Of a DNA stretch of 24,000 nt, positions 1 through 24,000 are shown in pieces. The stretch comes from Promethearchaeota archaeon. Its GTDB lineage: Archaea; Asgardarchaeota; Lokiarchaeia; Sigyniarchaeales; SOKP01. The stretch is from positions 5,257 to 29,256 of the forward strand of contig JBHLME010000028.1 in NCBI GenBank assembly GCA_048938445.1, read 5' to 3'. A program made the translations under genes and the position numbers. The notes beneath the pieces are model-generated. The model saw only the letters and a list, made by a program, of their open reading frames with translations, was not told the DNA's origin and made no database searches. Positions within the stretch are counted from its first letter, which is position 1. Each line of letters starts with the position of its first letter.

Positions 1-1770
1 AGTTTTTTCTGCTAAATACTTGGCTAATTCAGCACCAAATTGAATATATAGAAAATTTTGTTTTTCAAAATTCACTTTTAACTTTATTACCTCATAAATC
101 TCCAAACATTTATTTGCTGAGAGGGCCAATTCTTTTACATTTTTTAAACTTGATTTAAATTTTTTATTAGGAAAAGGATGTTTAAAGAGATAAGTATAAA
201 ATAGTGGGGGTAACAAAACTGAAACTCTATAATATAATGAAACTGAAGAACTTAAAACGGTAAACATTTCATTAAATTTTAAAAGATATTTCTTATTGAT
301 TCCATAAAAAAGATATCCATATTGATTTTTAAACTCATTATAATTAAAATTTGGAGTTGTCCAGGTAATTGCTCCTGTTAAGATAGAACCGAAGATTTCA
401 TTTTCCCTAAATGTATAATATCTTTGATCCCCCCAAGTACTTGTTATAAGCCCCAAACAGCCATAATCTCTATAATTATATGCTTCATTTGCTAAATTGA
501 TAATATTTTCACTAGCATTTTTATTATCTGGAAAATGTCTTTGCCAATTAAGCATAGAAGGGCTAAGAATAATTCTAAAACCTGCATTTAAAAGCTTCTT
601 AATTTCTGTATATTTTCCCTTTGGATCATAATTCCAATACATTAGAATGATATTTTTATTCAATTTTAAGATGATATCATCATTAATATTCAAGAGGTCA
701 TGATATATTATTACATTTTGATTGTTATTTCTTTTAGTGATATCAATAATTTTCTCACAAAATTCAATCATAATGTTATTTACTCCTTGTTTTTTACAAT
801 ATTCTTTAGAGCGCCCTTTTCCCAGATCATATGGTTCATCACATCCAATATGAAAATATTCTGTTGAGAAAGATTTACTCAACTCAGAGATGTAATCTTC
901 AATAAAAGAATAAATTTCTGGATTAGAAAGATCAAAACAATGAGCACCTGGGAATTCTCCTAAATGCATGTATTCCTCATGCATTAGAATATTATCAGCA
1001 TGGCCTAAACATTCAAAAATTGGAACTAATTCTACATAATGTTCTCTTGCAAACTTATCAATTTGCTTAATTTGATTAATTGTCAAGCGTCCCCGCTTTT
1101 TTCCTATCTTTGGATGCTTGGGATGACTAAATACATCTTCAATATAAAAACAACAAAAATTCAATTTATAATGACTTAAGATTTTTAAAAATCTTTTAGC
1201 ACTTTTAACCGTAAAAATCTGCCCACGTGAAATATCTAATGAAACTCCTCTAATTTTTAAATCGGGAACATCTTTAATTTCTATTTCAGGGAGATATAAT
1301 TCAGATCTTTCATTAATTGGGGCTTTGATTAATTTTTTATTAGAGAGCAAAGCGTTTTTCATTAATTGAATTATTGTTTGAACGCCATAAAATAATCCTT
1401 TTTCAAACTTACCATAGATGCATATTTTGTTATTTTTTATTTCTATATTATATGCTTCTTCATTATTAATGTCTAGAATATCCCATTCTGATTTTTGCTC
1501 TAGATAATATCTATCAGAATCCTTTATTTCACCTTCCTTTAGTTTTATCGAGGTGTTACTTCGTAAAAACTTATTAATATCATTGATTAATAATTTTGGT
1601 TTTGAAATGTTAAAATGAGTTAGAATGCATTCAGAACTTAGTATATAAGCATTATTTTCTTCAAGTTTATTGATTTGTTTAGGGAAAGGTATAAGCATTA
1701 AGGGCTCGGTCAAAAAATCTGGTACCTTATGTAAATTTGTAATAAATAATGCCTTTAATGAAGACCTCAT
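1..1770 (-). CDS. Glycoside hydrolase family 20-like protein (beta-N-acetylhexosaminidase-like), C-terminus beyond window edge
   Basis: Minus-strand frame opens with ATG (complement of 1768-1770) and runs 590 codons without a stop to position 1. It is missing from the ORF track because no stop lies inside the window. My translation contains GLFYGVQTIIQL (GH20 N-terminal domain pattern), RGVSLDISRGQ, and HIGCDEP (H-x-G-x-D-E catalytic pair region). Confidence 0.6.
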   Translation of the reverse strand, partial: MRSSLKALFITNLHKVPDFLTEPLMLIPFPKQINKLEENNAYILSSECILTHFNISKPKLLINDINKFLRSNTSIKLKEGEIKDSDRYYLEQKSEWDILDINNEEAYNIEIKNNKICIYGKFEKGLFYGVQTIIQLMKNALLSNKKLIKAPINERSELYLPEIEIKDVPDLKIRGVSLDISRGQIFTVKSAKRFLKILSHYKLNFCCFYIEDVFSHPKHPKIGKKRGRLTINQIKQIDKFAREHYVELVPIFECLGHADNILMHEEYMHLGEFPGAHCFDLSNPEIYSFIEDYISELSKSFSTEYFHIGCDEPYDLGKGRSKEYCKKQGVNNIMIEFCEKIIDITKRNNNQNVIIYHDLLNINDDIILKLNKNIILMYWNYDPKGKYTEIKKLLNAGFRIILSPSMLNWQRHFPDNKNASENIINLANEAYNYRDYGCLGLITSTWGDQRYYTFRENEIFGSILTGAITWTTPNFNYNEFKNQYGYLFYGINKKYLLKFNEMFTVLSSSVSLYYRVSVLLPPLFYTYLFKHPFPNKKFKSSLKNVKELALSANKCLEIYEVIKLKVNFEKQNFLYIQFGAELAKYLAEKT

Positions 1771-1931
1771 TGGGAAATATAGATATTTTTAATATTATTT
1801 AACTTTAATTCCATACTTTTTTATAATAAATCTTTTAAAGTTTATAAATTTAAAAAAAGATTATAAAAAATCAAAATAATAATAAGTTGTATAATAAATA
1901 TTATCAAATCCATATTAGAAGTGATAATGAA

Positions 1932-3149
1932 ATGAAAATTGATTATACGTCTTATAAAGATGTAGATTTAAAAGGAAAAAAAGTGTTAATGCGTGTTGAT
2001 ATCAACTCAAACATCGATCTAGAGAACAATAAGATTAGAGATTCACCTCGAATTCGTGCACTAGTTCCAGCATTAGAAGAGTTAAAAGAGAGTGCAATTA
2101 TTATATTAGCCCATCAATCTAGACCGGGAATGGATGATTTTACAAATTTAGATATCCATGCAAAAGAAATTGAAAGTCAATTGGGACGTCCTGTTAAATT
2201 TGTCGAGGATATTTTTGGAGCAAAAGCAGTAAATGCCATTAAAAATTTAAATCCTGGGGAAATCCTTGTTTTAAACAATGTTAGAAAATATGAAGAGGAA
2301 ATGAAAAATTATAAAGAATTTTCAGATGCAGAAAATACTGAAATGATTAAAACTTTATACCCTTTAATAGATTACGCAATAGTGGATGCTTTTGGAGCAG
2401 CTCATAGAGCTCACGCATCAATTGTCGGATGGCCAAAAATGTTAGCGGGGCCTATTACAACCAAAGAATTATATGCCTTGAAAAAAATAATGGATGAACC
2501 CGACAAACCAATGGCAATGTTGATTGGAGGAGCAAAAGCAATAGATAAATTTAAGGCAATGAATTATAATTTTGAAAATGACAAGCTAGATTATGCCTTA
2601 TGTTCGGGATTGACAGCGATATTAATATTTGAAGCTTTAGGTAAAGATATGGGAAGTGTAAATCATAAAATCATAGCAGAAGATTTAGAAGCAAATAAGA
2701 GCATGATTGCTGAAACCTATAAGAAATTTAAAGATAAAATAATCCTCCCTCAAGATCTAATCATTGACGAAAATGGTAATAGAAAAACCATTACAATTGA
2801 TGAAGCAGGTACCGCCAACACCACTACAGGTGATATTGGACCAAAAACTTCTGAAAACTTTAAGGAGATAATCATGAAAAGCAAGACCATTGTTGCAAAT
2901 GGGCCACCAGGAATATTCGAGAAAGAGGTGTTTAAAAAGGCAACCTATGACATGGTAGATGCGATGGTTGAAGCCACTAAAAAAGGTGCCTTAACAATAA
3001 TTGGGGGCGGCGAAATGGGTGCAGCGGCAGAAATGTCTGGTAAAGGTGATGGTATTTCTTTCATATCTACGGCAGGTGGAGCAATGTTAGAAATACTCTC
3101 AGGGAAAGATCTTCCCATGATAAAAGCATTAAGGGAAAAGAAACTATAA
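1932..3149 (+). CDS. pgk: Phosphoglycerate kinase (archaeal type)
   Basis: The translation MKIDYTSYKDVDLKGKKVLMRVDINSNI...RIRALVPALEEL...LAHQSRPG...GGGEMGAAAE matches PGK N-terminal and C-terminal hallmark segments. The track ORF starts at TTG 1887, but ATG 1932 gives the usual PGK N-terminus. Confidence 0.9.
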   Translation: MKIDYTSYKDVDLKGKKVLMRVDINSNIDLENNKIRDSPRIRALVPALEELKESAIIILAHQSRPGMDDFTNLDIHAKEIESQLGRPVKFVEDIFGAKAVNAIKNLNPGEILVLNNVRKYEEEMKNYKEFSDAENTEMIKTLYPLIDYAIVDAFGAAHRAHASIVGWPKMLAGPITTKELYALKKIMDEPDKPMAMLIGGAKAIDKFKAMNYNFENDKLDYALCSGLTAILIFEALGKDMGSVNHKIIAEDLEANKSMIAETYKKFKDKIILPQDLIIDENGNRKTITIDEAGTANTTTGDIGPKTSENFKEIIMKSKTIVANGPPGIFEKEVFKKATYDMVDAMVEATKKGALTIIGGGEMGAAAEMSGKGDGISFISTAGGAMLEILSGKDLPMIKALREKKL

Positions 3150-3170
3150 TTTTTTTTTATATTTTTTTTT
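3150..3170 (+). terminator. Oligo-T termination signal after pgk
   Basis: Two T9 runs (3150-3158 and 3162-3170) follow the pgk stop codon directly. Oligo-T tracts are the usual archaeal intrinsic terminator signal. Confidence 0.4.
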
Positions 3171-3260
3171 ATTAATCATTTAACCTTTAGAGAAAAATTC
3201 TTTAAGCTTATAGTTTTAGTTATATTATAAAGTCTTATAATATTAATTTATATTTAATAG

Positions 3261-3361
3261 GCGCCCGTGGTCTAGAAAATTAAGGATTTCGCTTAATTGG
3301 ATAATGGTATGACGTCCGCTTGACGTGCGGAAGGTCGGGAGTTCAATCCTCCCCGGGCGCA
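3261..3361 (+). tRNA. tRNA-Val (anticodon GAC) with a roughly 28-29 nt intron in the D-loop
   Basis: Acceptor stem is GCGCCCG/CGGGCGC. T-arm is GGGAG-TTCAATC-CTCCC. Anticodon arm is TCCGC-TTGACGT-GCGGA, variable loop AGGTC, discriminator A, followed by a T8 run. The D-loop is interrupted at about 3276-3304 by an insert that folds as a 7-bp hairpin AATTAAG/CTTAATT. Removing it restores GTCT-AG(T/AT)GGTA-TGAC. Confidence 0.85.
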
Positions 3362-3591
3362 TTTTTTTTAAAGAATCTATTGTAATCTGTCTAAATCAAT
3401 ATCTTTTCCTGAAAGAATGTCATTTTAGTCATCTAATTTCTATAAAAATTTTGTTGGATTTAAAATTATATTATCTAGCTTTATCAATATTGATCTTGCT
3501 AGATTTATTAAGATCATTAAATAAAATATTAAATATAGAAAAAATCTATTAAAAAATTATTTCATAATTTATTTTAAGACGTTTTATCCAC

Positions 3592-5097
3592 ATGTCATTT
3601 TCAAAACCACTTAAAATTAGAAAGTTGCCATCTTTAAAGGAAGAAGTAAGAGTAAATATAAAAGATCTTAAGAAACTTTTATTTAACTCTGAATCCAATG
3701 AAAGTTGGAGTCTAAATAAATCAATTCTTGGATCTTATGCATATAAAATTCTTAAAGAACTGATTAAAATTCGGATTAATTATGGAATTTTGAATAATAT
3801 TAGAAAAACATTTGCCCAAATAGGAATTAAAAATATTTTAAATATACTTTTACTACAAATACACTTACTTGATGAAATGTCAAAAATCAATAGAAAATTT
3901 ATAAAGCAAGGGTGGAAACCACCTAATTTGATATATGAAAACAAAACTCCATTTTATACAATTAAAGAAGCTCAAAAAGAAGACGGAATGACGTCCTATG
4001 AGCGATTTAATACCGCAATTCAGCTAAAAGAGCCAGATAGGATTCCCATAACACCTTTAATGGACTACTACTATGCTGCAAATAATAACATGTCTGCAAA
4101 AGAATTTGTTCTCGCACCTTTTGAAAGAGTGTTTAATGCGGTAAGAAATACTTATAATCGTTTTAATGGAGTTCTGGATATGGTACATGTTCCCATGGGG
4201 CGCCTTTACGCTTTTTATAACATGCTACCATTAGCTCAGTCGGGATATTATGGGGAGCTAATTTATCCTGATGAAGTACCTAGTTCTTTACAATTTATCG
4301 AAAAAGGATACATTGACGTAAAAGATTTTAATCAAATCAAGAAAAATGGTCTAAAATCCATATGGAAACCAGTTAATCTCGAAAAAATTACCGATACTCA
4401 AGCAGATATAATAAAAATCGGTAAATTTATTAATTACTGGGAAAAGGATAAGAAAGTTCCTGTTTATGCGTCTAGTGGTATTATAACACCCTTAGAAGGG
4501 TTATGTTATTTAATGGGAATTAAAAATTGGTCAAAAGCGATAATTAAAAATAAAGAAGAAGTTAAAGAAATATGTGATTTATTTCTTAAAGGGATGATGG
4601 CAAATAATCTAATGATGTATCTATTTACTCAGGTAAAAAGAACGTATGTTTGTTTAGAGCGTGTCAGTTCTACCTTTCTTTCTCCGAAGAATTTTGAGGA
4701 ATTAGTGCTTCCTAGCTTGCTTACTATAATTAAATCGAACGTGAGGAATGGATTAACGACAGTGTTTCATATGGATACGGATTGGACACCATTTTTTCAT
4801 TATTTCCTAGAATTTCCTAAAAATGGGAAATACATTTTACATTTAGAAGATTCAGACATCTTTAAAGCTAAAGAAATGTTAGGTGATAGGTTTTGTTTGA
4901 TGGGCAATATTCAAACTAAACTCCTTCGATTTGGAACAGAAAAACAGATTGAGGATTATACAAGAAAATTAATAGAGATTTGCGGTGCAGGAGGCGGATA
5001 TTTAATGGCAGAAGGATGTGAAGTCGCTCCAGATACCCCAATGAGAAATATGAAAGTATGGATTGAAACCACTTTAAAATATGGTAAATATTCATAA
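3592..5097 (+). CDS. Uroporphyrinogen decarboxylase (URO-D)/MtaA-like methyltransferase family protein with an N-terminal extension
   Basis: From about residue 133 (ATG 3988) the sequence is URO-D/MtaA-like: MTSYERFNTAIQLKEPDRIPITPLM near the start and GGGYLMAEGCEVAPDTPMRNMKVWIE at the C-terminus. The upstream 132 codons are stop-free despite the AT-rich background, so they are probably translated, but I recognise no domain in them. Confidence 0.75.
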   Translation: MSFSKPLKIRKLPSLKEEVRVNIKDLKKLLFNSESNESWSLNKSILGSYAYKILKELIKIRINYGILNNIRKTFAQIGIKNILNILLLQIHLLDEMSKINRKFIKQGWKPPNLIYENKTPFYTIKEAQKEDGMTSYERFNTAIQLKEPDRIPITPLMDYYYAANNNMSAKEFVLAPFERVFNAVRNTYNRFNGVLDMVHVPMGRLYAFYNMLPLAQSGYYGELIYPDEVPSSLQFIEKGYIDVKDFNQIKKNGLKSIWKPVNLEKITDTQADIIKIGKFINYWEKDKKVPVYASSGIITPLEGLCYLMGIKNWSKAIIKNKEEVKEICDLFLKGMMANNLMMYLFTQVKRTYVCLERVSSTFLSPKNFEELVLPSLLTIIKSNVRNGLTTVFHMDTDWTPFFHYFLEFPKNGKYILHLEDSDIFKAKEMLGDRFCLMGNIQTKLLRFGTEKQIEDYTRKLIEICGAGGGYLMAEGCEVAPDTPMRNMKVWIETTLKYGKYS

Positions 5098-5212
5098 TAA
5101 TATTTTGTTTTGCTTTGATTAATAAAAAAATAATTTTATAATGATCAAAAAGCTAATGGTACCAACCTAAAAAATTAAAAAAAAAAACAATATAATGTTA
5201 ATAATTCCACAC

Positions 5213-5488
5213 TCATACCTCTGATATAGTAATTAAAGATTGATTTTTAGTTAATTCATTTAACATGCTATCGATTATTGTTCCATAATCTGCTATTTCT
5301 AGCTTGATTAACCTGTTTTTAAAAGAATTATTGATAACTTTATATAAATCACCATAATTTACTGATCTTAACTCAACAAAAGCCCCTAACTCTTCTTTTA
5401 TAGATAATTTTAACAACCCCCTAGCTGCTGTAGGGCTAATACCAATTTCTTTTGCTAAGAATTCTCCCAAATATCTAATAATTTCCAT
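5213..5488 (-). CDS. Hypothetical small helical protein (91 aa)
   Basis: Stop-free ORF with an ATG start and no overlap with another gene. I recognise no motif. Confidence 0.45.
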   Translation of the reverse strand: MEIIRYLGEFLAKEIGISPTAARGLLKLSIKEELGAFVELRSVNYGDLYKVINNSFKNRLIKLEIADYGTIIDSMLNELTKNQSLITISEV

Positions 5489-5808
5489 TAAAACTCCTAA
5501 TTATCAATTAAATTCTTAATTATGTAATTAGTTTAATCATTACATTCCAAATTATATTCTTGAATAGATTTGATTGGATTAATCTAAATATTGTATTTAT
5601 CCAATTTAATATACAAATTTTGTTATATAATCTTATCTTTTATCAAACATGAATGGACATAAAAATGTATAAAAAAATCACTAGCAAGACAGTAATTTTA
5701 AGGTTTTTATGATAGCGTTTGAATATAACTAATTTTATGAATTTTTTATTTAACATTAAACACCATTGTTCAATAGAAAAGTATCTTTTTATAGGGGCTA
5801 TATCTCAT

Positions 5809-6798
5809 CTATATAATTTTCAATCGTTCTAATAATCCAGTAACTAAAATTGGTAACGCAATTGTAGCATCACACCATATGCTAACGTATTTCGAATCTA
5901 AGGAATATTTTCCCCATGATTTTGATTCAGAAATAGTGCATCCTGAAAGCCCACCATCATATTCCATCGCAGTGTGGATACGGACAGAATAATTATAACC
6001 CATTGTTTCAATATTATCAATCTGTTCTAACAAAGGAAATACTTGTTGAGCCCAATTTCTTGGTACACCCCCTCCAATTATTAGTGTTCCGCATTCTTTT
6101 GTTCTTCTAATGATGTCTGCAAATCGACTGACATCGCCAAGAATATCAAATTGAAAATCATAACCTTCTCTAACCATATATTTAATGAGATTGAGTGCAA
6201 ATTCAGAATCTGAAAACGCAGGAACAAAAATAGGAATATCATTATCAGCCGCAACTGAAAGAATACATCTACTTTGAATATTTTTCCCAATCACATTCAA
6301 TAACTCTGAAGGTGTTGTAATTACTTCTTTTTTTGTATAGATTTGATGAATAATTTCTAAAAGTTTATTCTCCGCTAATTTATAGTTCTCTTCGGGAAGA
6401 AAAACATCATAAATACGATTTATTCTATTCTCAAATAAATCATCATCCGAAACTTCCGAGCTTCCTACATAATGCCCGATACCAGAAACAACATCAACTA
6501 AGTCATGTATGATGTTTGCTCCAGTAGTAACCAAAACATCGATTAATTTATTTTCCATTAAGACGCAAATTAAATCTCCCATTCCTGCAGGCACCATTGC
6601 CCCACTTAATGTCAGTACAGTTAGAATTTCTCTATTTGTTACCATTTTTTCCAGAATATCAAGACTCCTTCCTAGATTTCTTCCTTGAAAACCGCAGAAT
6701 TTTAAATTTTCCAAGAGATCACTAATTTTTTTAACCGATTTTACATCAAAAGGTGCAATTTTTTTGATTAAATAATCTTTATGTTCATTAGGAGGCAT
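5809..6798 (-). CDS. dys: Deoxyhypusine synthase
   Basis: Family patterns present: FQGRNLGRSLDILEKMV, LSGAMVPAGMG, VLVTTGANIIHDL, IIGGGVPRNW, and the catalytic-lysine region SESKSWGK. Confidence 0.9.
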   Translation of the reverse strand: MPPNEHKDYLIKKIAPFDVKSVKKISDLLENLKFCGFQGRNLGRSLDILEKMVTNREILTVLTLSGAMVPAGMGDLICVLMENKLIDVLVTTGANIIHDLVDVVSGIGHYVGSSEVSDDDLFENRINRIYDVFLPEENYKLAENKLLEIIHQIYTKKEVITTPSELLNVIGKNIQSRCILSVAADNDIPIFVPAFSDSEFALNLIKYMVREGYDFQFDILGDVSRFADIIRRTKECGTLIIGGGVPRNWAQQVFPLLEQIDNIETMGYNYSVRIHTAMEYDGGLSGCTISESKSWGKYSLDSKYVSIWCDATIALPILVTGLLERLKII

Positions 6799-7150
6799 GT
6801 TATTTTCTAATTTTTTTTATTTATTATAATAATTAATCAAAAAGCTAATTAAAATTTTGCTTGCATATTCATCCTTAAAAGCTAATGAATATATTTTTTT
6901 AAACAAGTGAGATATTTTTTAATCATTTAAATACATCTTAAATTTTTACTTTTTATAAAATAAAGTCTATACAATCCATCAATTCTTTAAAAAAAAAAAT
7001 ATTAGAATTTAATCTTCTAAATTGGTTTATAAAATAAACTTTAGAATCAAGTGATTTAATAATATACTTTCGTTTTCAGAAAATTTAAAAATTAATGATA
7101 CATGTTAGAAATATAACAAATAAAATATTTTGTAATAGGGTTTTTTTAAA

Positions 7151-7699
7151 ATGTCGCTAGTTCCAAAAGCAGTATTTTTTGTAAAGGGTATTGGATACCA
7201 TAAATCTAAATTAGGTTCATTTGAACAAGCTTTGCGAGATGCTGGTATCGCACAATTTAATTTAGTTAAGGTTAGTTCGATATTACCTCCATATTGTCTT
7301 GAAATTCCGCAAGAAGATGGTTTAGCACAATTAAGAGACGGTCAAATTGTGTTTAATGTCATGAGTAGGGCTAGCAGTAATGAATTTAACCGACTTATAT
7401 CAGCGTCTATAGGGGTTGCGAAACCAGCGGATCAAAGAACTTATGGTTATTTGAGTGAACACCATGCTTTTGGGGTCACACCTGAAAGAGCTGGAGAATT
7501 TGCCGAAGATTTAGCAGCAGAATTATTGGCAACGACTTTAGGAGTTCAATTTGATCCTGAAGCTGATTATGATGAGAAAAAAGAAATTTTCAAGGTGGAT
7601 GGTAAAATTATAGAAACAAAGAACATTACAGTATCCGCTACAGTTAAAAGTGAGGGAGAATGGTTAACTGTGCTTTCAGCAGCTGTTTTCATTCTATGA
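7151..7699 (+). CDS. pdaD: Pyruvoyl-dependent arginine decarboxylase
   Basis: The N-terminus VPKAVFFVKGIGYHKSKLGSFEQALRDAGIAQFNLVKVSSILPP contains the self-cleavage V-S-S-I-L-P site typical of PdaD. The length of 182 aa also fits. Confidence 0.9.
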   Translation: MSLVPKAVFFVKGIGYHKSKLGSFEQALRDAGIAQFNLVKVSSILPPYCLEIPQEDGLAQLRDGQIVFNVMSRASSNEFNRLISASIGVAKPADQRTYGYLSEHHAFGVTPERAGEFAEDLAAELLATTLGVQFDPEADYDEKKEIFKVDGKIIETKNITVSATVKSEGEWLTVLSAAVFIL

Positions 7700-7890
7700 T
7701 TATAAAATGTTATACTTTCTATAAATATTACTTTAAAGATTTATTCTTTTAAGGCAATTTAAATTTCATTTTTCATTGATGCCAATTTCTTTTTATCACG
7801 ATTCCGTGATTTAGGACGCTTTCATTAACTTTAATTTCTTAAAAAAATATTAAAAGTTAATGAGATAGTTATTTATTAAGAGAATAAAAA

Positions 7891-8370
7891 ATGCCTTTAA
7901 GAATTCGTTGGAAATCGGGAGAATATCTCCCTTTTGCATTAATGATGTTCGGAATGTGTGGTTTATTCCAATTGATTTTTATATTTATAGCTCAATATTT
8001 TTTAGATATTGGTAATTATTTTATCATTATCATCATTCCTATTGCGGTTACCGCAGCATTATATTATTCTTCAAAAATCATTTTTGAAAGTTATGCACAG
8101 ATTGAAAGAAGAAATAAATTGAAAAGCCAATTTCGAAAAGCAAAAATAAGCGAAACAAGAATTAAAAAGATACTCGAATTCCCAATTTCTAAACCTATCT
8201 TGGTTACTTTTGGAATTTTTACATTTCTGTTTATTATTGGATATATAATATGTATATTGTTTTCAGATAGCATGGTTTCCTTTTTAATAGCGGAAAATGC
8301 AGGTGCAATAGCATGTTTAGTATTTGCGGACTATTTTGAGAAAAATTATGGAAAAATTAGGAGATTCTAA
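7891..8370 (+). CDS. Hypothetical integral membrane protein (about 4 TM segments)
   Basis: Four long hydrophobic stretches are separated by a basic loop (RRNKLKSQFRKAKISETRIKK). ATG start. No recognised family. Confidence 0.5.
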   Translation: MPLRIRWKSGEYLPFALMMFGMCGLFQLIFIFIAQYFLDIGNYFIIIIIPIAVTAALYYSSKIIFESYAQIERRNKLKSQFRKAKISETRIKKILEFPISKPILVTFGIFTFLFIIGYIICILFSDSMVSFLIAENAGAIACLVFADYFEKNYGKIRRF

Positions 8371-8757
8371 AATATTCGAATTAAAAGTGTGATAAAGCTA
8401 TAGTTCGATTAATAGCTCTTTTTGGACTTTTCAACAATATTAATTCATTTTAATACTAGGTCTTTTCTTATTGTGAAATATATTTTTTATCAAATTTACT
8501 TTAAAGTTAAATTTTTAAGGTCAAATAAAAGCTCTGCTAAAATGATTTTCATGTATTTAATATAGATTTATATTTACGATAATTGAATATTATTATGTAT
8601 CGAAAAAAAACAAATAACTTTGAATATTAAATCATCATTAAAAAATTATATAACAATATCCACATAGATATCTAAGTATAAGTTTGAAAACAGAGCAGGT
8701 GTGTTAGATTAGGAAATGGAATATTTTTTCCGAGAAATAGGGGGTTAAATATATCAT

Positions 8758-9297
8758 ATGAAGGATCTTCATTACCGATTTAAAATAATTGTAGCAGGAG
8801 ATGGTGGGGTGGGAAAGACTACTCTAATATATCGTTATGTAGATGGTACATTTAAATCCAATACTAGCATGACAATTGGTATCCAGTTTCATCAAAAATT
8901 TATAGATCTTAATGATAATACTACATGTGAATTATTGCTGTGGGATCTTGGAGGACAAGACCATTTTCGTGCTATTTTAAAGAGATTCGTTAAAGGTTCC
9001 CATGGAGCATTGTTAATGTTTGATTTATCAAGGATTATAACGTTGTTTAACCTTGATGAATGGATGGAACTTCTTAGCGACTCCGAACCAGATATTCCAA
9101 TTGTCCTCATAGGCGGGAAAGCAGATTTACTAGAAAAGGGTGTTTTCCCTTATCAAGATAAACTACTAGAATTTAAAGAAAAATATAATTTTGAAAATGT
9201 TATATTTGTATCTTCAAAGACAGGAGAGAATGTTAATGAAGTATTTGAATTTATAACTAAAGAAATTATTAAAAGTCATGATTCTAATGATAAATAG
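8758..9297 (+). CDS. Ras-superfamily small GTPase (Rab/Ras-like)
   Basis: G1 is GDGGVGKTT. Switch I threonine lies in SMTIGIQF. G3 is WDLGGQDHF. G4 is a variant, GGKAD, in place of NKxD. G5 is SSKTGENV. A GGGGGT purine-rich stretch lies about 14 nt upstream of the ATG. Confidence 0.9.
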   Translation: MKDLHYRFKIIVAGDGGVGKTTLIYRYVDGTFKSNTSMTIGIQFHQKFIDLNDNTTCELLLWDLGGQDHFRAILKRFVKGSHGALLMFDLSRIITLFNLDEWMELLSDSEPDIPIVLIGGKADLLEKGVFPYQDKLLEFKEKYNFENVIFVSSKTGENVNEVFEFITKEIIKSHDSNDK

Positions 9298-9515
9298 AAA
9301 TTTAATTTTTTTGCCTTAACAAATTTAATGAAATTAAAGTTGGAATCCGATACGGCACAATGGTTTTAGAACTATAATCCTTTTTCTTTCTTTTTTTATA
9401 TAAAATATGAAAACTTTTAATAAAATAAGCAAAAAATTTAATTTAAATGAAAAAGAAGTTTTCATTATTTTATCACTGAATATATATCTAATTTAATTAT
9501 ATTATTTATAGGGTG

Positions 9516-9945
9516 ATGAAAAATAAGATTTTTATCATTTCATGTAGAATATTTTAATTACAAAGTCACAAAAAAAGGACGTTCTAAGGTTTTTGAGGAA
9601 ATTACAGAAGAAAATAAAAAAAATCAAGTTGAGAATGCAATAATTCTTTTTATTAGTATGGAAAAGCAGGATGAAAAAAGTTCAGGATTATTAGATAGAG
9701 CTGTAATTGAAATAGAAAATATTTGCGAACAATTAAAAAACTCTAATATAGTACTTTTACCATTTGCTCATCTTTTTGGTCAGCTAAGTTCTTTAAATTA
9801 TGCTTTTGAATCTTTTAAAAAAATTGAATCAATGCTAAAATTAAAAGATTATAACGTAATACGTCTTCCATTTGGATGGTTTAATGAATTAGAAATGAAA
9901 GCTAAAGGACATCCACTATCACGAATTTCCCGGATAATAGAATAA
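9516..9945 (+). CDS. Stand-alone archaeal ThrRS-type editing domain (DTD-like fold) protein, apparently frameshifted near the 5' end
   Basis: The track ORF 9658-9945 carries PFAHLFGQLSS...LPFGWFNELEMKAKGHPLSRISRII, which matches the archaeal ThrRS N-terminal editing domain pattern PFAHLS...PFG...CKGHPLSE.SR.I. The same frame stays open and homologous back to 9520 (FHVEYFNYKV...ILFISMEKQDEK) but has no start codon. ATG 9516 in the -1 frame encodes MKNKIFII. One T fewer in the TTT run at 9538-9540 joins them into a roughly 142-aa domain. Confidence 0.65.
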
Positions 9946-10243
9946 ATCATTTAATATGGTAAATTTACTTAGTAGCAATTCTATTTCGCTAAAAAAATAA
10001 GTAAACAATTATATATTAAAATTTTTAGTTTTTATCTTTTTTTGTTCTATTACATCACTCTCAATTAAAATTAGCGACATTAAAAAATAAGATATTTTAT
10101 TACGTTAATGTTAGAAACAATTTTATTCGTTAATAACAAATTAGAAACACGTATTTTTATTCTTAACACGCATTAAATATTTACTTTAAAAGAATTAAAA
10201 TAACGCCCTAAATAATTTTCAAACAAAATAAAGGTAAAATGAA

Positions 10244-10513
10244 ATGAGGATTAAAATATTATTCCATATTTTAGCAATATTTTTATTTCTTTTTGGATGT
10301 GTTGTTTTACATGTTGTTGTAAATTCTGAGGAAATATTTGTAATTTTTTTTGGAATTTTCTTACCAAGAGCATTTTTCTTTGATCTTGCCATTGTGGTTA
10401 TTGGTATTGCATTTTTTATAGAATTCTTCATGACATTCAAACCAATAAAAATTATTAATTTTTCCCTTCTTGATAAAGATTTGAATAATATGAACGAGAA
10501 CAGTAATGTCTAA
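10244..10513 (+). CDS. Hypothetical small membrane protein (89 aa)
   Basis: Three hydrophobic segments and an ATG start. The competing antisense ORF 10219-10440 looks less protein-like. Weak support only. Confidence 0.35.
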   Translation: MRIKILFHILAIFLFLFGCVVLHVVVNSEEIFVIFFGIFLPRAFFFDLAIVVIGIAFFIEFFMTFKPIKIINFSLLDKDLNNMNENSNV

Positions 10514-10546
10514 TCACGTCATATAATCTAAAAAAAATGCATTAAT

Positions 10547-10570
10547 TTCGTGAAATCCACCTTTCACGAA
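10547..10570. repeat. Perfect 9-bp inverted repeat TTCGTGAAA-N6-TTTCACGAA between convergent ORFs
   Basis: Read directly: 10547-10555 is the reverse complement of 10562-10570, with spacer TCCACC. It lies between the 3' ends of 10244-10513 (+) and 10671-10865 (-). Confidence 0.5.
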
Positions 10571-10670
10571 TTTATGTTGGTTAGGTAAAATAAAAGTTAT
10601 ACTAATATATCTTTTTTAACAAATAACATTCCGAATGTCCTTTTCAAAAAATCAGACCAAGATTGATATC

Positions 10671-10865
10671 TTATAAATATTTATCGTAAGAGTCATCATA
10701 ATCTAGTGATTCATCATATTCACCATATTCATACCATTCATCATCATCGAATTTTAAATCGAAATACTCATCATCTTCATAATCGTCCCAATCTTTAGCC
10801 AGAGAGAGCCAAATAGAACACTTATATATGGTACAAAGAGGAAATGCTAATTGTTTAAATTTCAT
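10671..10865 (-). CDS. Hypothetical small protein with an extremely acidic/aromatic C-terminal tail (64 aa)
   Basis: ATG-started ORF. The C-terminal 40 residues are almost entirely D/E/Y/W/F (DWDDYEDDEYFDLKFDDDEWYEYGEYDESLDYDDSYDKYL). It sits next to the tandem-repeat promoter region. Coding status is unproven. Confidence 0.3.
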   Translation of the reverse strand: MKFKQLAFPLCTIYKCSIWLSLAKDWDDYEDDEYFDLKFDDDEWYEYGEYDESLDYDDSYDKYL

Positions 10866-10910
10866 ACAGAAAAGTAATAATAAATTACTTTATCCTTAGT
10901 TTTATATAAT

Positions 10911-10990
10911 AAATATAAGAATTCTTTTAATAATATAAGAATTCTTTTAATAATATAAGAACTCTTTTAATAATATTGAAATTCTTGATA
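10911..10990. repeat. Four tandem copies of a 20-bp unit (TAATATAAGAATTCTTTTAA), each centred on the palindrome AAGAATTCTT
   Basis: Read directly. 10911-10930 has one mismatch, 10931-10950 is the consensus, 10951-10970 has one mismatch (T to C in the palindrome), and 10971-10990 is degenerate. The array lies between divergent ORFs 10671-10865 (-) and 11047-11412 (+). Confidence 0.85.
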
Positions 10991-11046
10991 TTAAAAATCT
11001 AAATTTTTCAAAAAATTTAAAAATAAATTATTTTACTTTTTGTTTT

Positions 11047-11412
11047 ATGAGTGAATTAATATTTAATAAAAAGATAATTAAAGAAGCGGAAAATGACTTC
11101 AAAAAAATTAATTTAACAAAAATAGCAAGAGAAAACTTAGATCAAACTGCTCAAATATTTGCACAGTACTTACCCATTTCAGAGATGGCGCTGAAGGGAT
11201 TCATTTTGTATTGTATGCAGGAATATCAAGTAAAAAATAAAATAGACCTATCTTCCTTTTATGATTCAACTCCAGAGGAAAAAAAGAAAATAATAGGCAG
11301 TATGGCGGAGTTATTACAAGCGCGTTTAACTAAATTACTCATTAAACCAGAACAAAAACCTATATTAGATAATGCTTTCAATGAAGTAATAAAATTTTTA
11401 AAAACTCTCTAA
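11047..11412 (+). CDS. Hypothetical helical protein (121 aa)
   Basis: Non-overlapping ATG-started ORF downstream of the tandem repeat. No recognised motif. Confidence 0.5.
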   Translation: MSELIFNKKIIKEAENDFKKINLTKIARENLDQTAQIFAQYLPISEMALKGFILYCMQEYQVKNKIDLSSFYDSTPEEKKKIIGSMAELLQARLTKLLIKPEQKPILDNAFNEVIKFLKTL

Positions 11413-11539
11413 ATATTTGCTTTTTTAAAATATTATTAAAGAATAGGATGATTAATTTTTTTTTTCAAAATTTCGAATACAATCAACTTAGTTATTTATA
11501 AAAAAATAGAAAACATTTTATATATGATAATATAAATAG

Positions 11540-11671
11540 TGCGCCCTCCGGGGATCGAACCCGGGTCACCTTCAACAATCAAGACGATTTGTCTCGTTTT
11601 AGGTTGGCAACCTGTTTTACCCTTTCAATGCTGATTTGAAAAGGGTATACTGGCCACTATACTAAGAGCGC
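11540..11671 (-). tRNA. tRNA-Gly (anticodon GCC) interrupted by two introns inside the anticodon stem
   Basis: On the minus strand the acceptor is GCGCTCT/AGGGCGC (G1:C72, C2:G71, G3:C70), D-arm GTAT-AGTGGCCAGT-ATAC, T-arm CCGGG-TTCGATC-CCCGG, discriminator A. The 132-nt locus gives a 74-nt cloverleaf only if 11615-11642 (28 nt) and 11571-11600 (30 nt) are removed. That yields the anticodon arm CCAGG-TTGCCAA-CCTGG and variable loop TGAC. The second intron forms a textbook hBHBh' motif: H is CAAC/GTTG, the 3-nt bulges are CT|A and AA|G, and the outer helix is GTTGC/GTGAC. The first intron has only a relaxed motif. Confidence 0.7.
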
Positions 11672-11799
11672 AGTTTTGTGATATTTAAAATACATTAAAG
11701 AATTAAAATTTATTGTTTCTAATAACCTAGTTGGATCTTAAGTCGAGTAAACTTACATTTTATTAAGATTAAAAAAAGATAATATTAAAAGAGTAAATT

Positions 11800-12831
11800 T
11801 CATATAATTTGACTTATTACTTGTTTTATGGTATTATCTTCAACGAATTTCTCGAGTTCTTGAAGACTTTCAGGCATTCCCTCTCTTACACCAACTTCTT
11901 TGCATTCTAGAAAAGACATTGCTGTTGCCATCTTACTAATTTTCTCAAGAGGATATTTGTTTAAGTATGAAACGAGGATTCCACTTAAAAATGCATCCCC
12001 TGCTCCTGTAGTATCTTGAACGTCACCTTTATAGACCGCACTGTTGACAATAGTTTTTCCATCAGAAATAATTGAACCGTTAGTGCCATCTGTAATTGAA
12101 ATTAATTTAACACCTAAGTTTAAAAATTTATGTATAATTTGTGACGTATCTACTTTACCGGTAAATTCTTGAGCTTCTTCTTTATTTAGTGACACTACGT
12201 CTGAATTGCCAATCAAGATTTTTGCCCATTTATAATTATTTTTTATTATGGACATGCTAGGAGCAGCAAATACTATTCCGTTATTGTTTTTTGTGAGTGT
12301 AATAGCTTTTTCTATAGCTTTACAACCATTTTCACTAGTTAATGAAGTCCACGCAAAGGCTTTTATTCCTTCAAAAATATGTTCTTTTACATCAGAAGGT
12401 TGTAATAAGTTATTAGCTCCTTTATATGCTAGTATACTCCTATCTTTCCCCCATTCTGTTCGTAAAATTACTGAAAATGCTGTATTATCTTGACCTGTTT
12501 GAATGACATTAGATAAATCCACACCTCGCTTTTTTAAATCTTCTATACATATATTTGCGGAGAAATCTTGTCCTAAAATACCAATATAAGCAGATTTTAA
12601 TCCAACCATTGAACAATTTGCTGCGATATTTGCAGCTGAACCTCCTGGAACGAATGTTACGCCTTGAATATTTAATTTTCGACTATATTCTATGGCAGTA
12701 TACTTTTTAATGATTTGTTCTCCATTTTTATCTCTATCAAACAATTCGAATCGTAAGATATCATTTATATTTATCATGCAATCAAGAGTGCATGAACCAA
12801 TAGTAATTAGATCTAAACTCATATTCCTCAC
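11800..12831 (-). CDS. PfkB-family carbohydrate/nucleoside kinase (ribokinase-like)
   Basis: VPGGSAANIAAN is the N-terminal PfkB signature region, and DTTGAGDAFLSG is the C-terminal PfkB signature with the catalytic Asp. The start could instead be the second ATG, three codons in. Confidence 0.85.
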   Translation of the reverse strand: MRNMSLDLITIGSCTLDCMININDILRFELFDRDKNGEQIIKKYTAIEYSRKLNIQGVTFVPGGSAANIAANCSMVGLKSAYIGILGQDFSANICIEDLKKRGVDLSNVIQTGQDNTAFSVILRTEWGKDRSILAYKGANNLLQPSDVKEHIFEGIKAFAWTSLTSENGCKAIEKAITLTKNNNGIVFAAPSMSIIKNNYKWAKILIGNSDVVSLNKEEAQEFTGKVDTSQIIHKFLNLGVKLISITDGTNGSIISDGKTIVNSAVYKGDVQDTTGAGDAFLSGILVSYLNKYPLEKISKMATAMSFLECKEVGVREGMPESLQELEKFVEDNTIKQVISQII

Positions 12832-13017
12832 TCTATTATAAAAGTGTGATTAATCATCTGAATAAATTAAAAATAGAACCTACCATTAAAATAACTTTGC
12901 TAAAGTTTTTAATCTACTTAGCTCAAATATTTTTTAAATCTAGTAAGGTCAAAAAAGTAAAATAACACTTTCATAGAGAAAGGATTGTTTTAAATACAAA
13001 AAATCTCTATTTCTAAG

Positions 13018-13051
13018 AAGTGAAAAGTGAAAAATGAAAAATTTAAAGTCT
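13018..13051 (-). terminator. T-tract cluster downstream of the ESCRT-III gene
   Basis: The minus-strand sequence just after the stop reads ...AAATTTTTCATTTTTCACTTTTCAC, with T5, T5 and T4 runs. On the plus strand it appears as a short GTGAAAA-type tandem. Confidence 0.35.
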
Positions 13052-13678
13052 TTAATCTTGTTTGAGCCTGTCTAATTCTTTCTCGAGTTCGCTTATTCTT
13101 CCTTCAGGGACGACACTAGGCAATGCGCCCCCCATTTCTACTTGAAGTTCAGCATCAATTTCGCCTAAAAAGCTTTTGACATCAGAATCAGTCACAGCTG
13201 TTTCCATAGCTACGTTTCCTACGCCCTCTGAAGCGATTTCTTGTCCAACATCGAAGTCAGAAACATCCATTTCAAGATTTTTCATTACTTCGGTTAATTC
13301 AGGAAGTGATAACTCATTTTTTAATTGAGCCAAGGATCCTTGAATATCCCCCATAATTCCTGCTACATCTTTTATAGCTGATGCTTGTTCTAATTTAAAT
13401 TGTAATCCCTCTAGATTAGATCTAAAAGTATCGATGGCTGTTGCTTGTTTTTTGACTTGTAGGTAATTTCTTGCTTGATTTTCCGATCCTTGCTTGTCAC
13501 CTTCTTGCCTCATTTTTACGGCTTTATCTCGAGCTTGTTGTGCGGTTATTTCTAATTTTCTTGATTGCCTTAACAGTCTTTTATTGAAGACTTTTAATTT
13601 AATAGCAGCAGCACGAACAGTATCAGGTTTTTTCTTTCCGCCACTTAACCATTTTGATAAATCCTTAAGAAAACCCAT
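13052..13678 (-). CDS. ESCRT-III subunit, Snf7/CHMP family (Vps2/24/46-like, with a C-terminal MIM1-like helix)
   Basis: 208 aa. The protein has a basic N-terminal half (MGFLKDLSKWLSGGKKK...KLKVFNKRLLRQSRKLE...) and an acidic C-terminal half, which is the ESCRT-III charge asymmetry, with heptad-rich helices. The C-terminal ISELEKELDRLKQD aligns with the MIM1 pattern L-x3-L-x2-L-(K/R), as in the DLEERLKNLRR type. Confidence 0.88.
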   Translation of the reverse strand: MGFLKDLSKWLSGGKKKPDTVRAAAIKLKVFNKRLLRQSRKLEITAQQARDKAVKMRQEGDKQGSENQARNYLQVKKQATAIDTFRSNLEGLQFKLEQASAIKDVAGIMGDIQGSLAQLKNELSLPELTEVMKNLEMDVSDFDVGQEIASEGVGNVAMETAVTDSDVKSFLGEIDAELQVEMGGALPSVVPEGRISELEKELDRLKQD

Positions 13679-13893
13679 AAATATTCATCTAATAATGTTT
13701 GTTTTATAGTATATATATAAACACATAGTTATAAAATTAATTGGAGTCCATTAATTATAACATGATAATGAAGAACTTTCAACTTTAAATAAATTTGGAT
13801 TAGATTAATTTTTTATAGTAAAAATATGATTTATTTAATAACATTATTTTACTTTATAATAAATATCAAGTTTACTCATAGGTAATATAAAAC

Positions 13894-15120
13894 ATGTCAT
13901 CATTTGATAGTAAATTATACAAATTCGCCGTTGAGACTGCTAGGGAGGCGGTTGTTTTGGATAGACAAGGTAAATATCAGCAAGCGTATAATAAATATAT
14001 GAGAGCTGCTGAAATTTTGATTAAATTCATGAAGTTTAGTAATAATAAAGAGATGAACGAATTATGCCGAAAAAATAGTCAGGATTATATTGATCGAGCT
14101 AAAATTTTAAAATCCAAGATAGGTGGATCCCGTTCGAGACCAGTAAAAGCCGCACCTTCAGAAGAATCTAGTCACCCAATGGACGATAAATTAAAATCTG
14201 AAGGAGGGCAATATTCAGAAGAAGAACAAGAATTAATAGATTCTATCTCCGGAACAATCGTAACTGAATCTCCTGATATACAATGGAGTGATATAGCTGG
14301 TTTAGAAAATTGTAAGCAAATATTAAGAGAAGCAATCGTCTTACCATTAATAAAACCAGAATTATTCACCGGTAAAAGAAAACCATGGTCGGGGATTTTA
14401 TTATTTGGACCTCCAGGTTGTGGAAAAACATTATTAGCGAAAGCTGCTGCAACAGAATGCAAAGCTACATTTTTTAGTGCATCTTCGGCAGATCTATTAA
14501 GTAAATGGTTAGGAGAAAGCGAAAAATTAATCAGCTCTTTATTCAAAGTTGCAAGAATAAGAGCACCAAGTTTAATTTTCATTGATGAAATTGATTCTGT
14601 TGCCACTTCAAGAGGAGGTGGTACTGAGAGTAGTGGTGAACGACGTGTAAAAACACAGCTTCTAAGTGAAATACAAGGCTTAAAGACGAGTGAAAGGCAG
14701 CGAATTTTAACATTAGGTGCAACAAATCGACCATGGGATATTGATGATGCCATGTTAAGTAGATTTCAAAAAAAAGTGCATGTTCCTCTTCCGGATTTAG
14801 AGGCGCGATCAGCTATCTTCATAATTGAAACAAAAGGCGTTGAGATGGATTTAGAAGAAGATGATTTTATTGAATTAGGTGTAAGATCAGAAGGATATTC
14901 CGGACGAGATATTTCAAATGTATGCCAAGAAGTAATTATGCTTCCAATTAGAGAATTAGATATGAGTGGATTATTGGAAAATTCCAATCAGGAAATTTCT
15001 CTAAGATCAATTAATATTGATGATTTTAAAAAAACCATTAAAAAAATAAAACCAATGACAACTGGTAGCTCTTTAAAGAAGTATGTGGAATGGGCTGACG
15101 AGTACGGAGAGACCACATAA
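13894..15120 (+). CDS. vps4: Vps4-type AAA+ ATPase (MIT domain + AAA + Vps4 C-terminal helix)
   Basis: The N-terminal MIT-like three-helix region is AVETAREAVVLDRQGKYQQAYNKYMRAAEILIKFMK. Walker A is GPPGCGKT. Pore loop 1 is KWLGESEK. Walker B is LIFIDEIDS. The second region of homology is GATNRPWDIDDAMLSRF. The C-terminus LKKYVEWADEYG is typical of Vps4/CdvC. Confidence 0.95.
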   Translation: MSSFDSKLYKFAVETAREAVVLDRQGKYQQAYNKYMRAAEILIKFMKFSNNKEMNELCRKNSQDYIDRAKILKSKIGGSRSRPVKAAPSEESSHPMDDKLKSEGGQYSEEEQELIDSISGTIVTESPDIQWSDIAGLENCKQILREAIVLPLIKPELFTGKRKPWSGILLFGPPGCGKTLLAKAAATECKATFFSASSADLLSKWLGESEKLISSLFKVARIRAPSLIFIDEIDSVATSRGGGTESSGERRVKTQLLSEIQGLKTSERQRILTLGATNRPWDIDDAMLSRFQKKVHVPLPDLEARSAIFIIETKGVEMDLEEDDFIELGVRSEGYSGRDISNVCQEVIMLPIRELDMSGLLENSNQEISLRSINIDDFKKTIKKIKPMTTGSSLKKYVEWADEYGETT

Positions 15121-15142
15121 AAAAAAAAAGGAAAATGGTAAA

Positions 15143-16051
15143 ATGGAAAAACAAAGAGAAAAACCAAAAGAAAAGGACAAGGAATTAATTGAGTTACAAA
15201 AAGAACTCCAAAGATTAAGAGAATTAAAGAGACAAAAAGAATTAAAAGCTTTAGAGGAGAGAAAAGCTCTAGAAGCCCAAGAAAAAGAGCAAATTCAAAA
15301 GAGTGAAGAATATCATCCTCAAGAACCGAGTACTGAAGCTGAAACCGAAGATGATGTTGAAAATAGATTGAATAAAATTAGTGATTTCATAACACATAGT
15401 TTGGGTGATATAGATGATCAAACATATGCAGAACATTCTGGGGCTATAGAATCTGAGCTACAAAGATTAGAAAAAGAGATAATTGGAGAAGCGGGATTAA
15501 TCGAAAAAGAATTATCTCCTTATGAAAAAATTGTAGAAGCTTACCCATGGCTGGAAGAAAAACGATATGAATTCATGTATACGATTCCACATCATAAAAA
15601 AAATCTAAATGATTATCAATCATGGCGAAAGGAATGGTCAAAAGTATTTTTTGATTATGCGAGATATGCAATTCTTCATATTATTTATATAAAGCAAATA
15701 GCTGCAGAAAAACCATTCTCAAAATTTGAAGACCGCCAGAAAGCAATAAAGGAAATTGCAGATGAATTGGTCACGCAAGGAATTGCGAAATTTTTAACTA
15801 AAAAACAAGAGATATTAAGAGTATATTGGAAGTCTCTTGATAGCTGGGCAGATGAGATATATAATTGGGCATATGATTTGGGTAAATTAGATCCGATAAT
15901 GCTATTTGAGATAAGAGATGCTAAGTTGGAATTCAGCACGCTTCCTAAGGAAGATTTAGAAGAAATTTTTAATATATTAGCACGAAATCAAAAAGCTAAA
16001 GTATTAAAACTTGAAGAAGGTCAAATAGCATTAAAAATAAAATTAGAATGA
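15143..16051 (+). CDS. ESCRT-II Vps25-like protein (tandem winged-helix C-terminal region) with a long charged coiled-coil N-terminal extension
   Basis: ATG 15143 lies 22 nt after the vps4 stop, on the same strand, so this looks like an operon. The track start at 15083 overlaps vps4 and is unlikely. The C-terminal roughly 175 aa follow the Vps25 layout: YPWLEEKRYEFMYTIPHH...YQSWRKEWSKVFFDYARYAILH, then IMLFEIRD...LPKEDLEEIFNILARNQKAKVLKLEEGQIALKIK (a WH2-like ending). The N-terminal roughly 125 aa are K/E-rich heptads. Confidence 0.7.
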   Translation: MEKQREKPKEKDKELIELQKELQRLRELKRQKELKALEERKALEAQEKEQIQKSEEYHPQEPSTEAETEDDVENRLNKISDFITHSLGDIDDQTYAEHSGAIESELQRLEKEIIGEAGLIEKELSPYEKIVEAYPWLEEKRYEFMYTIPHHKKNLNDYQSWRKEWSKVFFDYARYAILHIIYIKQIAAEKPFSKFEDRQKAIKEIADELVTQGIAKFLTKKQEILRVYWKSLDSWADEIYNWAYDLGKLDPIMLFEIRDAKLEFSTLPKEDLEEIFNILARNQKAKVLKLEEGQIALKIKLE

Positions 16052-16067
16052 ATATTTTCTGCTTTTT

Positions 16068-16781
16068 TTATATTGAAGGAAATGACCATTGTTTTCCTTT
16101 TAATAGTGATTCAGTATATTTAGCAGCTCCAGATTCCTCAAGAGAGTTTAATGCTCTTAATGCTCGATCTTGGGACCAATCTAGTGTAGTACAAACCTCT
16201 TCTAATGAAACATATCCTTTTTCTTTGGCTAAATCCATTATTTTTACCTGATCACTTGTATATTGAATTGGAAAAAAGTGTATGAATAGTGCACCTGATT
16301 CTAATTGCTTAATATCCTCAATAACATTGGTTTTTTTCAAGATTCTCATTGATTTAGTTAAATCCCTGATATCAAAGTTATTCTTCAGACTTCCAGTATT
16401 TACTAAGTCAAAAACTTCTGAAATTGGCACTATTCCCCCAGTTTCTTCTTTATGCATTAAAACTCTCTGATATGCTAACATGCCTAGTTTCTCAAGATCA
16501 ATTTTATTTTTTGCATCAAATACATCGTTTTCTTTAATCTGCTCTGTTATGATTCGTGATGTAGGAATGTTATATTTTTCCCTTAATGTTTTAACCTCTT
16601 GTTTCAATTCAGGAGTTAGTGCTAAAATAACGCCGTGCTTTTTTGCTAAATCAATAAGTCTCTCTTTAGTGAAATTTTCTGCAGATGCTTTAGCTTTAAT
16701 CTCTTTTATTCTTAATTCTGCTGCTCTTTTGCGCATTGCTTCTTTTAGATCAATATCATCTTCAATTTTTCGAATACCCAT
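16068..16781 (-). CDS. ESCRT-II EAP30-domain protein (Vps22/Vps36-like)
   Basis: The sequence ETGGIVPISEVFDLVNTGSLKNNFDIRDLTKSMRILKK...LESGALFI... followed by DQVKIMDLAKEKGYVSLEEVCTTLDWSQDRALRALNSLEESGAAKY fits the two winged-helix repeats of the EAP30 family. The N-terminus is a basic helix (RKRAAELRIKEIKAK). Confidence 0.8.
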   Translation of the reverse strand: MGIRKIEDDIDLKEAMRKRAAELRIKEIKAKASAENFTKERLIDLAKKHGVILALTPELKQEVKTLREKYNIPTSRIITEQIKENDVFDAKNKIDLEKLGMLAYQRVLMHKEETGGIVPISEVFDLVNTGSLKNNFDIRDLTKSMRILKKTNVIEDIKQLESGALFIHFFPIQYTSDQVKIMDLAKEKGYVSLEEVCTTLDWSQDRALRALNSLEESGAAKYTESLLKGKQWSFPSI

Positions 16782-16860
16782 ACTATTGATAAAATCTATT
16801 AATTTATTTTCTTACTGATTATATAATAATTATCCCTTTTTTAGTTTATTTTTATCGATA

Positions 16861-17442
16861 ATGAATAAAATAAGAAATTTTAGAAAAATAAATCAAATTG
16901 AAAGGAAGATTGTCCATTCTTCACTTTTGAAGATGTCCCCAAAAATAATTTCATTTTTAAATGAAATTCGGTTTGAATTATTTATTGAATTAATTAATTC
17001 GAGCTCTAATGGTAAATTTCCCTTGATTTATTTAGTCCCAAGTGAAATTATTGAGATTATCAATAAAATTCAGTTTGAGAATAATATTAAATCTTCAGGT
17101 TTATATTTTGGAATGATAAAAAAAGGGGATTTTTACATAAGCTTAGAAGCTGTAGAATTTTTGGATTCATTTGACTGTTTCCCCGATAAAAGTAAAGTAC
17201 AAGTTAATAATGAAGGGGAAAAATCAATACTTTATGGAAATCAAATTTTAAAAAAAGATATTTTAAAAATTTCACCCAAATTAACGAAAGATGAGTTTTT
17301 ATTAATTTTCAATGAGTCTAACGAAATAATTGCTATTGCAAAATCTAAAGTGAATTATTTGGAAAGCAAGCAACTTGAACCCAATGGAATTATCGCTCTT
17401 AATTTAGTAGATAAAGGATATTATTTGAGAAGACAATCCTAA
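16861..17442 (+). CDS. NIP7-like pre-PUA/PUA domain RNA-binding protein
   Basis: GEKSILYGNQILKKDILKISPKLTKDEFLLIFNESNEIIAIAKSK and the C-terminal LVDKGYYLRR parallel the eukaryotic NIP7 segments (SFLYGNHVLKSGLGRITEN...VVVYSM...PLGFG.AAKS and ADIGEYVR). Confidence 0.8.
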   Translation: MNKIRNFRKINQIERKIVHSSLLKMSPKIISFLNEIRFELFIELINSSSNGKFPLIYLVPSEIIEIINKIQFENNIKSSGLYFGMIKKGDFYISLEAVEFLDSFDCFPDKSKVQVNNEGEKSILYGNQILKKDILKISPKLTKDEFLLIFNESNEIIAIAKSKVNYLESKQLEPNGIIALNLVDKGYYLRRQS

Positions 17443-17483
17443 TATTTGTTAATTATATTAGATTAAATCTAAAGTGCTAAATT

Positions 17484-18395
17484 TTAGCTTTTTTCTAATA
17501 AACATAGAAAAAATCCGATAGTTTCATGAATATGAGGATATATTCTTTGAGTAAGATTTAAAGATTTGTTTAACTTCTTTCCATACACTTTTGTTAATCC
17601 TTCGATTCCATATTGATTTGATAGTTTTTTAATTGAAATGTCCGAATTTTCTTGTAAAATTTTATTGATTACTAATTCATTTTCTTCTGGAGCTATAGAA
17701 CAGGTGCAATATAGCATAAGCCCTCCAGAGTGCATTGCATCTAATCCTGCGTTTAATAATTTTGTTTGTAATGAAGCCATTTTTTCTATATCTTTCATGG
17801 TTTTACTTTTTTTCCTATTTGGATCGGTTTTAATTAATCCTTCGCCAGTACAGGGTGCATCTAAAAGTATTTTATCAGGTTTGATTTTAAAATGGGAAAT
17901 GTTTACTGCATCACTATGAAGAACAACAGAATTAAAGATACCCATTCTTCTCAAGTTCATCTTTAATGCAGAAATTCTTTCTTTTTTTTTTTCTATCAGA
18001 ATTAATTTTCCTTGGTTGTTCATTATTTGTGCTAGATGTGTTGATTTACTCCCTGGTGCCGCACACATATCGATTACAACTTCATTAGATTGTGGATTCA
18101 GAATCAATGGAGGGAGCATTGATGCTTTATTCTGAAGATAGTAATATCCTTGCAAAAATTCATGAAGTGATCCTAAATTACTGGTTTTTTTAATTACTTT
18201 AAATCCACATGGAATTTCTATAATTGGTTCTAATTTAAAACCTTTTTTTTCCAATCTAGTTCTTAATTTATCTTGTGAAATTTTCAAGGTATTTACTCGT
18301 ATAGTTGGTATCAAAGGTTCCTCGTTAGCTTCTAATAATTTGATAGTTTCATCTAATCCTAAAAAATCAAGATATCTCTCAATCATATATGGCAA
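17484..18395 (-). CDS. NOL1/NOP2/Sun-family RNA (cytosine-C5)-methyltransferase
   Basis: SAM-binding motif DMCAAPGSKSTHLAQ. Motif IV is LLDAPCTGEG and motif VI is YCTCSIAPEENE. The N-terminal IRVNTLKI is typical of the family. The track start is TTG 18395. Family-like sequence continues in frame upstream to 18452, and an ATG lies at 18462 in another frame (see findings). Confidence 0.9.
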   Translation of the reverse strand: MPYMIERYLDFLGLDETIKLLEANEEPLIPTIRVNTLKISQDKLRTRLEKKGFKLEPIIEIPCGFKVIKKTSNLGSLHEFLQGYYYLQNKASMLPPLILNPQSNEVVIDMCAAPGSKSTHLAQIMNNQGKLILIEKKKERISALKMNLRRMGIFNSVVLHSDAVNISHFKIKPDKILLDAPCTGEGLIKTDPNRKKSKTMKDIEKMASLQTKLLNAGLDAMHSGGLMLYCTCSIAPEENELVINKILQENSDISIKKLSNQYGIEGLTKVYGKKLNKSLNLTQRIYPHIHETIGFFLCLLEKS

Positions 18396-18541
18396 ATATC
18401 CATATTTTTCTGAAAGTTCCTTAACTTCATAGTCATCTTGAGAGATTAGCTTTCAACTCCATTTAAATCCGCTAGTAATTAATATAAATAAATAGAAACT
18501 TAATAATAATTATTATCTTTAATTTTAAATAACAATTTAGT

Positions 18542-19147
18542 ATGATTGAAGTCGAAATAAAAGTCTTGATTAACAATCCAGATGAAATTAGAAAACAATT
18601 TGAACTTAAACAAGGACTTTATAAGTGTTCCTTAATTCACGAAGATACTTATTATAACATGCCTCGCGGATTAAGAGACTTCAGAAAATCAGATGAAGCA
18701 TTAAGAATTCGTAAATCAGTTGAGTTTAATAAACATGAGGAAATTCCTAATAAAAAAACTAAGTATTATTTAACTTATAAGGGTGCAAAATTTAATAAAG
18801 AAACAAAAACAAGAAAAGAATTAGAATCTTTGATACAAGATGGAGAAAAGATTAAAGAAATATTAAATTTATTAGGATTTAGAAAAATATTTACCGTAAA
18901 AAAGGAAAGGGAATTATTCTTTCTAACATTTAAAAATCATCAAATCGAAGCTTTAATAGATTTCATTCCCATTTTAAAGCAATATTTTATTGAAGTTGAG
19001 TATCAAGCAGAAACTAAAGAGAGAATTAGTGAAGTTCAAGAAATTCTCTTTAATTTCTTAGAATCTCTTGGTATAAAACGTGAGAGATCGATAATAAAGT
19101 CATATTTAGAGTTAATTGCAGAAAAAATAGGATTAAGAGAAAAATAG
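18542..19147 (+). CDS. CYTH-domain protein (CyaB-like class IV adenylyl cyclase / triphosphate tunnel metalloenzyme)
   Basis: The N-terminal EXEXK signature is MIEVEIKV. Other family patterns are EALRIRK, YLTYKG, TRKELE and FIEVEY. The length of about 200 aa fits. Confidence 0.8.
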   Translation: MIEVEIKVLINNPDEIRKQFELKQGLYKCSLIHEDTYYNMPRGLRDFRKSDEALRIRKSVEFNKHEEIPNKKTKYYLTYKGAKFNKETKTRKELESLIQDGEKIKEILNLLGFRKIFTVKKERELFFLTFKNHQIEALIDFIPILKQYFIEVEYQAETKERISEVQEILFNFLESLGIKRERSIIKSYLELIAEKIGLREK

Positions 19148-19154
19148 AAATTAT

Positions 19155-20291
19155 CTATTTAATACTATTCTTTACTGTTTCATGATGGCAAAAAGTGATA
19201 TTTCTGTTATCAGGAGTTATTAATTTTATTCCTTTTAATACCTCTACGGTGGATGCCAAAATCACCAAAGCTTCCTCATTTCCTATCAGTTCTACGTTAT
19301 CTTCAACCCTGCAATTATCACCGATAATAGCCTTTTCAATTTTCACGTTTTTTCCAATATAAGTCTTATCATATATCACAGAATCTCTGATTTTTGCACT
19401 ACTTTCAATAAAGACATTATCTCCTATTATTGCATTTGGTCCTATTTCACACCCATACCTTATCATTGCATGATCTCCAATTGTCACGGGAGGATTTATT
19501 GTAATATTTCCCTCATACTGAACATTATTAGAGATCAGATTCTCTTTTTTACCGTTCGCGTCTTTGATTAAAGAATTCATTAAAAGAATATTTCCTTCGA
19601 GTAAATCTTTTGGTTTACCTATATCACGCCAAATACCTTTAATAGAATAATTATATAGCTTGCCATCTCGTGCTAATTTTGGAAATACATCCTTTTCTAT
19701 AGATACTTTTGTATTTGCATCTATAAATGAAAAGATTTCTGGTTCTAAGATATATATACCAGCATTTACAGGCATGGGAACTTGTTTTCCTTCAGGATGA
19801 TTATATTTTTCTTTTTCTAGGAATTTCAAAATCTTCTCATTAGCATTATCTACAATCAAAACACCATACCTCGAAGGATCCTGGACTACTTGACTGCCAA
19901 TAGTAACGATCCCGCCAGTTTTTTTATGAAAGGTTAGCATTTCATTGAATTCGAAATTTAATACCTCATCACCATTTATCATGAAAAAATTATCATCTCG
20001 TAGGTAATATTCTGCTAATTTTAAAGCACCGCCTGTCCCCATGGGTTTTTCTTCGTCAGTGTAATGAATTTTTATGCCTAATTCTGTACCATCTTTAAAA
20101 TAATTTTTTAAAGCATCTGCCATGACACTTACTGCTAGTACTATTTCTTTAACTCCCGCAGATTTTAAAAGTATCATTAATCTCTCAATTACTGGTTTGT
20201 TCACTACAGGAATTAACGTCTTGGGTAATGCACAGGTAAGAGGGCGTAATCTAGTGCCCCAACCACCAGATAGAATAATCGCTTTTGTCAT
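19155..20291 (-). CDS. NDP-sugar pyrophosphorylase, mannose-1-phosphate guanylyltransferase-like (nucleotidyltransferase + left-handed beta-helix)
   Basis: The N-terminal AIILSGGWGTRLRPLTCALPKTLIPVVNKP is the G-x-G-T-R-L-x-P-L-T signature. The C-terminal third carries hexapeptide-repeat periodicity (IGDHAMI, IGPNAII, IGDNVFI, IGKNVKI, IGDNCRV). Confidence 0.85.
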   Translation of the reverse strand: MTKAIILSGGWGTRLRPLTCALPKTLIPVVNKPVIERLMILLKSAGVKEIVLAVSVMADALKNYFKDGTELGIKIHYTDEEKPMGTGGALKLAEYYLRDDNFFMINGDEVLNFEFNEMLTFHKKTGGIVTIGSQVVQDPSRYGVLIVDNANEKILKFLEKEKYNHPEGKQVPMPVNAGIYILEPEIFSFIDANTKVSIEKDVFPKLARDGKLYNYSIKGIWRDIGKPKDLLEGNILLMNSLIKDANGKKENLISNNVQYEGNITINPPVTIGDHAMIRYGCEIGPNAIIGDNVFIESSAKIRDSVIYDKTYIGKNVKIEKAIIGDNCRVEDNVELIGNEEALVILASTVEVLKGIKLITPDNRNITFCHHETVKNSIK

Positions 20292-20545
20292 GAAAATCTT
20301 AAGTTATATATTTTTAATATTCAATGAAGGTAAAACATAAAAAAATATTAATTATATATCATTTAAGACCCTTTATTAATTTAAACACTCATTTTGTCAT
20401 TTTATAAATTATCATCAGAATTTTTAATAGACATGAAACCTATTAAGATAATATTACTATTAGAAGATTCTATATCTTTTCAAAAAAGAATTTATAATGT
20501 AATAAATTAAAATTATTCAAAAAAGAAAAAAATTAATGATCATTA

Positions 20546-20917
20546 ATGATATGTATTCACGGTTTAGATGATAACAATTGTCCAATTTGCCGAATTAATG
20601 CTTCAACAATTCCTAAAGATTCAATCAAGATCTATGAACTTCATGTTAACGAATTAAAACCTTATTATCATGAATCAACATTAAAAGCAGATACAGTTGA
20701 CAAGATTAACTCAAAAACAAATCGTCATAAATCATTATTAAAAATGACGTCAATAAATCCCGTTCCCGAAGCTAAAACATTGAATGAACTACCAAATTTT
20801 GAAAATAAGATGTTTCAAGAGAGATTAAATGAATTAAGTTTTGATAAATCAGACAAGATTAAACTTTTGAAAAAAATATCTCTTGAAAGCCCAGAATGGA
20901 AATTTGAAGAGAAATAA
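20546..20917 (+). CDS. Hypothetical protein with an N-terminal Cys/His metal-knuckle motif (123 aa)
   Basis: ATG-started, non-overlapping ORF. The N-terminus is MICIHGLDDNNCPIC (C-x-H-x7-C-x2-C). The remainder is polar or helical with no recognised family. Confidence 0.45.
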   Translation: MICIHGLDDNNCPICRINASTIPKDSIKIYELHVNELKPYYHESTLKADTVDKINSKTNRHKSLLKMTSINPVPEAKTLNELPNFENKMFQERLNELSFDKSDKIKLLKKISLESPEWKFEEK

Positions 20918-21024
20918 AATTTTTTTTTGATATAGAAATACATTCTATTTATAATAGCTATAATTATAAATCTTTAAATCTTAATATAAAGATAAGTTTT
21001 TAATATATATTATGAGGTGGTTCC

Positions 21025-21660
21025 TTGCAGATTACGTGGTTAGGACATGCTGCGTTCAAAATTAAAACAAATAATGGAAAAATAATCTTTTTAGATCCTT
21101 TTCAACTTTCTGAAGATGAAGAAAAAGCAGATATAATAATATCAACTCATATCCATGGAGATCATTTTTCGAGATTAGATATTAAAAAGATTTTGAAAGA
21201 GGATACTTTCTTATTAGGTCCTAAAAGTGAAGAGGATAAACTGTCAAAATTAAATGGAAGAGGATTGAATTTAAACGAGCCGATGGAAATAGATGAAATA
21301 AAAATTGAATTAGTTCCTTCATATACAATAATAAGGGGCACCCATCCTAAATCAAATGAATGGGCGGGTATTATAATTGAAGTTGAAGGTAAAAGAATAT
21401 ATCACGCAGGAGATACCGAACGCATTCCTGAAATGAAAGATCTCGCTCAAAAAAATATAACTGTAGCACTCCTACCTTGTGGAGGTCAATTTACCATGGA
21501 TTTTGAAATGTCTACTGATTGTGCTCTTGATATTAAACCAGAAATAGTAGTCCCAATGCATTCTTGGGGAGCAAATCTATCAGAATATAAAGAATTAATG
21601 GAGAGTAAAGATTCTAGCATTAAAGTTGAAATTTTAGAAAATAAATTATTAGAAATTTAA
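21025..21660 (+). CDS. Metallo-beta-lactamase-fold metal-dependent hydrolase (UPF0173-like)
   Basis: MQITWLGHAAFKIKTNNGKIIFLDPF and STHIHGDH (the H-x-H-x-D-H motif), followed later by YHAGDT. The apparent start codon is TTG. Confidence 0.8.
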   Translation: MQITWLGHAAFKIKTNNGKIIFLDPFQLSEDEEKADIIISTHIHGDHFSRLDIKKILKEDTFLLGPKSEEDKLSKLNGRGLNLNEPMEIDEIKIELVPSYTIIRGTHPKSNEWAGIIIEVEGKRIYHAGDTERIPEMKDLAQKNITVALLPCGGQFTMDFEMSTDCALDIKPEIVVPMHSWGANLSEYKELMESKDSSIKVEILENKLLEI

Positions 21661-21807
21661 TGAAAATCCTTTATTTAATTACCTATCGCTTTTTAATTTA
21701 TTTTATCCAAAATTTAACTTATAAATAATAATGAAACTGTTAAATTCATATAAAGATATAAAAATATTATAATAAAAAATAATTAAACATCAAAAGTTTG
21801 AGGTATC

Positions 21808-23520
21808 ATGGAATTAGATGACAATCTTATGGAAAATACCATGGTCGCATATATTTCAATGGAGATTGCGTTGGATAGTAATATTCCCACCTATAGCGGA
21901 GGTTTGGGTGTTCTTTCTGGTGATACAGTGAGATCGGCAGCAGATTTAGAAATCCCCATGGTAGCACTATGCTTATGTTATAGTTCAGGTTATTTTTATC
22001 AACTATTTAATGAAAGTGGGGAACAAAAAGAGAAGGAGATTGAATGGAACTTTTTTTTTGAATTTGAGAAAGTTGCGGAACCCATTTCTATGAAAATCGA
22101 AGATAAAGATGTTTTGGTTTCCGCTTGGCTTTATAAAGTTATTGGTCAATCAGGTCACATCATTCCCGTTTATTTACTTACAACCGACGTTGAAGGAAAC
22201 GAGGAATGGATGAAAAAAATGACAGGTTCATTATACGATTCGACATCACGATGGAATAGAATAGTTCAGGAAATGATATTAGGAATAGGCGGAGTAAAAT
22301 TATTAAAATCACTTGGTTATACAAATATTAAAACTATTCATCTTAATGAAGGACATGGTTCTTTCGCAGCCCTTGAATTATTACAAGAATGTGGAGGAGA
22401 TATTGAAAAAGTTAAGGAAAAAGTTGTATTTACCACCCACACACCTGTACCCGCAGGACATGATAAATTTTCATATGACTTAGTAGATAAAGTATTTCGA
22501 GACCGTATTCCTAAAAATATAAAGGATATAGCAGGTAAAGATGAATTAAACATGACCGTATTGGCTTTAAATCTAAGTCGTTATTGTAATGGTGTTGCAA
22601 AGAAACATGGAGAAATTTCGAGAGAAATGTTTCCTAATTATGAGATAGATCATATTACAAATGGTATTCATCTTCCATTTTGGATTTCAAAACCAATGCG
22701 TAAGATATTCAGCAGAAAATGGCCTAATTGGAGAGTAAATCCTTCCCTCCTTCAAAATGCTCTTGAATTAGATGATTTAGATGTGTTTGATGCTCATATT
22801 GCAAATAAATTTAACTTAATTAGTTATCAAAAAGGACATTCATGGAATTTACTTGATGAAGAACTCATTACAATAGGCTTTGCGCGAAGATTCGCAACTT
22901 ATAAACGTGCAACTCTTCTTTTTCATGATATTGACAGATTAGGTAAAATCTGTCATGGAAGGATACAATTTATCTTTGCAGGAAAGGCCCACCCTAAAGA
23001 CCAAATGGGAAAAGATTATATAAAAAAAATATTTGAATCAGGTGAATATTTGTATGACAATTATGGTGTGAAGGTCGTCCTCATGGAAAATTATAACATG
23101 GACTTGGCACACATGCTCGTGTCTGGTGTGGATATATGGCTCAACACGCCTAACCGTTATCGTGAAGCAAGTGGAACTAGTGGGATGAAAGCAGCGTTGA
23201 ATGGTGTTTTAAATCTAAGCGTATTAGATGGTTGGTGGCTTGAAGCATATAAAATGAATCCTTTAGCCGGATGGGCAATAGGATCAGATGATTCCGATCC
23301 TAAAGCTTTAGAGAACAATTGGGAAACGGATTCTAATTATATTTATGATCTTTTAGAAAAAAAAGTAATTCCTTCTTACATGGATCATGATGATTGGATT
23401 TTCAGGCAAAAAAATGCAATATCTTTGGCCGCATTTTTTAATACTCATAGAATGGTTGAGGAATATGCAGACAAAGCCTATGGCTTAAAAAGACAAAGAC
23501 CTTGGAAATACTTGAGATAA
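21808..23520 (+). CDS. glgP: Alpha-glucan (glycogen/maltodextrin) phosphorylase, GT35 archaeal short type
   Basis: The N-terminal region is AYISMEIALDSNIPTYSGGLGVLSGDTVRSAADL. The pyridoxal-phosphate lysine region is EASGTSGMKAALNGVLNLSVLDGWW. A T7 run follows the stop. Confidence 0.9.
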   Translation: MELDDNLMENTMVAYISMEIALDSNIPTYSGGLGVLSGDTVRSAADLEIPMVALCLCYSSGYFYQLFNESGEQKEKEIEWNFFFEFEKVAEPISMKIEDKDVLVSAWLYKVIGQSGHIIPVYLLTTDVEGNEEWMKKMTGSLYDSTSRWNRIVQEMILGIGGVKLLKSLGYTNIKTIHLNEGHGSFAALELLQECGGDIEKVKEKVVFTTHTPVPAGHDKFSYDLVDKVFRDRIPKNIKDIAGKDELNMTVLALNLSRYCNGVAKKHGEISREMFPNYEIDHITNGIHLPFWISKPMRKIFSRKWPNWRVNPSLLQNALELDDLDVFDAHIANKFNLISYQKGHSWNLLDEELITIGFARRFATYKRATLLFHDIDRLGKICHGRIQFIFAGKAHPKDQMGKDYIKKIFESGEYLYDNYGVKVVLMENYNMDLAHMLVSGVDIWLNTPNRYREASGTSGMKAALNGVLNLSVLDGWWLEAYKMNPLAGWAIGSDDSDPKALENNWETDSNYIYDLLEKKVIPSYMDHDDWIFRQKNAISLAAFFNTHRMVEEYADKAYGLKRQRPWKYLR

Positions 23521-23580
23521 AATCTTTTTTTCCCTTATTCCTATATTTTATATTTTAGTGATTTTGGTATTTTTTATTTA

Positions 23581-24000
23581 TTAAGAACCATATAATGTAA
23601 ATGATCGTATCTGAATGAATTTATTAAGGTTATTTCGTTTGAAGTAATCTTCAAAAGTCTGAATGAAAATTTCTTCCATTATATTTATTCCAGAAATTAA
23701 ACCTTTCATGTCTTTGGATAAAAGTAACATGTATTCTGAGGTAATTATGATATAATAACACCCGGGTTCAATCGTTTTTCCAACACGTTGCTTTATTATA
23801 TCATTTGTCTTTTCTACAAGATCTCCTTTCGTAAAGAGAATTATTAAATAATTTTCAAAATATTCTTCTTCTAAATACGAATCTCTAATTCCAGAAGCTA
23901 TTAAGGGATTCTTAGTATAAGATTTAAATATATTTTGTAGTTTCGTTAATTCTTTTCTAAATGTATTCTTATTATGATAAAAAATTAATTCTTGACTTAA
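23581..24000 (-). CDS. Hypothetical protein, C-terminal 139 codons only (N-terminus beyond window edge)
   Basis: A minus-strand frame is open from the window edge (24000) down to stop TAA (complement of 23581-23583). It is absent from the ORF track because no start lies in the window. No recognised motif. Confidence 0.45.
   Translation of the reverse strand, partial: LSQELIFYHNKNTFRKELTKLQNIFKSYTKNPLIASGIRDSYLEEEYFENYLIILFTKGDLVEKTNDIIKQRVGKTIEPGCYYIIITSEYMLLLSKDMKGLISGINIMEEIFIQTFEDYFKRNNLNKFIQIRSFTLYGS

Follow-up and report, generated by a model that had tools for sequence, protein, structure and literature searches.

Does a group of four adjacent genes on an archaeal contig encode a compact eukaryote-type ESCRT module, or can its members be accounted for by a Cdv-type division system, by DNA-binding regulators or by eukaryotic DNA in the assembly? 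The genes lie in the middle of the window (the whole 24,000-nucleotide stretch that was analysed), which comes from a Promethearchaeota metagenome-assembled genome. The features of the locus are as follows.

13052-13678, minus strand: ESCRT-III protein, assigned from its sequence to the A-type; 208 aa; Pfam Snf7
13679-13893, no strand: divergent intergenic region; 215 nt, AT-rich
13894-15120, plus strand: Vps4 AAA+ ATPase; 408 aa; Pfam MIT, AAA, AAA_lid_3 and Vps4_C
15143-16051, plus strand: Vps25, ESCRT-II subunit; 302 aa; Pfam PF05871 ESCRT-II
16068-16781, minus strand: Vps22-like EAP30-domain ESCRT-II subunit; 237 aa; Pfam PF04157 EAP30

The locus and its neighbourhood

The four open reading frames are present at the coordinates and on the strands given in a preliminary description of the sequence, and the 22 nt that it reported between vps4 and vps25 were found. 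The divergent ESCRT-III and vps4 genes are 215 nt apart, and 16 nt separate the stop codons of the convergent vps25 and EAP30 genes. The genes vps4 and vps25 are probably co-transcribed. Promoters for both the ESCRT-III gene and the vps4-vps25 pair presumably lie in the 215-nt region, with candidate TATA-like AT-rich runs about 30-40 nt 5' of each flanking ATG. The length of this spacer is kept in related genomes (median 212 nt, 68 loci).

With the Pfam gathering score as cut-off, exceeded by all four proteins, profile searches matched each of the families proposed earlier (Snf7, MIT, AAA, Vps4_C, EAP30 and ESCRT-II/Vps25). These matches and those in the PDB uphold the original claim that an archaeal genome here encodes ESCRT-III, Vps4 and two ESCRT-II subunits of eukaryote type. 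Identical proteins are on record in NCBI metagenome-assembled genomes labelled 'Promethearchaeota archaeon'. We consider it very likely that the four genes form the core ESCRT locus of an Asgard archaeon of Lokiarchaeia type, for which a mechanism is proposed below.

The surroundings are archaeal, as had been stated: PdaD, PGK and other housekeeping genes were confirmed. Two tRNA-like genes, at about 3260-3366 (plus) and 11539-11671 (minus), are each interrupted by an insert. Since the four families are otherwise eukaryotic signatures, a eukaryotic contaminant in the assembly, or recent eukaryote-to-archaeon transfer, has to be weighed. However, GC content is uniform across the window (about 27-35%) with no island, the four genes are compact and intron-less, and the neighbours PdaD, deoxyhypusine synthase and the ThrRS editing domain are archaeal housekeeping genes. 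The locus, together with its archaeal neighbours PfkB, NIP7-PUA and RsmB/F, also recurs in 68 independent assemblies. In sequence, moreover, the ESCRT-II subunits resemble eukaryotic ones only distantly: E-values range from 5e-5 to 1.8e-9, and the fold alignments show 18-22% identity. A eukaryotic origin of this kind is exceedingly improbable, being refuted by conserved synteny and composition, and the earlier judgement that the genes are not contamination is supported.

Profile scans of the open reading frames agree with the observation that CdvA, ESCRT-I and ubiquitin genes are not visible in the window: the CdvA, Vps23, Vps28, UEV, ubiquitin and E1/E2 families gave zero matches among the frames scanned. 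Neither the window nor about 9.5 kb of its right flank yielded ESCRT-I, ubiquitin, CdvA or a second ESCRT-III. In Lokiarchaeum, ESCRT-I and the second ESCRT-III are found at distant locus tags (PMC5840170, Table 1). Of the two possibilities raised at first, a minimal module or one split across loci, the latter holds in the reference Lokiarchaeum; by analogy with relatives, B-type ESCRT-III, ESCRT-I and ubiquitin genes are assumed to be present elsewhere in the source genome.

ESCRT-III and Vps4

The ESCRT-III protein matches Pfam Snf7 with E=3.3e-13 (50.1 bits, cut-off 27.3). A profile of 18 orthologues, searched against PDB sequences, matched CHMP1B (1.1e-10), CHMP2A (7e-10) and CHMP1A (8.5e-7). 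No chain named Snf7, CHMP4, CHMP6 or Vps20 occurs among the best 60 of its 65 matches at E<=1. Judged by sequence, the protein is an A-type paralogue (Vps2/24/46, CHMP1-3 class). Its N-terminal half is basic (pI 10.3, residues 1-120) and its C-terminal half acidic (pI 4.05, residues 121-208). At the C-terminus the residues L198, E199, E201, L202, L205 and K206 do not vary and form the motif LExELx[RK]LK, which is preceded by an ALPS/T motif. This predicted C-terminal helix is MIM1-like, with Glu in place of the canonical MIM1 arginine in the protein's family.

Vps4 has Pfam matches to MIT (2.5e-12), AAA (2.7e-39), AAA_lid_3 (1.3e-7) and Vps4_C (2.1e-5), and over its full length it matches human VPS4B (5.2e-93) and yeast Vps4 (7e-92). 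Walker A (GPPGCGKT) and the pore loop (SKWLGESEKL) are identical in 80/80 orthologues; the Walker B core DEID and the end of pore loop 2, ERRVKTQLL, are retained in all listed variants. The SRH sequence is LSRF, so that, compared with yeast, Ser presumably takes the place of one of two adjacent arginine fingers. Alignments with eukaryotic Vps4 end near residue 358, whereas that with CdvC (4lcb) continues to the C-terminus. The predicted architecture comprises an MIT domain, a single AAA cassette and a helix at the C-terminus, without the beta-domain that is the Vta1-binding site of eukaryotic Vps4.

The missing beta-domain and the contiguous CdvC alignment would suit a Cdv-type division system (CdvB plus CdvC) lying beside two unrelated winged-helix proteins. 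The best-named NCBIfam matches are also CdvB (9.4e-4) and CdvC (1.7e-77), and the ESCRT-III profile matches CdvB chains in the PDB at 7e-6. The equivalog cut-offs, however, are far above the scores obtained (18.9 bits against 370 for CdvB, 260.8 against 650 for CdvC), and no CdvA was found in the scanned frames. The ESCRT-III protein has 208 aa against the 260 positions of the CdvB model and ends in the MIM1-like helix, with no space for the C-terminal winged-helix region of CdvB. The MIT domain resembles those of yeast and human Vps4 more closely than that of Sulfolobus CdvC, the match to yeast (1.2e-6) being about 10^5-fold better than that to the CdvC MIT domain (2w2u, 0.13). The two winged-helix proteins are, in addition, specifically Vps25 and Vps22. 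In published trees the Loki orthologues fall with eukaryotic Vps4 and CHMP1-3 (PMC7240154, PMC11804906). The Cdv-type reading is largely refuted and highly improbable; the low NCBIfam scores and the Vps4-like MIT domain bear out the view that the pair is not CdvB/CdvC-like.

The ESCRT-II subunits

The Vps25 protein matches PF05871 ESCRT-II (4.1e-11, residues 145-257). In the PDB it matches 9uyv_A, 'ESCRT-II complex subunit' (8.2e-52, residues 109-301), 7pb9_A, 'Tandem WH domains of Vps25' (1.6e-25), and the eukaryotic proteins yeast Vps25 (5e-5) and human VPS25 (3.6e-3). A charged helical N-terminal extension of about 135 aa is followed by tandem winged-helix domains. The extension is conserved in the family and has two conserved helical segments. 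Homologues number at least 461, and those listed (120) have lengths of about 300 aa. The AF2 model of the protein is of low confidence (pLDDT 61). Translation is taken to start at the ATG at 15143 rather than the upstream ATG at 15083, because 20 aligned homologues share the N-terminus ME[KR]QR and the database record carries the 302-aa product, the 322-aa form being absent from it.

The EAP30 protein consists of N-terminal helices and two winged-helix domains, encoded convergently with vps25. It matches PF04157 EAP30 (1e-9, residues 97-219), yeast Vps22 (1.8e-9, residues 38-218) and human SNF8 (4.6e-7), while yeast Vps36 is matched only at 0.036. It had been called Vps22/36-like; the first half of that label stands and the second does not. 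In a Foldseek comparison of its AF2 model (pLDDT 73) with the PDB, human Vps22 (3cuq_A, 1e-8) was the top match, followed by human Vps36 and yeast Vps22. It has at least 630 homologues, of which 20 aligned ones are 66-88% identical to it.

Could this pair instead be DNA-binding regulators of the DeoR/ArsR type? Residues 176-220 of the EAP30 protein do give weak HTH_DeoR (0.011) and ArsR/DeoR NCBIfam matches, and JGI labels some of its homologues 'predicted DNA binding protein'. But these matches are all under cut-off and span one winged helix only, whereas EAP30 and ESCRT-II exceed theirs; the 9uyv_A match, the top five fold matches (all ESCRT-II Vps22 or Vps36 chains) and the strict linkage of the winged-helix genes to vps4 in 80/80 loci argue against regulators as well. 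Such a function is very improbable. The ESCRT-II assignment rests on significant matches to the EAP30 and Vps25 families.

Related systems and a proposed mechanism

The closest published arrangement is that of Lokiarchaeum sp. GC14_75, a different species likened here through published locus data. The same four genes occupy consecutive locus tags: Lokiarch_37450 (EAP30/Vps22), 37460 (Vps25), 37470 (Vps4) and 37480 (Vps2/24/46-class ESCRT-III) (PMC5840170, Table 1; PMC4571567). The window ESCRT-III takes the position of Lokiarch_37480 (208 against 209 aa) and shares its basic-N/acidic-C charge split (PMC5840170). Neither cluster contains ESCRT-I or the second ESCRT-III, and no architectural difference was detected; we take the locus to be orthologous to Lokiarch_37450-37480.

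ESCRT-II, ESCRT-III and VPS4 of 'Ca. Prometheoarchaeum syntrophicum' MK-D1 have also been studied (bioRxiv 10.1101/2025.11.01.685982), and 9uyv_A is probably the crystal structure of its VPS25. As in the window, MK-D1 Vps25 has a tandem winged-helix core with an N-terminal extension and its Vps4 lacks the human VPS4 insertion. The preprint models the extension as unstructured, in contrast to the conserved helical segments seen here.

Eukaryotic ESCRT-II (Vps22-Vps36-Vps25x2), ESCRT-III (CHMP1-3 class) and Vps4 have homologous domains throughout. The MIT domain and a MIM1-like motif on ESCRT-III are common to both, as is ESCRT-III charge asymmetry, and Vps4 retains its pore loop and arginine collar. 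Unlike the eukaryotic system, the locus has no Vps36, a Vps22 homodimer having been proposed instead (PMC9192718), Vps25 carries its additional N-terminal residues, Vps4 lacks the beta-domain and the genes are clustered in prokaryotic style. The crenarchaeal/TACK Cdv system (CdvA, CdvB, CdvC) likewise pairs an ESCRT-III homologue with an MIT-AAA ATPase without beta-domain, but CdvA was not found in the window locus, which has ESCRT-II subunits. CdvB uses MIM2 and lacks MIM1 (PMC7240154), in contrast to the MIM1-like end of the window protein.

Loki Vps22 interacts with itself, Asgard Vps25 interacts with ESCRT-IIIB in two-hybrid assays, and Vps25 is tightly linked with ESCRT-III and Vps4 genes (PMC9192718). 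In the proposed mechanism the Vps22-like protein would homodimerise and bind one Vps25 per Vps22, giving a Y-shaped ESCRT-II-like adaptor. Vps25 would then nucleate a B-type ESCRT-III encoded elsewhere; ESCRT-IIIB is the Vps20/32/60-type paralogue under the naming of PMC11804906. Because Asgard Vps25 binds ESCRT-IIIB (PMC9192718), this is its expected partner, not the neighbouring A-type. A-type ESCRT-III is recruited by B-type (PMC11804906), and the B-type polymer may recruit the protein of this locus, which would draw the membrane into a tube; Heimdall proteins offer an in vitro precedent. The MIT domains of a Vps4 hexamer would dock on the MIM1-like helix and the pore loops thread the A-type subunit, disassembling the polymer and completing remodelling. 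Loki Vps4 is an active ATPase with MIT-MIM1 binding that partially rescues a yeast vps4 deletion (PMC7240154). The analysis itself establishes which protein and subfamily each gene encodes, the motifs and the conserved arrangement of the genes. All these interactions we infer for the present module, as we do its cellular role, candidates being division and the formation of vesicles or protrusions.

The cluster is already known: it was described in Lokiarchaeum in 2015, and practically all related Asgard genomes carry it. Since the source is itself an Asgard genome, the module is an expected Asgard signature rather than an extension of it; the feature is real and was correctly read, yet ordinary for a Lokiarchaeia-type genome. 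Among 80 species-level Asgard genomes, whose proteins are 46-90% identical to those of the window, 68 complete four-gene loci were found. Order and orientation are identical in all 68, each from another species, so the arrangement is not due to chance.

The four-gene locus and its setting

The preliminary description had placed four adjacent reading frames in the middle of the window, and the ORF list bears out all four, in coordinates as well as strand.

Genes of the ESCRT locus, with their Pfam matches
13052-13678, minus strand: ESCRT-III (Snf7), 208 aa; Snf7 3.3e-13
13894-15120, plus strand: Vps4, 408 aa; MIT 2.5e-12, AAA 2.7e-39, AAA_lid_3 1.3e-7, Vps4_C 2.1e-5
15143-16051, plus strand: Vps25, 302 aa; ESCRT-II (Vps25 family) 4.1e-11
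16068-16781, minus strand: EAP30 protein (Vps22), 237 aa; EAP30 1e-9

The ESCRT-III and Vps4 genes diverge across 215 nt, vps25 follows vps4 in tandem after 22 nt, and vps25 and vps22 converge with 16 nt between them. The family identities first proposed for the products (Snf7, MIT/AAA/Vps4_C, EAP30 and Vps25/ESCRT-II) hold in profile searches, where the Pfam matches of all four proteins exceed the curated gathering scores. What this analysis shows directly is the identity of each protein, the motifs and the way the genes are arranged; the earlier interpretation of the module is supported with minor corrections.

Genes of eukaryotic type in an archaeal assembly might stem from contaminating eukaryotic DNA. 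As the preliminary description had argued from the neighbouring genes, this is excluded; the neighbours are archaeal, and the composition is uniform as well (GC ~29%, no compositional island). The ESCRT locus is surrounded by archaeal housekeeping genes, and the neighbouring genes encode PGK, deoxyhypusine synthase, PdaD, a ThrRS editing domain, PfkB, a NIP7-type PUA protein, RsmB/F and a CYTH protein. The exact four proteins are present in NCBI as two accession sets (MFX1274844-47 and MFX1383675-78), both from MAGs named 'Promethearchaeota archaeon', the Asgard phylum; there Snf7 and Vps4 carry generic annotations, and Vps25 and Vps22 are each a 'hypothetical protein'. A Ras/Rab-family GTPase, another Asgard hallmark, is also encoded in the window. 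The source is an Asgard archaeon, in which such an ESCRT module is expected.

When one genome per GTDB species was scanned, 123 genomes were found to contain a Vps25 relative, and the best 80 of these 123 with a taxonomic label are all Asgard MAGs. Searches by tblastn with the window proteins recovered all four genes in 68/80 loci; the remaining 12 are mostly cut by contig ends. The order and orientation ESCRT-III(-), Vps4(+), Vps25(+), Vps22(-) occurs in every complete locus (68/68). The flanks are conserved too, with PfkB upstream and NIP7-PUA and RsmB/F downstream, and the median intergenic distances of the related loci (212, 28 and 14 nt) fit the spacing in the window.

The Ras/Rab-family GTPase gene is at 8758-9297 (+), at a distance of 3.7 kb from the gene for ESCRT-III. 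In 16/68 related loci (e.g., those labelled L016, at 3134-3631, L029, L036 and L039) the place directly between PfkB and the ESCRT-III gene is taken, on the same strand, by a Rab-like GTPase with 34-40% identity to that of the window. Lokiarchaeal genomes carry many Ras/Rab-type GTPases, so the proximity of this gene to the ESCRT-III gene may be simply inherited synteny.

ESCRT-III and Vps4

The ESCRT-III protein matches PF03357 over residues 28-190 with 50.1 bits (cut-off 27.3). A profile built from 18 orthologues, when compared with PDB sequences, retrieved CHMP1B (1.1e-10), CHMP2A (7e-10), CHMP1A (8.5e-7) and Vps24 (5.8e-6); no eukaryotic chain named Snf7, CHMP4, CHMP6 or Vps20 occurs among the best 60 of the 65 PDB matches at E<=1. 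The Heimdall ESCRT-IIIB was also matched, at 6.6e-6. The charge of the protein is split, residues 1-120 having a pI of 10.28 and residues 121-208 one of 4.05. A basic N-terminal and an acidic C-terminal half are a hallmark of ESCRT-III, associated with autoinhibition and membrane binding. The C-terminal helix, LExELx[RK]LK, is invariant in the 18 orthologues, and its leucine spacing is MIM1-like. The MIM1 consensus is (D/E)xxLxxRLxxL(K/R). In the window protein L198-x3-L202-x2-L205-K206 agrees with that motif in how the hydrophobic residues are spaced and in the basic residue at the end, yet Glu201 occupies what we take to be the position of the consensus Arg. Leucine-rich MIM1-like motifs have been described for Asgard proteins (PMC7240154). 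By the profile matches, which are closer to CHMP1/2/3 and Vps24 than to CHMP4/5/6/7, Snf7 and Vps20, the protein is assigned to the A-type paralogues, i.e., the Vps2/24/46 = CHMP1-3 class, where A denotes the CHMP1-3 type and B the CHMP4-7 type (PMC11804906).

Vps4 has a MIT domain at the N-terminus (47.2 bits), one AAA cassette (AAA 135.1 bits, AAA_lid_3 31.5 bits) and a Vps4_C helix (24.9 bits), each exceeding its own Pfam cut-off. The protein aligns over its full length with human VPS4B (5.2e-93) and yeast Vps4. Walker A (GPPGCGKT), the DEID core of Walker B and pore loop 1 (SKWLGESEKL) are kept in 80 orthologues, as is the arginine collar of pore loop 2 (R240, R250 and R251), a feature already described for Asgard Vps4 (PMC7240154). 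The SRH of the window protein (S289-R290, window 14758-14763) reads ...AMLSRF, and LSRF is found in 80/80 Lokiarchaeial orthologues. In the meiotic clade (yeast Vps4, spastin, katanin) the same stretch reads RRF. One of two adjacent arginine fingers is therefore Ser, with one Arg retained. Alignment of Vps4 with p97 places a gap opposite the first Arg of p97. The Vps4 of Loki GC14_75 is an active ATPase, and no mention of arginine fingers was found in the paper that reports it (PMC7240154).

The eukaryote-specific beta-domain is absent from the window Vps4: matches to eukaryotic Vps4 end at about residue 358, and the length is 408 aa vs 437-444 aa in eukaryotes. This domain is the binding site of Vta1/LIP5. 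The VPS4 of MK-D1 ('Ca. Prometheoarchaeum syntrophicum') likewise has no beta-domain (bioRxiv 10.1101/2025.11.01.685982). The match to the CdvC structure 4lcb runs unbroken to the C-terminus.

An ESCRT-III/Vps4 pair in an archaeon could instead belong to the Cdv division system of crenarchaea. Scores for the NCBIfam equivalogs are far below their cut-offs, at 18.9 bits vs 370 for CdvB with the ESCRT-III protein and 260.8 bits vs 650 for CdvC with Vps4, and for the MIT domain of Vps4 the yeast protein is the far better match, at 1.2e-6 vs 0.13 for the MIT domain of Sulfolobus CdvC. CdvA had no match in any scanned ORF. The placement of the pair relative to Cdv and eukaryotic proteins is based on these comparative scores and on published trees of orthologues.

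Vps25 and Vps22

An ORF beginning at 15083 contains the Vps25 frame. The true start of vps25 is the ATG at 15143: the N-terminus ME[KR]QR is conserved in 20 aligned homologues, and the 302-aa product, not the 322-aa form, is on record. The protein scores 43.7 bits against PF05871 (cut-off 27). Residues 109-301 match 9uyv_A, a solved 'ESCRT-II complex subunit', at 8e-52; other PDB matches are 7pb9_A ('Tandem WH domains of Vps25', 1.6e-25), yeast Vps25 (5e-5) and human VPS25 (3.6e-3). By these Pfam and PDB sequence matches it has the tandem winged-helix core of the Vps25/EAP20 family.

An N-terminal extension, the first ~135 residues (window 15143-15550), is shared by a whole family (at least 461 proteins, those listed being ~300 aa long). 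Two conserved elements of the extension, the helix KELxxLRxELxRLRELKxQKE and the block IExRLxKID...IESELQxLExEI, flank a variable acidic linker. The extension is more than disordered sequence. In a study of MK-D1 the VPS25 extension was called unstructured (bioRxiv 10.1101/2025.11.01.685982), whereas two conserved helical segments are seen in the family of the window protein. N-terminal subdomains of Asgard Vps25, some of them steadiness-box-like, have already been described (PMC10936438). From 20 aligned sequences AF2 gave only a poor model of Vps25 (pLDDT 61), which was excluded from the fold search.

The label 'Vps22/36-like' given earlier to the product of 16068-16781 can be narrowed. Its Vps22 half stands, with a match to yeast Vps22 at 1.8e-9 over residues 38-218; its Vps36 half does not (0.036), and the protein contains no GLUE/PH or zinc-finger region. 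The EAP30 family score is 38.9 bits (PF04157, cut-off 26.8), and the protein has the layout of that family, helices at the N-terminus and then two winged helices. For the AF2 model (pLDDT 73), the five best PDB folds are human Vps22, human Vps36 and yeast Vps22, and the first Foldseek match is human Vps22 (1e-8, probability 1.00). The TM-scores are low (~0.31), presumably owing to different orientations of the domains.

In two related loci from closely related MAGs, L006 (10958-11807) and L010 (~3061-4161), the normally abutting vps25 and vps22 are ~1.1 kb apart. The insert in L006 contains two small unannotated ORFs of 152 aa and 92 aa. A partial second Vps25-like fragment (49% identity, E=6e-17) occurs at 8500-8718 in locus L054 of MAG Loki_b31, ~1.6 kb downstream of the full vps25.

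Pathway context and other features of the window

The preliminary description had seen no CdvA, ESCRT-I, ubiquitin or E1/E2 gene in the window, and Pfam scans of the ORFs agree. No gene for ESCRT-I (Vps23/UEV, Vps28), a steadiness-box protein, ubiquitin, E1/E2, CdvA or a second Snf7 protein (Vps20/32/60-class ESCRT-III) was found in the window or in ~9.5 kb of right flank. Seven unannotated ORFs (5213-5488, 7891-8370, 10244-10513, 10671-10865, 11047-11412, 20546-20917 and a 165-aa ORF beyond the window) gave no relevant match to ESCRT-I, ubiquitin or CdvA at Pfam E<=10.

In Lokiarchaeum GC14_75, Vps22/EAP30, Vps25, Vps4 and a Vps2-class ESCRT-III (209 aa) have the consecutive tags Lokiarch_37450-37480, and ESCRT-I genes (16740, 10170) and a Vps20/32/60-class ESCRT-III (16760) are found elsewhere (PMC5840170 Table 1; PMC4571567). 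The other genes of a complete ubiquitin-ESCRT pathway are present at other loci of that genome (PMC5840170; PMC9192718). Later papers have shown that Vps25 is tightly linked to ESCRT-III and Vps4 and that Vps22 interacts with itself (PMC9192718), and have dealt with the relation of MIT domains to MIM1 and MIM2 and the activity of Loki Vps4 in yeast (PMC7240154), with the diverse Asgard ESCRT architectures (PMC10936438) and with the MK-D1 ESCRT proteins, the crystal structure of VPS25 among them (bioRxiv 10.1101/2025.11.01.685982). The locus in the window is therefore orthologous to one that has been well described, and the module is already known and ubiquitous in the lineage.

Published work on orthologues suggests which interactions and what cellular role to expect. 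A Vps22 homodimer carrying Vps25 would serve as an ESCRT-II-like adaptor, and Vps25 would nucleate a B-type ESCRT-III encoded elsewhere. The B-type polymer would recruit the A-type ESCRT-III of the locus, whose C-terminal helix would be engaged by the Vps4 MIT domain, and the polymer would be disassembled through the Vps4 pore. In Lokiarchaeia the strictly conserved unit has, beside Vps25, the late-acting A-type ESCRT-III and not the B-type nucleator. Because of this pairing and the conserved N-terminal coiled-coil region of Vps25, the locus could also be read as a self-sufficient short circuit, in which the extension replaces the ESCRT-I/ubiquitin input and Vps25 directly seeds the A-type polymer; this is very improbable. 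To our knowledge, such wiring is not found in eukaryotes. Recruitment of the A-type protein through a B-type polymer is preferred; the two polymers act in sequence, B-type then A-type (PMC11804906). Vps25 of other Asgard archaea binds ESCRT-IIIB in two-hybrid assays (PMC9192718), and the ESCRT-III encoded beside vps25 is probably not a direct partner of Vps25.

The ESCRT-II, ESCRT-III and Vps4 proteins of Asgard archaea are central evidence that eukaryotic membrane-remodelling machinery is older than eukaryotes. That case was made in 2015-2017, and two-hybrid assays, biochemistry, crystal and cryo-EM structures and heterologous expression of Asgard ESCRT have followed. The window contributes one further orthologous copy, of small practical value. 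It shows that orthologues of Vps25 and Vps22 in new MAGs are still entered at NCBI as 'hypothetical protein', and documents the rigidity of the four-gene arrangement across Lokiarchaeia (68/68 loci).

Among the unannotated ORFs, the 121-aa ORF at 11047-11412 (+), which encodes a helical protein, was considered as an ESCRT component and rejected. It belongs to a family of its own, real and diverse (127 clusters at 50% identity in a search of 1.84 billion representatives), whose members are nearly always ~120-130 aa long; G51 and Q61 are invariant, and a (K)GF motif is conserved. It has no Pfam relative, the PDB gave nothing at E<0.2 for a 40-member profile, and in 82 related loci zero copies were found by tblastn.

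A free-standing, archaea-specific ThrRS editing domain is encoded at 9523-9945 (+) (140 aa, PF08915 4.1e-35) without the synthetase body; the mechanical ORF list, owing to its start-codon rule, gives only the last 95 aa. Two GC-rich tRNA genes, at 3260-3366 (+) and 11539-11671 (-), appear to be interrupted at unusual positions by AT-rich inserts. In the first, the 5' acceptor GGCGCCCG at 3260 is followed by a ~23-nt insert in the D-loop; ARAGORN recognizes just 3290-3360 of this gene, as tRNA-Val(GAC). The second is forced by ARAGORN -i into a tRNA-Phe(aaa) model that includes a 35-nt intron and a long extra arm; this gene may be one with two introns. Rfam detected no RNA family, tRNA included, in the window even at E<=0.01, which may be because both genes are interrupted.

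In a second assembly of the same organism the stretch is split into contigs of 22.7 kb and 8.2 kb. That sister assembly (locus L001, 15917-16111) annotates as a gene the 64-aa ORF at 10671-10865 (-), which has no family match and whose C-terminal half is extremely acidic and rich in Tyr, Asp and Glu.
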